Shown in pieces: positions 1-64,000 of a stretch of 64,000 bases of DNA (its first letter is position 1; each line of letters begins with the position of its first letter). A program made the position numbers and the translations under genes. The notes under the pieces are model-generated. The model worked only from the letters and a program-made list of their open reading frames with translations. It had not been told where the DNA came from and made no database searches. The stretch is from Candidatus Eiseniibacteriota bacterium (lineage in GTDB: Bacteria > Eisenbacteria > RBG-16-71-46 > CAZAMP01), in contig OZ245046.1 in the NCBI GenBank assembly GCA_965224245.1, forward strand, positions 3,584,001-3,648,000, in the 5' to 3' direction.

Positions 1-214
1 GACCGCCGTGGGTGAAGGACGCGACCGCCGCGTAGATCGAGCTCTTGCGCTCCTTCTCGTTGTCCTCGTAGTCGAAGTGCGACGTGCCCTCGTCGACCTT
101 GCCCTGGCGGTTGGTGATCTTGGCCTTGTGAAGGAGGGCGTCCGCGAGCGAGGTCTTGCCCGCGTGACCATGCCCAGCGAGGACGATATTGCGCTTCTTG
201 GCGAGTTCCGCCAT
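1..214 (-). CDS. Elongation factor G-like GTPase (EF-G2 type), N-terminal part; runs off the window edge
   Basis: Not in the ORF track. Manual translation from ATG 214 gives MAELAKKRNIVLAGHGHAGKTSLADALLHKAKITNRQGKVDEGTSHFDYEDNEKERKSSI, with the G1 P-loop and the EF-G DY..E.ER..SI motif. RBS GGAGGAAAG lies directly upstream. Confidence 0.88.
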   Translation of the reverse strand, partial: MAELAKKRNIVLAGHGHAGKTSLADALLHKAKITNRQGKVDEGTSHFDYEDNEKERKSSIYAAVASFTHGG

Positions 215-585
215 CTTTCCTCCTTGGACAGAGAAGCCGGCGCGAGGCCGGACGTAGCCGCTCGAAAGGTTGCTCGGTCGTCCGTCCGGCGCTCGGACGG
301 CCGCGATTCAGAGCAACGCGCCACCCAGTGGCGAACGGGCCGGGGGCCGATTGACTGGCGTCAAGTGGCGTTCAGACAATGACTTAGGCCTGGAGTCGTC
401 TTGGGCGGATGGGCATCCGAGTTCGAGACGAGCGCGAGTATAACGAAACGCTAGTCGACGACAAATCAATCTTCGCTCCGGGACCCGCTCGTGCGAACCC
501 ATTCGCCAGCCTTCGACAAGCCTCCGGCGGCCCTGGGGCGGCCCCGGAGTCGGCCGATCGGTCCGGATCCGCGCGACGGTCGCCC

Positions 586-1335
586 GTGAGCCCGCCCCCC
601 GCCGATCCGTGCGTGCTGGTGATCGTCCCCGCGCACCAGGAGGCCGCCAACGTGGGACGCGTGGTGGCGGACGTGCGCCACCACGTGCCCGCGGCCGACG
701 TCGTGGTCGTGGACGACGGCTCCACCGATCGAACCGCCGCGGTGGCCGCGGACGCCGGCGCGGCGGTGCTCCGGCTACCGTTCAACCTCGGGGTCGGCGC
801 CGCGATGCAGACGGGGTTTCGCATGGCCGTGCGGGACGGCTACGACATCGCGGTGCAGCTCGATGGGGACGGCCAGCACCCGGCCGAGGAGCTCCCGACC
901 GTGCTGGAGCCGGTCGCGACCGGACGCGTCGACGTCGCGGTGGGAAGCCGGTACCTCGACCCCCTCGGATACGTGACGCCGGCCGGGCGGCGCGCCGGCC
1001 AGCGCTTCTTCTCGAGGCTCGTGAGCGGGCTCACCGCGCAGCGCTTCACGGACACCACGAGCGGCTTTCGCGCGTACTCGCGACCGGCGTTCTCGTTCCT
1101 GGCCACGAGCTACTCGCGCGACTATCCGGAGGTCAATGCGCTGGTCGCCCTCTGCCAGCACGGCTTCCGCGTGACCGAGGTGGCCGTGGCGATGCGCGAT
1201 CGGCAAGGAGGCACGTCGCACATCACGACCCGGCGCGCGATCTTCTACATGCTGAAGGTCTCGCTCTCGACACTCATGACGGCCGTCAGGCTCCGCTCTC
1301 GCGAGGGAGGCCAGCGGCGTTTGGACCGAACATGA
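586..1335 (+). CDS. Glycosyltransferase family 2 (DPM1-like polyprenol-phosphate glycosyltransferase)
   Basis: Motifs VIVPAHQE, VVDDGSTDRT, NLGVG.A, QLDGDGQH, VGSRY, DTTSGFRAY. The ORF opens at 409, but the likely start is GTG near 586. The stop overlaps the rnr ATG (ATGA). Confidence 0.88.
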   Translation: MSPPPADPCVLVIVPAHQEAANVGRVVADVRHHVPAADVVVVDDGSTDRTAAVAADAGAAVLRLPFNLGVGAAMQTGFRMAVRDGYDIAVQLDGDGQHPAEELPTVLEPVATGRVDVAVGSRYLDPLGYVTPAGRRAGQRFFSRLVSGLTAQRFTDTTSGFRAYSRPAFSFLATSYSRDYPEVNALVALCQHGFRVTEVAVAMRDRQGGTSHITTRRAIFYMLKVSLSTLMTAVRLRSREGGQRRLDRT

Positions 1336-3614
1336 ACCGACAGACCCTCGATCCGGCGCGCGTGCGCGCGCTCCTCGAAGACTCCGCCCGGCCGCTCAAG
1401 GCCAAGGAGATCGCACGCGAGCTCGGCGTCTCGACCTCCGACTACCGCAAGCTCAAGACCCTGCTCCGCGAGATGACGGCCACGGGAGACATCTACAAGG
1501 TGAAGCGCGGCCGCTACGCCCCGCCCGAGCGGATCAACGTCCTCGTGGGGCGGCTCGCCACGCGCAGCCGCCGAAACGCGACCGTGGTCACCGATGGCGG
1601 TGAGACCCTGTTCGTGGCCGCCGCCGGCGTCGGCAACGCGCTCGACGGGGACCGCGTCGCGGTCCGAGTGATCGATCCGAAGGCCAAGCCGCTCCCCGAG
1701 GCGGAGGTCATCCGCGTGATGGAGCACGCGCACACCGAGATCGTGGGCACGCTCTCGATCGACGGGCGCGTCGCGTCGGTGCGACCGGAGAACCCCAAGA
1801 TCCCACGCGACGTGTTGATCCCACCCGATGGGCTCGCAGACGCGAAGGACGGCGACCTCGTCACGGTGCGCATCGAGTCCTTCGGCGACGCGCGCACCAT
1901 GATGGTGGGCGCGGTCTCCGAGGTCCTCGGTCAGCGCGGCGACCCGGGCGTCGACGTGCTGATCGTCATGAAGGAGTTCGATCTCCCGCTCCGCTTTCCC
2001 GACGCCGTGGAGGCCGCCGCCGAGCGGCTTCCGGCGAGCCCCCGCCCGCGGGATCTGGCCGACCGCATGGATCTCACGGATCGCGTCGCGATCACGATCG
2101 ACCCGGTCGATGCCAAGGACTTCGACGACGCCCTGTCGATCCGCTCCCTCGGCGGCGGTCGGGTCGAGGTGGGGGTGCACATCGCCGACGTGAGCCACTA
2201 CGTGACGCCGGGCAGCGTGCTCGATCGGGAGGCCCACGCGCGCGCGACCAGCGTCTATCTGGTCGACCGCGTGGTCCCGATGCTGCCCGAGGCGCTCAGC
2301 AACCGCCTCTGCTCGCTGATCCCGAACGAGGATCGTCTCGCGTTCAGCGCGCTGTTCCGGATGACGTCCGACGGCGAGGTCTCGTCGGTGCGCTTCACGC
2401 CGTCGATCATCCACAGCCGGCGGCGCTTCGCGTATCAGGAGGTGCAGGCGTTGCTCGATGGCGGGCCGCCCGCCCCCGGCGACGCCGAGTTCGTGGAGCC
2501 GCTCCAGCGGCTCGCCGCCCTCTCGGACCGTCTCATCGCCAGGCGAACGGCGCGCGGCAGCCTCGACTTCGACCTCCCGGCCAGCCGGGTGATCCTCGAC
2601 GAGCACGGCATGCCGATCGACATCCAGAAGGTCGAGCGCCTGATGGCGCACCGTCTCGTGGAGTCGTTCATGCTGCTGGCGAACGAAGCCGTCGCGAAGC
2701 GACTGGCCACCCTCGAGATGCCGGGGCTGCATCGCGTGCACCAGGGCCCCGACGCGCTCGCGGTGAGCGAGCTGCGCGCGGCCCTGGCACGGTTCGGCGT
2801 CACGCTTCGCCTGACGAAGGACAAGTCGGTCACCCCGCGCGCGCTTCAGCGGGCGCTGGCCGAGGTGGCCGACCGACCAGAGGCCGAGGTGGTCAACACG
2901 CTCGTGCTGCGATCGATGAAGCGGGCGCTCTACGATGCCACCCCGCACGGACACTTCGGGCTGGCGGCGCGCCACTACACGCACTTCACCAGCCCGATCC
3001 GGCGCTACCCGGACCTGATCGTGCACCGCGTGCTGCGGGCCGCGTTGACTCACGGAGAGCCCCCGGTCGAGCGCGAGCTCGACATGCAGATGATCGCCGA
3101 ACACTGTTCGACGCGCGAGCGCAACGCCGAGGACGCCGAGCGGCAATCGGTCGAGCTGAAGAAGGTCCAGTTCATGGCCGAGCGCATCGGCGACGTCTTC
3201 GAGGGACGCATCGTCAGCGTGACCGTGTTCGGCTTCTTCGTCGAGCTGGACGCCTACCACGTGAACGGTCTGGTGCACGTGAACCGCCTGGGCGACGACT
3301 ACTACGCGTTCACCGAGGACACGCTGGCGCTGGTGGGCGAGCACACCGCGCGGCAGTTCCGCATCGGCGACCGCGTCACGGTCGAGGTGTCCCGGGCGGA
3401 TCTGGCGCGCCGTCAGATCGACTTCGACCTCGTCGAGGTGCTGACGCCGCGCCGCGGTGGCGGGCGCGCGTCGCGGAAGCGGCCGCCCGGCATCGGAGGC
3501 GACGGCGACGCAGCCCCGCACCCGCGCGGGTCCGAGGGCCGGCCGCGCGATGGCGTCGCCCACCGGCGTTCGCGTGGCCGAACGAAGGCAACTCGGCGAC
3601 GGCGCCGTTCGTAG
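1332..3614 (+). CDS. rnr: Ribonuclease R
   Basis: N-terminal HTH, cold-shock domains, RNB motifs TIDPVDAKDFDDA, VHIADVSHYV and HFGLA..HYTHFTSPIRRYPDL, S1 domain and an Arg-rich tail. Start MNRQTL at the ATGA overlap. Confidence 0.95.
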   Translation: MNRQTLDPARVRALLEDSARPLKAKEIARELGVSTSDYRKLKTLLREMTATGDIYKVKRGRYAPPERINVLVGRLATRSRRNATVVTDGGETLFVAAAGVGNALDGDRVAVRVIDPKAKPLPEAEVIRVMEHAHTEIVGTLSIDGRVASVRPENPKIPRDVLIPPDGLADAKDGDLVTVRIESFGDARTMMVGAVSEVLGQRGDPGVDVLIVMKEFDLPLRFPDAVEAAAERLPASPRPRDLADRMDLTDRVAITIDPVDAKDFDDALSIRSLGGGRVEVGVHIADVSHYVTPGSVLDREAHARATSVYLVDRVVPMLPEALSNRLCSLIPNEDRLAFSALFRMTSDGEVSSVRFTPSIIHSRRRFAYQEVQALLDGGPPAPGDAEFVEPLQRLAALSDRLIARRTARGSLDFDLPASRVILDEHGMPIDIQKVERLMAHRLVESFMLLANEAVAKRLATLEMPGLHRVHQGPDALAVSELRAALARFGVTLRLTKDKSVTPRALQRALAEVADRPEAEVVNTLVLRSMKRALYDATPHGHFGLAARHYTHFTSPIRRYPDLIVHRVLRAALTHGEPPVERELDMQMIAEHCSTRERNAEDAERQSVELKKVQFMAERIGDVFEGRIVSVTVFGFFVELDAYHVNGLVHVNRLGDDYYAFTEDTLALVGEHTARQFRIGDRVTVEVSRADLARRQIDFDLVEVLTPRRGGGRASRKRPPGIGGDGDAAPHPRGSEGRPRDGVAHRRSRGRTKATRRRRRS

Positions 3615-3676
3615 CCGATTCCCGGGCTCCCACCCGCCGACGCTCGACTCACATCGTCTCGACAAGGAGGCCGAAC

Positions 3677-5719
3677 GTGTTGTGGTCCCGGCACCCCCTT
3701 GGCCGGCGAGCCGCGCTCGCCTGCATCACTCTCGCGTCCGCAGGCGGCACCGTACTCGCCGACACCCTCCCCCGGCTGGAGCCGGAATCGCTCTCCCACC
3801 CGTTGGAGTCCAAGCGCGGACTGTCACGATCCCCGCAGGTCCTCTCCACGCCCTTCGACGTCACCGCCTACGTGCTGGACGTCACCCTCGACTACGAGGA
3901 CGCCGGCATCGCGGGCAGCGTGGCCATCTCGGGCGTGACCACCGTCGCCACCGACCAGCTGTACGTGAACGCGGGCGAGAACCTGACGATCGACGCCGTT
4001 TCGGGCGTCGGCACGGCCAGCACCGAGCGGACCGCCGACACGGTCACGATCCTGCTCGACGACCCGCTGGGCGCGGGCGAGCCGTTCACCATGACGATCG
4101 ACTACCACGGTACCGGCAACGTGTTCGACGACTTCGGCCTGATGTTCCAGGAGAGCTCGCTGTCCGGCCCCAGCATCTGGACGTTCGTGGAGCCCGACGG
4201 CGCCCGGCTCTGGTGGCCGTGCGTGGATCGCCCCAGCGACAAGGCGCCGGTGTCGATGGCGGTCACGGTCCGTGACGACTTCGTGGTCAGCGCCAACGGT
4301 CGCCGCACGTCGGTCACGGACCTGGGCGACGGCACTGCGCGATGGACGTTCGAGCACGACTCCCCGATCGCCACGTACCTCGTGGTGCTGAACGCGGCTC
4401 CGTTCACCGTGATCGAGGACACCTGGGAGCGACCGGGTGAACCTCCGATGCCGATCCGGCACTACGTGTACTCGGATCCGGATTACGTCGCGGCCGCCAC
4501 CGAGGACTTCTCGATCACGCCGCTCGCGCTCGACTGGTGCTCGAGCTGGTTCGGCGAGTATCCGTTCACCGCCGACGGCTACGGCCACACGATCTTCCCG
4601 TGGGGCGGCGCCATGGAGCACCAGACCAACACGAGCTACGGGGCGGGCCTGATCACGGGTACGCACGACTTCGACAACATCCTGTTTCACGAGCTCGCGC
4701 ACCAGTGGTTCGGCGACCACGTCACACCCGGCACCTGGCGGGACATCTGGCTCAACGAGGGGTTCGCGACCTACTCCGAGGCGTTGATGTTCGAGGGTGC
4801 CTACGGACCGCCCGTGCTGCCGATCGTCATGGACATCTTCCGCCAGGTGTACTTTCTCTTCCACGAGGGGCCCGACCACGCGATCTGGAGCCCACCGGAC
4901 GGTCATCTCTTCTGCGTGGCCGAGTACTACAAGGCGTCGTTCATCCTGCACATGCTCCGTCGCGAGCTGGGAGAGACCGATTTCTTCGCCGCGCTCCGTA
5001 TGCACGTCGCCGAGCACGCGGGCGGCAACGTCGTCACCCGTGACTTCCAGGACACGGTCGAACAGGTGGCCGGACGCGACCTCTCGTGGTTCTTCGATCA
5101 GTGGATCACGGGCGAGGGTCACCCGAGCTTCGCCTACAGCTGGGCCGACGTTCCGGCCACACCGGACGGCGGAGGCCCCGGTCTCACGTCGACGAATCCG
5201 CGCGGCGACTCGGGCGTCGAGCTGACCATCGAGCAGACGCAGCCGTGGGCACCCTTCGCGGTACCGATGGACGTCCGCGTGTTCACGGCCGCCGGTGAGG
5301 TGAACGAGACGATCTGGATCGACCAGCGGACGACGGTCGCGACGATCGCGACACCGGCACCGGCCGACTCGATCCGGCTGGATCCGGATGCATGGGTGTT
5401 CGGCACGTTCGCCGACGAGACGGCGGCCGCGGTGGTCGGCGTTCCCACGACGCCCGCGGAGCTCGGGACCCGCGTGAGCCCGAACCCGTTCCGGAGCGGA
5501 ATGGCGATCTCGGTACCGCTCCGCGATCTGGGCCGAAGCGTGGCCGTACGGATCTTCGACGCTCGCGGCCGCGAGGTCCGCTCGCTCGCCTCGGAGACCG
5601 GCGAGCTGCGCTGGGACGGGGCCGATGCCACCGGCCGGCCGGTTGCGCCCGGTACGTACTTCATGCACGCTCACGGTCCGAACGGCCAGGCGACGACGAA
5701 GCTCGTCAAGACCGACTAG
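3677..5719 (+). CDS. Secreted M1 family zinc aminopeptidase with C-terminal FlgD-Ig/T9SS-like domain
   Basis: GAMEH, HELAHQWFG..WLNEGFATY and YYKA motifs; signal peptide; C-terminal SPNPF..IFDARGREVR..WDG.D..G..V.PGTYF; AGGAGG RBS. Confidence 0.92.
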   Translation: MLWSRHPLGRRAALACITLASAGGTVLADTLPRLEPESLSHPLESKRGLSRSPQVLSTPFDVTAYVLDVTLDYEDAGIAGSVAISGVTTVATDQLYVNAGENLTIDAVSGVGTASTERTADTVTILLDDPLGAGEPFTMTIDYHGTGNVFDDFGLMFQESSLSGPSIWTFVEPDGARLWWPCVDRPSDKAPVSMAVTVRDDFVVSANGRRTSVTDLGDGTARWTFEHDSPIATYLVVLNAAPFTVIEDTWERPGEPPMPIRHYVYSDPDYVAAATEDFSITPLALDWCSSWFGEYPFTADGYGHTIFPWGGAMEHQTNTSYGAGLITGTHDFDNILFHELAHQWFGDHVTPGTWRDIWLNEGFATYSEALMFEGAYGPPVLPIVMDIFRQVYFLFHEGPDHAIWSPPDGHLFCVAEYYKASFILHMLRRELGETDFFAALRMHVAEHAGGNVVTRDFQDTVEQVAGRDLSWFFDQWITGEGHPSFAYSWADVPATPDGGGPGLTSTNPRGDSGVELTIEQTQPWAPFAVPMDVRVFTAAGEVNETIWIDQRTTVATIATPAPADSIRLDPDAWVFGTFADETAAAVVGVPTTPAELGTRVSPNPFRSGMAISVPLRDLGRSVAVRIFDARGREVRSLASETGELRWDGADATGRPVAPGTYFMHAHGPNGQATTKLVKTD

Positions 5720-5735
5720 ACCCGAGCGCGGTGCG

Positions 5736-5761
5736 GCCCGGGCGACGGACGTCGCCCGGGC
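5736..5761 (+). terminator. Perfect 11-bp GC hairpin after the aminopeptidase gene (possible terminator or stabiliser; no U-tract)
   Basis: GCCCGGGCGAC-GGAC-GTCGCCCGGGC, starting 17 nt after the stop. Confidence 0.4.
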
Positions 5762-5796
5762 GCATCGACGACCGGACCCTGAGCGCCACGGACGTC

Positions 5797-6528
5797 ATGT
5801 CGACACCCATCCCGCGACATCTCGACTGCGACCGGCGGGTCGCCGCGTGGATCGGCGAACGTGTCGCGACCGCCGGCCCTCCGAGCTGCACGGTCGGGTG
5901 CGCGCGATGCTGCCGCCAGGCGGTGACCGCCACGTCGGCCGAGGCCCTGGCCATCCTCGATGCCATCGAGCGGGTCGACGCGCACCCATCGGTTTGCTCG
6001 CGACGCACGGCAGGTCCCACGTCCTCCGCGGCGGGCTCACGCCTCGACGCCCTGGTCGCCCACGCCGCCGACGTGCGAGCGATCGCCCGCCGCGCGCCGA
6101 CGCCTCTCGAGGCTCGCCGGCGCATCGGGGCGATCGGGCCGTGCCCGCTCCTCGTCGACGATCGCTGCTCGGTCTACCAGAGCCGTCCGATCCCGTGCCG
6201 GACCCTTCACGTCTGGCACGCTCCCGATCGGTGCGGCCACGACGATCCGCGGGAGGAGGTGCCGCCGGAGCTGGATGCGATCCGGGACGACGCGATCGCG
6301 CGTTCGCTCCGCGACGAGGTCCTGGCCGGCCGGTGGCCGTTCTTCGGTCAGCTGACGGTGGTCACCGCGCTCGTGGCCGAGCACCGCGAGGAATACGTCG
6401 CCGGCGCCGACCTCCGCGGGGCGGTTCCGGCGGACGTCCGGCGGCTCGGGCTCGTGGAGTCTCTCGACACGCAGGATCGTGCGGGCCTCCTCGACGAGCC
6501 TCGCTCCGACGTCATCGACGAGCACTGA
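5797..6528 (+). CDS. YkgJ-family cysteine cluster protein (CxxxCxxCC, putative Zn/Fe-S binding)
   Basis: SCTVGCARCCRQ and CPLLVDDRCSVYQSRPIPCR motifs; start MSTPIP. Confidence 0.82.
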   Translation: MSTPIPRHLDCDRRVAAWIGERVATAGPPSCTVGCARCCRQAVTATSAEALAILDAIERVDAHPSVCSRRTAGPTSSAAGSRLDALVAHAADVRAIARRAPTPLEARRRIGAIGPCPLLVDDRCSVYQSRPIPCRTLHVWHAPDRCGHDDPREEVPPELDAIRDDAIARSLRDEVLAGRWPFFGQLTVVTALVAEHREEYVAGADLRGAVPADVRRLGLVESLDTQDRAGLLDEPRSDVIDEH

Positions 6529-7939
6529 ACGGCGGAACCTGGACCGGGCCGCGCCCTCTCCGCCGTGTCACCCGCCGCCCACGTCGAGATGCGGCCCGTG
6601 TGCGCTCGCGGATCGTGGCCTCGAGTCGGGATGCCAGCTCGGTCGCGATCACCGCGTGTCCCCGTTCTCCGAGATGAACGAAGTCGAAGTAAAGCTCGCC
6701 CGCGGTGGTGATCCGGTTCTCGCGCACCCAGCGATCGATCGCCGCACCCACGTCGACCTGCGTCACGTGGGGGTGCGACTCGGCGACCCTCAGCTGCCGA
6801 TCCATGTAGCCGCGAAGCTGGGCGCGCTGGGTGTCGTGCGACATGGCCTGCCGGTGAGCGGCGATCGCACCGTCACGGTCACCGGCCGCCAGGAGGAAGC
6901 GCGAGTGCATGAAGTGCAGCATGGCCCAGTCCGGGTGACGCGCGATCGCGTCCTCGACGACCGACAGGCACCTGGGATCGTCGGGCGGCCGGGGCGAGGG
7001 AACGCCGGCGCGCTCGAGCTCGCGATCCAGCCACGCGCTCTGCGTCATCCAGATGCGCACCCCGTTCTCCTCGATCGGAACCTCGTTCAGCACGACCGGA
7101 ATGTCCGGCTTGGGCGGCGTCGTCAACAGGTAGAGCGGCGCGCCGACGTCCCGGCAGAGCTCGGCGATGGCCGCCACGTTCGCCTGGTGCTGCTCCGGCG
7201 ATACCCGTGGTACGGGATCCCGATCGGCTCCACGCGTTCCCGCGACGAGCAGGATCCGTCGTCGCAGCCAGCGGTAGGCGTGCGATCGCTCCAGGACGTT
7301 CAGCAAGCGCGGGCGGGCGTACCGCTGATCGGCGTCGGCGAGGGGGGCCAGGCACATGTCGTTGAAGCCGACCTGAACGCACACCGCATCGGGCTCCATG
7401 GCCGGCGCGTAGCGCTGGAGGACGAGGCGCACCTGATGGCTGGAGAAGCCGTCGACGCCCAGGTTCACCACCTCGACGCGAATGCCGTCGCTCGCGACCC
7501 GGCGATCGAGGAGGTACTCGAGGCCGGCCGAGTAGATGCGATCGTCGTGCGCGACACCGAATCCCATGGCGTTGCTATCGCCGGCCACCAGGACCCGGAA
7601 CACGCCCGGGCCTTTCTGGATCTCGAAGTCGGGCCCGCGAAATCCCTCGCGATTCGTGCGCATCGGCGGCGTCTCGGTCGCCGCCTCGGCGGACGACCCG
7701 TCCTCGGGCACCACGGCGGACCGAACGAGCTGGTTGCGGACGAGACGCCAACCCAGCTCATCGTCGCGCTCGTGGTAGAGGACCGATCGCTGGTGTCGCT
7801 GGTCGAACCGGAACCGCCGCTCGTCTCCCGGCAGCGCGATCTCGGGATCGATCAGCCGGACGAGACCCTCGCACGCGATGGCGAAGAACGCGATCGAGCC
7901 GGCGGCGACCAGCCAGCGCAGTGCCATCGATCGTGTCAA
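6512..7939 (-). CDS. Membrane-anchored SGNH/GDSL hydrolase with a TPR-like insertion
   Basis: N-terminal TM segment followed by E.LVR; blocks GDSNAMG, NLGVDG, GFND and DFVH. Confidence 0.85.
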   Translation of the reverse strand: MTRSMALRWLVAAGSIAFFAIACEGLVRLIDPEIALPGDERRFRFDQRHQRSVLYHERDDELGWRLVRNQLVRSAVVPEDGSSAEAATETPPMRTNREGFRGPDFEIQKGPGVFRVLVAGDSNAMGFGVAHDDRIYSAGLEYLLDRRVASDGIRVEVVNLGVDGFSSHQVRLVLQRYAPAMEPDAVCVQVGFNDMCLAPLADADQRYARPRLLNVLERSHAYRWLRRRILLVAGTRGADRDPVPRVSPEQHQANVAAIAELCRDVGAPLYLLTTPPKPDIPVVLNEVPIEENGVRIWMTQSAWLDRELERAGVPSPRPPDDPRCLSVVEDAIARHPDWAMLHFMHSRFLLAAGDRDGAIAAHRQAMSHDTQRAQLRGYMDRQLRVAESHPHVTQVDVGAAIDRWVRENRITTAGELYFDFVHLGERGHAVIATELASRLEATIRERTRAASRRGRRVTRRRGRGPVQVPPFSARR

Positions 7940-8036
7940 CGTCGCTCCTGACCCGGAAGAGGAAGGTGTGGCTCGCCGGTGAGCGCGCCCATCGTGGCGC
8001 GTCAGTGTATCGGCGCACTCGGAGAGGGGACAACCC

Positions 8037-11000
8037 TCACGCGTGGGCGTGGGATCGAAGGCGAGACATCGCGGCGCTCAGGATCTCGTCCTCGGTCAGA
8101 CCGACCGATCCCGCCCAGACGCGTCCGAACGCCGCGTCGCCCAGCGCCCTGCGACAGCGCTGCCGCGCCCTGGACAGCACCTCGGCGCGCGCGGGCACCA
8201 GCTCGGTGCGCGTCCGGCGCCGGTGCTTCTCGGACCAGGCGAGAAACCCCGTCGCGCCCTCGTGATCGCCGAGGCTCGCCAGTGCGAGCCCGCACTCGCG
8301 GACCTGCACGCCTGCGCTCGTACGTCCGTCACCCATCGCGAACGTCAGACCGGCCCGGGCGGCGTCCAGCATGGCCCGCCGATCCCCGCGCACGATGTGC
8401 ACGCGCGTGAGCATCTCGAGCGCGTACGAGCGAGACTGGGGATCCCCGGCCCGTCGCGCGAGCGCGAGCGCCTCCTCGGCGCGCGTCGCGGCGACGTCGA
8501 GCTCCTCGGGGTAGAGCTCCGGCGCGCTCATCCGGCACAGCGTGATCGCGATCGCCTGTAACGCACCGTTCTCACGCGCCACCCGGAGACATCGCTCGTA
8601 GTGCACCCTGGCCTCGTCGTACCGGCGCTCCATCTCGGCGAGAAGTCCGAGGTTCAGGAGCGACCGGACGACGTGTCCGCCGGTGAGCTCGGACATGTCC
8701 AGGGCCAGCGCCTCGGTGTAGCACGCCCTCGCGGTCTCGCGGTCGCGAAGACGCTGCGCCGCCGCCCCCCGGTTCAAGAGTCCCGTGGCCACGGTGGCCA
8801 CGTCGCCCTCGCGCCTCGCGAGCGCGATGCACGCCTCGGCGTACCCGATCGCGGATCGGCTGTCCCCGAGCTCCATGGAGACCAGGGCCAGGTTGCTCAA
8901 CGCGATCGCCTCGCCGCGGACCTCCCCGATCGCGCGATACACCTCGAGGGCGTCCCGGTGGTGGCGCCGTGCGCGCTCGAACTCGTGGAAGTTCCAGAAG
9001 ATGTTCCCGACCGCGGTCCACGTGCGCGCCCACTCCCGGGTCTCGGTCCGGAGATCGGGACGCGCCGCGAGTGCCTCGGACACCTCGCGCGCGCGCCGGA
9101 AGCGGTTCCGGCGATCCCAGTACAGGATCAGCAGCGCGGCCACCGGCATCAGCGTCGCGATCTCGTTCTCGCGTGCGAGGCAGCGATCCACCACGACGTC
9201 CACGTTCTCCCGATCCCGGTCCAGCAGCTCCAGCGCGGGCCCTGGATCGGGGGATCGGATGTCGGGCGCCACCGAGACGATGCGCGCGATGAAGTGGTCG
9301 CGGTGACGAACCGCCACCACGTCCTCGCGACCGGATCGCGAGAGCGCTCGGCGGGCGAACTGGCGTATCGTCTCCAGCATGCGGTACCGGCTCGCCGGCG
9401 AGCCGCCGTCGGGGAGTCGCTCGACGAGGGACTTGTCCACGAGGGCTTCCAGCGCGGCGGTCGCGTCGTCCGGACCGGGCAGGTCGCCGGCCGCGGCGGC
9501 GATCGCCTCCACCGCGGCCAGATCGAAGCTCCCCGCAAACACGGAGAGGTTCTCGAACAGGACCCGATCGGCGTCGGTGAGCTGCTCGACGGACCACTCG
9601 ATCAGACCGACCAGCGTGCGATGGTGGGGGAGCCCCGTGCGCTGGCGGGACACGAGCAATCGGAAGCGATCCTGCAGCCGGTCCAGAACCTCGTGCGCGG
9701 TGAGCAGGCGGAGCTTCGCCGCCGCCAGCTCGATCGCGAGCGGGATCCCGTCGAGCTCGCGGCAGATGGCGGCCACGACCGGCGCCGTGTCCGCGCGCAG
9801 CTCGAATGCGGGCGTGACCGCGCGCGCGCGATCCCGGAACAGGCGGACCGCCTCGTTGGCGCCGAGCGCCTCGGTGTCCGTCACGTCGGGCTCCGGTACA
9901 CGAAGCGGATCGATCCCGACCACGTGCTCGCCGGGCACGCGAAGGGGCTCCCGGCTCGTGGCGAGCACGTTCACCCCTGCGCACGTCTCCAGGAGCCGCG
10001 TCACGAGGACGGCGACCGGGTCCAGCACGTGCTCGCAGTTGTCGAGGATCACGAGCACCCGCCGGCCGCGCACCGCCGCGACCAGCGCGTCCAGCGGGTC
10101 CCGACCCGGCTCGACGCCGACATCCAGCGCCTCGACGACGCGGCCGGCCACGTCCCCCGCCGGGCCGAGTGGCGAGAGCTCGATCCAGAAGACGCCGTCG
10201 CCGAATCCGGCCAGCGCGTCGCGCGCCAGCTCCAGGCACAGACGAGACTTGCCGGAGCCGCCGGTTCCGGTCACGGTCACGACGCGTTCTCGATGCACGA
10301 GATCGGAGATGTGCGCGATCTCGGCCTCGCGACCGACGAAGCTGGTGGCGGTGGCGGGGAGGTTGTGCGGGGCCCGGTCGGCCCCCACCAGCGCCTCGGC
10401 CATCTCGGTCATCGCCTCGAATCGGTCGCGGGGATCGGGGGCCATCGCGCGTTCGACGACCCGGACGAACGGCGCGGGCACGTCGGGCCGCCGGTCGCGG
10501 AGCGACGGCGGCCCTCCGCGACGGTGCCGATCGCGGATCTCGTCGACGGTGCGTCCGGCGACCGGATGCGTGCGGGTGACGAGCCGGAACAGCAGCACGC
10601 CCAGTGCGTACACGTCGCCGGCCACGCTGGTCGGCGCGCCCTCGAACGCCTCGGGCGGCATCGCGACCGGTGTTCCCACGAGCGGACGCAAGGACGCCGA
10701 CCCGTCTCGCGGCAGGTCCGAGACCGCCCCGAAGTCCGACAGAAGCACCCGGCCGTCGCGATCACACAGGACGTTTGCGGCCTTCACGTCGCCGTGGACC
10801 AGCCCCGCCTCGTGCACGGCCGCGAGCGCGCTCGCCAGCGCGCCACCGATCCGGCACGCCTCGGATACCGAGAGCGGTCCCTCGGTCTCCAGCCGCGCCT
10901 CCAGGTCGGTACCGCGCACGAAGTCGGTCCAGAGCCCGACCCGGCCGCCGTGGATGTCCGCACCGTGGATCGTCAGCACGTTCGGATGCCGGACGCGGGC

Positions 11001-11348
11001 GTGCCGGCGGGCCTCCTCCAGGAAGGACCGGGCGGCCGTGATGTCGTCGGTCGCGCCGACGCGCCGCAGCTTGAGGGCCACCTCGCGGTCGAGCCGGGGA
11101 TCGATCGCCCGGTACACGTCCCCGAAGCTCCCCCGGCCGACCTCCTCGAACACCCGGAGCGGACCCCACGAGAACTGCGGCTCCTCGCGCGGCGCCGGCG
11201 AGGCGACGCGCCGGAAGCCGGCCGCGACCGCCTCGACGATCCGGAGACCGCCGAGATCCTCGTCCTCCACCGTGTCCCAGTCGATGGGTCGTTCGTCCGC
11301 GATCCACTCGGCCAGACGGGCCCGCCGACCGTCGTGCTCCCGGGTCAT
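8037..11348 (-). CDS. Ser/Thr protein kinase fused to a STAND/NB-ARC-like ATPase and TPR repeats
   Basis: Kinase motifs GRGSFGDVY, VALK, HGDVKAANVL, SDFG. ATPase motifs HNLP..TSFVGR, GTGGSGKS, LDNCEH, ATSRE, LDGIPLAIELAA. C-terminal TPR-like helices. Start MTREHD with AGGAGG RBS. Confidence 0.9.
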   Translation of the reverse strand: MTREHDGRRARLAEWIADERPIDWDTVEDEDLGGLRIVEAVAAGFRRVASPAPREEPQFSWGPLRVFEEVGRGSFGDVYRAIDPRLDREVALKLRRVGATDDITAARSFLEEARRHARVRHPNVLTIHGADIHGGRVGLWTDFVRGTDLEARLETEGPLSVSEACRIGGALASALAAVHEAGLVHGDVKAANVLCDRDGRVLLSDFGAVSDLPRDGSASLRPLVGTPVAMPPEAFEGAPTSVAGDVYALGVLLFRLVTRTHPVAGRTVDEIRDRHRRGGPPSLRDRRPDVPAPFVRVVERAMAPDPRDRFEAMTEMAEALVGADRAPHNLPATATSFVGREAEIAHISDLVHRERVVTVTGTGGSGKSRLCLELARDALAGFGDGVFWIELSPLGPAGDVAGRVVEALDVGVEPGRDPLDALVAAVRGRRVLVILDNCEHVLDPVAVLVTRLLETCAGVNVLATSREPLRVPGEHVVGIDPLRVPEPDVTDTEALGANEAVRLFRDRARAVTPAFELRADTAPVVAAICRELDGIPLAIELAAAKLRLLTAHEVLDRLQDRFRLLVSRQRTGLPHHRTLVGLIEWSVEQLTDADRVLFENLSVFAGSFDLAAVEAIAAAAGDLPGPDDATAALEALVDKSLVERLPDGGSPASRYRMLETIRQFARRALSRSGREDVVAVRHRDHFIARIVSVAPDIRSPDPGPALELLDRDRENVDVVVDRCLARENEIATLMPVAALLILYWDRRNRFRRAREVSEALAARPDLRTETREWARTWTAVGNIFWNFHEFERARRHHRDALEVYRAIGEVRGEAIALSNLALVSMELGDSRSAIGYAEACIALARREGDVATVATGLLNRGAAAQRLRDRETARACYTEALALDMSELTGGHVVRSLLNLGLLAEMERRYDEARVHYERCLRVARENGALQAIAITLCRMSAPELYPEELDVAATRAEEALALARRAGDPQSRSYALEMLTRVHIVRGDRRAMLDAARAGLTFAMGDGRTSAGVQVRECGLALASLGDHEGATGFLAWSEKHRRRTRTELVPARAEVLSRARQRCRRALGDAAFGRVWAGSVGLTEDEILSAAMSRLRSHAHA

Positions 11349-11421
11349 GACGACCTCCTCTCCCCTCTCGATCGACGGGTCGAGGGCGCGGAATCGCACA
11401 GGAGAGCGCGCCGCCGGACGA

Positions 11422-11997
11422 TCACCGGTGCTTCCCGAGCAGGGTCGAGAGGTGCGCGATGGATCGCGACACGGCCATGCGGGCCGCGTTGGCCGAGGGG
11501 CTCCCGATCGCGTCGGCGATCTCCTGGTAGGACATCTGAAACTCCAGGCGAAGGATGACCGCCTCCCGCGCGGCCTCCGGCAGTGTCGCCAGTGCCTCCT
11601 CGTAGGCATCCAGCGTGTCGCGCCCGATCGCCTGCTCCAGAAGCGATGCCTGCGCGTCCGGGATCTCCTCGGAGATCGCGTCACGCTGCGTCCGGCTCGA
11701 TGCGCGGCGCAGCTCGTCCCGAAGCGCGTTCAGGAGCGTCTGGCGCAGGTAGGCCAGAAACGCACCCTCCCGCTCGGCCCGGAACGACTCGATCTGCTTC
11801 AGGACGCGGACGAGGGTCACCTGGACGAGGTCGTCGGTGTCCGTCATGCCGCGCCCGGCGGCCGGTAGCCGACCGTGTGCCCAACGCCGGAGAATCGGCA
11901 GGTAGCGGGCCAGCAGTCGATCGCGAGCCGCCTCGTCGCCGCCGCGGTAGAGGCTCAGCAGATGCGCGGTCGAGTCCGGCGCGGGTCTGGATGACAC
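11422..11997 (-). CDS. ECF-family RNA polymerase sigma factor
   Basis: GDEAARDRL, DTDDLVQ and AFLAYL..N.LRD (region 2); LATLPE..REAVILR..SYQEIA (region 4). Confidence 0.92.
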   Translation of the reverse strand: MSSRPAPDSTAHLLSLYRGGDEAARDRLLARYLPILRRWAHGRLPAAGRGMTDTDDLVQVTLVRVLKQIESFRAEREGAFLAYLRQTLLNALRDELRRASSRTQRDAISEEIPDAQASLLEQAIGRDTLDAYEEALATLPEAAREAVILRLEFQMSYQEIADAIGSPSANAARMAVSRSIAHLSTLLGKHR

Positions 11998-12276
11998 GAG
12001 GCACTCTCCGGGGTTTGCGACGTCGGGTCATCACGACGCCCGATGATAGCGCCCTGGCCGGCGCGCGGTCCCCAAAACGCACGCGGAGACCGTACCCGTA
12101 CGCCGGATCGCGCCCGTCGCGCCGCTCGCCCGGCGCGCCCCCCGCTCGCCGAAACTGGATGACCGTGCTATTCTCACACGGTTCCGAGCCCAATTCATGA
12201 TCCGCCGGCGTGCGACATCCCCCTGTCGTGTTCGAGCTGGTCGCGCCGATCCCACACTCTCAACCATGAGGTACAG

Positions 12277-15200
12277 ATGCTGTCCAGACTGTCGACGCCC
12301 ACGAAGTTCGGGGTCGGAGCAGCGGCCGGAGCCGCTACCCTGGCCGTCGCCGTCGCCGTCGCCGTGCTCGCGCCGCACGCGACCGACCGCATCGCGATCG
12401 GGGATCGGTCCTTCGACCGGACCGAGCTGCGTCTCAACGACCACACCGGGAGCAGGCAGGGCAACGTCTCGCTCGACATGGATGCGTCGGGGAACGTCGT
12501 CGCCGCGTGGGACAGCCGCCGGCAGCAGGACGGGACCTACGGCGTCTACGCCCGCGCGATCGACGCGAGCGGCGTGCTGAGCGATCGCGAGCAGCAGGTC
12601 AACGTGCTCACCGCGTCGATGCAGGAGTCGCCGGCGGTCGCGTTCGCGGGCCAGCGCCCGGCGTTCGCATGGCGATCGTTTCGGCAAGATGGCCATCTCG
12701 GCGGCATCGTGGCCCGACGGCTCGGCGACGAGTCGCTGGCGAACGAGGTCCGCATCGGCGATCAGACCGACGTCGTGCTGGCCGCGTGGCCCGGCGGGGA
12801 GACGGTCGCCGCCTGGACGACGAGCGACGTGGACGGACGCTCCCGGGTCGCGTGCCGCGTGTTCGACGCCGACGGCAACCCGACGACCGGCGAGATCACG
12901 GTCGCCGACGACGCTGAGTGGAACGACCGCGTTCCCAGCATCGCCACCGCCGGGGACGGCTCGTTCATGGTCACCTGGGGACGCTCCGCCAGGGGGGGCG
13001 CCGTCTTCGACGTGCTCGCGCAACGCTTCGACCGCGACGGCCGTGCCGTCGGCGACGTCCAGCGCGTCAGCGAGACCGACGCCACCGACATCGAGCCCGC
13101 GATCGCCGGTGACGGCCGGGGGCGCTACGTGATCGCGTGGCTGCACCTGGACGACGTGAACGACTACGACATCCACGTCCGCCGTTACGGCCAGGACGCT
13201 CGACCGATGGGCGACGCGTTCCTCGCGTCGGCCGATCCCACCGGTTGGCAGGCCGGCGCGGCCGTCGACGCCAGCCGGCGCGGCGACTTCGTGGTGGCCT
13301 GGAACACGAACACCGACGCGGGTCGCGACTCGGACGTGTACGTTCGCACGTTCGACGCCGATGCCCGGCCCACCTCGGGTGACGTGCGCGTGAACCGCCA
13401 CACCGACGGGCGCCAGTACATGACCGAGGCCCGCGGCACCGGACGCGTCGCGATCGGCGACGACGGCCGGCTCGCCGTGGCCTGGCAGGGAGACTCCGGT
13501 CTGGGTGACGCGTCCGCGGCCAACGTGACGCTGCTCCTGCCCGCGCGGCGTGGGGTGCTCGGCGAGCTCGCCACCCTGGTTCGGGACTCTCGCAACCGGC
13601 TCGCGTCCCGGCGGAGCGCCGGCGACGCCGGGCTCGCGTTCGATCGAGCGGCCGCGCCGCATCAGCCACCGGTCTTCGATCCCGAGCTCGTGGCCGAGAT
13701 CCCGACCGAGGTCGAGGTGGTCTCGCGCGGCGGAGGGGACATCGCGTTCGACGGCATCACCACCACGGGCTGGGTGCCACCGGATCCGCACCTGGCCGTG
13801 GGCGCCGAGCACATCGTCATGACCGCCAACGGCGCGATCCGCGTGGTGGGCAAGGACGGCACGTTCAACTGGCAGCTCGACATCAACGGCGCGGGCGGGT
13901 TCTGGGGTCCCGTGGGCGCGGGCGATGCCGGCGGCTTCGTGTTCGACCCCGAGGCCCTCTACGACACGCTGGAGGACCGCTATCTGGTGATGGCCAACGA
14001 GCGCTCGGGCGGTCGGTCGTACTTCCTGCTCGGTGTCTCGATGACCAGCGACCCGAGCAGCCCGTCGAACTGGTGGCTCTACCGGATCGACGTGACCGCT
14101 CTCGCCGGCGGCGACATCGACTCCCCGAACTTCGCCGTCGACGGCGACTACGTGTACATGACGGCCGACTTCTTCAGCCCGGACAAGTACCTCATCTACA
14201 CCGTGACGAAGGCGACGGCCTACGCGGGCCTCCCGCTCTCCTCGGCGAGCTTCCTGCGTACGGGCACACAGTCGTTCGGGCTTCCGTCGATGTACTCGAT
14301 CGACGCCCCGCGGATGTACATGATCGAGCACTTCGACTCCGAGCCGTCGTCCCAGCTGCGCCTCTGGGCCATCAACAACCCGGGCGGTCCCATCAACATC
14401 CAGTCGACGATGCTGACCGTGCCCACGTACTACAACCCGGGCAACGCTCGGTCCCAGGGTACGGGCGCCGTCGTCGAGCTCTTCGAGGACCGCTTCTGGA
14501 GCTGCATGTATCGCGACGGGTCGCTCTGGGCCTGCCATCACACGTCGACCACGCTCTCCCCGCGCTACGCCCGGGGCCGGTGGTACGAGATCGAGATGAA
14601 CGGCTGGCCGACGTCGGGCAATCCGCCGACGCTTCGCCAGTCGGGCACGGTGGATCTGGGCGAGAACACGTACCTGTCGTTCAACTCGATCTTCGCCGAC
14701 GACGCGGGGAATGCGTACATGGTGTTCGCGCGGTCGTCGCTGAGCGAGTTCTGGTCGATCTCCCGCACGTACCGGCAGGCCGGCGATGCGCTCGGCTTCA
14801 TGTCGCCGCCGGCGTTCGTCAAGCAGTCGATGGCGGCCTACGGCAGCACCCGCTGGGGCGACTACAGCGGCGTCGTTCAGGATCCGTTCGTGCCCGACAA
14901 GTTCTGGTCGCATCACGAGTACACGCCGGGCGGCGGCCAGTGGCGCACGTGGATCGCGTGCGAGACGCTGGGGCCGGTGGTCGCGGTGCCCGAGATCCCG
15001 GATGGACTGGTGGGTACGCTGGACATCGCTCCGACGCCGACGTCGGGACCGACCCGCTTCGGGTTCGAGCTTCCGGTCGCGGGATCCACGGCGATCGAGA
15101 TCTACGACGTGTCCGGGCGCACGGTGCGCTCGCTCGAGCTGGGCGCGCGTGACGCCACGGCGCACTCGATCCAGTGGGACGGCCGGAACGACGCCGGATC

Positions 15201-15285
15201 GGCCGTGGCGAACGGCGTCTACGTGGCGCGCGTGCTGGTGGACGGACGCCCGGTGGCGGCCGAGCGGCTGGTGGTCACGCGCTAG
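12277..15285 (+). CDS. Large secreted beta-propeller repeat protein with C-terminal FlgD-Ig/T9SS-like domain
   Basis: Hydrophobic N-terminus; repeated P.(V/I)A.DG.G.F.V.W units; second domain with PPDPHLAVG, FDP..LYD and RWGDYSG; C-terminal IYDVSGRTVR..WDGRND.G..VANGVY. Confidence 0.8.
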   Translation: MLSRLSTPTKFGVGAAAGAATLAVAVAVAVLAPHATDRIAIGDRSFDRTELRLNDHTGSRQGNVSLDMDASGNVVAAWDSRRQQDGTYGVYARAIDASGVLSDREQQVNVLTASMQESPAVAFAGQRPAFAWRSFRQDGHLGGIVARRLGDESLANEVRIGDQTDVVLAAWPGGETVAAWTTSDVDGRSRVACRVFDADGNPTTGEITVADDAEWNDRVPSIATAGDGSFMVTWGRSARGGAVFDVLAQRFDRDGRAVGDVQRVSETDATDIEPAIAGDGRGRYVIAWLHLDDVNDYDIHVRRYGQDARPMGDAFLASADPTGWQAGAAVDASRRGDFVVAWNTNTDAGRDSDVYVRTFDADARPTSGDVRVNRHTDGRQYMTEARGTGRVAIGDDGRLAVAWQGDSGLGDASAANVTLLLPARRGVLGELATLVRDSRNRLASRRSAGDAGLAFDRAAAPHQPPVFDPELVAEIPTEVEVVSRGGGDIAFDGITTTGWVPPDPHLAVGAEHIVMTANGAIRVVGKDGTFNWQLDINGAGGFWGPVGAGDAGGFVFDPEALYDTLEDRYLVMANERSGGRSYFLLGVSMTSDPSSPSNWWLYRIDVTALAGGDIDSPNFAVDGDYVYMTADFFSPDKYLIYTVTKATAYAGLPLSSASFLRTGTQSFGLPSMYSIDAPRMYMIEHFDSEPSSQLRLWAINNPGGPINIQSTMLTVPTYYNPGNARSQGTGAVVELFEDRFWSCMYRDGSLWACHHTSTTLSPRYARGRWYEIEMNGWPTSGNPPTLRQSGTVDLGENTYLSFNSIFADDAGNAYMVFARSSLSEFWSISRTYRQAGDALGFMSPPAFVKQSMAAYGSTRWGDYSGVVQDPFVPDKFWSHHEYTPGGGQWRTWIACETLGPVVAVPEIPDGLVGTLDIAPTPTSGPTRFGFELPVAGSTAIEIYDVSGRTVRSLELGARDATAHSIQWDGRNDAGSAVANGVYVARVLVDGRPVAAERLVVTR

Positions 15286-15497
15286 GGCCGGCGAACGACG
15301 ATCGAACGGCTCCGACGCCCGGCGTCGCCTCCGGGCGGCGTCCGGGCGTTCGAACGTTGCCCGGGACCGGACGCCCGAGGGCCTTCCGAGGTCGCCCACC
15401 GGATGGAACGGCCGAGAGCAACCTCGCCCGTGGGTCTCGGATGAGCCGGCCGGGGCGCTCGGGGCGTGAGATTGGCGCGGGCCCGACCCACGCTCGC

Positions 15498-15506
15498 TGG
15501 TATACT
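15498..15506 (+). promoter_or_regulatory. Putative extended -10 promoter (TGnTATACT) for the 15553 gene
   Basis: TGGTATACT about 47 nt upstream of ATG 15553, with GGAGG RBS downstream. Confidence 0.45.
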
Positions 15507-15552
15507 TTGTCGGTTGGCTTCCCCCTCAGCTCTCGATCCATGGAGGACACGA

Positions 15553-17898
15553 ATGTCCAAGCGCCTTGTCATGGCCTTGTCGACGCTGCTGATCGGCGGC
15601 GCCGGCGCGCTCGTCTGGAGCGCACTCGGCGGCTCCGACTCGCAGAATGCGGCGCAGGTCACACCCGACAGCGACGACTCCGAGAGCGCCATCCTGAAGC
15701 GCATCGACGTTCCCGAAGGACCGTTCGACCCCGTCCTCCAGCGCCCCGCCGGATCGGAACGGTTCACTCCGCCGGCGAACCGCGTCGTCAACGACCCCGA
15801 CCAGGGGGCCGGCCTCGTCCAGTCCGAGACTGCGATCTGGGTCTCCGGCGACGAGATCGTGGTCGGCTGGAACGACGCGGACGGCTTCTTCGGGGGCGCG
15901 TCGGTATCCGGGTTCGGCTACTCGTCGAACCGCGGCGCCTCGTTCACCGACGGCGGCGAGCTGATGGACGGCGGGGGCTCCGATACGTTCGGTGACCCGT
16001 CGATCGTGAAGGCCGGCGACTGGTGGCTCTACAGCTCGCTCGATCTCGGCACGGGTGGGGGCGGCCTCACGATCCATCGCGGTCAGTTCTCCGGCGGCAT
16101 GCTGAGCTGGAACCCGCCGGTTCGGTACAGCGACGGCGGCAGCTTCATCGACAAGGAGTTCATGTACTACGACTCGGCGACCGGTCGCACGTACCTCACC
16201 TACATCACCGGCAGCCTGTTCCGGATCACGCGCTCCACGGACGACGGCCTCACGTGGACGACGCCGCGCACGGTCGCCAGCTCCGGCGGCGGCAACGGCG
16301 CCTACCCGGCCCCCGGCATCGACGGTGAGGTCTACGTGTCCTGGGTGGCACCGCTCTTCCAGGGCAACGGGTGGGTCCGGATGCGCTACTCGCCCGACGG
16401 CGGCAACACGTTCCCCGACCCGGTCCGCGACGTCGAGCAGCTCGGTCCCCGCTCGGACGACTCCCCGCAGTGCTTCAATCGCGGCGCCAACATCACGTTC
16501 CCGAGTCTCGACGTGGACAGGTCGAACGGTCCGTTCCGAGGTCGCGCCTACATGTGCTGGGCCGACGGACAGGCCAACACGTTCAACGTCTACCTGTCGT
16601 ACTCGGACGACAAGGGCGCGACCTGGTCGACGCCGATCCAGATCAACGACAACGACAACGCCGGCACGACCGAGCAGTTCATGCCGCAGCTGCGCGTCAG
16701 CGAGGCGGACGGCCGGGTGGTGATCGGCTGGTACGATCGCCGCAACAACGACGGCGGCGGCAGCCTGTGCGACTACTACGTGGCCAGCTCGGTGGACGGC
16801 GGCGCCTACTGGGGCCCGAACCGGCGTCTCAGCGACACGTCGGTCGCCTGGTGCGGCGTGCCCGCCGACATTCAGCCGAACTTCGGCGACTACATCGCCA
16901 TCTTCGTCGACGACCGGGCGGTCTTCGGCGTCTGGGCCGACGCCCGCGAGGGTGACCCCGACGTCGTCTTCTCGCGCAAGGACGACCGCCACCTGCTGTC
17001 GGTCTCGGGCGATCTCGCGACGATCGCACCGTTCACGGCATCCGGAACGTCGTGGTTCATCCCCGACGTCACCGAGTGGACCGCGAGCCCCGCGCCGGCG
17101 GTCGACTCGAACGCGCAGCTGGCGGTGGCCGCGATCGGGGCCGGGCTCCTGGGCTCCCCGGCCGAGGAGAACGGCGTCTTCCAGTTCGGCGGCAACAACC
17201 TCAGCTTCGACGTGACGCTCGCCTCGGCCGAGGGCAACGTGGTCGGCTCGGGCACGCTGAGCCGGACCGGCGCCAACACGATCAACTTCGGGTTCGACGC
17301 CGACGCCGACGCCGCGCTGGGCAGCGTGGTGCTTCCAAACGACTTCACCACCGACATCACGGTGAGCCCCGCGGGGTTCGGCTCGGCCACGATGGCGGGC
17401 TCGGTCACGTTCCAGCGCATCGCGGGCAACCTGGTGTTCTCGGTCAGCGGCACGGTCTCGCTCGGCCTGGGGAGCCTGCCCTGCGCGCTGCCCATGGAGC
17501 AGGACGCGAGCGCGTCCTTCGCCGGCGGCGATCTGACCCTCAGCACGAAGACGCGCGTGGGTGAGTGCGCAGTGGTCGGCGTGGACGAGGACGAGCCGCT
17601 GGTGATGGGCGACAACCCGTTCCCGCAGATTCTGGTCGGCGCGCGGCCGAACCCGATCCAGGCGACCACGCGGATCAGCTACTCGACCGATCGCGACGTG
17701 ACCGGGGCCATCCGCGTGTACAACTCGCAGGGCCAGCGGGTCCGCACGATCGCCGAGGGGTTCTTCGCGGCCGGCGAGAACGACTACGCGTTCGACGGCA
17801 AGGACGAGCGGGGCCGCGTTCTGCCGGCGGGCGGCTACTTCGTGCGCTTCGAGAACAACATCATGAACGCGGCGAAGAAGCTGTTCATCGTGCGGTAG
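15553..17898 (+). CDS. Secreted sialidase-like (BNR/Asp-box) beta-propeller protein with C-terminal FlgD-Ig/T9SS-like domain
   Basis: Asp-boxes SSNRGASF, STDDGLTW, SPDGGNTF, SDDKGATW, SVDGGAYW; FGDY; C-terminal RPNP..VYNSQGQRVR..FDGKDERG..LPAGGYF. Confidence 0.82.
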   Translation: MSKRLVMALSTLLIGGAGALVWSALGGSDSQNAAQVTPDSDDSESAILKRIDVPEGPFDPVLQRPAGSERFTPPANRVVNDPDQGAGLVQSETAIWVSGDEIVVGWNDADGFFGGASVSGFGYSSNRGASFTDGGELMDGGGSDTFGDPSIVKAGDWWLYSSLDLGTGGGGLTIHRGQFSGGMLSWNPPVRYSDGGSFIDKEFMYYDSATGRTYLTYITGSLFRITRSTDDGLTWTTPRTVASSGGGNGAYPAPGIDGEVYVSWVAPLFQGNGWVRMRYSPDGGNTFPDPVRDVEQLGPRSDDSPQCFNRGANITFPSLDVDRSNGPFRGRAYMCWADGQANTFNVYLSYSDDKGATWSTPIQINDNDNAGTTEQFMPQLRVSEADGRVVIGWYDRRNNDGGGSLCDYYVASSVDGGAYWGPNRRLSDTSVAWCGVPADIQPNFGDYIAIFVDDRAVFGVWADAREGDPDVVFSRKDDRHLLSVSGDLATIAPFTASGTSWFIPDVTEWTASPAPAVDSNAQLAVAAIGAGLLGSPAEENGVFQFGGNNLSFDVTLASAEGNVVGSGTLSRTGANTINFGFDADADAALGSVVLPNDFTTDITVSPAGFGSATMAGSVTFQRIAGNLVFSVSGTVSLGLGSLPCALPMEQDASASFAGGDLTLSTKTRVGECAVVGVDEDEPLVMGDNPFPQILVGARPNPIQATTRISYSTDRDVTGAIRVYNSQGQRVRTIAEGFFAAGENDYAFDGKDERGRVLPAGGYFVRFENNIMNAAKKLFIVR

Positions 17899-18139
17899 TC
17901 CCGGTCTCTACTCTCGGCTGGTGATCGACGCCGCCGGACGACGTGATCGTCCGGCGGCGTTTCTGTGAAACCGGTGATCATACGCGTGGGCAACCGATGC
18001 GCCAGGACAACCGGCGATCGATCCTGACACGAGCACACCGCGCCGACCCGCCGACGAGCCTCACCTCACGTCTGCCGCACCGACGGAAGGCCCGGTCGAG
18101 TCTGATCGACTCCAGGGGGCTTCGCCATCACGCCCAGCA

Positions 18140-19278
18140 TTACCGTGCGTACACACCCTTCAGGGCCCCCCAGCTCGCCCGGACGGTGGGGACACCGCCA
18201 GGACATCCATCGGGAAACGCACCCGCGAGGACCCCACAAGGGTTCATCAGCGGTGCGGCGGGAGAGGTCTCATCGACGGAGAAGTCGCCGTCCTCGAGAT
18301 CGCAGAAGAGTGGATCGGCAACGACCTCGGTGTCGGCGAGCTCGGATCCACCGATTGCGCCATCGGCATTGATCCAGTAGACGTTGCACTCGTGCGGTCC
18401 AATCGGCGTGCTCACGTAACGGAGACCGTATCCACTCGCGTCACCGTGGAAGATGTTCCGACTCACCTCGTTCGAGGGGCTGCTCACGACGGTCACGGTG
18501 CCCGACAAGGCGCCGGGCGACGAGTTGCCGGCGAACGTGTTGTTCAGCACTGCGCCGCTCGATACGTCCAGATAGAAGGCGCCAGCCACGTCTCCGCTCG
18601 TGTTCTCGACGTACAGACAACGCTCGCTGTCGACCGTACTCTGAAAGGCCCAGACGGCGCCTCCCTTGACGCCGCTCGTGTTGTTCCAGAACCGGCACTC
18701 CGTGAAGAGCGCATTCGTGCCGAGCACGACCGAAACGGCTCCCCCGTGTTCGCTGCATCGTTGAGCCGGAACGTGCACCCGGCCACGACCATCGATGTCC
18801 CCAGCCCCATCGAGCTGTCGGAGATGTAGACTGCGCCACCGCTCGTACCTGCATTCCGGCTGAAGACGCACTCGTCGAACTCGGCGATCGACCCGGGCTC
18901 GACGACGACGGCGCCTCCGGATCCGACCGCGAACGCCTCACTCATCGCGTCGCCGCGATCGAGGGTGAGACCGGACATGCTCACGGTCACCGATGACAGT
19001 CGGAAGATGCGATGGCTGTCGGCGCCGCTCACGATCGTGGCTTCGGCACCATCCGTCGAGGTGAAGCCGAGCGGTTTGTCGACGAGCACCGCCGCCCCTT
19101 CGGCGTACGTCCCGGGTCCGATCTCGATCGTATCGCCGGGACTTGCGGCCGCAACGGCGTCGGTGATGGTCGTGAAGTCCCCGGTACCGTTCTGGCGAAC
19201 GGTGATGGTGGCAGCATCCGCCGCCGACGTCCCGGCCACGGTGGCCAGAAGCATGAAGTGGATCGAACGCATCGACAT
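18140..19278 (-). pseudogene. Secreted right-handed beta-helix (pectin-lyase-like/Pmp-repeat) protein, frameshifted at a G5 run (about 379 aa if repaired)
   Basis: ORF 18544..19278 has a signal peptide, GTGDFTTI.DAV.AA..GD.I.IGPGTY and GGAV/FxxN repeats. It continues in ORF 18140..18871 after one missing G at 18741-18745 (AAC ACG GGG G[G]A GCC GTT = NTGGAV). Ends VRASWGALKGVYAR. Confidence 0.8.
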
Positions 19279-19619
19279 CGGTCACCTCGAGTGTAGCTCC
19301 CCCGCGTCGCGTTCATTATGTCACGGTGGGCCCGGCTCCTGTCCGTCTGCTCTCGCGGTCGTCGAGGGACGCGCTACGCGCCCGTGGTCACGGCGGCGTG
19401 GACTCACAGGGTCACCCGCGGCCACGGTCCGTCCCCAGAGCCCCCTGGACGTTGACGCGCTTGAGGTTACGCGCCTGCGCGGGCCAGCCGGGCCGATGTC
19501 TGCCGTCCTCTTGCACGCATCGACTCGATCTTCGCTTTCGGCCCGCTTATCCTACACCGTCGTCACCAGCGTGATGACGCACCCGGTGTAGTCGAGCCCG
19601 TGGACCGCGGGAGGCGCGA

Positions 19620-19964
19620 GTGATCATCCATCACATCACGACATCGAAGGAGGCCGAGGAAGCGGCCCGCACTGGCAGCTACAGACCCCGCACGTACGAT
19701 GCCGACGGGTTCATCCACTGCTCGACACGCGATCAGGTGATCCGGGTGGCGAACTTCCTGTTCGCCGGCCGGAACGATCTCGTCCTGTTGACGATCGATC
19801 GGACGGCGCTGACGAGTGAGGTACGCGACGAGAATCTCGAAGGCGGCGACGAGCTATTCCCCCACGTCTACGGATCACTTCCATGGTCGGCCGTCGTGTC
19901 GGTCTACCCGTTTCCGTGTAACGACGACGGGACGTTCACGCTACCCGCCGAGCTCGAGGGTTGA
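19620..19964 (+). CDS. DUF952 domain protein
   Basis: IHHIT, GFIHCST..QV..VAN, and FPHVYG motifs. Confidence 0.88.
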   Translation: MIIHHITTSKEAEEAARTGSYRPRTYDADGFIHCSTRDQVIRVANFLFAGRNDLVLLTIDRTALTSEVRDENLEGGDELFPHVYGSLPWSAVVSVYPFPCNDDGTFTLPAELEG

Positions 19965-20056
19965 AGATCCGTCCGTGCCGCCTCGGCGTTCGTGCGCGTC
20001 GCCGAGGCCTCCACCTCACGCGGCCCCACGCCCGCGGCCGCAGGGTCCGCGACGCG

Positions 20057-21985
20057 TCACCCGCCAGAGAGCCCGGCCCCCGCGACTCGCCCGTCCCCGG
20101 CCCGGCGGGTCCACCCGACCCGATCGCAGTACTCGAGGATCGGCACCGCATGCTTTCGCGACACGCCGTCCAGGACATCCTTCGCGTCGCCGACCGATAG
20201 GGTCTCGTGCTCGGTGAAGAACCGGCGGAGCCGCTCGCGCAGCTCGAGGACCCGCGCCGACGTGAACGCGTACTCGTTGGAGATCTGGACCAGCCGCCCC
20301 TCGAACACGAGCCGTGCGATCAGGTCGGGTCCTTGCTCCACGCCGAGGGTCTTGATGACGTGCGACAGCAGCGACACCGCGAACCCCTCGGCCTCCAGCC
20401 GCTCGTCGATCGCCCCGGCCAGCGAGGCGACCTCGTCGGGCAACGCGTCGGACTGGTCGACGTCGGCGATCTGCTCGCCACGCTCCCGCACGCGGCCGGC
20501 TTCGACCGCGCGGCGCCGGGCCGCGTCGAACAGGGCCGGGTTCATGTCCCTGCCCAGACGCCCCTTCAGCTCTCCGATGCCGATCCCCCAGCGGTAAGGG
20601 TGCTCCCGGTGGTGGAGGGCGATCTCGGCCGCCACCCGATCCACCGCCTCGTCGAGCGCGGACTGGAGGAACAGCCGATTCTCTCCCACGACGCGTCCGG
20701 CGTCGCGTGCCTCGGCGGCCAGCGCCGCGAACTCGGGTGCCGGCATCCCGAGCGAGGCCCGGAGGTTCTTGGCGCTCTCCCCGTCGAGCCCGGCGACCCC
20801 CAGCAGATCGCACAGCCGATCCACCGGGGTGCCCTCCTCGAGCCGTCGCAGCTCGGCGGCCGGATCTCCGTGGTGGCGGCGCCGCTTGGCCGCCACCGGG
20901 ACCACGATGGTGCCGCCGCCGATCGTGCGCATCGGGGAGTACGAACGCACGACGAACCGGTCGCCGGCCTCGGCCACGCCCGGCGATTCCAGGCGCAGCT
21001 GCACCGGCGCGCGCTGGCCGGGCTCGATCTCGTCCCGGTCGAGCAGCACCAATCGGGCCAGGAGCTCCGAGGCCCCGATGTGGACCCTCACGCGAGCCCG
21101 ATTGGCCAGCGCCTTGGGCGCGCTCGGCAGGAGCCGGAACCACGCGTCCATCATGTGCGAGCTCGTCAGCACGTCGGACTTGACCACCCACGCGCCGCGA
21201 TGGAGGCGATCCTTCTCCACCCGATGCAGGCTCAGGGCGACCCGCTGCCCGGCGCTCGCGCGCTCGACCTCGGTGTCGTGCACCTGCACCGTCTTCACGC
21301 GGGTCTCGATGCCCTCGGGGAGGACGACGACGGGATCCCCCACGCCGAGGCTCCCGTTCCAGAGCGTACCCGTGACCACGGTGCCGAACCCCTGAAGCGT
21401 GAAGATCCGATCCACGGGAAGCCGCGTCTCGCGCCCCCGCGCGACGAACGCCTCGTCTGCGAGCCGGCTCTCGATCTCACGCCGCACGTCGGCGACGCCC
21501 TCGCCGGTCTTGGCCGAGCACCGCACGATCGGCTTTCCCTCGAAGACGGTGCCGGCGATCACGTTGGTGATGTCGGCGTCCACGATGTCGAGCCACTCGT
21601 CGTCGGGGACGAGGTCGGTCTTCGTGACCACGACGAAGCCGTCGGGGATGTCGAGGAGGTTCACGATCTCGAGGTGCTCGCGCGTCTGGGGCATGACGCC
21701 CTCGTCGGCGGCCACCACCAGCAGCACCAGATCCATGCCGCCGGCGCCGGCGAGCATCTGCTTGACGAAGCGCTCGTGTCCGGGCACGTCGACGATGCCC
21801 ACGCGGCGCCCGGACGGAAGATCCAGAAACGCGAAGCCCAGCTCGATCGAGATCCCGCGCTTCTTCTCCTCGGGGAGCCGATCGGTGTGGATGCCGGTCA
21901 GGCGCTCGATGAGCGCGCTCTTCCCGTGGTCGATGTGCCCGGCGGTGCCGACGATGGCGGCTCTGGCGACGGTGGCGGAGCTCAT
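20057..21985 (-). CDS. selB: Selenocysteine-specific translation elongation factor SelB
   Basis: GTAGHIDHGKS, DRLPEEKKRGISIELGF, DVPGHERFVKQMLAGAGG, RSYSPMRTIGGG, and the C-terminal winged-helix SRKHAVPILEYCD. Confidence 0.96.
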   Translation of the reverse strand: MSSATVARAAIVGTAGHIDHGKSALIERLTGIHTDRLPEEKKRGISIELGFAFLDLPSGRRVGIVDVPGHERFVKQMLAGAGGMDLVLLVVAADEGVMPQTREHLEIVNLLDIPDGFVVVTKTDLVPDDEWLDIVDADITNVIAGTVFEGKPIVRCSAKTGEGVADVRREIESRLADEAFVARGRETRLPVDRIFTLQGFGTVVTGTLWNGSLGVGDPVVVLPEGIETRVKTVQVHDTEVERASAGQRVALSLHRVEKDRLHRGAWVVKSDVLTSSHMMDAWFRLLPSAPKALANRARVRVHIGASELLARLVLLDRDEIEPGQRAPVQLRLESPGVAEAGDRFVVRSYSPMRTIGGGTIVVPVAAKRRRHHGDPAAELRRLEEGTPVDRLCDLLGVAGLDGESAKNLRASLGMPAPEFAALAAEARDAGRVVGENRLFLQSALDEAVDRVAAEIALHHREHPYRWGIGIGELKGRLGRDMNPALFDAARRRAVEAGRVRERGEQIADVDQSDALPDEVASLAGAIDERLEAEGFAVSLLSHVIKTLGVEQGPDLIARLVFEGRLVQISNEYAFTSARVLELRERLRRFFTEHETLSVGDAKDVLDGVSRKHAVPILEYCDRVGWTRRAGDGRVAGAGLSGG

Positions 21986-22149
21986 GGGAGGGCATTCTAC
22001 CGGCCGGCACGAGCCTGAGCCAGCGTGGCAGGCGGCGACGCACCGGCGCCGCCTGGACGCGCGCGCGTGCGGTCATCCCCGATCCGGGGAGGTCGGGGCC
22101 GTCGCGGGAGCACGGCCGTCGGGAAACGAGAGGCGCGGAACGATGACGG

Positions 22150-23418
22150 CTAGTCGTCGCCGTTCGGGTCCTCTTCGCGCCGGATCTCGGCGCCCAGCCC
22201 GCACAGCTTGTCGACCATGCCCTCGTAGCCGCGATCGAGGTGGTGCACGTGCGTCACGTGCGTCTCGCCCTCGGCCACCAGCGCCGCCAGCACCAGCGAC
22301 GCGCTGGCCCGGAGATCCTTGGAGCGCACGTAGGCCCCGGACAGCTCGGGAACGCCGACCACCACCGCCGACGAGCCGTCGATCGTGATGTCGGCGCCGA
22401 GGCGCACGAGCTCGTCGACGTGCGCAAAGCGATCGCTGTAGATCGTCTCGGTGATGACGCTGGTGCCGTCGGCGCGGGTCAGGAACGCCATGATCTGCGC
22501 CTGGAGATCGGTCGGAAAGCCCGGGAAGACCTCCGTGATCACGTCGTGGGCGCGAGGGCGGCCGCATCCCCGGACCTCGATCGCATCGTCGGACTCGGTG
22601 ATCTGAACGTCCATCGAGCGCAGGAGGGCGACCAGCGCCGCCAGGTGCTCGGGGTTGACGTCGGCCACGCGCACGCGGCCACCGGCCATGGCCCCCGCGA
22701 TCACGTAGGTGCCGGCCTCGATCCGATCGGGGATGTTCTGAAAGGTCACCGGCCGGAGCTCGGCCACACCGTCGATGGTCAGCGTCTTCGTCCCCAGGCC
22801 GCGGATCTCGCCGCCCATCGCGCGCAGACACTGGCCGAGGGCGACGACCTCGGGCTCGATGGCGCAGTTCGTCAGCACCGTCTGGCCCTCGGCGAGAACC
22901 GAGGCCATCAGGAGCTGGGCGGTGGCCCCGACGCTCGAGGTCTCGAAGTGAAAGTGCGTGCCCCGCAATCGCTCGGCCTCGGCCACGACGTAGCCGTGAT
23001 CCACGTCGATCGTGGCCCCCAGCGCCTCGAGGCCCCGGAGATGCAGATCCACCGGCCGCGGTCCCCACGCGCATCCGCCGGGCAGCGACACGCGCGCCCG
23101 CCCGAGCCGGGCCAGGAGCGGCCCCAGCACGTAGAACGAGGCCCGCATCCGGCTCACCAGCTTGTAGTGGGCCTCGTGAGCGGTGATCGACGAGGCGTCG
23201 ACCGTGAGAGACGCGGCGTCCCGATGCACGTCGACACCGAGCGATCGCAGCAGCTCGGCCATCGTCTCGACGTCGTTGAGGCATGGCACGCGGGTCAGCG
23301 TGCTCGTTCCCGGCGCCAGAAGGAATGCGGTCATGATCGGCAGGACCGCGTTCTTCGCGCCGGCGACGTGTACCGTACCGTCGAGGGTGCGGCCACCTCG
23401 TATGACGATCTTTTCCAT
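22150..23418 (-). CDS. murA: UDP-N-acetylglucosamine 1-carboxyvinyltransferase
   Basis: GAKNAVLP, RMRAS, LPGGCAWGPRPVDLH, SVGAT, PGFPTDLQAQ, DLRASA, HLDRGYE; start MEKIVIRGG. Confidence 0.96.
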   Translation of the reverse strand: MEKIVIRGGRTLDGTVHVAGAKNAVLPIMTAFLLAPGTSTLTRVPCLNDVETMAELLRSLGVDVHRDAASLTVDASSITAHEAHYKLVSRMRASFYVLGPLLARLGRARVSLPGGCAWGPRPVDLHLRGLEALGATIDVDHGYVVAEAERLRGTHFHFETSSVGATAQLLMASVLAEGQTVLTNCAIEPEVVALGQCLRAMGGEIRGLGTKTLTIDGVAELRPVTFQNIPDRIEAGTYVIAGAMAGGRVRVADVNPEHLAALVALLRSMDVQITESDDAIEVRGCGRPRAHDVITEVFPGFPTDLQAQIMAFLTRADGTSVITETIYSDRFAHVDELVRLGADITIDGSSAVVVGVPELSGAYVRSKDLRASASLVLAALVAEGETHVTHVHHLDRGYEGMVDKLCGLGAEIRREEDPNGDD

Positions 23419-23642
23419 CGGCTGCTCCGGGTCGCGCGACAGGGCGAGCGTCTCCGGTGCGTGATGGGCATCGTAGGGGGAACTCACGCTGGAGTGAATA
23501 CCCACAGGCTTCGTCGATCGCAAGGGAATTCTCGCTCCGTCGTTGAGGACGCGGACGTGGAGCGGGTGTGTGCCCCGGAGAAACGAGGAGCACTCGAGCG
23601 CTGGCAAGTACTCAGTTGTACAGTCGGAGGGATCGGGAGGTT

Positions 23643-24533
23643 TCATGAGCTCGATTCGCGCGCGGGGCGGTCGCTCCGAGCCCACGACACGTCGGCGCCC
23701 TCGTAGTGCAAGGTGTGCGTGCGGAAGCCGACCTTCTCGTACGCGCGCCGGGCCGCATGGTTGTCCGCGGCCACGTTCAGCACGACGAGGTCGACCCGAT
23801 CCGCCAGCCTCCTGCAGAGCTCGGCGGTGACCGCCGTCCCCAGCCCCCGGCCTCGACACGCGGACAGGGTCACGATGTCGCCCAGCGCGGCCACGCGCCG
23901 GGCCTCGGAGACCACGTGGGTTCCCCCGATCGCGACGATCTCCGACCCGGCGGCGGACCCGGCCGCGAGATCGCCGGCGGTCGCAGGACGGTGCTCGGCG
24001 CCCACGTAGAGGCTCTCGGCCAGGCGATGCTCGGAGAATGCGTTCTCGGCGTACTCGCGGTAGAGCACCCGGGCGGCGGCGGTGTCCGACGGTCCGAGGC
24101 GGCGGAGCGTCACGCCGTGCGGGAGCGCCGGGATCTCGAGGCTCAGGTCCGGGGTCGCGGTCACCCCGGGGGCGAGTGGAGCCGGCCCGGTGGCGAGCCA
24201 CATCCGGACGTGCGGTACGAGGTCGCCGGTCACGAGCGGCGCCACGCCCGCGCGATGGGTGTCCGGAAGGTGGAGGTCGGTCCGGGACGCGATCGCGGGC
24301 AGCGTGCGGAGGAGCCCGGGCGCCGGGTCGGGGTCGCCGAAGAGCAGCACGGACGCCCAGTCGTCGATGCGAAACGCGAGGGCGAGCGCGCGATCGCCCG
24401 GCTCGGTCACGAACCACCGGCAACGCGAGAAGTACGGCTCGTCCAGATCGCCGAGGGCGTAGGCGCCCCAGATTCGATCGGCGTTCAGGATCCGCTCGAT
24501 CCGATCGCGGTCGCTCGTCTCGACGACGTTCAC
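23643..24533 (-). CDS. GNAT family N-acetyltransferase
   Basis: GDIVT...RGRGLG acetyl-CoA motif; LNV..DN.AARRAYEKVGF. Confidence 0.88.
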   Translation of the reverse strand: MNVVETSDRDRIERILNADRIWGAYALGDLDEPYFSRCRWFVTEPGDRALALAFRIDDWASVLLFGDPDPAPGLLRTLPAIASRTDLHLPDTHRAGVAPLVTGDLVPHVRMWLATGPAPLAPGVTATPDLSLEIPALPHGVTLRRLGPSDTAAARVLYREYAENAFSEHRLAESLYVGAEHRPATAGDLAAGSAAGSEIVAIGGTHVVSEARRVAALGDIVTLSACRGRGLGTAVTAELCRRLADRVDLVVLNVAADNHAARRAYEKVGFRTHTLHYEGADVSWARSDRPARESSS

Positions 24534-24542
24534 GGCGATCGG

Positions 24543-25601
24543 CTAGCCGAATGGATCGAATGGCGTGTCCGGCCGGAGGCCCTTCGCGAACGTCGCCAGG
24601 AGGTCGGCGATCTGCTCCAGGTCCTTCAACGAGACGACCTCGACCGGCGAGTGCATGTAGCGGCTGGGCACGCTCACGATCCCCAGCGGAACGCCGCCGC
24701 GCGACCGGTAGATCGGATCGCCGTCGGTTCCCGTGCGCCCCTCGAGGATCTCGTACTGGAGCGGGATCTTCTTCTTCCCGGCCGCCCTCTCCAGCAGTGC
24801 CACCACGCTCTCGTTGAGCCGGGGTCCGCGCGCCACGGCGGGCCCCTTGCCGAGCGCGATCGAGCTCGACTCCTTGGCGTCCACGTCGGGCTGATCGGTC
24901 GCGAACGTGACGTCGATCGCGATCGCGACGTCGGGCTCGAGCTCGAACGCCGCGGTGGCCGCGCCGTCGCCGCCGATCTCCTCACCCACCGTGGACAGGG
25001 CGATCACGCAGGCCTTCGGGTCACGCGATCCGAGCCGCCGGAGCGCCTCGGCCGCACAGAACACGCCGGTGCGGTTGTCCATCGCCTTCGAGCTGACCCG
25101 ATCGCGGCTCAGCTGGGTGAGCCCGCGCCGGAACGTGATCGGATCGCCCGCGCGCACGCGCTTCTCGGCCTCGGACCGCGACGCGGCGCCGATGTCGACG
25201 TAGATCTCCTCGATCTTGGGGACCTTGCCGCGCTCGGCTTGCAGGTGCACGGGCTTGCGTCCCACGACGCCGTGGACCAGCCCCTTCTTCGTGTGGATCT
25301 CCACGACCTGCCCCAGCACGACGCCCACGTCGATCCCCCCGAGCGCGCGGACGTAGACGTACCCGGCATCGTTCACGTGGTGCACGATGAGACCGATCTC
25401 GTCGGCGTGGCCGGTGACGATGACGCGAGGCGATCCGGCCGGATTGCGAACGGCGGCCACCGAGCCGTGCGCGAGCTCGACGATCTGGTCCGCGACGGGC
25501 TCGACGTGGTCGCGAAACACCTCCTGGACGGCGCCCTCGGCGCCGACGGGTCCGGGGGCCTCCACCAATCGTCTGAGAAACTCGAGCGTGGCCTTCTGCA
25601 C
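24543..25601 (-). CDS. M42 family metallo-aminopeptidase
   Basis: GHADEIG, YVDIGA, KAMDNR.G, GEEIG, AIDVT, GTDGD, RYMHSPVE. Confidence 0.93.
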   Translation of the reverse strand: MQKATLEFLRRLVEAPGPVGAEGAVQEVFRDHVEPVADQIVELAHGSVAAVRNPAGSPRVIVTGHADEIGLIVHHVNDAGYVYVRALGGIDVGVVLGQVVEIHTKKGLVHGVVGRKPVHLQAERGKVPKIEEIYVDIGAASRSEAEKRVRAGDPITFRRGLTQLSRDRVSSKAMDNRTGVFCAAEALRRLGSRDPKACVIALSTVGEEIGGDGAATAAFELEPDVAIAIDVTFATDQPDVDAKESSSIALGKGPAVARGPRLNESVVALLERAAGKKKIPLQYEILEGRTGTDGDPIYRSRGGVPLGIVSVPSRYMHSPVEVVSLKDLEQIADLLATFAKGLRPDTPFDPFG

Positions 25602-25774
25602 GACGCGCCTCCGCGGGCTTGGGGATTCGGAACGAGCCCGTGGAGTCTACCCGACCGGTCGCCTCGGGTCCCGCAATCAGTGGCGGCACGCGGTCCTGCG
25701 CGACGTCGAGCGGGATCCTCGGCGCGGCGAGTGCTAGACTGGCGCTTCACGTCCTCCCATCGAGGCTCACCGAC

Positions 25775-27352
25775 ATGTCTCTTCCGATCGTCGACGACGT
25801 CGCGTTCCCGGATGCAGTCCGCGTCGCCCGCCTCGCGAACGCCCCCGAGGGTGCCGAGGCGCGACGGCTCCGCGCTCTCGCCGGACGTCTCGACGAGCGC
25901 GCGGCTTCGGGTGACCCGACGACCTCGACCCGCGCCGCGACGCCTCCGATGCGCGTCACGCCCACGATCGTCGTCGCGAGCGCGGCGGGCGGACGTCCGA
26001 CACCCGAGGACCTCGTCGAGGCGGCATCGCGGCTGCCGGTCCTCGGCGAGCGACGTCATCTGCGTGTCCGGCGCGGCGGCGCTCCCGGCGTGGATGTCGC
26101 ACTCCCCGCCGCTCGGGACGCCTGGCCGGCGATTCTAGCGCAGGCCGCCTCGGACGCGCCGGCGCCCGGCACGCTCATCGAGAGCCCGACCCCGGATGCG
26201 GGCGAGGAGTGGCTCGTGCAGGGGATCACGGCCCGCGCTCACGGGGATCGCGTCTACCCCCTAGTCTCGGGCACCCTGCTGAGCACGAATGCCTACCCGA
26301 TCTCCTACATGTCGCCCGCCGACGGGGTCGCGCACGTCGTGCTGGGCCTCGGACAGGCGCACGACACGCGGGCCGACGCGCTGCGGTTCTCGCCGAAGCA
26401 CCCCGACCTGATGCCCGACTTCAGCACGCCGGCCGACGTGGCCAGGCACAGTCAACGACGCTTCGAGGCGTTCACCCCGGAGGGCCCGCGGCCGACCGCA
26501 CACGAGCTGGAGGTCGCCAGGGGAGACGGCACGCTGGCCAGGGTCGGCGGCGTCGTGTCGTGGGAGACCGGCACCGTGTACCCGGGTATTCGACGGCCCG
26601 GGATGCCGGTGGTCACGTTCGCGATGATGCGGCAGGGCACGCCGTTCTCCCTTCCGCTGCTGCTCACGGAGCTGCACGCGACGCTCACCACCGCGGCCTC
26701 GGTGGGCTTCGCGATCGCGGCGGATCCGCCGCTCGTGGTCGAGAGCCTGTTCGAGGCACCCGCATCGCCGCGCGGATCCGCCGTCGCCCAGACCGATCGG
26801 GACGTCACGGCCGACGAGGACATCGCGGTCGACGAGGACGCGGTGCTCGTGCGCTCGGCCACGGCGCTCGGGGTCGGAGCGTACCGCGACATCCGCGACG
26901 TCGTGTTCGTCACGCCATCCGGGTTCGACATCGCGCGATCCCGCGAGATGGGCGCCGCGATCGCCGAGGCCAACCGGACCTGTCAGGACGACGGACGCCG
27001 GTACGTGCTGATCGTCTCCGGTCGTCTCGGGTCCACCGACGAGTGGCTGGGGATCCCGCTGGACTGGGCCGACGTCTCCTCGGCGGCCGTGCAGGTGGAG
27101 GTCGCTCTGGAGGACTTCAACGTGGACGCCTCTCGCGGAACGCACTTCTTCCGGCAGATGGTCGTGAACCACGTGGGTTTCGTCCACGTCAGCCGCTCGG
27201 GCCGCGACGACGGGGTCGCGTGGGATCGACTCGAGGCCCTGGGCGCCCGGGACCTGGGGGCCGGCGTGCGTCACGCGCGCCTCGAGGCGCCGCTCGTGGT
27301 CCGGGCGGACGGCGTCGCTGGGCGCGCGCTCATCGCGCTCGGCGGGTCGTGA
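25775..27352 (+). CDS. Degenerate, truncated paralog of the PEP/pyruvate-binding-domain (PPDK_N-like) protein
   Basis: Aligns by eye to the C-terminal half of 38877..41315: HGDRVYP..SG...S.N.YP, GLG, SQRRF, GRLGSTD.WLGIP..WADVS, SRGTHFF. The GGK, VRSSS and QxRP ATP-grasp motifs are absent. Confidence 0.7.
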   Translation: MSLPIVDDVAFPDAVRVARLANAPEGAEARRLRALAGRLDERAASGDPTTSTRAATPPMRVTPTIVVASAAGGRPTPEDLVEAASRLPVLGERRHLRVRRGGAPGVDVALPAARDAWPAILAQAASDAPAPGTLIESPTPDAGEEWLVQGITARAHGDRVYPLVSGTLLSTNAYPISYMSPADGVAHVVLGLGQAHDTRADALRFSPKHPDLMPDFSTPADVARHSQRRFEAFTPEGPRPTAHELEVARGDGTLARVGGVVSWETGTVYPGIRRPGMPVVTFAMMRQGTPFSLPLLLTELHATLTTAASVGFAIAADPPLVVESLFEAPASPRGSAVAQTDRDVTADEDIAVDEDAVLVRSATALGVGAYRDIRDVVFVTPSGFDIARSREMGAAIAEANRTCQDDGRRYVLIVSGRLGSTDEWLGIPLDWADVSSAAVQVEVALEDFNVDASRGTHFFRQMVVNHVGFVHVSRSGRDDGVAWDRLEALGARDLGAGVRHARLEAPLVVRADGVAGRALIALGGS

Positions 27353-28227
27353 CGCCGCGTACGAACATCCCGATTCCGAGGCGGCTCAGGCCGCCACCCC
27401 TCGAAACCCCCACCTCACGCGCACGCCGATCCGGCGTCGCCGTCGCCGCGCTGCTGGTAGCCGCGGCGCTGGCGCTCGCGTCGATGGCCGGCTGCGCCGG
27501 GCTCACGACGACCCGGGATCGGACGCTCGAGCCCGATCCGGGCCGGCGCGAGCAGGGCTCGCCAGTGGTCTCGGCGCTCACGAGCCCCACCACGTGGCTT
27601 CCCATCGGACTCGCGCTCGCGCTCCAGATCGACAACGCGGATCACCGCATCGGGCGGTGGGCCGACCGCGCGACGCCGGTCTTCGGCTCGCGACGGCGGG
27701 CCGCCGATGCCAGCGAGACGCTGAGGACGACGGCCGGCGCGCTGTGGATCGCCAGTGCGATCGCGATGCCATCCCCGAGGCGCGGCATCGGAGGCTGGCT
27801 CATCTCGAAGACCGAGCTCGCCGCCGTCGGTGCCGGTGCCAGCGCCCTCACCACCACCAGCGTGGAGATCCTCAAGCGCAACACCGGACGCGAGCGACCC
27901 GACGGCAGCAACGACCGGAGCCTGCCGTCGGGACACGCGGCCAGTGCGACCGTGTTCGTGACCCTGGCCTCCGCCAACGCGTCGCATCTGGGCCTGTCCC
28001 CGCCCATCGGGGTGCTCGTGCGGGCCGGCTGCGGGCTGTCGGCGGCCGGCGCGGCGTGGGCACGGGTTGAGGCCCGAAAGCACTACCCATCGGACGTGCT
28101 GGTGGGCGCCGCGATTGGCCACCTCCTGGGGTCGGCCCTGACGGGGCTCGTGGATCCCGCCCGGGACGGGCACGTCGCCATCCACGTCGCGACGGAGCCG
28201 CGGCTGTCGGTGGACGTCCGGTTCTAG
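27349..28227 (+). CDS. PAP2 family membrane phosphatase (possible lipoprotein)
   Basis: KRNTGRERP, PSGH and RVEARKHYPSDV motifs; lipobox-like MAGC; GTGA overlap with the upstream gene. Confidence 0.85.
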   Translation: MTPRTNIPIPRRLRPPPLETPTSRARRSGVAVAALLVAAALALASMAGCAGLTTTRDRTLEPDPGRREQGSPVVSALTSPTTWLPIGLALALQIDNADHRIGRWADRATPVFGSRRRAADASETLRTTAGALWIASAIAMPSPRRGIGGWLISKTELAAVGAGASALTTTSVEILKRNTGRERPDGSNDRSLPSGHAASATVFVTLASANASHLGLSPPIGVLVRAGCGLSAAGAAWARVEARKHYPSDVLVGAAIGHLLGSALTGLVDPARDGHVAIHVATEPRLSVDVRF

Positions 28228-28252
28228 TCGTGCCCGCCCCGCACGGCGCGTC

Positions 28253-29845
28253 TCATCTGACGACGACCATCCCGACCCTCGAGCGTGCGCCTCCGGCGTC
28301 GAGCGTGGCCCAGTAGACGCCACTCGCCCCGTGGGGCACGTCCCAGAGGATCGGTTCGCCCCCGGTCACCGCGAATCGGTCCACGCGACGGCCCGTCGCG
28401 TCGAAGACGCTCAACGTGCCGGCGCCCGTGGGTAGCGCATGGAACGTGAGCCGGGCCACGTCGCGAACCGGACTCGGCGAGACCCGGAGCGCGATACGCT
28501 CTCCGGACGCTCCGCCGGCCGGTGGGACGGCGACCGTCGCCGCATCGTAGCGGATCGTGCAGATGTCGAGGTTTCGGGGTACGCCGAGATCGCTGGCGCC
28601 GGCGACGATCACGTCACCGCCCCCGGTGAGCGCGATCGCCGTCGCCGAGTCGTCGCCGCCGGGACCCTCGTAGGTCGCCGACCAGACCTCCTGGCCGTCC
28701 GGATCCAGCCCGACGGTGAGAATGTCCTGGTCGCCCAGGAACCGGTAGCCGGTCAGATACCAGTTCCCGGCGGCGTCCACGGCCGACGCTTGCGGCCGCG
28801 CGTTTCCGCCCCCGCCGAAGTCGTAGGCCCACCGCTCGACCCCATTGGGGTCGTAGCTGACCACGAGGCCGCTCCAGCATCCGACGACCGTGTTCCCGGA
28901 CGCGTCGAGCGCAATCGTGCTCCCGACCTCGCCCGCGTGGGAGAAGCTCGACCACCGCTCGGTGCCGTCGGCGTCGTAGGAGACCGTGGTCAGGACATAC
29001 GTGCTGCCGGCACCGACGGTGTAGCCCGTCACGTAGGCGTTCCCGTCCGTGTCGACGGCCAGCGCGTGCGCGTGATCGTGGGAGTGGAGGCTGCCGTCCA
29101 CGAAGGCGACCCACTCCTGGTTGCCGGCGACGTCGTACTTGATCGTGACCCAGTCGTAGAAGCCCGAGGATCGGATGCTCTGACCCGTCACGTAGACGCT
29201 GCCGGCGGGCCCCAGCGCAACGTCGCCGGCGGAATCGGTCCCGTAGCCCCCGTGGTAGGTCGCACTCCAGGCGAGGGTTCCCTCGCGGTCGTAGGTCAGC
29301 GTGATCATGTCGGTCACGGTGCCGGGACTGTAGCTCCCGCCGACCACGTGAACGGTCCCGTCGGCGCCAACCGCCATGGCGGCCGCACCGTCTGTCCGGT
29401 CGGCGGGACCGTTCCAGCGTCGCGCCCAGAGCTCGATGCCATCCGGGTCGTACTTCACGGTGGCGACGTCGAGATCGGTCGTGGGGCCGGGGCTGGAGCC
29501 GCTCACGTACACGTTGTCGTCGGCGTCGACCGCGACGCCGACCGGCTCGTCGTTGAACGACAGCCCCGGACCGTTGTACCGGGCGACCCACACGAGCTCA
29601 CCGTTGCCGTCGAGCTTCAGCGTGGCGTACTCGTACGTGTAGTCGAATCCCGGGAGAAAGCCCAGGCTCTGGCCCGTGACGATGACGTGACCGCCGGAGT
29701 CGACGGTGACCGCGCGGCCGGTGTCGTGACCGCCGATGTTGTCGTAGAGCTCGACCCACTCCTCGATCACGTCGGCCGCCGCGGATACGACGAGGAGAGA
29801 GCCGAGGAGCCAGATCAGGATCGCGCGGCGAGTCCGGTGATGCAT
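28253..29845 (-). CDS. Secreted SBBP-type beta-propeller repeat protein with C-terminal FlgD-Ig/T9SS-like domain
   Basis: Signal peptide; about 7 repeats of (A/V)VD..G.VYVTG....D..T.KYD..G...W; C-terminal SPSP..VFDATGRRV..SGVYW. Confidence 0.87.
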   Translation of the reverse strand: MHHRTRRAILIWLLGSLLVVSAAADVIEEWVELYDNIGGHDTGRAVTVDSGGHVIVTGQSLGFLPGFDYTYEYATLKLDGNGELVWVARYNGPGLSFNDEPVGVAVDADDNVYVSGSSPGPTTDLDVATVKYDPDGIELWARRWNGPADRTDGAAAMAVGADGTVHVVGGSYSPGTVTDMITLTYDREGTLAWSATYHGGYGTDSAGDVALGPAGSVYVTGQSIRSSGFYDWVTIKYDVAGNQEWVAFVDGSLHSHDHAHALAVDTDGNAYVTGYTVGAGSTYVLTTVSYDADGTERWSSFSHAGEVGSTIALDASGNTVVGCWSGLVVSYDPNGVERWAYDFGGGGNARPQASAVDAAGNWYLTGYRFLGDQDILTVGLDPDGQEVWSATYEGPGGDDSATAIALTGGGDVIVAGASDLGVPRNLDICTIRYDAATVAVPPAGGASGERIALRVSPSPVRDVARLTFHALPTGAGTLSVFDATGRRVDRFAVTGGEPILWDVPHGASGVYWATLDAGGARSRVGMVVVR

Positions 29846-30186
29846 GAGCGCACCTCCCGTGGTCGACCACCCCTCGTTCGGCGAGCGTTGACCCCATCAG
29901 GATAACGCCGTTGTGGTCCGCGAGCCCACCCGGATCGGACCGAGGCCCGGCAAGACGTGGGATCGGACCGCACCCGGGTGCGATCCGCTCCGATCGCATC
30001 CGTGGAGCGAGTCCGTGGGTCGGCGTGCGGCTCCCGAGCCCACGTGGACGTCGCACTCGCGGCCGCGGGCGAAGGGGAATGGTGCGCATGCATCATGGCC
30101 GCCGGGGACGCGCATGGGCGATGCTCGACCTCGGACGCCGCCCGATGTGCTCCCGGCCCGTGGGATGTCCCGCGAGGAACGAGGCG

Positions 30187-31479
30187 ATGCCGCTGACACG
30201 CCGCGAGAAAGAGCTCGCGAACATCGGTGCATCAGTCGCCACCGGCTGCAAGCCGTGCACGGACTTCCACGTGAACGCGGCTCGCAGGGCCGGTGCGTCC
30301 GACGCCGAGATGAAGCGCGCCATTTCGGACGCGATGGCGGTTCGCGACGATGCGCGCGAGATCATGGAGCGTCACGGGCTCGAGACGCTCGGCGCGTCCC
30401 GGTCGAGCCCCCGGCGGCCCCACCCCGAAGCGACCATCCGCATCACGGAGCTCGTCTGCATCGCCGCTGCGTTCGCGGTCAACTGCACCACGAACGTGAC
30501 GCGGCACGTCGCGGCGGCCAGGGCGCTCGGCGTTCAGGACGACGAGATCGAATCGATACTCGACGCGGCGCTGTTCATCAAGGGGGAGGCCGCGCACTAC
30601 GTGGGTCAGATCGTCAAGCTGAGGCAAGAGAAGGGCGAGCTGCAGCGATTGCTGGACGAGCTGGAGCGAACGCAGGCCCAGCTCGTTCAATCGGAGAAGA
30701 TGGCGGCACTCGGGAGACTCGTGGCCGGACTCGTCCACGAGGTGAACACACCCATCGGCGTGCTCGAGAGCGCGGCCGACACGCTGAACCGCGCCGCCGC
30801 GCGCATCGCCGCCGAGCTCGACGGTGGCGCGTCGCTCGACGCCAAGGGTTCGGGTCGGCAGCTTCGCAGATCGCTCGAGGCCGTACGCGAGGGGGGCCCG
30901 ACCGCGCAAGCCGCCGCCGAGCGGATCCGTCGGATCTTCGCGGCCCTCCGGAGCTTCGCTCACCTCGACGGTGCGCCCCGACGCCCGACGGATCTTCACC
31001 AGGGCCTCGAGGACACGCTGGCTCTGCTCGAGCACGACATCCCCGACGGGATCCGGATCTGCAGGGAGTACGGAGAGATCCCGAAGGTGACCTGCGACCG
31101 GGGCGAGGTCAATCAGGTGTTCATGAACCTCCTGACCAACGCGATCGCGGCGATCGATGCCGAGGGCACGATCACGATCGAGACCTCGGCGACCGGCGAC
31201 GAGGTCTCGGTCCGGATCACCGACACCGGCGTCGGAATCCCCGAGGTGACGCGGGAGACGCTGTTCGAGCCCGCCTTCGCCGCCACGGGAGGACGCGTGA
31301 AGGCCGGACTGGGCCTGTTCGCCAGTGCGAACATCGTACGCAAGCACGGGGGGCGGATGGACGTGCAGAGTGCGCCCGGTCGCGGGAGCTCGTTCACGAT
31401 CGTTCTGCCGACCCGTGCGCCCGAGCCGCGGGCCGCGGACTCCACGGACGAGACCTCTCGGTGCAGTCGCCTGCGCTGA
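30187..31479 (+). CDS. Soluble sensor histidine kinase with N-terminal tandem carboxymuconolactone-decarboxylase/AhpD-like domains
   Basis: First unit ELANIGASVATGCKPCTDFH..AARRAGAS; second unit ELVCIAAAFAVNCTTNVTRH..AARALG; kinase motifs QLVQSEKMAALGRLVAGLVHEVNTP, NQVFMNLLTNA, DTGVGI, GLGL; no TM segment. Confidence 0.87.
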   Translation: MPLTRREKELANIGASVATGCKPCTDFHVNAARRAGASDAEMKRAISDAMAVRDDAREIMERHGLETLGASRSSPRRPHPEATIRITELVCIAAAFAVNCTTNVTRHVAAARALGVQDDEIESILDAALFIKGEAAHYVGQIVKLRQEKGELQRLLDELERTQAQLVQSEKMAALGRLVAGLVHEVNTPIGVLESAADTLNRAAARIAAELDGGASLDAKGSGRQLRRSLEAVREGGPTAQAAAERIRRIFAALRSFAHLDGAPRRPTDLHQGLEDTLALLEHDIPDGIRICREYGEIPKVTCDRGEVNQVFMNLLTNAIAAIDAEGTITIETSATGDEVSVRITDTGVGIPEVTRETLFEPAFAATGGRVKAGLGLFASANIVRKHGGRMDVQSAPGRGSSFTIVLPTRAPEPRAADSTDETSRCSRLR

Positions 31480-31519
31480 CTTCCGCCGGCCCGTCCGGTG
31501 TCGGTGCGGTCCTCTCCGC

Positions 31520-32857
31520 TCAGCCCTCGAGGAGCACGCGCCGGAAGAACTCGATCGTTCGAGGCTGCTCGAAGTAGTTCGTGTGATGCACGCCCTCGGT
31601 CTCGTGAAACGTGCAGATACGATCGACGTCCGAGATCCGGAGCTCCTTTGCCAGGTCGGTCATCGAGTCGGTATCGACGACGAGATCGTTCGGAGCCCGG
31701 AACAAGAGATCCGCCCCGAGGTCCGCGAGCCGCTCCTTCGGATCCTGGAACACGCGCCAGAACCGCCAGCCGATCGGCGGAGGCTCGAACTCGCCCCTCA
31801 CGACGTAGTACTCCGGCGGTCGCCTCCCCTGCTCGAGCCCTTCGCGAAGCCGTCGAATGCCCGGGTTGTCGCTCGTACGTCCCTGGCCGACCAGTCCCGG
31901 AATCGCCGAGATGGTCGCATCGAAGATGGGCGTCTTCGCCGCGACCTTCGTCACGGTCGTGATCACGCGCATGATGCCGGTGACGGCCGTCAAGATCGGC
32001 AACCCTCCCGAAAGGGCGGCGGCGCCCCGCTCGAGCCACGTGCCGAGGTTCGTCAGATAGTCCATCGACGCTCGGAGCTTCGGAGCGGACGCGAGGCTCG
32101 TTCCCGCGAGCGGTGAGCCCACGAGCACGAGCTTTCCGAGCCGCGACGGATCGTCGTTCAGCACCTCGGCCCACCAGCGCGTCACGAGCCCGCCCCGGCT
32201 GTGGCAGATCACATCGACCTCGGCCTCGGAGCCCTCGAAGGCTCTCTTCAGATCCACGGCGTTCAGGTATGGGTTCACCGAGACCGTCGGGTGATCGAAG
32301 CTCAGAACCTCGTCGTAGTGCGCGAAGGCCGCCTGGAGGAAGGCGCTGCCCCCATCGCTCGCATGGATGCCGTCGACGAGCGCCTCGGTCTTGCTGAACG
32401 TACCGTGGACGAAGAGCAAGATGCGTCCGTCGTTCGCCGCGCGGTCCACGGAAACGGACCCGCCCGGGGTCCATCGACGCATGCCCTGGTTCGGCGTCAG
32501 CCTCTTGTCCAGCTTCGTGAGGGCGTCGCCGATGCGGTTCTTCTCGAGCGACTCGAACTTGAGCTGCGCGACGACGCGTCCGCCGACGCGCTGCCCTCGG
32601 CGGCCCCGCCGGCGACCGGCGTGCTGCCGACCGCCGAATCCGCTTCGCCAACGGAGGACACCGTCCTCGTCCACGAGCGACATCGAGTCGACGTTGTCCG
32701 ATACCCGCCCCCCCGCGCGCCTCACGTGGTGGATCGGAGTCGGTTTGAAGTCGGGAATGGTCTCGTCGGCGGAGTAGATGTCCAGTCCGTCGATGGCCCT
32801 CTCGATGGTCTTCTCCACCTCGATCGGACTCAACCGATCCGCTTCACCGGTGGTCAT
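31520..32857 (-). CDS. Alpha/beta-hydrolase (lipase/esterase-like) with N-terminal extension
   Basis: LFVHGTFS, FDHPT, nucleophile elbow CHSRGG, VGSPLAGT, NDLVVD, HHTNYF; AAGGAGG RBS; overlaps the upstream gene by 14 nt. Confidence 0.85.
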   Translation of the reverse strand: MTTGEADRLSPIEVEKTIERAIDGLDIYSADETIPDFKPTPIHHVRRAGGRVSDNVDSMSLVDEDGVLRWRSGFGGRQHAGRRRGRRGQRVGGRVVAQLKFESLEKNRIGDALTKLDKRLTPNQGMRRWTPGGSVSVDRAANDGRILLFVHGTFSKTEALVDGIHASDGGSAFLQAAFAHYDEVLSFDHPTVSVNPYLNAVDLKRAFEGSEAEVDVICHSRGGLVTRWWAEVLNDDPSRLGKLVLVGSPLAGTSLASAPKLRASMDYLTNLGTWLERGAAALSGGLPILTAVTGIMRVITTVTKVAAKTPIFDATISAIPGLVGQGRTSDNPGIRRLREGLEQGRRPPEYYVVRGEFEPPPIGWRFWRVFQDPKERLADLGADLLFRAPNDLVVDTDSMTDLAKELRISDVDRICTFHETEGVHHTNYFEQPRTIEFFRRVLLEG

Positions 32858-35302
32858 CGAACGGCCCCTCCTTGATCGGAAGCGGCGTGACGGATGCGTC
32901 GCGCGCCGTACGGACATCGATCATCGAATGAAACTCCCCCGGACTGCGGAGGTTCTCGAACCCTTCGTCGATCGCCTCCCAGAAGCTGCCGTGCGTGGTC
33001 AGCCCGACCGCCTCGATCGGGAACAGCTTGTTCTCACGCATTCGGTGGAGCACGTCTCGATAGTCCGGCTTGCCGACGACCCACCGCCGGGTCCCTTGCG
33101 TCGTGCCCGTCGAGGTGCGGAGCTCTTCCTCGTCGACGGACTTCGTGTATGTCACCTCGAAGAACTCCTTGCGGTGCTCCTCCCAACGCCAGTACCCGGC
33201 AAACGCATGTCCTTCTAGGAGAAACACGACGGGATGGATGTCCACGTATTCGAGACAAGCCGCGATGAGCAGCGCGAGATCGATACACGTGCCTCGGCCG
33301 CCGGCCAGCACCTGCGTCGGTGTCCGGAGACGTTGTCCGTCGACCGAGTACGTCGGCGGAGGGTTGATGTAGCGAACCTGGAAGTGGTGAACGATCGCCG
33401 CCCACATCGCCTGTACCTGGAGATCGACGTTCTCCATCGTTCCGTCGAGATCGCTCACGTCCACGCTCTGATAGCCGTCGAAGCCCGCGGTCCGATCGTC
33501 CGTGAGCGTCATCAGGTGCCACTGGGCCTGGTCGATGACTCGCGCGACACCCGGATCGCCCGGAAGAACGAAAGACGGCAGCCAGAGCCGATCGGCGTCG
33601 GTGTCCTTCCACTCGTCGGCCGGAAGCAACGTCACGCGTTGCGTCTCTCGGCAAACCAAGCGATCCTCGTGCCGGATCTCGATGAAGAGCGACGTCCGGA
33701 TCGGCTCCTGCACGGTCCGAATGAGATCCGACGTCAGCGGGACGCTGATCTCGCTCGCAAGGTTCAGGGGCGTCGTGTCGGCCAGGTCCCACCGTCCGCG
33801 GTAGGGGAAGCTGTCGGCTCCGACGTGGAGGTTCACCTCGATCTCGAGTCCGCGAAGCATGCCCGACCGGTTCTTGTGGAGCTTGAAGCTGTCGAACAGA
33901 CACCCGAGGCGGTTGTGCATCAGCGAGTAGTTGATCTCCCGCCGCGCGCGGATGTCGAGCTTCAGCCAATCGTACGTGTCGTTCTTGGCAACCTCGATCG
34001 GCGCCGCACGCACCTGGGACTGTCGCGTCGCGTACGTCTGTGCCTCGCCGACCTCGGCCTGGAGCAGAGCGTGATCGGACCAGAGCACGATGCCCGTACC
34101 GACCATGCGCTGCGGCGCGCGCCGCAGCGAGCGGATCGCCTCGTCGAACGCGGGGAGCGCTTGCCAGTCGGCGTTTTGATAGTCGGAGTAGAAGCCCGAT
34201 AGGAGCCGCTCGGCGAGCTCGTCGTCGATCGTGTCCTGAAACCCGATCGCGTGGCGTGCCCCGTCCGCCACCACCATCGCACAGACCCGAGAGGCGGAGT
34301 TGTAGACGTTCGCGTAGACCAGCTCGGGCGGAGCACCGCCCGCGGTCAGCGCCAACGCGAGGTGCTCCGCATCGATCTGAGCGGGCTCGCCCTTCGACCC
34401 GGTCAGCACGACACCATCGCGGCTGGACCAGCCCGTCAGGAGCGATCCGTCGGGGTCCAGATCCTCGCGCTCGCGCTCGATCACCTGGGCGGCCTGATGC
34501 GCGTCCAGTCCGGCGATGTGGATCAGGGCGGGGCTCGTATCGGCCACGTGGGCTCGGAGCTGCTCCAGCGTCGGATTGATGAGCTCGTCCAGCTCGAGTC
34601 CGAGGCTGTCGCGTACGCGCTGCCGCTCCAGATCGAACGTGAAGTAGTCGTCGAGTCCGCCCGGACAGGCCTGCACGTACAGCGCCGATCGGGTCCGGCT
34701 GGCGCGAGACTTCCGGTCGGGGGACTCGTCCCGGGCCAGGTGGCGGATCACCGTGAGTTCCCCGGTCCGACCCAGGAGCTTGCTCGTGGTGCTCAGCACG
34801 TACTCCCACGGCGCGATCCGCGCTTCCCACGCCTCGGACTCGACCGAGTACGGCACGCAGACCTCGACGAACCGCGCCTGCCGAGCCAGGCGAGAAGGTC
34901 CTCCCCCCCGGACAGCGTTTCCACTTCCCTGTGGAGCTCCTCGTGCTGCCGCCGGCGATCGGCCTGCTCCGTCCAACGAATGCGTTTGGTCAAGCGGTAG
35001 CGCCAGCGCATCGCGAGGTCCTGCAACGTTCGATCGCTGGCGATCGTCGCCGTCTGGCCATCCGAGCTTCGAAAGACGATCTCGGTTCCGATCACCGATC
35101 GCGGAGGCACGGACCCGGTAGTCGCCTTGATAACAGGTGGCTTCGTCGCGGATGTTCGAGCCTTCGCCGCCTTCTTCTTTCCGGCGGAGCGCCTCGTCGT
35201 CTTCTTCTTCGACGGGGACTTCTTCGCGCGAGGCGTCGCCTCAGCGTCGCGGTTCGATTGCCGATCCTTGTGCCGGATCGCCTTCTTCTTCTTCTTTGGC
35301 AT
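32844..35302 (-). CDS. Multidomain protein: Lys-rich N-terminus, CHAT/caspase-like domain and transglutaminase/papain-like domain; frameshifted near 34875-34910 (about 819 aa if repaired)
   Basis: ORF 34793..35302 (MPKKKKK...) joins ORF 32844..34976 by a -1 shift. CHAT-like PWEY.L, LIHIAG, GVVL, AIGFQD.IDD..A...FY. TGase-like YINPP...GQRLRTP..VL...GTCIDLALL.AACLE, GHAFAGYW. Confidence 0.65.
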
Positions 35303-35464
35303 CGGGACCTCGAGAACGATCTTGGGACGGCGGCATCGCTCCGATCCAAAACATGCTCGCGATAGTGGCCCGCGGCACGAGTGGCGTCAATCTCCAAGCG
35401 TCGGCGTTTCGGCGCGCGGCGGCCACCGCACGATGAGAGTGCCATCCACTCGTGCCGCTCGACG

Positions 35465-36727
35465 TCATCTGAGAACGACGAACTGCCGCGACAGCGTCAC
35501 GGCACCGGCCTCGAGACGATAGAAGTACACACCGGGCGCCACGGCCCGCGCGTCCCACGTGACAGCGTGACGTCCCGCGGTCTTCTCGCCGTGAACGAGC
35601 GACGCGACCTTTCGTCCCCCCGTGTCGAACACGGTGACGTCGACGAACGTGTCCGTCGGAATCTGATAGGACACGACCGTCGGCCCCCGAGCCGGGTTCG
35701 GGTCCGCCGGTCCCAGGGTCGGCACGGCCGGCTCGAAGGGTGTCGACGTCGATGCGCGCGGGACGCCGTCCGAGCCCACGCAGTCGATCGCGATGAACGG
35801 TGTCCCGTCGTGGAGCAGTCCGGCCACGCCGAGCTCGTGCATGCCTTCCCACTCCAGAGCCCCGAGGATCAGATCGACCCGGCGCCGGCCGAAGTGCAGG
35901 ATCAGGTCCTCCCATCCGTCCGGCCCGTCGGTGATGCACTCGCATGGAACACCATCGTCGACCGGCGTGGCGAGGTCGGTCACGTTCGAGAACGTCGGCG
36001 GCAGCGTCAGCGAGAAGCTCTCGTGGTGCTCGGGCGTGTACAGCACCACCGTGGACGGATCGATCGTCCGGACGTCGAAGCCGTCGGTTCCCAGGATGCC
36101 GACCGGCACCGTGGATGACGCGAACGGCCCGTCGCCCACGAGGTTCGGGCAGACCTGCGGCTCGACGTCGAGAGGAACCTCGATCGTCGGCGCGCACGTG
36201 AACGCGAGGTCCGCGGTGCTCTCGACATCACCGATCGCGACCTCCACGTGCACCTCGGTGCCGGGAAAGCACGGCGGCTTCGAGCACTCGGCGGTCCACT
36301 CCGTCGTTCCGATGAAGTAACGAAAGCCCGGCAGGAAGTCGCCGATGAACATCCCGTCGACGTACCACGGCACACAGCACGTACACGCGAAGGAGTTGAT
36401 CTCGTAGATCTCCACGAGCGCCGGGTCGAACACGCAGCCGTCCCACCACCGACCGCGGGTTCCATAGCGAGCCGCTCCGTCGTAGCCGGCCTCGCAGCAG
36501 TCTTCGGTGATCCAGAGCTCGAAGGGCACTCCGCGCAAGTCGTCGCTGACCTCGAGCACCCATCGCACCTTCGCGGACGTGACGCCGACGGGCGCCACGC
36601 TCGAGATCGTTCAGGGATCATCGTCGTCGTCGAAATCGAGATAGATCCGATTGGCGTCCGCGATCGCCGCGCCGACGAGCAGCGCGAGCCCGAACAGCGC
36701 GAACACCCTCATCAATCGCTGAACCAT
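35465..36727 (-). CDS. Secreted Cys-rich protein with C-terminal FlgD-Ig/T9SS-like domain; in-frame TGA at codon 39 (selenocysteine candidate, or nonsense mutation/error)
   Basis: RBS GGAGGGAG and ATG 36727 give MVQRLMRVFALFGLALLVGAAIADANRIYLDFDDDDDP-TGA(36611-36613)-TISSVAPVG, in frame with ORF 35465..36598. C-terminal DPNP..VFDTGGRKV..WD..VAPGVYFYRL. Confidence 0.75.
36578..36599 (-). other. SECIS-like hairpin 11 nt downstream of the in-frame UGA
   Basis: mRNA CGUGGCGCC-CGUC-GGCGUCACG: 9-bp stem with one G.U pair, GU in the loop, and a possible imperfect lower stem. Confidence 0.35.
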
Positions 36728-36891
36728 TGAGACTCCCTCCTCTCTGCGGAGCTCGATCGGCGACTCGCTCGAGCGGCCCGGACGCCCGGGGTCGCGCCCC
36801 GGATGGGGCCGACACCGATCGCCGATCGCGAATGGCGGGCTCCAAATACCCGATTCAAGAGATCACGATGGCGTGTTCAAATGAATGAGAC

Positions 36892-36911
36892 AATGATGCA
36901 AGCGCATCATT
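36892..36911. promoter_or_regulatory. AT-rich inverted repeat, candidate transcription-factor operator
   Basis: AATGATGC-N4-GCATCATT in an unusually AT-rich patch upstream of the 36727 gene. Confidence 0.35.
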
Positions 36912-37048
36912 TGATATGAAATCGACCGAGATTCGAGGAGGGGACTGCGGGGCAGGTTTCGCGATGGAAGAGGAGACACGGGACCGAGCGAGGCGCCGGA
37001 GGTCCGCGCGGATCGTGCCGAGACACGACCCGCGCGCGGGTCGACGTC

Positions 37049-38413
<1,365 letters not shown>

Positions 38414-38650
38414 TCAGATCTCCCTGATCGCCGGTTGACTGGAGGCCGGCGGAAACGATGCCCAGACCCGCGCATCCGGCGGCCGTGAGGCCTCCCGGCC
38501 CGGCGGGCGGACGATCCGGCGGATTGCCGGGGTTAGTCGAAAAGACCTGGGAGTTTACACCTGGCTGCGGGTCGTTGAACACCCATCGTATGTAGGGACT
38601 ATCCGAAGGCAGACGGGCGCCCCCGGCATGCGGGGATCGGCGGGGGTCTG

Positions 38651-38758
38651 GCACCGAGGCCGGATCCCGCACCGAGACCGGGTCCAGCACCGAGGCCGGG
38701 TCCAGCACCGAGGCCGGGTCCAGCACCGAGGCCGGGTCCAGCACCGAGGCCGGGCCCG
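38651..38758. repeat. Intergenic tandem repeat, 6 x 18 bp (GCACCGAGGCCGGGTCCA)
   Basis: Three identical units at 38687-38740 plus three variant units; no spacers. Confidence 0.92.
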
Positions 38759-38876
38759 GCGCCGTGGCGCCGGCGCCGGGCGGACGAGGCGCACGCATGG
38801 GTCGGCCCCGGGGCACCGGCGCCCGCGAGCGCCCGGCCGACCCCACCGGGCGTGCCGGCGGCGAACGAGACCGGTG

Positions 38877-41315
38877 TCAGGCGGGGCTCTCCAGGAACGC
38901 CAGCGCCTCGTCCTTCTTGCCGTCCATCATGATCCGGAGCGATCGCCCGCCCGACGCCGACGGGACGTGGATCACCCGCACGATGTCGGTCAGGTCGCTC
39001 GCCGACGGCACGAGCGACGTGAGCCGGTTCTCGGAGTCCCGGAGGAACGCCTCGTTGAACACGACCTCGGCGCGGTCGGGATAGAGCGGCAGGTGCTGGA
39101 TCCCCGCCTCGACGAGGTCCTGGAAGAAGTGCGTTCCGAACGACACGTCGGGCTCGTATCCCTCGCGCGCGCGTGCGATCTCGATCAACAGGAGCGTGTG
39201 GTTGATGTCGGCGTAGGTGACGCGGACGCCCAGGCGGTGATCCGAGCTCCCCCATCGGCCGGGGCCCATCAGGATGTACCGCTTGCCCTCCAGTGCCGCA
39301 TTCAGATGCCCCACCGCCGCCGTCACCGTGTGACAGTCGGCGGCCGACGCCAGCGCCGTGTAGCGCACCGGGTCCACGTAGACGATGTACTCCACCTGGG
39401 CGAGGTCGGCGGTGGCCACGTCGCTCCGGGCCGAGAAGATCTGATCGGTCTCGGGAACGTTGGCCGGGATCTGCACGTCGGACATCTCGATCCGCGAGGA
39501 GAGCGGCCGGCACTGGAGCACGTAGAAGTCCTGGCCGTCGAACGCGAACTCCACGTCCACCGGGCGATCGTACGCCCTGGCGATGGACTCGAGCATCCAC
39601 CGGAGACGCGGCACGAACTCCGAGCGTGCCAGGAGGTTGTCGAACGTGACGATCAGGTTCTCCGGCGACTCGGTGATCCGCTTGGTCACCGGCGGAATGA
39701 GGTCGCCGTCGCGGTGGATGGACACGATGTCGTGCAGCAACGGGTACGGACCCTCGGCGAGGATTCGATCCAGCGACACGCACCGGAACTCGTTCCGCTT
39801 CAGGTCGATCACGTCGAGGTAGCGCTGCGAGTATCGGCAGGCGTCCTGGACGTTGCCCTCGGGTCGCAGCGTGGGCATGCCCAGCGCGATCATCCGGGGA
39901 TAGTCGCCGCCAACGCGATCCACCGCGCGCGACCCGAGACCCATCACCAGCCGCACGAGACCGTCTTCCTTCCGGATGCGCGGGTTCCACCGATACTCGT
40001 TGTGTGAGAACGCGACGCCCGCCCACGCGGGAAAGAAGAACCGGCCGTGCCGCTTCCCGACGACCTTCTGGATGATCACGCCCATCAGCTCGTCGTAGTC
40101 GATCAGGTTCTTGGCCCGCCGGTAGGCGATCGGATCGGGACCCAGCGTGCTGGCGAACACCTCGGCGATGGCCCCGAGAAGCTGGTGCAGCCGGTCCTCG
40201 AGATCACCCTGGTTGCCCAGGAAGATGCTGGCGTACTTGCCCGAGAACGCGTAGTTGAAGTTGTCCTCGAGCAGGCTCGACGACCGCACGATCAACGGAT
40301 GCGGCCCGATGCGCTCCAGGAACGCGCGGATCTGCTTGACCACGTCCTCGGGGAACTCGGCGTTCTTGAACACCTCGCGCACGGCGCCGAACTCGGACCG
40401 GACCTGATCGATGTCCTTGTACTTCTGGTCGGTGTACTCGATCAGGTCGTTCACGCGGAGGAAGCGCTGGAAGACGTCGGTGCGCACGAACAGCGACTCG
40501 GGCGTCCTGAACGGCCACTCCTCGTGCCCGGCGGCCGCGGCGTCGCGCAGGATCGCGGCCGCGAGCACCATGCCTGCGGCCTTCCCGCCCACGCGACCCG
40601 ACCCGCCCTCGGTGCCCACCGAGTTGGTCAGGATGCGGTTCGCGTCACGTACGGTCATGTGGTGCTTGGCCACGCCGAGGAAGTCGAGCTGCTCGGAGAT
40701 CACGCGCCGCAGCAACGTGACCCGCAGGCCGAACGCCTCGGCCTTGGGGAGTCGCACCCACCGGCCCGGCAGCTCGCAGTACTCGGCCACCTTCTCGGCC
40801 AGCTCGTTCACCGGCAGCCCGGCGTCGTTCGCGAACAGGTTGAGGTTCTCGGCCTCGCGTCGCTTCCGGGTCAGGAGAACGACCGCGTCCAGCTCGCCGG
40901 CGGTGAAGGAGTCGGCCGCGTACTGCGTGACGAGCCGGTCGATCTCGCGGCGCTCGTCGGCGTTCCAGCGATGGGCCATGCCGCGGTTGATTCCGGGATG
41001 ATCGCCGGTCTCCCCGTCGGGTGCGTCCCCGGCGTCGTCCTCCTCGTCGTCGTCCTCGAGCCCATCGTCGGGTGACGGGGCCTCGCCCGACAGGGCCTCG
41101 CGCGCCTCGTCGTAGATCGCGTCGACGTCCTTGACGCCCCGGTTGTGGAGCATCAGCAGGAGATGTCGGATGATCTTCGAGCGGAGCTCGGGGAAATAGG
41201 CGAGATACCCCTCGATCAGGTCACGGCGGTCGGGCGGCGTGTCCGATGCGGTCACGGTGGGCCCGTCGGGCCGTCCCCCCGGGTCGATCGGGTGGACGTC
41301 TGTCGGCTTTTCCAA
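38877..41315 (-). CDS. PEP/pyruvate-binding-domain protein (PPDK/PEP-synthase N-terminal ATP-grasp) lacking the PEP-binding barrel; start uncertain
   Basis: GRVGGKAAGM, LIVRSSSLLED..AFSGKY.S, MGVIIQ.VVG, MGLGSRAV, DVEFA, VLQCRP; C-terminal GPGRWGSSD..LGV and SFGTHFFQDLVE. Confidence 0.85.
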   Translation of the reverse strand: MEKPTDVHPIDPGGRPDGPTVTASDTPPDRRDLIEGYLAYFPELRSKIIRHLLLMLHNRGVKDVDAIYDEAREALSGEAPSPDDGLEDDDEEDDAGDAPDGETGDHPGINRGMAHRWNADERREIDRLVTQYAADSFTAGELDAVVLLTRKRREAENLNLFANDAGLPVNELAEKVAEYCELPGRWVRLPKAEAFGLRVTLLRRVISEQLDFLGVAKHHMTVRDANRILTNSVGTEGGSGRVGGKAAGMVLAAAILRDAAAAGHEEWPFRTPESLFVRTDVFQRFLRVNDLIEYTDQKYKDIDQVRSEFGAVREVFKNAEFPEDVVKQIRAFLERIGPHPLIVRSSSLLEDNFNYAFSGKYASIFLGNQGDLEDRLHQLLGAIAEVFASTLGPDPIAYRRAKNLIDYDELMGVIIQKVVGKRHGRFFFPAWAGVAFSHNEYRWNPRIRKEDGLVRLVMGLGSRAVDRVGGDYPRMIALGMPTLRPEGNVQDACRYSQRYLDVIDLKRNEFRCVSLDRILAEGPYPLLHDIVSIHRDGDLIPPVTKRITESPENLIVTFDNLLARSEFVPRLRWMLESIARAYDRPVDVEFAFDGQDFYVLQCRPLSSRIEMSDVQIPANVPETDQIFSARSDVATADLAQVEYIVYVDPVRYTALASAADCHTVTAAVGHLNAALEGKRYILMGPGRWGSSDHRLGVRVTYADINHTLLLIEIARAREGYEPDVSFGTHFFQDLVEAGIQHLPLYPDRAEVVFNEAFLRDSENRLTSLVPSASDLTDIVRVIHVPSASGGRSLRIMMDGKKDEALAFLESPA

Positions 41316-41574
41316 GGGCGCCCCCTGCCCCGGCGGGTGTTGCGAAACGACCGCGAAGAGAATACCACAGGGCGTTCCGGATTCGATCTCACTGCCCGCG
41401 GAGGTCCTGGTGTCCCGACCCGGAAGTCGTGCTACCTTCTCGCCGACGCTCGCGGCTCCCGGCCGCGCTGCGACTCCTCGACGGATCTTCGGATACGCCT
41501 GCGTCGCCCCGTCGTGCCGGGAGCCACGATCACTCGGCGAGAAGGCGACATGACCTCCGGATCGGAACACTAGG

Positions 41575-42831
41575 ATGAACTCGATCGACTACACGCTGGG
41601 CGACACGACCGCACTGTTCGAAGACGCCGCCGACCGGCTCGGGCTCGAGCCCGCCGCGCGCCAGCTGCTCGCGGCGCCCGAGCGGGAGATCCTCTGTCAC
41701 ATCTCCATTCGCATGGATGACGGGAGCCACCGGATCTTCGGGGCGCATCGCGTGCGGCACAACTCCGCGTACGGCCCCACACTCGGGGGCATACGCTGGC
41801 ACCCGGCCGCGAGCCTCACGGCCTCGCGTGACGGTGCCGCGTGGAACACCTGGCAGGCCGCCCTCCTGGACATTCCACACGGCGGCTCGGCCGGCGCCGT
41901 CGACTGCAACCCGAAGGAGCTCTCCACGGTCGAGAAGGAGCGCCTGGCCCGGCGGTTCGTCAGCGTGTTCCGCGACGTCATCGGCCCCGGGCACGACGTG
42001 CTTCTGGCCGACACGTACGTCACCCCCCAGATCCTCGGCTGGATGACCGCCGCCTACGAGCTCTTCGCAAAGGTCGCCACGTCGGGCAGCACGGTCGGCA
42101 AGCCGGCCGCCCTCGGGGGCACGCTGCCCGAGTCGGAGAGCATCGCGCGGGGGGGTGTGGCGGCCGTGGTCGCCGCTCTGGAGGAGGCCGACCTCGATCC
42201 GGCCACCGCCACCTACGGCGTCGTCGGGTTCGGACCGGTCGGGCGAGCGGCCGCGCGGTACCACATGGAGCGAGTCGGCGGCCGGTTCGTGACGGCCAGC
42301 GACTCACGAGGCGGCGTCCGGGCCACCGGCACCGGCGGGTTCGAACCCGATTCGCTCGTCCGGCACAAGGTCCAGACCGGACGCGTGGTCGACCTGGACG
42401 GCGCCGAGAACGTCTCGAACGCCGACGTGCTCGCCGCGGAGGTGGACGTGCTCTACATCGCCTGTCCCGCGCAGCCCATCACCGCGGAGGTGGCCGCCTC
42501 GGTCGGCGGCAAGATCCTGTGCGAGCTCTCCGATGCCCCCACGACCAAGGAAGCGGATCCGATCCTGCTGGACAAGGGCGTCGTCGCGATCCCCGATCTC
42601 CTGGCCGGCGGCGGGCGACTCCTGATCGCCCACCTGGAGACCGTCCAGAATGCACAGAACGACCGCTGGCCCCTCGAGGACGTCCACCACCGGCTCGACG
42701 CCGGCATCCACGCGGCCTTCTCGGCGATCCACGAGATGGCGCACGCCGAGGGCTGCTCACTGCGCACGGCGGCCTGGATGTGCGGGATCGAACGGGTGGC
42801 CGAGGCCTGCCGCGCCCGAGGGTGGTGCTGA
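41575..42831 (+). CDS. Glu/Leu/Phe/Val dehydrogenase homolog with degenerate active site (probable pseudoenzyme)
   Basis: GDH-fold motifs (PERE, MDDG, HN..GP..GGIR, GKP..LGG, SDSRGG, IPDLLA), but GPTLGG, NTWQ and GGSAGA replace the three conserved Lys. Confidence 0.85.
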   Translation: MNSIDYTLGDTTALFEDAADRLGLEPAARQLLAAPEREILCHISIRMDDGSHRIFGAHRVRHNSAYGPTLGGIRWHPAASLTASRDGAAWNTWQAALLDIPHGGSAGAVDCNPKELSTVEKERLARRFVSVFRDVIGPGHDVLLADTYVTPQILGWMTAAYELFAKVATSGSTVGKPAALGGTLPESESIARGGVAAVVAALEEADLDPATATYGVVGFGPVGRAAARYHMERVGGRFVTASDSRGGVRATGTGGFEPDSLVRHKVQTGRVVDLDGAENVSNADVLAAEVDVLYIACPAQPITAEVAASVGGKILCELSDAPTTKEADPILLDKGVVAIPDLLAGGGRLLIAHLETVQNAQNDRWPLEDVHHRLDAGIHAAFSAIHEMAHAEGCSLRTAAWMCGIERVAEACRARGWC

Positions 42832-42891
42832 CGCCGCTTGCCGGGCGGCACCCGCGGACCGAAAAACCTCCCTCCCGTCGCATCTCGCGGC

Positions 42892-42926
42892 TTGACTTTT
42901 TATGCGTCATGACGAATATTTATGCA
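42892..42926 (+). promoter_or_regulatory. argR promoter with tandem ARG boxes
   Basis: TTGACT-17nt-AATATT overlapped by TGACTTTTTATGCG (42893-42906) and CGAATATTTATGCA (42913-42926), 20 nt apart and abutting the start codon. Confidence 0.75.
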
Positions 42927-43368
42927 CATGACACGCACACGCCGACACCGGGCCATCCGGGCGCTTCTCGCCCGGGGCCCGATCCGAAGCCAGGGCGACC
43001 TCCGGGACTCGCTCGAGACCCAGGGAATCGACGTGACACAGGCCACACTCTCGCGGGACCTCCGGGAGATCGGAGTCGTGAAGGGCCCCGGCGGCTACCG
43101 CCTGCCCGGCAAACCGGTCTCCGTCCCGGCCGACGTCCTCGAAGACGCGATCCGCCGCGAGCTCGTGTCGGCCGCCGCGACCGGCGCGCTCGTCGTGCTG
43201 CGCACCGAGCCCGGCCACGCCAACGCCCTCGCCATCGATCTGGACACCTCGCCGACGAAGGAGATCCTCGGGACGATCGCGGGCGACGACACGGTCTTCG
43301 TCGCCACGCCGTCTCCCCGACACGCGCGACGCCTCCTCTCACGGTTCGACGCCCTCGTGACGCGCTGA
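42922..43368 (+). CDS. argR: Arginine repressor
   Basis: SQ.DL..L...GIDVTQATLSRDLREIG, VLRT.PG.A, ILGTIAGDDTVFV; start at 42922 or 42928. Confidence 0.95.
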   Translation: MHMTRTRRHRAIRALLARGPIRSQGDLRDSLETQGIDVTQATLSRDLREIGVVKGPGGYRLPGKPVSVPADVLEDAIRRELVSAAATGALVVLRTEPGHANALAIDLDTSPTKEILGTIAGDDTVFVATPSPRHARRLLSRFDALVTR

Positions 43369-43445
43369 GCCGAGCCGCGCACGAGCCCGGTCACCCGTTT
43401 TTGCGAACACGTCATCTCGCACTTCCACTCGCAGGAGAATCGGAC

Positions 43446-44648
43446 ATGAAGGTCGCACTCGCATACTCCGGAGGGCTCGACACCTCCGCGATCATCCCCT
43501 GGCTGATCGAGAACTACGACGCGGAGGTCGTCGCCGTCGTGGGCGACGTGGGGCAGGATCCGGACGAGCTCCTGGGCATCGAGGCGAAGGCGCTCGCCTC
43601 GGGAGCGTCGGCCTGCGAGATCGTCGACCTGAAGGAGACCTTCATCTCCGACTACGCGTTTCTCGCCCTCAAGGCCGGTGCCGTGTACGAGGGGCAGTAC
43701 CTCCTGGGCACGGCGCTGGCGCGTCCGAGCCTGGCCCGCGCCCAGGTCGAGGTCGCGATGACGCACGGCTGCGAGGCGCTCTGCCACGGCTGCACCGGGA
43801 AGGGCAACGATCAGGTGCGGTTCGAGACCGTGTACGCGCACTTCGCTCCCCACATGACCGTGATCGCCCCCTGGCGCGAGTGGTCGTTCCGCTCACGCGA
43901 GGACCTCCTGTCCTACCTCCGGGAGAAGTCGGTGCCCACGACGGCGTCGGCGACCAAGATCTACAGCCGGGACGCCAACCTCTGGCACATGTCGCACGAG
44001 GGCGGCGTTCTCGAGGATCCGGCGATGGCGCCGCCGGACGACGTGTGGACGCTCACGGTCTCACCCGAGGACGCCCCGAACACGCCCCGGCACGTGACGA
44101 TCACGTTCGATTCGGGAACGCCGACCGAGATCGACGGGGTCGCGATGTCCCCCGCGACGCTGGTGGCCTCGCTGAACCGGATCGCGGGCGCCCACGGCGT
44201 CGGTCGGATCGATCTGGTGGAGAACCGGCTCATCGGGATCAAGTGCCGGGGCTGCTACGAGACGCCGGCCGGGACCGTTCTCCACGCCGCGCTCCGCGGG
44301 CTCGAGGACATCGTGTACGACCGGCCCACGCGGCGGTTCCGCGAGGAGGTCGGGATCCAGCTGGCGCACCTGGTCTACGACGGCCAGTGGTTCACGCCGC
44401 TTCGCACCGCTCTGGCCACCTGCGTCGATGCCATGGCCCAGCCGCTCTCGGGTCGGGTCACGTTGAAGCTCTACAAGGGCGTGGCGCTGGTGGAGGGACG
44501 CGAGAGCGTGAACTCGCGCTACGCGGCCGACTACGCCACGTTCGGCGAGGACGACGTGTTCGATCAGAAAGACGCCGCCGGGTTCATCAAGCTCCTCACG
44601 CTGCCGTCGCGAATCGCCGAGCGCCGCAAGCACACCGTGCCCGCGTGA
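43446..44648 (+). CDS. argG: Argininosuccinate synthase
   Basis: MKVALAYSGGLDTS, YLLGTALARP, HGCTGKGNDQVRFE, YSRDANLWH.SHEGG.LEDP, ENRLIGIKCRG.YETP; AGGAG RBS. Confidence 0.96.
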   Translation: MKVALAYSGGLDTSAIIPWLIENYDAEVVAVVGDVGQDPDELLGIEAKALASGASACEIVDLKETFISDYAFLALKAGAVYEGQYLLGTALARPSLARAQVEVAMTHGCEALCHGCTGKGNDQVRFETVYAHFAPHMTVIAPWREWSFRSREDLLSYLREKSVPTTASATKIYSRDANLWHMSHEGGVLEDPAMAPPDDVWTLTVSPEDAPNTPRHVTITFDSGTPTEIDGVAMSPATLVASLNRIAGAHGVGRIDLVENRLIGIKCRGCYETPAGTVLHAALRGLEDIVYDRPTRRFREEVGIQLAHLVYDGQWFTPLRTALATCVDAMAQPLSGRVTLKLYKGVALVEGRESVNSRYAADYATFGEDDVFDQKDAAGFIKLLTLPSRIAERRKHTVPA

Positions 44649-44656
44649 TGCGGGCG

Positions 44657-44712
44657 CGCGTGCTCGATTGACGCGAGCCCGCGTGATCGATTGACGCGGG
44701 CCCGCGTGCTCG
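44657..44712. repeat. Short imperfect 23-bp direct repeat (about 2.4 copies) between convergent argG and prmC
   Basis: CGCGTGCTCGATTGACGCGAGCC / CGCGTGATCGATTGACGCGGGCC / CGCGTGCTCG. Confidence 0.7.
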
Positions 44713-44724
44713 CGCGACGTCCAC

Positions 44725-45576
44725 TCAGCGCCGCGTGGCGAGCACGACCCGATCGAGCCCGGCGAGGTCTCGCCGGCACTCGAGGAACGAGAGCTCGGGC
44801 TCGCCCCGCACGACGTCGGTGGCCGAGCGACCCTGAGCGGCGCCGATCTCGAACGCGCAGAGGCCGCCGGCGCGAAGCACGCCGGGTGCCGCGCGGACGA
44901 GCGTCTTCACCACCTTTAGGCCGTCCGTGCCGGCGTAGAGGGCGAGGTGCGGCTCGTGGTCGTGCACGATCGGCGGCAGCGTCTCGTCGGTCGCGACGTA
45001 GGGCGGGTTCGACACGAGCACGTCGGCGTTCCGGACGTCGAGGGCCGAGAGCCCATCGCCGACGATGATCGCGAGCCGATCGATGACCCCGAGGCGCTGG
45101 GCGTTCGCGCGTGTCGTCCGGGCCGCGACCGACGAGCGGTCGATCCCGATCGCCCGCGCGACGGGGAGGGCGCGCAGGAGGCTCACCACGACGGCGCCCG
45201 ATCCGGTACCCACCTCCACGATCAGCCCGCCGCGTCCGCGGTCCGGCCAGGCGTCGACGACGGCCTCCACGAGGAGCTCGGTCTCGGGTCGGGGAATGAA
45301 CACGCCGGGACCGACGACGAAGCGGTCCTCGTAGAAGTCGGCGTAGCCCACCACGTACTGCCGCGGGACGCCGGACGCGCGGGCGGCCAGCGAGGCGTCG
45401 TAGCGGCGGCGCGACTCGGCCGAGACCGTGACGTCGCCGGTGACGAGATCCAGTCGATCCTCGAGGCCGAGCGCATCGGCCAGGAGAACCTCGGCCTCGC
45501 GCTTCGGATCGTCCACCACACCTCGGAGCCGCTGGGCCCCGTCGGCCAGGAGACGCATGAGGGTGTCGTTCCGCAT
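44725..45576 (-). CDS. prmC: Release factor glutamine methyltransferase
   Basis: P.QYVVG..FY, VFIPRPETE.LVE, EVGTGSG, VSNPPY, EP.LAL.AG.DGL, DLAG.DR. Confidence 0.94.
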   Translation of the reverse strand: MRNDTLMRLLADGAQRLRGVVDDPKREAEVLLADALGLEDRLDLVTGDVTVSAESRRRYDASLAARASGVPRQYVVGYADFYEDRFVVGPGVFIPRPETELLVEAVVDAWPDRGRGGLIVEVGTGSGAVVVSLLRALPVARAIGIDRSSVAARTTRANAQRLGVIDRLAIIVGDGLSALDVRNADVLVSNPPYVATDETLPPIVHDHEPHLALYAGTDGLKVVKTLVRAAPGVLRAGGLCAFEIGAAQGRSATDVVRGEPELSFLECRRDLAGLDRVVLATRR

Positions 45577-45697
45577 CCGAGGTCGGCCTCGTGTGGGTGG
45601 ATGAGAGCCTGCCGCGCGGTCTCGAGCGAGTCCGCGGAGGAGCCGACGAGCGTCCGGTGACCGCACCGCACGGCTCCTCCCCGGATCCGGCGTCGCC

Positions 45698-47650
45698 TCA
45701 GTCCAGGATCGTCACGCGCGCGGACGACCCGGTGAGCTCACGCCCCGTCGCCGTCGCCGCCACCGCGTAGTATGCACCCTGCGGCACGCGGCGTCCGCCG
45801 TCGTCGTTGCCGTCCCAGTGCCAGCGGGCGGCGCCCCCGCTCCTGTGGGGAGCCCCGGTCAGCACGCGGACGAGCCGTCCCGAGACGTCGTACACCCGGA
45901 GTGAGAGCTCGCCGTCGGACCCGGCCTCCTCGCTCGACAGCCCGCCGATGGTGACCTCGACCCCGTACCGCGAGGGGTTCGGCCGCACCGTGGCCCGGAG
46001 CACGTCGGCCCGCGGCTCGGACAACCGAGGGATCGTGGCCAGGTCGTACGTCCACTGCCACACCAGACCCCCCGCCTCCGGCACGGCCAGCGCCTCGGTC
46101 CACTGCAACACCTGCACGTACATCGACAGCGCCGGCTCGAGATAGCCCGCCGACGGGAGCCCTTGATAGAACGAGTTCATCAGGCCGGTGTATCCCCAGA
46201 TGAAGTCCGTCGTTTGAATCGTGCTGGCGATGTGTGCCGGGAACATGCCCCCCGGCGTGGTCGGGAATGTCAGGAGCTGACCGGACAGCCAGTTGGCCGC
46301 GCGCAGATAGGCGACGCCGTACGTGAGATCGGCGGTCACGTCGTAGAGCTCGCCGAGGTAGTTCATGGGGCCGATGTGACCGACGCACCAGTTCGTGTCC
46401 CCGAAGTGCGCGGTCCAGTCCAGCGTGTTCTGAACGACGTCTTCGTTGCCCTGGTAGAGGACGTAGTTGCCCGCCCCCACGGCGTGGTCGAGGAACGCCT
46501 GATCCCCCCACAGCGCGTGGGCCTGGAGGAACAGGCGTCCGATGCCCGCGGCTCCACCCCCCGCGATCACCGAGTACGACGGCGGGACCCCCTCGCGGCC
46601 CGGCCACTTGTACGCCGGCTGCCGCGGCGCCGCCGGCTCGGAAACCGCGATGTTGATCATGTGCGTGAGCGCCGCCCTCGCGAGCTGTTCGTAGCGCATG
46701 TTGGTCGGCCACGTGCGGGCCATGTCGATGAACAGCTCGGCGATGCCCGAGGTGCCGCCACAGAACCCGGTGTACGTCAGGTTGTAGTCGAGCGGGCGAC
46801 GGGCGGCCCAGCTCTTGCCTCCGGCGCCGTCGTCGTCGGCGATGAACTCGAGGGCGTCGACGGTGCATAGGGCGACGTTCAACGCATGCGTGCTTCCGGT
46901 GGCGCGATAGACCTCGACCGCCCCGCGCGCGATGCCGGTGTTCCCGTAGGCCGCGAAGCTGTAGTCGTGCGGATACGGGAGCTCCTCGAAGTAGAAGCAC
47001 CCCGGCGCGTTCACCCACCCGGGAAGCCAGGTTCCGAACCACGAGAGGGGGAGCTTGACGTTGTCCAGCCACAGCATCGCGTCGTTCGCGAGGTCGCGGT
47101 AGGCCGTGTTGCCGGTCCGCAGATAGCCCTCGGCGAACGCCATCGCGTTCCACGCAGTCGAGACCTTGGCGATCTTGTCCAGCGTGGGGTCGACGTTCTC
47201 CCAGGCGTACCAGGCGACGCCACCCCCGGTCTGAGGCACCGCCCGCGTCGCCATCCAGTCGAGCGCACCCTTCCAGTAGGTGTCCGACCCGACGTAGTTG
47301 GCCTCCATGAAGAGCTGCGCGACGGCCCCCATGCTGACGATCCCGTGCGCGCGGCCGGGGGGCGCCACGACCGACGACGCATCACCGCCGGCGGACGACA
47401 CCCCGACGGTACGGCTGTCGGCGAGGGGCGGCAGGCCGGCGGCCGCGCGCATCTCGTCGACCCATCCCGGGTACTCGGGCATCTTGCCGAAGAGCCCGCA
47501 GCTCGCGTCCGGGTCGGCCGGTGCGCCCGGCGTCGGGACCGGCCCGCAGGCGTCGGCCGGCGGGACGAGGCCGGCCGCCACCGCGGCGACCGACATCACG
47601 CCGAGCGGCGCCCCCCATCGACGATCGGCGATCCACTCACGTAGGTTCAT
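45698..47650 (-). CDS. Secreted LanC-like (alpha/alpha toroid) protein with C-terminal FlgD-Ig/T9SS-like domain
   Basis: Repeated loops [35 protein letters not shown] separated by helices with G..W; signal-like N-terminus; C-terminal [27 protein letters not shown]. Confidence 0.7.
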
Positions 47651-47952
47651 CGGGCCCTCCACGGTCTGGGCCGCCGCGCGGTCGGCGCGGTCGCGCGGAC
47701 AGGCGACGGCTGGTCAACGATCGAGCGCCCGGCGGGAGCCGAGCGAGCGGGCGACCGATGCTGGGGCGGGCGTGGAGCTGGGCAGCGGATGAAGATGAGA
47801 CGACACGGGTCGCCATCGACGAGTACGAGTCTGGCATCGGGGGTGCCGGGGCGCAACTCGGGACACGATCTCCGCCGCGGCCCGGTCCGAGCGGCGGCTT
47901 CGGACTGCGGAGAGGAGGATCCGACCGGCGTGTCGGCGGTGCCGGACGGGCG

Positions 47953-49044
47953 TCACTCGGCCAGGGACGCGGCCTCCAGCCGCTCCTGGGCATCGACGAG
48001 CATCAGCGCATCGGACATCTCGTCGAGGTCGCCGTCCAGGAACTCGGGCAGCCGGTGCAACGTCATCTTGATCCGATGGTCGGTCACGCGACCCTGCGGG
48101 AAGTTGTACGTGCGGATCTTCGCGCTGCGATCGCCCGAGGAGACCTGCGAGCGGCGCATCGCGGCCTCGGCCTCCTGCTTCTTGCGTTGCTCGAGGTCGT
48201 AGAGTCGCGACCGGAGGACGACCATCGCCCGGGCGCGGTTCTTGTGCTGGCTCTTCTCGTCCTGACACGACACGACGAGCCCGGTCGGGACGTGCGTGAG
48301 GCGGACGGCGGACTCGGTCTTGTTGACGTGCTGTCCGCCCGCACCCGATGCCCGGAACACGTCGACCCGGATGTCGTCCGGGCTGATGCTGACGTCCACG
48401 TCCTCGGCCTCGGGCAGCACGACGACGCTGGCCGCCGACGTGTGGATGCGTCCGGACGCCTCGGTCTCGGGGACCCGCTGCACGCGGTGCACGCCGCTCT
48501 CGAACTTGAGACGGGAGTGCACCTCCTCGCCGCTGACGCGCATCAGCGCTTCCTTGACGCCGCCCGCTCCGCTCTCGCTGAGGGCGATGAGCTCGGTCCT
48601 CCAGCCGCGGCGCTCGGCGTGGCGCGTGTACATCCGCAGGAGGTCGCCCGCGAACAGCGCGGCCTCTTCCCCACCGGTGCCCGCGCGGATCTCCAGGATC
48701 ACGTTCTTGTCGTCGTTGGGGTCGGCCGGGATCAACAGAAGCTGGAGGGTCTTCTCGAGCTCGGGCCGCCGGGCCTCGAGCTCGGGGATCTCGGCCGCGG
48801 CGAGTTCGGCCATCTCCGCGTCGTCACCGTCGGCGAGCTCTCTCGCCTCGGCGAGCTGGGTCTCGAGCGAGCGGTAGGCGTTGATCGACTGGATCAGCGA
48901 CTCCAGCCGCCGCACCTCGCGTCCGATCTCGCGCAGCGCCGAGTGGTCGGCCAGCACCTCGGGGGCGCTCATCCGCGTGGTCAGCTCCGAGAGGCGCGCC
49001 TCGTACTTCTCCACCGAGCCCAGGACACGCGACATGTTCAGCAC
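47953..49044 (-). CDS. prfA: Peptide chain release factor 1
   Basis: [63 protein letters not shown] before GTG 49044. Confidence 0.96.
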
Positions 49045-49170
49045 GACCGACCTCCACCTCGAGTCGCCGCCGGCGCCGGCAGAGCCGGTGCCCCCTCCAT
49101 GCTCACATACCACGAGACCCCAGCCGCGGCCACGCGCAGCTGGGGTCGAAACGATCGGGACACGAGGACG

Positions 49171-49437
49171 CTAGCCGGCAGCCGGCGTCTCCTTGGTGTC
49201 GGCTCCGGCGGTGGCCGGTGTCGGCGCGTCTTCCTCTTCGAGGCTGTACTTCTTTCGGAAGCGCTCGACGCGACCGGCGGTGTCGACGAGCTTCTGCTTG
49301 CCGGTGAAGAACGGGTGACAGGCCGAGCAGATCTCGATCGTGAGGTCCTTGCCCAGCGTCGACTGCGTCTGGAAGCTGTTTCCGCAGACGCAGGTCACGG
49401 TGATGACGCCGTACGTCGGATGGATGTCTGCCTTCAT
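49171..49437 (-). CDS. rpmE: 50S ribosomal protein L31 (zinc-binding type)
   Basis: [38 protein letters not shown]. Confidence 0.97.
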
Positions 49438-49494
49438 CGGTCGGTCCTTCTGGTAGCGCCGGTCCGGCGCGGGGGTACGGTTTTCAGGGCGGCG

Positions 49495-49524
49495 AGTGTA
49501 GCAAGCCCTTCGAGGCGCGATCAA
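49495..49524 (-). promoter_or_regulatory. Putative sigma70 promoter of rpmE-prfA
   Basis: TTGATC-18nt-TACACT with TG extension on the minus strand. Confidence 0.55.
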
Positions 49525-49765
49525 GCGACCGAACGAGGGCCACCGGCGGATCCCTCGACCGGCGACTTGCCCTCATGCGTCGTCATGCTCACCAGAGTGA
49601 GCATTGACGCACGGATCGGCAATCAGGGCAGGCGGGTCGGGCGCCGGGGCCCACTTCGCCCTCAGATGCGCCAGAAGGTCCGAGCGGTTCGGGGGCATCG
49701 CGATCGTCACCGACAAACGACTGCCGCACAACACATTAGACGAAACGAGCCACCGCCCCGCCACC

Positions 49766-51064
49766 CTACGTGTTCATCAGCTCCAAGAACTTCTTGTTCG
49801 TCTTCGTCTCGGCCATCTTGTTGGTCAGGAACTCCATGGCCTCGATCGGATTGAGCTCCGAGAGGAACTTCCGGAGGATCCAGATCTTGTTCAGGACGTC
49901 CTTGTCGAGGAGCAGCTCCTCGCGGCGGGTGCCCGAGCGGTTGATGTCGATGGCCGGGAAGATGCGCCGGTCGGCGAGCTTGCGATCCAGGACGAGCTCG
50001 CAGTTACCGGTGCCCTTGAACTCCTCGAAGATGACGTCGTCCATGCGGCTGCCGGTCTCGACGAGCGCGGTGGCCACGATGGTCAGGGAGCCGCCCTCCT
50101 CGATGTTGCGCGCGGCCCCGAAGAACCGCTTGGGGCGCTGAAGGGCGTTGGCGTCGACGCCACCGGAGAGGATCTTGCCCGAGTGCGGCACCACGGTGTT
50201 GTGGGCGCGGGCGAGACGCGTGATCGAGTCCAGGAGGATGACCACGTCGCGGCCGTGCTCGACCAGGCGACGCGCCTTCTCGATGACCATCTCGGCCACC
50301 TGCACGTGACGCTCCGGCGGCTCGTCGAACGTGGAGCTGACCACCTCGCCGACGACCGAGCGCTCCATGTCGGTGACCTCCTCGGGGCGCTCGTCGATGA
50401 GCAGCACGATGAGGTCGATCTCCGGGTGGTTCTCGGTGATGGCGTTGGCGATCTTCTGGAGAATGATCGTCTTACCGGCCTTGGGGGGCGACACGATGAG
50501 GCCGCGCTGCCCGAGCCCGACCGGCGCCAGGAGATCGATGATGCGCGTGGTGAAGTCGCGGTCCTTGCACTCGAGCTTCAGCTTCTGCTCGGGGTAGAGC
50601 GGGGTCAGGTTGTCGAAGATGGTCTTCGACTTGGCCTTCTCCGGTGGCTCGAAGTTGACCGCCTCGACACGAAGGAGCGCGAAGTAGCGCTCGCCGTCCT
50701 TCGGCGGGCGCACCTGGCCGTTGACGGTGTCGCCGGTGCGCAGGTCGAAGCGCTTGATCTGCGACGGCGAGACGTAGATGTCGTCCGGGCCCGGCAGGTA
50801 GTTGTAGTCGGGCGAGCGCAGGAAGCCGTACCCCTCGGGCAGGATCTCCAGCACGCCCTTGGCGAAGATGAGACCGTTCAGATTGGTCTGGGCCTCGAGG
50901 ATCTTGAAGATGAGCTCCTGCTTGCGGAGGCCGGAGGCGCCCTGGACTCCGAGATCGGTCGCGACGTCCATCAGATCGGAGATCGTTCGCGACTTCATCT
51001 CGGCGATGTCGAGCTGGGCGGGCCGATCCTTGGGCTCGGCGGCTTGCTCCTCGACGTTCTTCAT
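49766..51064 (-). CDS. rho: Transcription termination factor Rho
   Basis: [70 protein letters not shown]. Confidence 0.97.
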
Positions 51065-51455
51065 GTGGCGTCGTCCTGAGGTAGGTGTGGTTGGTTCGGA
51101 CTCCGCGGGCACCTCGTCGGGCGCGGCGGGACTGGTTGAGCGATTGGGGCGGGGAATGACGGTCTCCTGGAGTTCACGCGTGGTCGGAGTCGAGCTCGGG
51201 CCGAGGGTTCGGGAGAACACCGGCACGGTGCCTCGGGATCACGCGCAATCGAGTATCGACCAACGAAACCGGTAACGTCTCACGGTATTCTGCATGTGCC
51301 GTCTGAACGGGGCGCGGCGGTGTCGTCTTGGAGCGGTCGTCCCAGCGTGGCGCGGCGCTGCCCGTCGTGATCCACGGTGGGTTGCGAGAACCCCGAGAGA
51401 GTCGTGGAAACAGCGGCGGGAGACACGCGGGAGCGCCCGCTGAGCGAATGTCCGG

Positions 51456-51485
51456 ATGATAGGGAGCGTTCTCGGCGAGCGTCAA
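51456..51485 (-). promoter_or_regulatory. Putative sigma70 promoter of rho
   Basis: TTGACG-18nt-TATCAT on the minus strand, overlapping the ilvC stop; implies a leader of about 385 nt. Confidence 0.65.
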
Positions 51486-52477
51486 CGATTTTCTGGACGC
51501 CCGAACAGCCTCCGGAGCGATGCTCCGTGACGCTCCATGTCGTCGCGTCGCAGTCGTTTCCGGAGCTGCTCGGCCTCCGCTCCTCCGGTCTTCGCGTCGG
51601 CAAGCACACGTTCCCAGAAGCGCCCGGAACGGATCTCCTCGAGGATCCGCTCCATCGCTCGGCGGGACTCCGCGCCGACCACGTCCATCCCCGCCCGGAG
51701 TGAGCCGTAGCGCGCCGTCGGCGAGATGGCGTCCCACATGCCGTCGACGCCGTAGCGCGTGATCAACCCCGCGGTCAGCTGGATCTGCTGGACGCACTCG
51801 AGGTAGGCCATCTCCGGCGGATGGCCCGCCGCCACGAGCGTCTCGTAGCCCGCGGTCACCAGCGCCGCCAGTCCTCCGCAGAGGACGGCCTGCTCGCCGA
51901 ACAGGTCGACGACGGCCTCGTCGGTCGCCGTCGCGACGAGGACCCCCGCGCGGGCGCATCCGATGCCCTTCGCGTAGGCCAGCGCCGTCTCCAGCGCGCG
52001 CCCACCGGCGTCGGCGTACACACCGACCACGGCCGGAATCCCGTCGCCGGCCACGTAGCGGCCGCGCAGCTCCACCCCCGGCCCCACCGGCGCGATGACG
52101 ACGGCATCGTGACCGGCCGGGACGTCCAGCGAGCCGAACACGAATGCCGACGCGTGCGCGAGACCGATGGTGGTGCCGGGATCGAGACCGCCGGTGACGT
52201 GCTCGTCGAACACGCGGCCGACGTGCTCGTCGGGGACCAGCAGCATCACGAGATCGGCTCCGCGGCCCGCCTCCTGGAGATCGAGCGGCGCGAAGCCGTC
52301 GGCGACCGCCCGGTCGCGGCCGCGGCCGGGGCGCGCCCCCACGCGCACCCGGAGCCCCGAGTCGCGGAGATTCAACGCCTGAGCGCGACCCTGATTCCCG
52401 TAGCCGACGATCGCGACCACGGCATCCGCCAGAGGCGCGGCGGAGATCGCGTCGTCTCGGAGGATCCGGTCCGTCAT
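51482..52477 (-). CDS. ilvC: Ketol-acid reductoisomerase (short, class I)
   Basis: VGYGNQGRAQALNLRDSG, LVPDE, AP.GPG, DLFGEQAVLCGG, EMAYLEC, ISPTARYG. Confidence 0.92.
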   Translation of the reverse strand: MTDRILRDDAISAAPLADAVVAIVGYGNQGRAQALNLRDSGLRVRVGARPGRGRDRAVADGFAPLDLQEAGRGADLVMLLVPDEHVGRVFDEHVTGGLDPGTTIGLAHASAFVFGSLDVPAGHDAVVIAPVGPGVELRGRYVAGDGIPAVVGVYADAGGRALETALAYAKGIGCARAGVLVATATDEAVVDLFGEQAVLCGGLAALVTAGYETLVAAGHPPEMAYLECVQQIQLTAGLITRYGVDGMWDAISPTARYGSLRAGMDVVGAESRRAMERILEEIRSGRFWERVLADAKTGGAEAEQLRKRLRRDDMERHGASLRRLFGRPENR

Positions 52478-53706
52478 GGTGCGACCTCGCTCGTCGGGGG
52501 ACCGGCCGCCACGATCGGCTCGGTGGTGTGCTCGAACGTGTCCTCGCCGATCAGGCGTCCGTCGGAGAAGGACGCGATCCGCGACGGGTCGCGATGGAAC
52601 CACACCTCGATCGTGCTTCCGCTCTTCTCGACGTACCGCTGGATCCTCGCCGGGGGACCGTCGAGGACGAAGCGCTTTCGTCCCTCGCGTCCGACCTGAC
52701 CCGAGAGATCCAGTACCGATCGTGGCACCGGAACCGACGTCCCCCGCGCGGCGCGGGCGGCGGTGATGGTCAGCGTGGCACCGGCGCGATCGCCGGCCTC
52801 GAGCCGGATGCGCGCGAGGAGCTCCAGCGCGGGCGCCTGCCACGGCGTGACCGCGATCGCCTCGCGCGCCGCCCGTTCGGCGACGTCCCGGTCGCCGAGG
52901 CGGTAATGGGCGAGGGCGAAGTTGTAGAGCGCCTCGGCGTCGGTCGGCAGCTTCTCGAGAATCGTCGCGAAACGAGCGCCGGCCTCCTCGAACGCCGCGC
53001 GATCGCCGGTGGCCTCGCCCAGCCGATGGAGGCTCACCCCGAGCTGGTACTGGGCGCGCACGTCGTCGGGCGCCAGGGACACGGCGTCGCGGGCGAGGGC
53101 CACCGCCTCGGCCTGGCGTCCTCCGGACGCGTTCTCCTCGGCCCCGCGCACCAGCGCCGCGACCACGGCGCCCTTCTGGCGGGAGTCCTCGCGGGCAAGC
53201 GCGACCGCTCGCGCGAAGAGCTCGATGGTGCCCTCCGGCTCGCCCTCGTGGAGCATCAGCGTGGCCCGCGCCGCGTACGTGCCGGCGGACGCCGGATCCA
53301 CTCGCTCGGCTCTCGAGAGGAGGTCCGTGGCCAGGCGACGATCCGTGTCGCTCGCGCGATCGAGCGTGTCGAGGACGGCCTGGACCGGGACGAAGAGATC
53401 CCGCCAGATCGTGCGCCGCATCGTCGCCGCCCGGGCCGCCTCCTTCTTACCCTTGGCCTCGGCCTTCTCGAGCGCCCGGAGCGCCTCGTCGTCGCGGCCC
53501 ACGCGCACCGCCGCGCGCGCGTAGAGCCGCAGCACCGAGTCGTCGTTCGGGTGCTCGCGCAGCTCGGCGTCCACGCGCTCGAATGCGCGCTGATCCTCTC
53601 CGCGGTCCAGATCGAGCGACGCCGACCGGAGAGCCGCGTTCCCGCCGCATCCGGCACCGAGGCCCGCGATCGCGATCGTGAGGATCGCCAGGACTCCGGC
53701 TCTCAC
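52474..53706 (-). CDS. TPR-repeat lipoprotein
   Basis: Start VRAGVLAILTIAIAGLGAGC (lipobox); TPR helices (APDDVRAQYQLG, PTDAEALYNFA); overlaps both the priA stop and the ilvC start. Confidence 0.8.
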   Translation of the reverse strand: MRAGVLAILTIAIAGLGAGCGGNAALRSASLDLDRGEDQRAFERVDAELREHPNDDSVLRLYARAAVRVGRDDEALRALEKAEAKGKKEAARAATMRRTIWRDLFVPVQAVLDTLDRASDTDRRLATDLLSRAERVDPASAGTYAARATLMLHEGEPEGTIELFARAVALAREDSRQKGAVVAALVRGAEENASGGRQAEAVALARDAVSLAPDDVRAQYQLGVSLHRLGEATGDRAAFEEAGARFATILEKLPTDAEALYNFALAHYRLGDRDVAERAAREAIAVTPWQAPALELLARIRLEAGDRAGATLTITAARAARGTSVPVPRSVLDLSGQVGREGRKRFVLDGPPARIQRYVEKSGSTIEVWFHRDPSRIASFSDGRLIGEDTFEHTTEPIVAAGPPTSEVAP

Positions 53707-55820
53707 AGGAGATCGATCGGATCCATGTCGACCGTCAGCCGGACCCCGGCGAAGCGTCGCTTCTCGCCCTCGAACCACGCCATCGCGGTGGACGCCGCCG
53801 CCGCGAGCCTCGCGTGCTTGGGCGCCTGGAGCGCCAGGTGCCATCGGTACTTCCCCTTCAATCGGCTCAACGGCTGGGGCGCCGGGCCGAGCCGTCCGAC
53901 CGAGCCGCCCTCGCCACCGACCGTGGCCAGCACGTGATCGATCGCGTCCGCGGCCGCCATCACGCGCTCCTCGTTCGCGCCGTCGAAGAGCAGGTTGGCC
54001 ATGCGCGTGAACGGTGGATACCCGAGCTCGCGACGGACGCGCAACTCCATCGCGAAGAACTCCTCGAAGTCCTGCGCGGCCGCCGACGTCAGCGCGTAGT
54101 GCTCGGGATAGTACGACTGCAGGACGACCTCGCCGGGCTTGTCGCCCCGGCCGGCGCGGCCGGCGACCTGGGTCAGGAGCTGGAACGTGCGCTCGGCGCT
54201 GCGGAAGTCCGGCATGTTGAGACCGGAGTCGGCGTTGATGACGCCCACCAGCGTGACGTTGGGAAAGTCCAGCCCCTTGGCGACCATCTGGGTCCCCAGG
54301 AGGATGTCGGCCTCGCCCTTTCCGAACGCCTTGAGGATCTTCTGATAGCTGCCGCGCGTGCGCGTGGTGTCGGTGTCGAGCCGCAAGACGCGTGCTCGCG
54401 GGAACAGCACGCCGAGCTCGTCCTCGACCCGTTCGGTTCCGATGCCGCCGAAGTTGAGCCGGAGCGAGCCGCAGGTCTCGCAGGCGCTCACGTGCTCCCG
54501 CGTCGTCCCGCAGTAGTGGCACACGAGCGCGCTCGTGCGACGATGGTACGTGAGCGACACGTCGCACTGCGTGCACGTCATCGTGACCCCGCAGTGCCGG
54601 CACTGCACGAACGGCGCGTACCCCCTCCGGTTCAGGAACAGGATCACCTGATCGCCCTGCCACAGCCGGTCCGCGACCTTCTTGGCCAGCGATCGACACA
54701 GGATGGGTCGCCGCTTCTCGACGCGCCCCGAATCGCCCAGTCCGAACGGTCCGTGGGCGTCCCGCTTCTCGTCCAGCCGGAGGTCCTCGCAGCGCACGGT
54801 CGCGCGCGCTCGGTTGTCGATGCGCTCGGGCAGCGTCAGGAGTCGGTACTTGCCGCGCTTGGCGTTCGCGAAGCTCTCCAGCGACGGCGTGGCGCTCCCC
54901 AGCACGACGGTGGCGCCGGCGTGAGACGCACGCACGATGGCGACCTCGCGCGCGTGGTAGCGGGGCGTGTCGGACTGCTTGTACGTCCCCTCGTTCTCCT
55001 CGTCCACGATGACCAGACGGAGATCGGGGAGCGGCGTGAACACCGCCGAGCGCGCCCCCACGGCAACGGCCAGCTCGCCGGTGCGGGCGTGTCGCCAGGC
55101 GTCCTGTCGAGCCCGCTTGGTGAGCCCGCTGTGGAAGACGCCCACCCGATCGCCGAAGGCGAGACGGAAACGCTCGACGACCTGAAACGACAGCGCGATC
55201 TCGGGCACGAGGATCAGGACCTGGCCACCCTCGGCCACCGCATGCTCGGAGGCGCGGACGTAGACCTCGGTCTTCCCGCTGCCGGTGACGCCGTACAGGA
55301 GGTGGGTGGCGAAGGTGCGGGACGCGATCGTGTCGGTGATCGCGTCCACCGCGCTCGTCTGATCGGACGTCAGGCGAGCCGGCTCGGTCGCGAGTCCGAG
55401 CGTCTCGGGCGCCCGGTACGGACGGGCGCGACGCGACTCGGTCCGCAGGCCGCCCGGCAGAGCCGTCATCAGCACGTCCCCCAGCGAGGCGACGTAGTAC
55501 TCGGCCACCCAGCGCGCGAGCTTCAGGATGGCGGCGTCGAACACGGGCTCGGGATACGTGACCGCCGCGATCGCCTTCAGCCGGGCGCTCGGGATGTCGG
55601 TCTCGTGACGAAACCCGACGACGAACCCGGGGCTCCGGCCGCGTCCGAAAGGCACCTCGACCTGACTTCCCTGGGCCACGCGGCCCCGGAGGTCGGCGGG
55701 AATCCGGTACGTGAAGAGCTGCGGCAGCGGCCTCGGAACCGCGACCTCGGCGAACGGGGCGTCCACGTCCGCGGTCGCCTCCGGACCACACTCGTCGCCG
55801 CCGGTGGCGGTGGCGGACAT
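53703..55820 (-). CDS. priA: Primosomal protein N' (replication restart helicase)
   Basis: GVTGSGKTEVY, LVPEI.L, GARSA, DEE, GSATPSLES, FLNRRGY, four CxxC pairs, GTQMVAKGLDFP, QVAGRAGR, VDMDP. Confidence 0.96.
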   Translation of the reverse strand: MSATATGGDECGPEATADVDAPFAEVAVPRPLPQLFTYRIPADLRGRVAQGSQVEVPFGRGRSPGFVVGFRHETDIPSARLKAIAAVTYPEPVFDAAILKLARWVAEYYVASLGDVLMTALPGGLRTESRRARPYRAPETLGLATEPARLTSDQTSAVDAITDTIASRTFATHLLYGVTGSGKTEVYVRASEHAVAEGGQVLILVPEIALSFQVVERFRLAFGDRVGVFHSGLTKRARQDAWRHARTGELAVAVGARSAVFTPLPDLRLVIVDEENEGTYKQSDTPRYHAREVAIVRASHAGATVVLGSATPSLESFANAKRGKYRLLTLPERIDNRARATVRCEDLRLDEKRDAHGPFGLGDSGRVEKRRPILCRSLAKKVADRLWQGDQVILFLNRRGYAPFVQCRHCGVTMTCTQCDVSLTYHRRTSALVCHYCGTTREHVSACETCGSLRLNFGGIGTERVEDELGVLFPRARVLRLDTDTTRTRGSYQKILKAFGKGEADILLGTQMVAKGLDFPNVTLVGVINADSGLNMPDFRSAERTFQLLTQVAGRAGRGDKPGEVVLQSYYPEHYALTSAAAQDFEEFFAMELRVRRELGYPPFTRMANLLFDGANEERVMAAADAIDHVLATVGGEGGSVGRLGPAPQPLSRLKGKYRWHLALQAPKHARLAAAASTAMAWFEGEKRRFAGVRLTVDMDPIDLL

Positions 55821-56035
55821 CCGATCGGTCTTCGACAAGATGGACCTCGATCGACGCAGGAGCCGGGGACGGCGCTCGGGGCGCCCGGCCGCCGGTTGGC
55901 GCCCGTCAGGGACGGCGTCCGTGCGGGCGCGGCGCGGGCGACGGCCAGTATAGGGAACCGATGCCGGCGCGGTCGAGTTTGCCTGTGCATGCCCGCGGCG
56001 TGGGCCGTGCTAGGCTCCCCGGTCGGAGGATACCC

Positions 56036-56698
56036 ATGCAGCACCTCGCGCGGCGGCGGTTCCGAGCCGCCGCACCCATCGCGGCCGCGGCCGCGCTGGT
56101 CGCCATCGCCCTCTCGCCCGCGCTCGGGGATGAGCCCGCCGAGCCCGAGCCTCGCCTGTCGTTCCACATCGTCGACGCCTCCACGCCCGAGTGTGAGGTC
56201 ACCGGCGATCACCTGACGTGCGCCGACATCCGCACGATGGGACACGCGGGCACCGCGCAGCGGCTGTACGTGATCGTCACCGGGGTACCCTCGCTCTACA
56301 GCGTGCAGTTCGGCATCGACTACGACGACGGCGTGACGCTCGGACGCTGGACGCCGTGCATCTCGGGGCTCGAGCAGGCAACCGAGTCATGGCCCGAGCG
56401 GAAGTCGGGGCTGGGCATGATCTGGACACGCTGCCTCGAGCCGCGGGGACCCGACGGCATGATCGTGCTCGGGTACATCGACGTGCCGCCGACCGCGTGG
56501 GGGCGCGTGTGGTTCACGCACTACATGGCCGCGGTGGACGCCAGTGCCATGATCTGCCAGGACTCCGCGACGCCCACGATCCCCATCCTGTCTCCCGAGG
56601 AGCAGGGCATGGTCCGCGTGCACGGCGTGCACCCCGGTCGGTGCGGCTGCCCCCCCGACGAGGCCCCCAGGGACGCGGCGGGCGAGAGCGAGGACTGA
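56036..56698 (+). CDS. Hypothetical secreted Cys-containing protein
   Basis: GGAGG RBS, MQHLARRRF plus hydrophobic signal, QFGIDYD; no family recognised. Confidence 0.65.
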   Translation: MQHLARRRFRAAAPIAAAAALVAIALSPALGDEPAEPEPRLSFHIVDASTPECEVTGDHLTCADIRTMGHAGTAQRLYVIVTGVPSLYSVQFGIDYDDGVTLGRWTPCISGLEQATESWPERKSGLGMIWTRCLEPRGPDGMIVLGYIDVPPTAWGRVWFTHYMAAVDASAMICQDSATPTIPILSPEEQGMVRVHGVHPGRCGCPPDEAPRDAAGESED

Positions 56699-56708
56699 CG
56701 CTCCCGCG

Positions 56709-57665
<957 letters not shown>

Positions 57666-57964
57666 ACGTTCCTCCTCGGTTCGAAGGGGCCGGCTCGGTC
57701 GCTGGCGTCGAGCTCGATCACGTCCCACGCTACGATGCCACGTCGGTTGCGGCGGCGCCAGTGGCACTGCGCGGTCGTCGGAACCGGTGTCGGGGTGTCT
57801 CGGGTGGACATCGAAGACCGGGGGTCCGAGTCCCGACGGAACGAAGGGCGGGCGGATCCCCGCGGCAGCCAGCCTGGCGCGGGAGGGCCTGCGCGACGCG
57901 CAGTGCCGACTGGACGGTGGTGCGCTCGCCGAACATGCGGGAAGCCGCCTTCGGACGAGGCGGC

Positions 57965-58654
57965 TCACGACCGAGGAAGCGGCGCCCGCACGGTCCAGAC
58001 TCCGATTCCCACCATCAGGACCAGCATCGTCACGAAGGCAGGAAACGAGCTCGAAAGATCGGCCCAGATCCGTCCGATCCCGGCCGCGCCCGGGAGAACG
58101 TGCAGAAAGAGCGTCTGAACGGGCAGCACCGCGTACACGAGCACGGCCGCGAACCTGATCCGCAACGACAGCAGCAGGCCCAGCCACACGATCGCGGATG
58201 CGTTGGTGAGGGCCCAGACGGAGACCGGTCCGTACACGTTCCACAGCAAGATGACGATCAGCGGCCAGGCGAGCATCGCCGGCCAGAGCGCGATGGCGAG
58301 CGTCGCCATCCTGACGAGGTTCAGCGACACCCGACCCAAGGGAAGGCTCGACCAGCACTCGAAGCGATTCGGAAGCGTGCTGCCCGCCAGACCGGATCCC
58401 ACCAGCAGTACGGGGAACACGCTGAGGACGAGACTGGCCATGTAGTTGAACGTGACGCCGGAGGGCTCGGCATCGGTGGGGACTCGTGACGTCACGGCTC
58501 CCAGCAGCGCCAGGGTCCCCGATCCCGAGGCGAGCACGGCAAGCTGCAACCACCAAAGCTGCCGAGCTTCGGCTCGGACCAGCGAACACGCCAGGGGCAA
58601 CCTCGGGGTGTCTTCATGCGAGCGGATCGAAGATACCGTCGTCATCTCGGGCAC
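57965..58654 (-). CDS. Integral membrane protein, probable ABC exporter permease
   Basis: About 6 hydrophobic segments, SLPLGR motif, last gene of the GntR-ABC operon. Confidence 0.7.
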   Translation of the reverse strand: MPEMTTVSSIRSHEDTPRLPLACSLVRAEARQLWWLQLAVLASGSGTLALLGAVTSRVPTDAEPSGVTFNYMASLVLSVFPVLLVGSGLAGSTLPNRFECWSSLPLGRVSLNLVRMATLAIALWPAMLAWPLIVILLWNVYGPVSVWALTNASAIVWLGLLLSLRIRFAAVLVYAVLPVQTLFLHVLPGAAGIGRIWADLSSSFPAFVTMLVLMVGIGVWTVRAPLPRS

Positions 58655-59286
58655 CTATCCTGGAGACGAACACGAGCCGCGAGGACGCTCGGCATCCACA
58701 GCAGGATCAGGATGATCATGACCAGCGAGGGCCACGGAGTGGTCACCATCTCCAGCGGTCGCCGAAACGTCTCGTGACTGTGGGGCGGAAAGATCAGGAG
58801 CGGGAAGATCGCCGGCACGAGAGCTCGCCAGAATACGTTCACGCGCATGCTGTACATCTGGTACGCGATGAGCGCCAGACCGGTGAAGACGAACATCCAG
58901 CCGTGTAGCTGGATGCCGTGGCGCGGTAGCAGCCAGGCCAGGAGCAGCCACGCCGGCAGGCAGCACAGGAACACCGTGATGCCGTTGAGGAGCATGGACT
59001 CGTTGATCTGCCGGCGGCTGAGCGGCAGCACGAATCGCAGGGCCGTGTTGTGGGTGACTCCGAGTGTGAAGATGACCCAGGGTGCCATCGCGTAGAACAG
59101 CAGCAGCAGCAGCAGCTTGAGCCCGACGAAGCGATCCACGGCGAGCTCGGGACAGTCCTTGCAGCCGAGATCGTACAACGCGATGACCGCGATCACGGCA
59201 AACATCGCCCACCCCCCGATCAGGTAGTAGACGACGCGTCGCCAATCAGCGCCGATCATGTGCAGGAGTTCGGTCGTGCCGGCCAT
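58642..59286 (-). CDS. Integral membrane protein, probable ABC exporter permease
   Basis: About 6 hydrophobic segments, VLPLSRRQI motif, overlaps both neighbours. Confidence 0.72.
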   Translation of the reverse strand: MAGTTELLHMIGADWRRVVYYLIGGWAMFAVIAVIALYDLGCKDCPELAVDRFVGLKLLLLLLFYAMAPWVIFTLGVTHNTALRFVLPLSRRQINESMLLNGITVFLCCLPAWLLLAWLLPRHGIQLHGWMFVFTGLALIAYQMYSMRVNVFWRALVPAIFPLLIFPPHSHETFRRPLEMVTTPWPSLVMIILILLWMPSVLAARVRLQDRCPR

Positions 59287-60154
59287 GGACGCCTCCCTTC
59301 ATGATCTGTACGGCGATCTCCTCGAGGGTCATCGCCGAGGCCCTGACCGACTCGGCCCCCTTGGCGGCCAGGTCCTGGGCGGTCTCCTCGCCGCTGGACG
59401 AGACGATCTGATGGAATCGTCCCTGTCGGGTGTGCTCCACCAGCCCCCGGATGTCCTCGACCTCGCCCTCGAGCCGAAACTGAACCCGTCGCCATCGATC
59501 GATCAGCTCGTCCTTGCCCACGTGCAGCTGGATCCGGCCTTCCCGCAAGAACACGAGCTCGTCCGCCAGGCGGTGCAGATCGTCCAGGATGTGGGTGGAG
59601 TAGAGGATGGTCATCGATCCGGTCTCCAGCATCTCTGCGAGAACGTCGAACACCTCCGTGCGGACGACCGGATCGAGTCCCGCGGTCGGTTCGTCGAAGA
59701 GCGCGAGCCCGGGATGGTGTGCGAGGGCGATGACGAGCGACAGCTTCACGCGATTCCCGGTCGAGAGGCGCTTGATCGGCTTCGATAGATCCAGCTGAAA
59801 ACGCGCGGCCAGGCGTGCGGCCTGCTCGTGATCCCACTTCGGGTAGAATCGAGAGACGAGCGTCGAGAACGAGTGGCCGGTCATCCAGTCGTAGAAGACG
59901 GGTCGATCGGGAACGTACCCGACGACCTCCTTCCACGCGCCTTTCCACGGGTCGGCCGAAAGCCCACAGACACGGATTGCCCCCCGGTCGCGATCCAGGA
60001 CCCCCATGATCGTTCGCATCGTCGTCGTCTTGCCCGAGCCGTTCGGTCCGACCAAGCCGACGACCTTCCCCGAGTCGAGCTGCAGATCGAGAGGACCGAG
60101 CGTGAAGTCCCCCAGCTCGAGCCTCACGTCGGTCATGTCGAGAGCATGGATCAT
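59246..60154 (-). CDS. ABC transporter ATP-binding protein (YtrB-like)
   Basis: GPNGSGKTT, LSTG, FDEPTAGLDP, STH. Confidence 0.94.
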   Translation of the reverse strand: MIHALDMTDVRLELGDFTLGPLDLQLDSGKVVGLVGPNGSGKTTTMRTIMGVLDRDRGAIRVCGLSADPWKGAWKEVVGYVPDRPVFYDWMTGHSFSTLVSRFYPKWDHEQAARLAARFQLDLSKPIKRLSTGNRVKLSLVIALAHHPGLALFDEPTAGLDPVVRTEVFDVLAEMLETGSMTILYSTHILDDLHRLADELVFLREGRIQLHVGKDELIDRWRRVQFRLEGEVEDIRGLVEHTRQGRFHQIVSSSGEETAQDLAAKGAESVRASAMTLEEIAVQIMKGGVHGRHDRTPAHDRR

Positions 60155-60564
60155 GGTGCGACCTCCTCCCGGTCGCGCTCGGGATCGTCGGGTCTGGACT
60201 CGAGCGCGCGACGGACGATTTCGAGGATCTGTTCCTTCGACAGCCCCAGGAGCTGCGCCTCCTCGAGTGGATCACCGAGGGCCTCGATGACCCGCTGGAT
60301 CGCACGTTCCCGGCGATCCGACTGATCGAGAGGCGCGACGTAGAAGCCTTTTCCTTGCCGCGCGTAGATCACTCCCTGACGCTCGAGCTCTTCGTAGGCG
60401 CGCTGCACGGTGATCACGCCGACTCGCTGCGTCATCGCGAGGCTTCTGATGGATGGGAGCTGGAAGTGTTCGGGAAGCTCTCCGCTGAGGATCATCTGCC
60501 GGACTCGGCGGACGATCTGCTCCCGAAGGGGGAACGGAGACATCTCGGACAGGGACAGCAGCAT
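60151..60564 (-). CDS. GntR-family (YtrA subfamily) transcriptional regulator
   Basis: EQI...I..G.L....LPSIR.LA....V...TVQRAY..LE..G.I....GKG; short C-terminus; heads the ABC operon. Confidence 0.92.
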   Translation of the reverse strand: MLLSLSEMSPFPLREQIVRRVRQMILSGELPEHFQLPSIRSLAMTQRVGVITVQRAYEELERQGVIYARQGKGFYVAPLDQSDRRERAIQRVIEALGDPLEEAQLLGLSKEQILEIVRRALESRPDDPERDREEVAP

Positions 60565-60577
60565 CGACTTGGTTCCT

Positions 60578-60604
60578 TACTGTATTCAGCAAGTATATAC
60601 AGTA
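60578..60604. promoter_or_regulatory. YtrA-type palindromic operator
   Basis: TACTGTAT-N11-ATACAGTA immediately upstream of the GntR start. Confidence 0.75.
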
Positions 60605-60698
60605 GATACGGACGGCGCAAGCCCCGGTTTCACCCGTAACCCCCGGGCGCTAGGGAGGCCCGAGCCGATGTCGATGCAAGCCAATGTTTCAAAATGGG

Positions 60699-62291
60699 TT
60701 ACGGGAAGGGTCGAATCTCGGTCACCTTTCGATAGCGCACGCTCTGGTCGGCACGCGGGTCCGAGCCGGCCTCGACGAGCACGAGCTCGATCCGGGATGG
60801 GTATCCCGCCGGATACTCCACCCACGCGTCGAACTCGCCCTCGGGCCCCGCATCGATCCAGCTCGCCAGCTCGCCATCGGCGAGGACGCCGAGGAAGCGG
60901 CCTCGCTCCAGCGTGCCTCGCAGCCGTACCGCGAGCGACGTCCACCGCACCTCGCCCAGTACGAGCGGACGACTCACGAACGTCATCGCCGTCCACACGT
61001 CGCCGGCGCGATCCACGTGCACGCCGATGCCGACGTCCGTCCAGTCCTCGTGGAGCATGTTGCGACGATGGGCCGGGCTGGCCAGGAACTGCTCGTGCAC
61101 CGACCGCGCGCTCGAGCCCCGGGCGAGGTTCTCGCCCATCACCAGGTCCCCTCCCCCGCACGCCGCCCATCGATCGCGCACGTCACGCCCGGCGCGGTCG
61201 ATGTGCGCCAGGTGGTCCAGGCGCTGCATGGTGTCGGCGTAGCGACGCGAGCACTCCGCGAGGTCGGTGTCCCACCGGACGATGCCCACGCCCGCGTCCT
61301 GCCGTGCGTCGTTCAGAAGTGCGTGCAGAACGCGAGCGATCTCGGTGCGGTCCCGCGTCGCATCGGCGTTCCGCCCGGCGTCCCGAGGCGCCGACGGCGT
61401 CCCGCCGACGCGGACCCGGGCCAGCGCGAGCACCTCGGGGCCGAACTCCAGCGACCCCATGACCTCGATGTCGTAGGTGCCCGCGTCCGGAAACGCGATC
61501 TCGGCTCCCCAGATCGGCCTGGCGCCCTCGAGCGGGACGTCCACGACGGCACCGGACGGCTGCGTGACGAGGAGCTCCAGCGCGTCGAGGTCCGTCATGG
61601 CCTCGAGCGCGATCGTCACCGACTCGCCGGGCAGAATCGCATCCAGTGACCCGACGAGACGGACGCGGCGCGCGGAGGCGAGGACGACGTAGAGATCGGT
61701 CCCTCGAACCTCGGGATCGGGCTCTCGGGCCAGCCCGACCCGATCCAGTCGCCCATCGGAGAAGATCCGATCCAGATCGCCCGACGCGAACGACAGCCCC
61801 TCTTGCAGCGAGGCGGCATTCATCGTGAACGAGACCAGGGGCTGATCGGGGATGCCGCGCTCGCGGACGAACTCCGCGACGTGACGGCGGATGCCTTCTC
61901 GCTGGTCGCGCGGCGCGAGAACGAGGCGGTCCACGAGGGCGGCGGCGATCGTCGAGAGATCGCGGTCCACGACGAGGTGCCCCGATCGGGCGCGCGCCTC
62001 GAGCCCGCGGTACCGGAGGAACGCGTCCGACCAGTCGGGCACGCCGCTCCCGTCCGCGGACGCGGGGAGGGGGGCGAGGCTCAGGGAGCCGAGGACCATC
62101 GGCGCGATGCCGGCAAGCGCGAGCCGGGCGGCGACCGAGCGCCGAACGCGCCCGCGCGCGGTGCCGTCGCACCGGGTTCCCCGTCCGGCTACACTGCGCG
62201 CTCGGATGCGTCGCGGGACGGGCCGAACGGCGCCGCGACGCCGCGATGACGGGGAGGCGCTCGTGCGATCGGTTTCGGTCATGACCGTCAT
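60699..62291 (-). CDS. Secreted CAP/SCP-domain protein (start uncertain; may be near 62099)
   Basis: LLNDARQ..G, HLAH, GENLA, FLASPAHRRNML...WTDVGIGV; signal-like segment ending PASA. Confidence 0.78.
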   Translation of the reverse strand: MTVMTETDRTSASPSSRRRGAVRPVPRRIRARSVAGRGTRCDGTARGRVRRSVAARLALAGIAPMVLGSLSLAPLPASADGSGVPDWSDAFLRYRGLEARARSGHLVVDRDLSTIAAALVDRLVLAPRDQREGIRRHVAEFVRERGIPDQPLVSFTMNAASLQEGLSFASGDLDRIFSDGRLDRVGLAREPDPEVRGTDLYVVLASARRVRLVGSLDAILPGESVTIALEAMTDLDALELLVTQPSGAVVDVPLEGARPIWGAEIAFPDAGTYDIEVMGSLEFGPEVLALARVRVGGTPSAPRDAGRNADATRDRTEIARVLHALLNDARQDAGVGIVRWDTDLAECSRRYADTMQRLDHLAHIDRAGRDVRDRWAACGGGDLVMGENLARGSSARSVHEQFLASPAHRRNMLHEDWTDVGIGVHVDRAGDVWTAMTFVSRPLVLGEVRWTSLAVRLRGTLERGRFLGVLADGELASWIDAGPEGEFDAWVEYPAGYPSRIELVLVEAGSDPRADQSVRYRKVTEIRPFP

Positions 62292-63834
62292 GGTGATCCT
62301 CGTGGTGGCCTCGTGTCTCTACCTGCCGATCCTGCTCGTGCCGCTCGGTCGTGACCAGGCCATCTTCGCGCTGGTGGGCCGGACGATCCTGGAGGGCGGA
62401 GCGCCGTATCGCGATGCGTTCGACTTCAAGCCGCCGGGGGTCCACCTCGCGTACGCCGCCGCGCTCGCCGTGTTCGGCCGCGCGCCCTGGAGCCCGCTCG
62501 TCCTGGACGCTCTCGCGACTCTCATCGGCTCGTTCTTCCTGTTTCGCCTGCTCCAACCATCGGGGCGGCCGGGCGCCATCACCGCGGCGTTGGTCTACGT
62601 CGTCGTCTCCGCCACCGAGCTGCGGTACTGGGACCTGGCCCAGCCCGAGGGGCTGTCGGTCCCGCTCGTTCTGGGTGCTCTCCTCGCCTGGAGACGCGTG
62701 AACCGTGCGGGAGCGCTGACGGCCGGGGTCGCGATCGGTGCCGCCACGCTCCTCAAGTACCCGGCACTGGGCGCGCTCGCGCTGCTGTGGCTCGTGCCGC
62801 GCGCGACGGCCGGCGAACCGGCACCACCGCGATGGCTTCGAATCGCCTGGACGGGCGTCGGCCTCCTGTGCCCGATCGGCGGCGTGGTGATCTGGCTGGC
62901 CCTCCGGGGCGCGCTGGGGGACTTCGTCGAGATCCAGACCGACTATCTCCCCGGATACAGTCGTCTCATCCAGCTCGCCGGCGCGGGCCGGGCGATCTCC
63001 GACGCGGTGCGGCTGGCCGCCGACTTCCTCGGGGCTCGCCCCCTCGTGTGGATTCCACCGGTGGTGACGTTGCCCTGGCTGCTGCGGAACCGGTGTCTCG
63101 GCCGCACCCGCTGGCTTCCCGCCGGCGGCGTCCTACTGGGGCTCGTGGGCGCTGCGCTCCAGGGCAAGTTCTTTCACTACCACTGGATCCCGCTCCTCCC
63201 GTTCGCGGCGATGGGCACGGGGCTCGGTCTGCAGTCGATGCTGGCGGGCCGGTCGGGCGCGCGGGCCGGAGCCGGCGTGCTCGCCGGAGGAGGCTTGCTC
63301 CTGGCCGTGCTGGCGGCTTTCTCGGCGCGCCCGACCTGGCCGGAGCGGCGCGCGGCGCTCGAGGGGCTCGCGAGCCGGGCCAGCCGCTCCGAGATCGCCG
63401 GGGACGCCGCCTTCGGCGCGTTCGGCGGCGGCGACTACTCCCCCGGCGCGACGTACGCTGCGGCAGAGCGGCTGGCGGCCCTGACCCGCCCCGACGATCG
63501 CGTGTTCGTCTGGGGCTTCGAGCCCCTCCTCTACCTGGTGGCCGATCGGGCCCCGGCGAGCCGGTTCATCTACAATGCACCGCTCCTGAGCCCGTGGTGT
63601 CCCCACCCCTGGATCGATCGCACGCTCGCCGATCTCCGGCGGGACCCACCGGCCGCGATCGTGGTCGTAAGGAACGATGCCATTCCGTGGGTAACCGGGG
63701 TACCCTTCGACTCGGAGACCGCCCTCGGGTACTTCCCCGATCTCGCGCGTCTGATCCGCGCCGAGTACCGCCCGGCGGCCGAGGTCGAAGACTTCGTCAT
63801 CCTGACCCACATCCCCCGAGAGCCGCCGCGATGA
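62281..63834 (+). CDS. GT-C fold membrane glycosyltransferase (ArnT/PMT-like)
   Basis: GRDQ.IF, G..PYRD.FD.KPPG, QPE, LLKYP, FFHYH, VFVWG.EP.LY..ADR; many TM segments. Confidence 0.82.
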   Translation: MTVMVILVVASCLYLPILLVPLGRDQAIFALVGRTILEGGAPYRDAFDFKPPGVHLAYAAALAVFGRAPWSPLVLDALATLIGSFFLFRLLQPSGRPGAITAALVYVVVSATELRYWDLAQPEGLSVPLVLGALLAWRRVNRAGALTAGVAIGAATLLKYPALGALALLWLVPRATAGEPAPPRWLRIAWTGVGLLCPIGGVVIWLALRGALGDFVEIQTDYLPGYSRLIQLAGAGRAISDAVRLAADFLGARPLVWIPPVVTLPWLLRNRCLGRTRWLPAGGVLLGLVGAALQGKFFHYHWIPLLPFAAMGTGLGLQSMLAGRSGARAGAGVLAGGGLLLAVLAAFSARPTWPERRAALEGLASRASRSEIAGDAAFGAFGGGDYSPGATYAAAERLAALTRPDDRVFVWGFEPLLYLVADRAPASRFIYNAPLLSPWCPHPWIDRTLADLRRDPPAAIVVVRNDAIPWVTGVPFDSETALGYFPDLARLIRAEYRPAAEVEDFVILTHIPREPPR

Positions 63835-64000
63835 GCGCGACCGACCCCACGTACCGGACGTACAAGCTCACGCGCCCGACTCGGGCCCGTGGCCGCCTCG
63901 ACTACGAGTCGCATCTGAACGCCTCGCAGTGCGAGGCCGCGATGGCGCTCGAGGGACCGGTGCTCGTGATCGCGGGGGCCGGAACCGGGAAGACGCGCAC
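63831..64000 (+). CDS. UvrD/PcrA-family ATP-dependent helicase, N-terminal part; runs off the window edge
   Basis: Not in the ORF track. Manual translation MSATDPTYRTYKLTRPTRARGRLDYESHLNASQCEAAMALEGPVLVIAGAGTGKTR contains the Q motif and Walker A; ATGA overlap. Confidence 0.9.
   Translation, partial: MSATDPTYRTYKLTRPTRARGRLDYESHLNASQCEAAMALEGPVLVIAGAGTGKTR

Follow-up and report, generated by a model that had tools for sequence, protein, structure and literature searches.

According to the relevant sections of Kaur et al. (2020; PMC7159879), a caspase domain in a conflict system is always accompanied by a neighbouring α/β-hydrolase, and a transglutaminase-like thiol peptidase occasionally fills the peptidase position. 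In particular, the MoxR-vWA/VMAP and GAP1 systems described there have a caspase that is obligately linked to an α/β-hydrolase, as is the case in the gene pair analyzed here, but those modules sit in NTPase-centred ternary systems whereas the present pair occurs on its own and has neither an NTPase nor any other recognised sensor. The architecture of our gene 1 is not described in those sections. A second relevant system is LcCaspase/LcHydrolase (Evans et al. 2025 preprint; PMC12642450), in which a caspase-fold gene likewise adjoins a lipase-like α/β-hydrolase gene; its main text reports that LcCaspase cleaves LcHydrolase after Arg73 and Arg117 (an R followed by a G) and that the fragments are toxic. 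As that text describes it, LcHydrolase shares with gene 2 two Arg-containing sites that lie N-terminal to the core and about 40 residues apart, and by this analogy a zymogen freed by cutting would be the expected logic of both, although LcHydrolase has roughly 300 aa (a length inferred from its fragment masses) and gene 2 encodes 445. Compared with LcCaspase, gene 1 has lost the catalytic dyad family-wide, carries an appended transglutaminase-like domain and lacks a STAND or WD40 sensor. The words "transglutaminase", "CHAT" and "DUF" are absent from the main text of the preprint, whose supplements may list related architectures.

Two further groups are informative. SAVED-CHAT (8tl0), Csx29 TPR-CHAT, separase and gingipain have the caspase/CHAT fold of gene 1, but they are active His-Cys proteases where gene 1 has Leu and Tyr. 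The other is the Prometheus anti-phage protein ProA (as given in the pertinent part of PMC13700489), which shares with gene 1 an Ig-like plus transglutaminase-like unit (gene 1 residues 349-606) and its Cys-His-acid triad; ProA is a single ~1900-aa protein with DUF4011, a DNA2/Upf1-like helicase and DUF3320, all three of which are missing from gene 1.

Our locus has a caspase-fold gene adjacent to and co-oriented with an α/β-hydrolase gene, without the catalytic His-Cys dyad, and most probably it represents a variant of the known caspase/α/β-hydrolase protease-effector modules whose caspase has turned pseudoenzyme. Searches of the literature found nothing on DUF7379 and nothing on a pseudocaspase or inactive CHAT domain with a transglutaminase-like domain in a protease-effector. 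A reading made earlier from the letters (below, the sequence-only reading) had suggested an undescribed defence system; the class itself is known from the cited parts of PMC7159879 and PMC12642450, and the dead-CHAT/transglutaminase form alone appears undescribed. Our main reading, to which we give a probability of about one half, is that this is a two-gene, horizontally mobile module of the protease-effector type, related to the caspase/α/β-hydrolase pairs but rebuilt.

Gene organization and a frameshift in gene 1

The pair (Table 1) lies in a 64,000-nt stretch of Candidatus Eiseniibacteriota DNA, the whole of which we call the window. The gene 2 start overlaps the gene 1 TGA (32844-32846) by 14 nt and its ATG at 32857 is preceded by an AAGGAGG Shine-Dalgarno sequence; as judged from these two features the genes are translationally coupled. 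A 465-aa reading of gene 2 from 32917 is less likely than the 445-aa start with its Shine-Dalgarno sequence, and homologues are 435-470 aa long.

Table 1. Coordinates of the gene pair and its features in the window (gene 1 residues are numbered on the 710-aa main ORF unless stated)
Feature	Position	Strand	Evidence or remark
Gene pair	31520-35302	minus	two co-oriented genes
Gene 1 N-terminal piece (residues 1-141 of 169-aa ORF 34793-35302)	34880..35302	minus	Lys/Arg-rich disordered tail and conserved W/R-rich segment
Frameshift site	34878..34882	minus	Gly141 codon (34880-34882) and main-ORF Gln33 codon (34878-34880) share one base
Gene 1 pseudo-CHAT (caspase-fold) domain, residues 34-310	34047..34877	minus	profile and structure matches
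Leu157	34506-34508	minus	occupies catalytic His position
Tyr225	34302-34304	minus	occupies catalytic Cys position
Gene 1 Ig-like beta-sandwich domain, residues 336-451	33624..33971	minus	Z 8.0-8.5, middling score
Gene 1 transglutaminase-like domain, residues 457-697	32886..33608	minus	structural matches and NCBIfam ProA N-terminus
Cys564	33285-33287	minus	114/114 homologues
His590	33207-33209	minus	114/114 homologues
Glu655	33012-33014	minus	113/114 homologues
Gene 2, DUF7379 lipase-like α/β-hydrolase, 445 aa (protein P0124)	31520..32857	minus	Pfam DUF7379
Gene 2 N-terminal domain, residues 1-121, putative prodomain	32495..32857	minus	outside canonical hydrolase core
Arg cluster 1 (R46 R47 A G)	32711..32722	minus	R46 in 111/114, R47 in 110/114 homologues
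Exposed Arg/Gly loop, residues 73-93, GFGGRQHAGRRRGRRGQRVGG, putative cleavage loop	32579..32641	minus	low model confidence
Nucleophile motif HSRGG (Ser220)	32189..32203	minus	invariant in 114 homologues
Asp391, presumed triad partner	31685-31687	minus	invariant in 114 homologues
His425, presumed triad partner	31583-31585	minus	invariant in 114 homologues

The overlap and common orientation noted in the sequence-only reading thus stand, but gene 1 is split over two frames: its first 141 codons are out of frame with the remainder (32844-34880). The N-terminal piece stays in frame through Gly141, homology resumes in the main ORF at Gln33, and near 34880 the gene is short by one base relative to intact homologues. 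The N-terminal piece aligns to residues 30-145 of one such homologue, the 820-aa protein P0005, which is single-frame, as are the copies in G095 and G012. Programmed frameshifting was rejected, since the closest homologues are single-frame. An artefact of one assembly was also rejected, since the contigs of individual runs, which may share samples with the assembly, agree with it (0 differences over 34300-35400 for runs X1, X2 and X3, and 0 over 34300-34908 for X4). Because the 1-nt frameshift interrupts gene 1, the module is probably inactive or decaying here, with gene 2 intact; gene 1 being broken, perhaps nothing happens at this locus.

Elsewhere the two genes are strongly conserved together, in keeping with the sequence-only reading. 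A gene 1 homologue lies directly upstream and co-oriented in 71 of the 80 genome loci found via gene 2 (3 more are at contig edges), and 70 of the 80 metagenome loci found via gene 1 have a gene 2 homologue directly downstream (8 more have <500 nt of room), while no third gene is common to more than 7/80 loci. Distances between homologues of one protein track those of the other (pairwise r = 0.835, 54 pairs), a value reached in 0 of 999 permutations, and the pair occurs across many phyla.

The gene 2 hydrolase

Gene 2 is a lipase/phospholipase-like serine hydrolase with an intact Ser-Asp-His triad. It matches Pfam DUF7379 (PF24096) at E 4.7e-37 with 128.2 bits, above the gathering cut-off of 33, and its AF2 model (pLDDT 89.6) has PlaB (6zth_A, Z 17.2) as the closest structural match, with lipases next. 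These matches cover residues 122-445 only, and the N-terminal domain of about 120 aa that precedes them is conserved across 114 homologues. Two long hydrophobic helices follow the nucleophile. The lipase-like hydrolase with an N-terminal extension and a hydrophobic insert that had been read from the sequence is therefore as described.

The N-terminal domain contains two conserved Arg clusters (Table 1). The second lies in the exposed, flexible Arg/Gly loop, where model confidence is lower than anywhere else in the N-terminal half (10-residue blocks with pLDDT 69 and 61); the loop varies in length, and an Arg-rich run is present in it in the first 60 alignment rows. By analogy with the published α/β-hydrolase zymogen, the proposal that this exposed loop is of the kind cut by caspase-like proteases is supported.

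Hydrolases of the gene 2 clade also occur with other partners. In one locus (L024) the gene after the hydrolase encodes a CHAT protein whose HG and AC motifs are intact, and in four (L038, L070, L184 and L185) the hydrolase is fused to CHAT. These five loci share the clade with gene 2 at 39-48% identity, RRRG motifs included, but their CHAT domains keep HG and AC and lack a transglutaminase-like domain, the opposite of gene 1. An order-level scan for DUF7379 gave CHAT fusions and generic PGAP1-like lipases. Together with its lipase/phospholipase likeness and exposed Arg-rich loop, this company agrees with the effector role that had been assigned to gene 2. We suppose that the N-terminal domain holds the enzyme latent, and that cleavage would free an active enzyme which attacks membrane lipids and so kills the cell or halts its growth.

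The gene 1 CHAT domain

Gene 1 starts with MPKKKKK at 35302, and its Lys/Arg-rich tail is conserved in kind (median 53.5 aa, 23% K+R, in 90 homologues); such a tail may bind a polyanion, either nucleic acid or membrane. Pfam CHAT (PF12770) matches the next part at E 5.7e-5 with 23.1 bits, below the gathering cut-off of 24, and a precomputed PF12770 mark is present on some gene 1 homologues. A profile of 114 homologues matches SAVED-CHAT 8tl0_A at E 8.9e-7, and the AF2 model matches the same structure at Z 17.4, followed by gingipain (4ief_B, Z 14.2), Csx29 (Z 12.6) and separase (Z about 11), so that the predicted fold is clearly CHAT-like despite the sub-cut-off Pfam score.

Both catalytic residues have nevertheless been lost, because the alignment to 8tl0_A sets Leu157 at the His and Tyr225 at the Cys. 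In the 114 homologues column 157 has F58/I27/V20/L4/C4 and column 225 has Y64/W16/Q13/H11/F7, and the dyad is replaced in all 114, while H153, D158, S227 and R230 of the fold are invariant or nearly so. Judged by its sequence, the domain is a pseudoenzyme and cannot be the protease. Thus, of the features that the sequence-only reading saw here, the basic N-terminus and the caspase/CHAT-like domain are real, but the His of LIHIAG, taken there as a retained catalytic residue, is H153, and the role of protease falls away from this domain. A non-canonical CHAT active site was considered and rejected (H160 is found in only 87/114 homologues and S227 is Thr in 6).

A conserved fold without its dyad could also be explained if gene 1 were a pseudo-protease in the manner of c-FLIP, which binds the Arg loops of the hydrolase uncut and either shields that enzyme from, or presents it to, an active CHAT protease encoded elsewhere, its transglutaminase-like domain sensing or modifying some other target. 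The c-FLIP protease-like domain (3h13_A) does match gene 1 (Z 8.4), the genome encodes 15 strong canonical CHAT proteins that are possible trans actors, and active CHAT domains have cut-site-compatible partners among the hydrolases of this clade. But the pair spreads across phyla unaccompanied by any conserved third gene, so that a trans protease would be needed in every recipient; the invariant Cys-His-Glu within gene 1 argues for catalysis in cis; and the survival of gene 2 beside a broken gene 1 speaks weakly against gene 1 as a needed inhibitor. We consider this explanation rather unlikely, and favor a protease-effector module in which the dead CHAT fold would dock or regulate the hydrolase. 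In a complex prediction for gene 1 residues 34-330 and 455-700 with full-length gene 2, the control came close to the same score.

The Ig-like and transglutaminase-like domains of gene 1

What had been called a beta-rich linker after the CHAT part is an Ig-like domain (Z about 8.4) that matches beta-sandwich domains of protein 4.2 (7tvz_E) and of GH2 enzymes. The C-terminal domain, in which a Cys, a His and a possible acid had been picked out, matches 3kd4_B at Z 9.0 (132 residues aligned, rmsd 2.9) and PNGase 2f4o at Z 7.9, and it has a papain-like core with Cys, His and acid in canonical order, as in the transglutaminase-like superfamily; structural matches thus confirm both the caspase-like and the papain/transglutaminase-like folds that were predicted. 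The Pfam DUF553 match is weak (E 0.047). Other members of the superfamily are amidases, deamidases or inactive.

The likeness to the DUF4011/DUF3320 helicases that the sequence-only reading had noted proved sound. Positions 1-246 of the NCBIfam model antiphage_ProA (NF058533) match gene 1 residues 349-606 at E 2.9e-54; the score of 184 bits, against 1500 required, comes from those positions only of the 1903 in the model. In a ProA-like protein of the same phylum the transglutaminase-like domain directly precedes DUF4011 and the helicase, and the Cys-His-acid triad is kept there, as it is in all but one of 11 further relatives from this phylum; the third position is Asp in a ProA-like relative. 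Besides heading ProA helicases, the domain is found beside FHA and Clp_N domains.

In the module that we favor, the catalytic work would fall to this domain, thiol-peptidase cleavage at the gene 2 Arg sites being the most plausible reaction. It might instead deamidate, cross-link or otherwise modify the hydrolase or a third target, or act as a sensor as perhaps in ProA, with the hydrolase activated allosterically. Amidases such as PNGase belong to the superfamily, and there is no obvious protease substrate where the domain accompanies ProA helicases, FHA and Clp_N; however, the Arg clusters in an exposed loop fit the published cleavage logic and the hydrolase clade is elsewhere tied to active proteases, and we regard such non-proteolytic coupling as quite unlikely.

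A more specific form of the proteolytic reading is possible, though doubtful: the domain shared with ProA would be an Arg-directed thiol protease that replaces a fossilised caspase, the dead CHAT fold would be the substrate receptor for the lipase-like zymogen, and through the polybasic tail activation would depend on a signal from nucleic acid or membrane. Suicide effectors gated by a protease would then have a new class, and a function would be at hand for the N-terminal domain of ProA, so far unexplained. Gating of effectors by proteases is coming to be seen as a main principle of bacterial immunity, and the family would show such a module outliving its caspase active site through the recruitment of a different thiol-enzyme domain; the shared domain also links caspase/hydrolase modules with Prometheus, which are otherwise separate.

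Neighbourhood and distribution

The sequence-only reading had looked to known defence systems and defence islands for corroboration, which did not come: in PADLOC-DB 2.0 no family matched either main protein at E up to 1, and a Pfam scan of flanking ORFs (118/268) found mostly metabolic or housekeeping genes, the few conflict-like ones being AAA_21/AAA_15, an IS200 transposase, a Tle1-like lipase, a patatin, a trypsin-like peptidase and a TPR-CHAT protein. A pattern scan of viral contigs found no relative of gene 1. A role in defence is a proposal only and is unproven.

These same results would suit a housekeeping or stress module that uses a protease-like regulator for regulated turnover of lipid or membrane. 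We find this improbable, however, given the rare and patchy spread of the family, with full-length gene 1 homologues in only 3 of the 206 genomes of the phylum (the window's genome counted) and 228 gene 2 relatives among 185,579 species genomes, the deviant GC content of the module (65.7% vs 69.6% for the window), the frameshifts in 2 of the 3 copies of the phylum, and the kinship with ProA and with CHAT-hydrolase modules. Scarcity within the phylum beside presence in many other phyla, and the GC difference, also speak for mobility of the module. The effector slot is swappable as well, an M36-like zinc peptidase filling the place of the hydrolase in one locus (L139).

Relatives of gene 1 in metagenomes number at least 448, and the family spans 16 Atlas clusters of ≥50 members; among the records listed, the family carries generic names only. 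Within the window, the neighbours of the pair are a kinase, a glutamate dehydrogenase and a PPDK-like enzyme.

Gene layout and frameshift

The module comprises three long reading frames (table). The sequence-only reading described two overlapping, co-oriented genes with CHAT-like, transglutaminase-like and hydrolase domains, and this is essentially right, except that gene 1 is frameshifted and the histidine noted in its CHAT domain (H153) is not the catalytic one. Gene 2 probably starts at the ATG at 32857, which is preceded by AAGGAGG, and encodes 445 aa, the form recorded in its own genome and one that agrees in length with its homologues; this ATG lies inside the last codons of gene 1 (TGA at 32844-32846), an overlap of 14 nt.

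Positions of the module's reading frames, of neighboring features and of frames in related loci
Feature	Location	Position	Strand	Remark
465-aa ORF	window	31520-32917	minus	long reading frame within 31520-35302
710-aa ORF	window	32844-34976	minus	long reading frame within 31520-35302
Lys-rich 169-aa ORF	window	34793-35302	minus	overlaps 710-aa ORF, different frame
Secreted-looking protein	window	28253-29845	minus	SBBP beta-propeller repeats
Secreted-looking protein	window	35465-36598	minus	
Glutamate dehydrogenase gene	window	37049-38410		
18-bp tandem repeat	window	38651-38754		5.8 copies, 95% matches
PPDK-like gene	window	38877-41570		
Frameshifted hydrolase	L003 (G095:C14)	3518-4841		N-terminal part in frame of 3518.., core in frame of 3915-4841
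506-aa paralogue	L002 (G000:C1:4646961-4650542)	1243-2760		
Long open frame	L085	258-6695		Planctomycetota
Long open frame	L082	53-4105		Planctomycetota

Full-length gene 1 homologues are typically 750-820 aa with a Lys/Arg-rich start in frame. The 169-aa ORF can be aligned to the closest of them, P0005 (820 aa, 72% identity), through its residue 141 (…DLLAWLG; P0005 residue 145), and the 710-aa ORF from its residue 33 (QARFVEV…; P0005 residue 146). The two junction codons share base 34880, and so gene 1 is one base short relative to its intact relatives. P0005 and a gene 2 homologue, P0125, make up an intact pair with 72% identity, apparently on a single contig. The junction sequence is identical in separately built contigs of four public runs (two samples of one study), with no differences in three of them across 34300-35400 and in the fourth across 34300-34908. 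The assembly may itself derive from these runs; the agreement thus excludes a slip of a single assembly without being a fully independent check. What is called as gene 1 in its own genome is a remnant of 670 aa, whose start falls within the caspase fold's first strand; gene 2 is intact, and the locus is probably decaying. Of the phylum's three copies, two are frameshifted, and not in the same gene; in the second, at L003, the two parts of the hydrolase are out of frame with each other and gene 1 is intact (805 aa).

Conservation and spread of the pair

When the gene 2 alignment was scanned against one genome per species, 228 relatives were found, and in 71 of the 80 best loci a co-oriented gene 1 homologue lies directly upstream; among the others gene 1 is convergent in one, three are at contig ends and five have room for gene 1 and lack it. 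The reciprocal scan of metagenomes with the gene 1 alignment gave at least 448 relatives, and the hydrolase lies directly downstream in 70 of the 80 best loci (eight have <500 nt of room and two lack it). The reading of these genes as a linked protease-effector pair is partly right: the pair is conserved elsewhere, though its class was already known. No third gene is common to more than 7 of the 80 genome loci. The protein distances of genes 1 and 2 co-vary (r = 0.835 for 54 pairs, with 0 of 999 permutations as high), a correlation to which shared ancestry alone contributes.

The relatives include Gammaproteobacteria, Bradyrhizobium, Burkholderiaceae, Acidobacteriota, Planctomycetota, Gemmatimonadota, Myxococcota, Verrucomicrobiota and Eisenbacteria; within this last phylum, only 3 of 206 genomes, the window's included, have a full-length gene 1 copy. 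The module's GC content is 65.7% (window, 69.6%), lower than that of 98% of stretches of equal length. In two Planctomycetota loci, L085 and L082, the gene 1 homologue is preceded by very long open frames that continue into it (up to 2146 aa between stops). These may be artefacts of high GC or giant extensions of the N-terminus, and the L085 frame has no Pfam match.

Gene 1: an inactive CHAT domain and a ProA-type domain

An AF2 model of gene 1, built from an alignment of 114 homologues, is confident (pLDDT 89.5, pTM 0.83) and has three structured domains. The first, which reaches about residue 308, has the caspase/CHAT fold: it matches SAVED-CHAT 8tl0_A with Z 17.4 (rmsd 2.6, 183 residues aligned), gingipain R (Z 14.2), the DdvA CHAT domain (Z 13.5), Csx29 and separase, and the family profile finds 8tl0_A at the sequence level as well (E 8.9e-7). 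The catalytic dyad is dead. In the 8tl0_A alignment an F/I/V/L column (Leu157 in the window) lines up with the HG motif's catalytic His and a Y/W/Q/H/F column (Tyr225) with the catalytic Cys, and the domain has no conserved Cys column, the best being found in 52 of 114 homologues. This domain therefore cannot be the protease of the pair. Other positions are strongly constrained, namely H153 (114/114), a non-catalytic His that lies upstream in the CHAT strand, D158 (112/114), R230 (113/114), S227 (108/114, with Thr in the remaining six) and the segment WEARxxPWE. Dead yet strongly conserved, the domain is a pseudo-enzyme under selection. It is preceded by a basic tail, with a median of 53.5 aa and 23% K+R in 90 homologues (60 of them above 20%) and 33% K+R over the first 75 residues in the window; this tail suggests a polyanion as the trigger.

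Residues 336-451 form an Ig-like sandwich with a middling structural score (Z about 8.4), and residues 457-697 a transglutaminase-like core that matches the putative protease 3kd4_B (Z 9.0) and PNGase 2f4o (Z 7.9), so that the predicted caspase-like and papain-like folds are both found. Its Cys-His-Glu triad is constrained: GTC564xD and GH590AF are invariant among the 114 homologues, and PxE655 has Glu in 113. The likeness to the transglutaminase-like domain of DUF4011 helicases, suggested from sequence alone, also proved correct. The first 246 positions of the model of the Prometheus anti-phage protein ProA (NCBIfam antiphage_ProA) match residues 349-606 with E 2.9e-54, at a score (184 bits) far under the 1500-bit equivalog cut-off, and in a ProA-like protein of the same phylum the matching unit stands directly before a DUF4011 + AAA_11 helicase. 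That protein retains the Cys-His-acid triad with Asp as third residue, and 10 of 11 other relatives from the phylum retain the triad too; FHA or Clp_N domains are present in some of these 11.

Among four of the phylum's loci (L008, L012, L011 and L014) there are cases of the ProA-type domain behind FHA domains and cases of it in front of Clp_N domains, which suggests that a larger group of signalling or quality-control proteins is built on it. The window's own genome also has a distant paralogue of the transglutaminase-like domain at L002, with 27% identity across residues 414-602; its Cys and His are retained, and Pfam gives no match for it.

Gene 2: a lipase-like hydrolase with Arg motifs

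Gene 2 matches Pfam DUF7379 (E 4.7e-37), and in its AF2 model (pTM 0.91, pLDDT 89.6) residues 122-445 are, by structural matching, a lipase-type alpha/beta-hydrolase. Phospholipase PlaB (6zth_A, Z 17.2) heads the matches, closely followed by lipases of Streptomyces (Z 17.0) and, in propeptide form, of Bacillus (Z 16.8); the T6SS lipase Tle4 reaches Z 13.9. The catalytic triad is intact, with HSRGG (Ser220), Asp391 and His425 unvaried across 114 homologues, and the model places two long, hydrophobic, lipase-lid-like helices (258-278 and 285-305) after the nucleophile. Residues 1-121 are a separate conserved domain with a near-invariant pair, R46 (111/114) and R47 (110/114); about 40 residues past this pair is a variable-length loop that has, in the 60 sequences inspected, an Arg-rich run, often GRRxRRG. 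The loop coincides with a low-confidence stretch of the model (73-93), and its Arg motifs are exposed.

Exceptional loci

At L024 the next gene after the hydrolase encodes 813 aa with a canonical CHAT domain, and at L038 and L070 the hydrolase and CHAT domain share one open frame. All three CHAT domains retain HFVGHG/CHG and LNACEVG, and the three hydrolases have RRRG-type motifs at both sites. Two further DUF7379-CHAT fusions (L184 and L185) come from another order. At L139 the slot after gene 1 is taken by an M36-like zinc peptidase that lacks a signal peptide. The hydrolase clade thus serves CHAT proteases as a client, and gene 1 can be paired with a different effector.

Comparison with known systems and possible function

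According to Kaur et al. (PMC7159879), an alpha/beta-hydrolase invariably neighbors the caspase domains of NTPase conflict systems, and transglutaminase-like thiol peptidases rarely occupy the peptidase slot. A Lysobacter caspase cleaves its own hydrolase behind Arg73 and behind Arg117, both with Gly as the next residue, and the outer fragments jointly kill E. coli (Evans et al., PMC12642450). Our pair resembles the Lysobacter one in how its genes are ordered, in the type of hydrolase and in having two Arg sites some 40 residues apart, but it lacks the catalytic dyad that defines such modules, has no recognised sensor and carries an added ProA-type domain. We found no description of this architecture in the literature examined, which includes parts of both papers, and the family is therefore a variant of the known caspase-hydrolase kind rather than a member of the characterised module.

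In the inferred mechanism, the N-terminal domain of gene 2 would hold the lipase latent, the pseudo-CHAT domain would dock it, the transglutaminase-like domain would cut or otherwise modify the Arg sites, and the released enzyme would attack membrane lipids. Alternatively, gene 2 may be activated in trans by canonical CHAT proteins; the same genome encodes 15 large ones (about 950-1200 aa, with CHAT domains at E 1e-27 to 1e-61), which is unusually many. Several results count against a role in defence: PADLOC, a check for known systems, gave no match for the module proteins; the 118 flanking ORFs scanned are mostly housekeeping; the window neighbors are an SBBP-repeat protein, a CMD-histidine kinase, glutamate dehydrogenase and a PPDK-like enzyme; and the family is absent from the viral contigs searched. 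The family merits experiment on an intact relative.

We also note that the secreted-looking proteins on both sides of the module have similar C-terminal segments, sorting-domain-like by eye, and that a tandem repeat sits between the glutamate dehydrogenase and PPDK-like genes.
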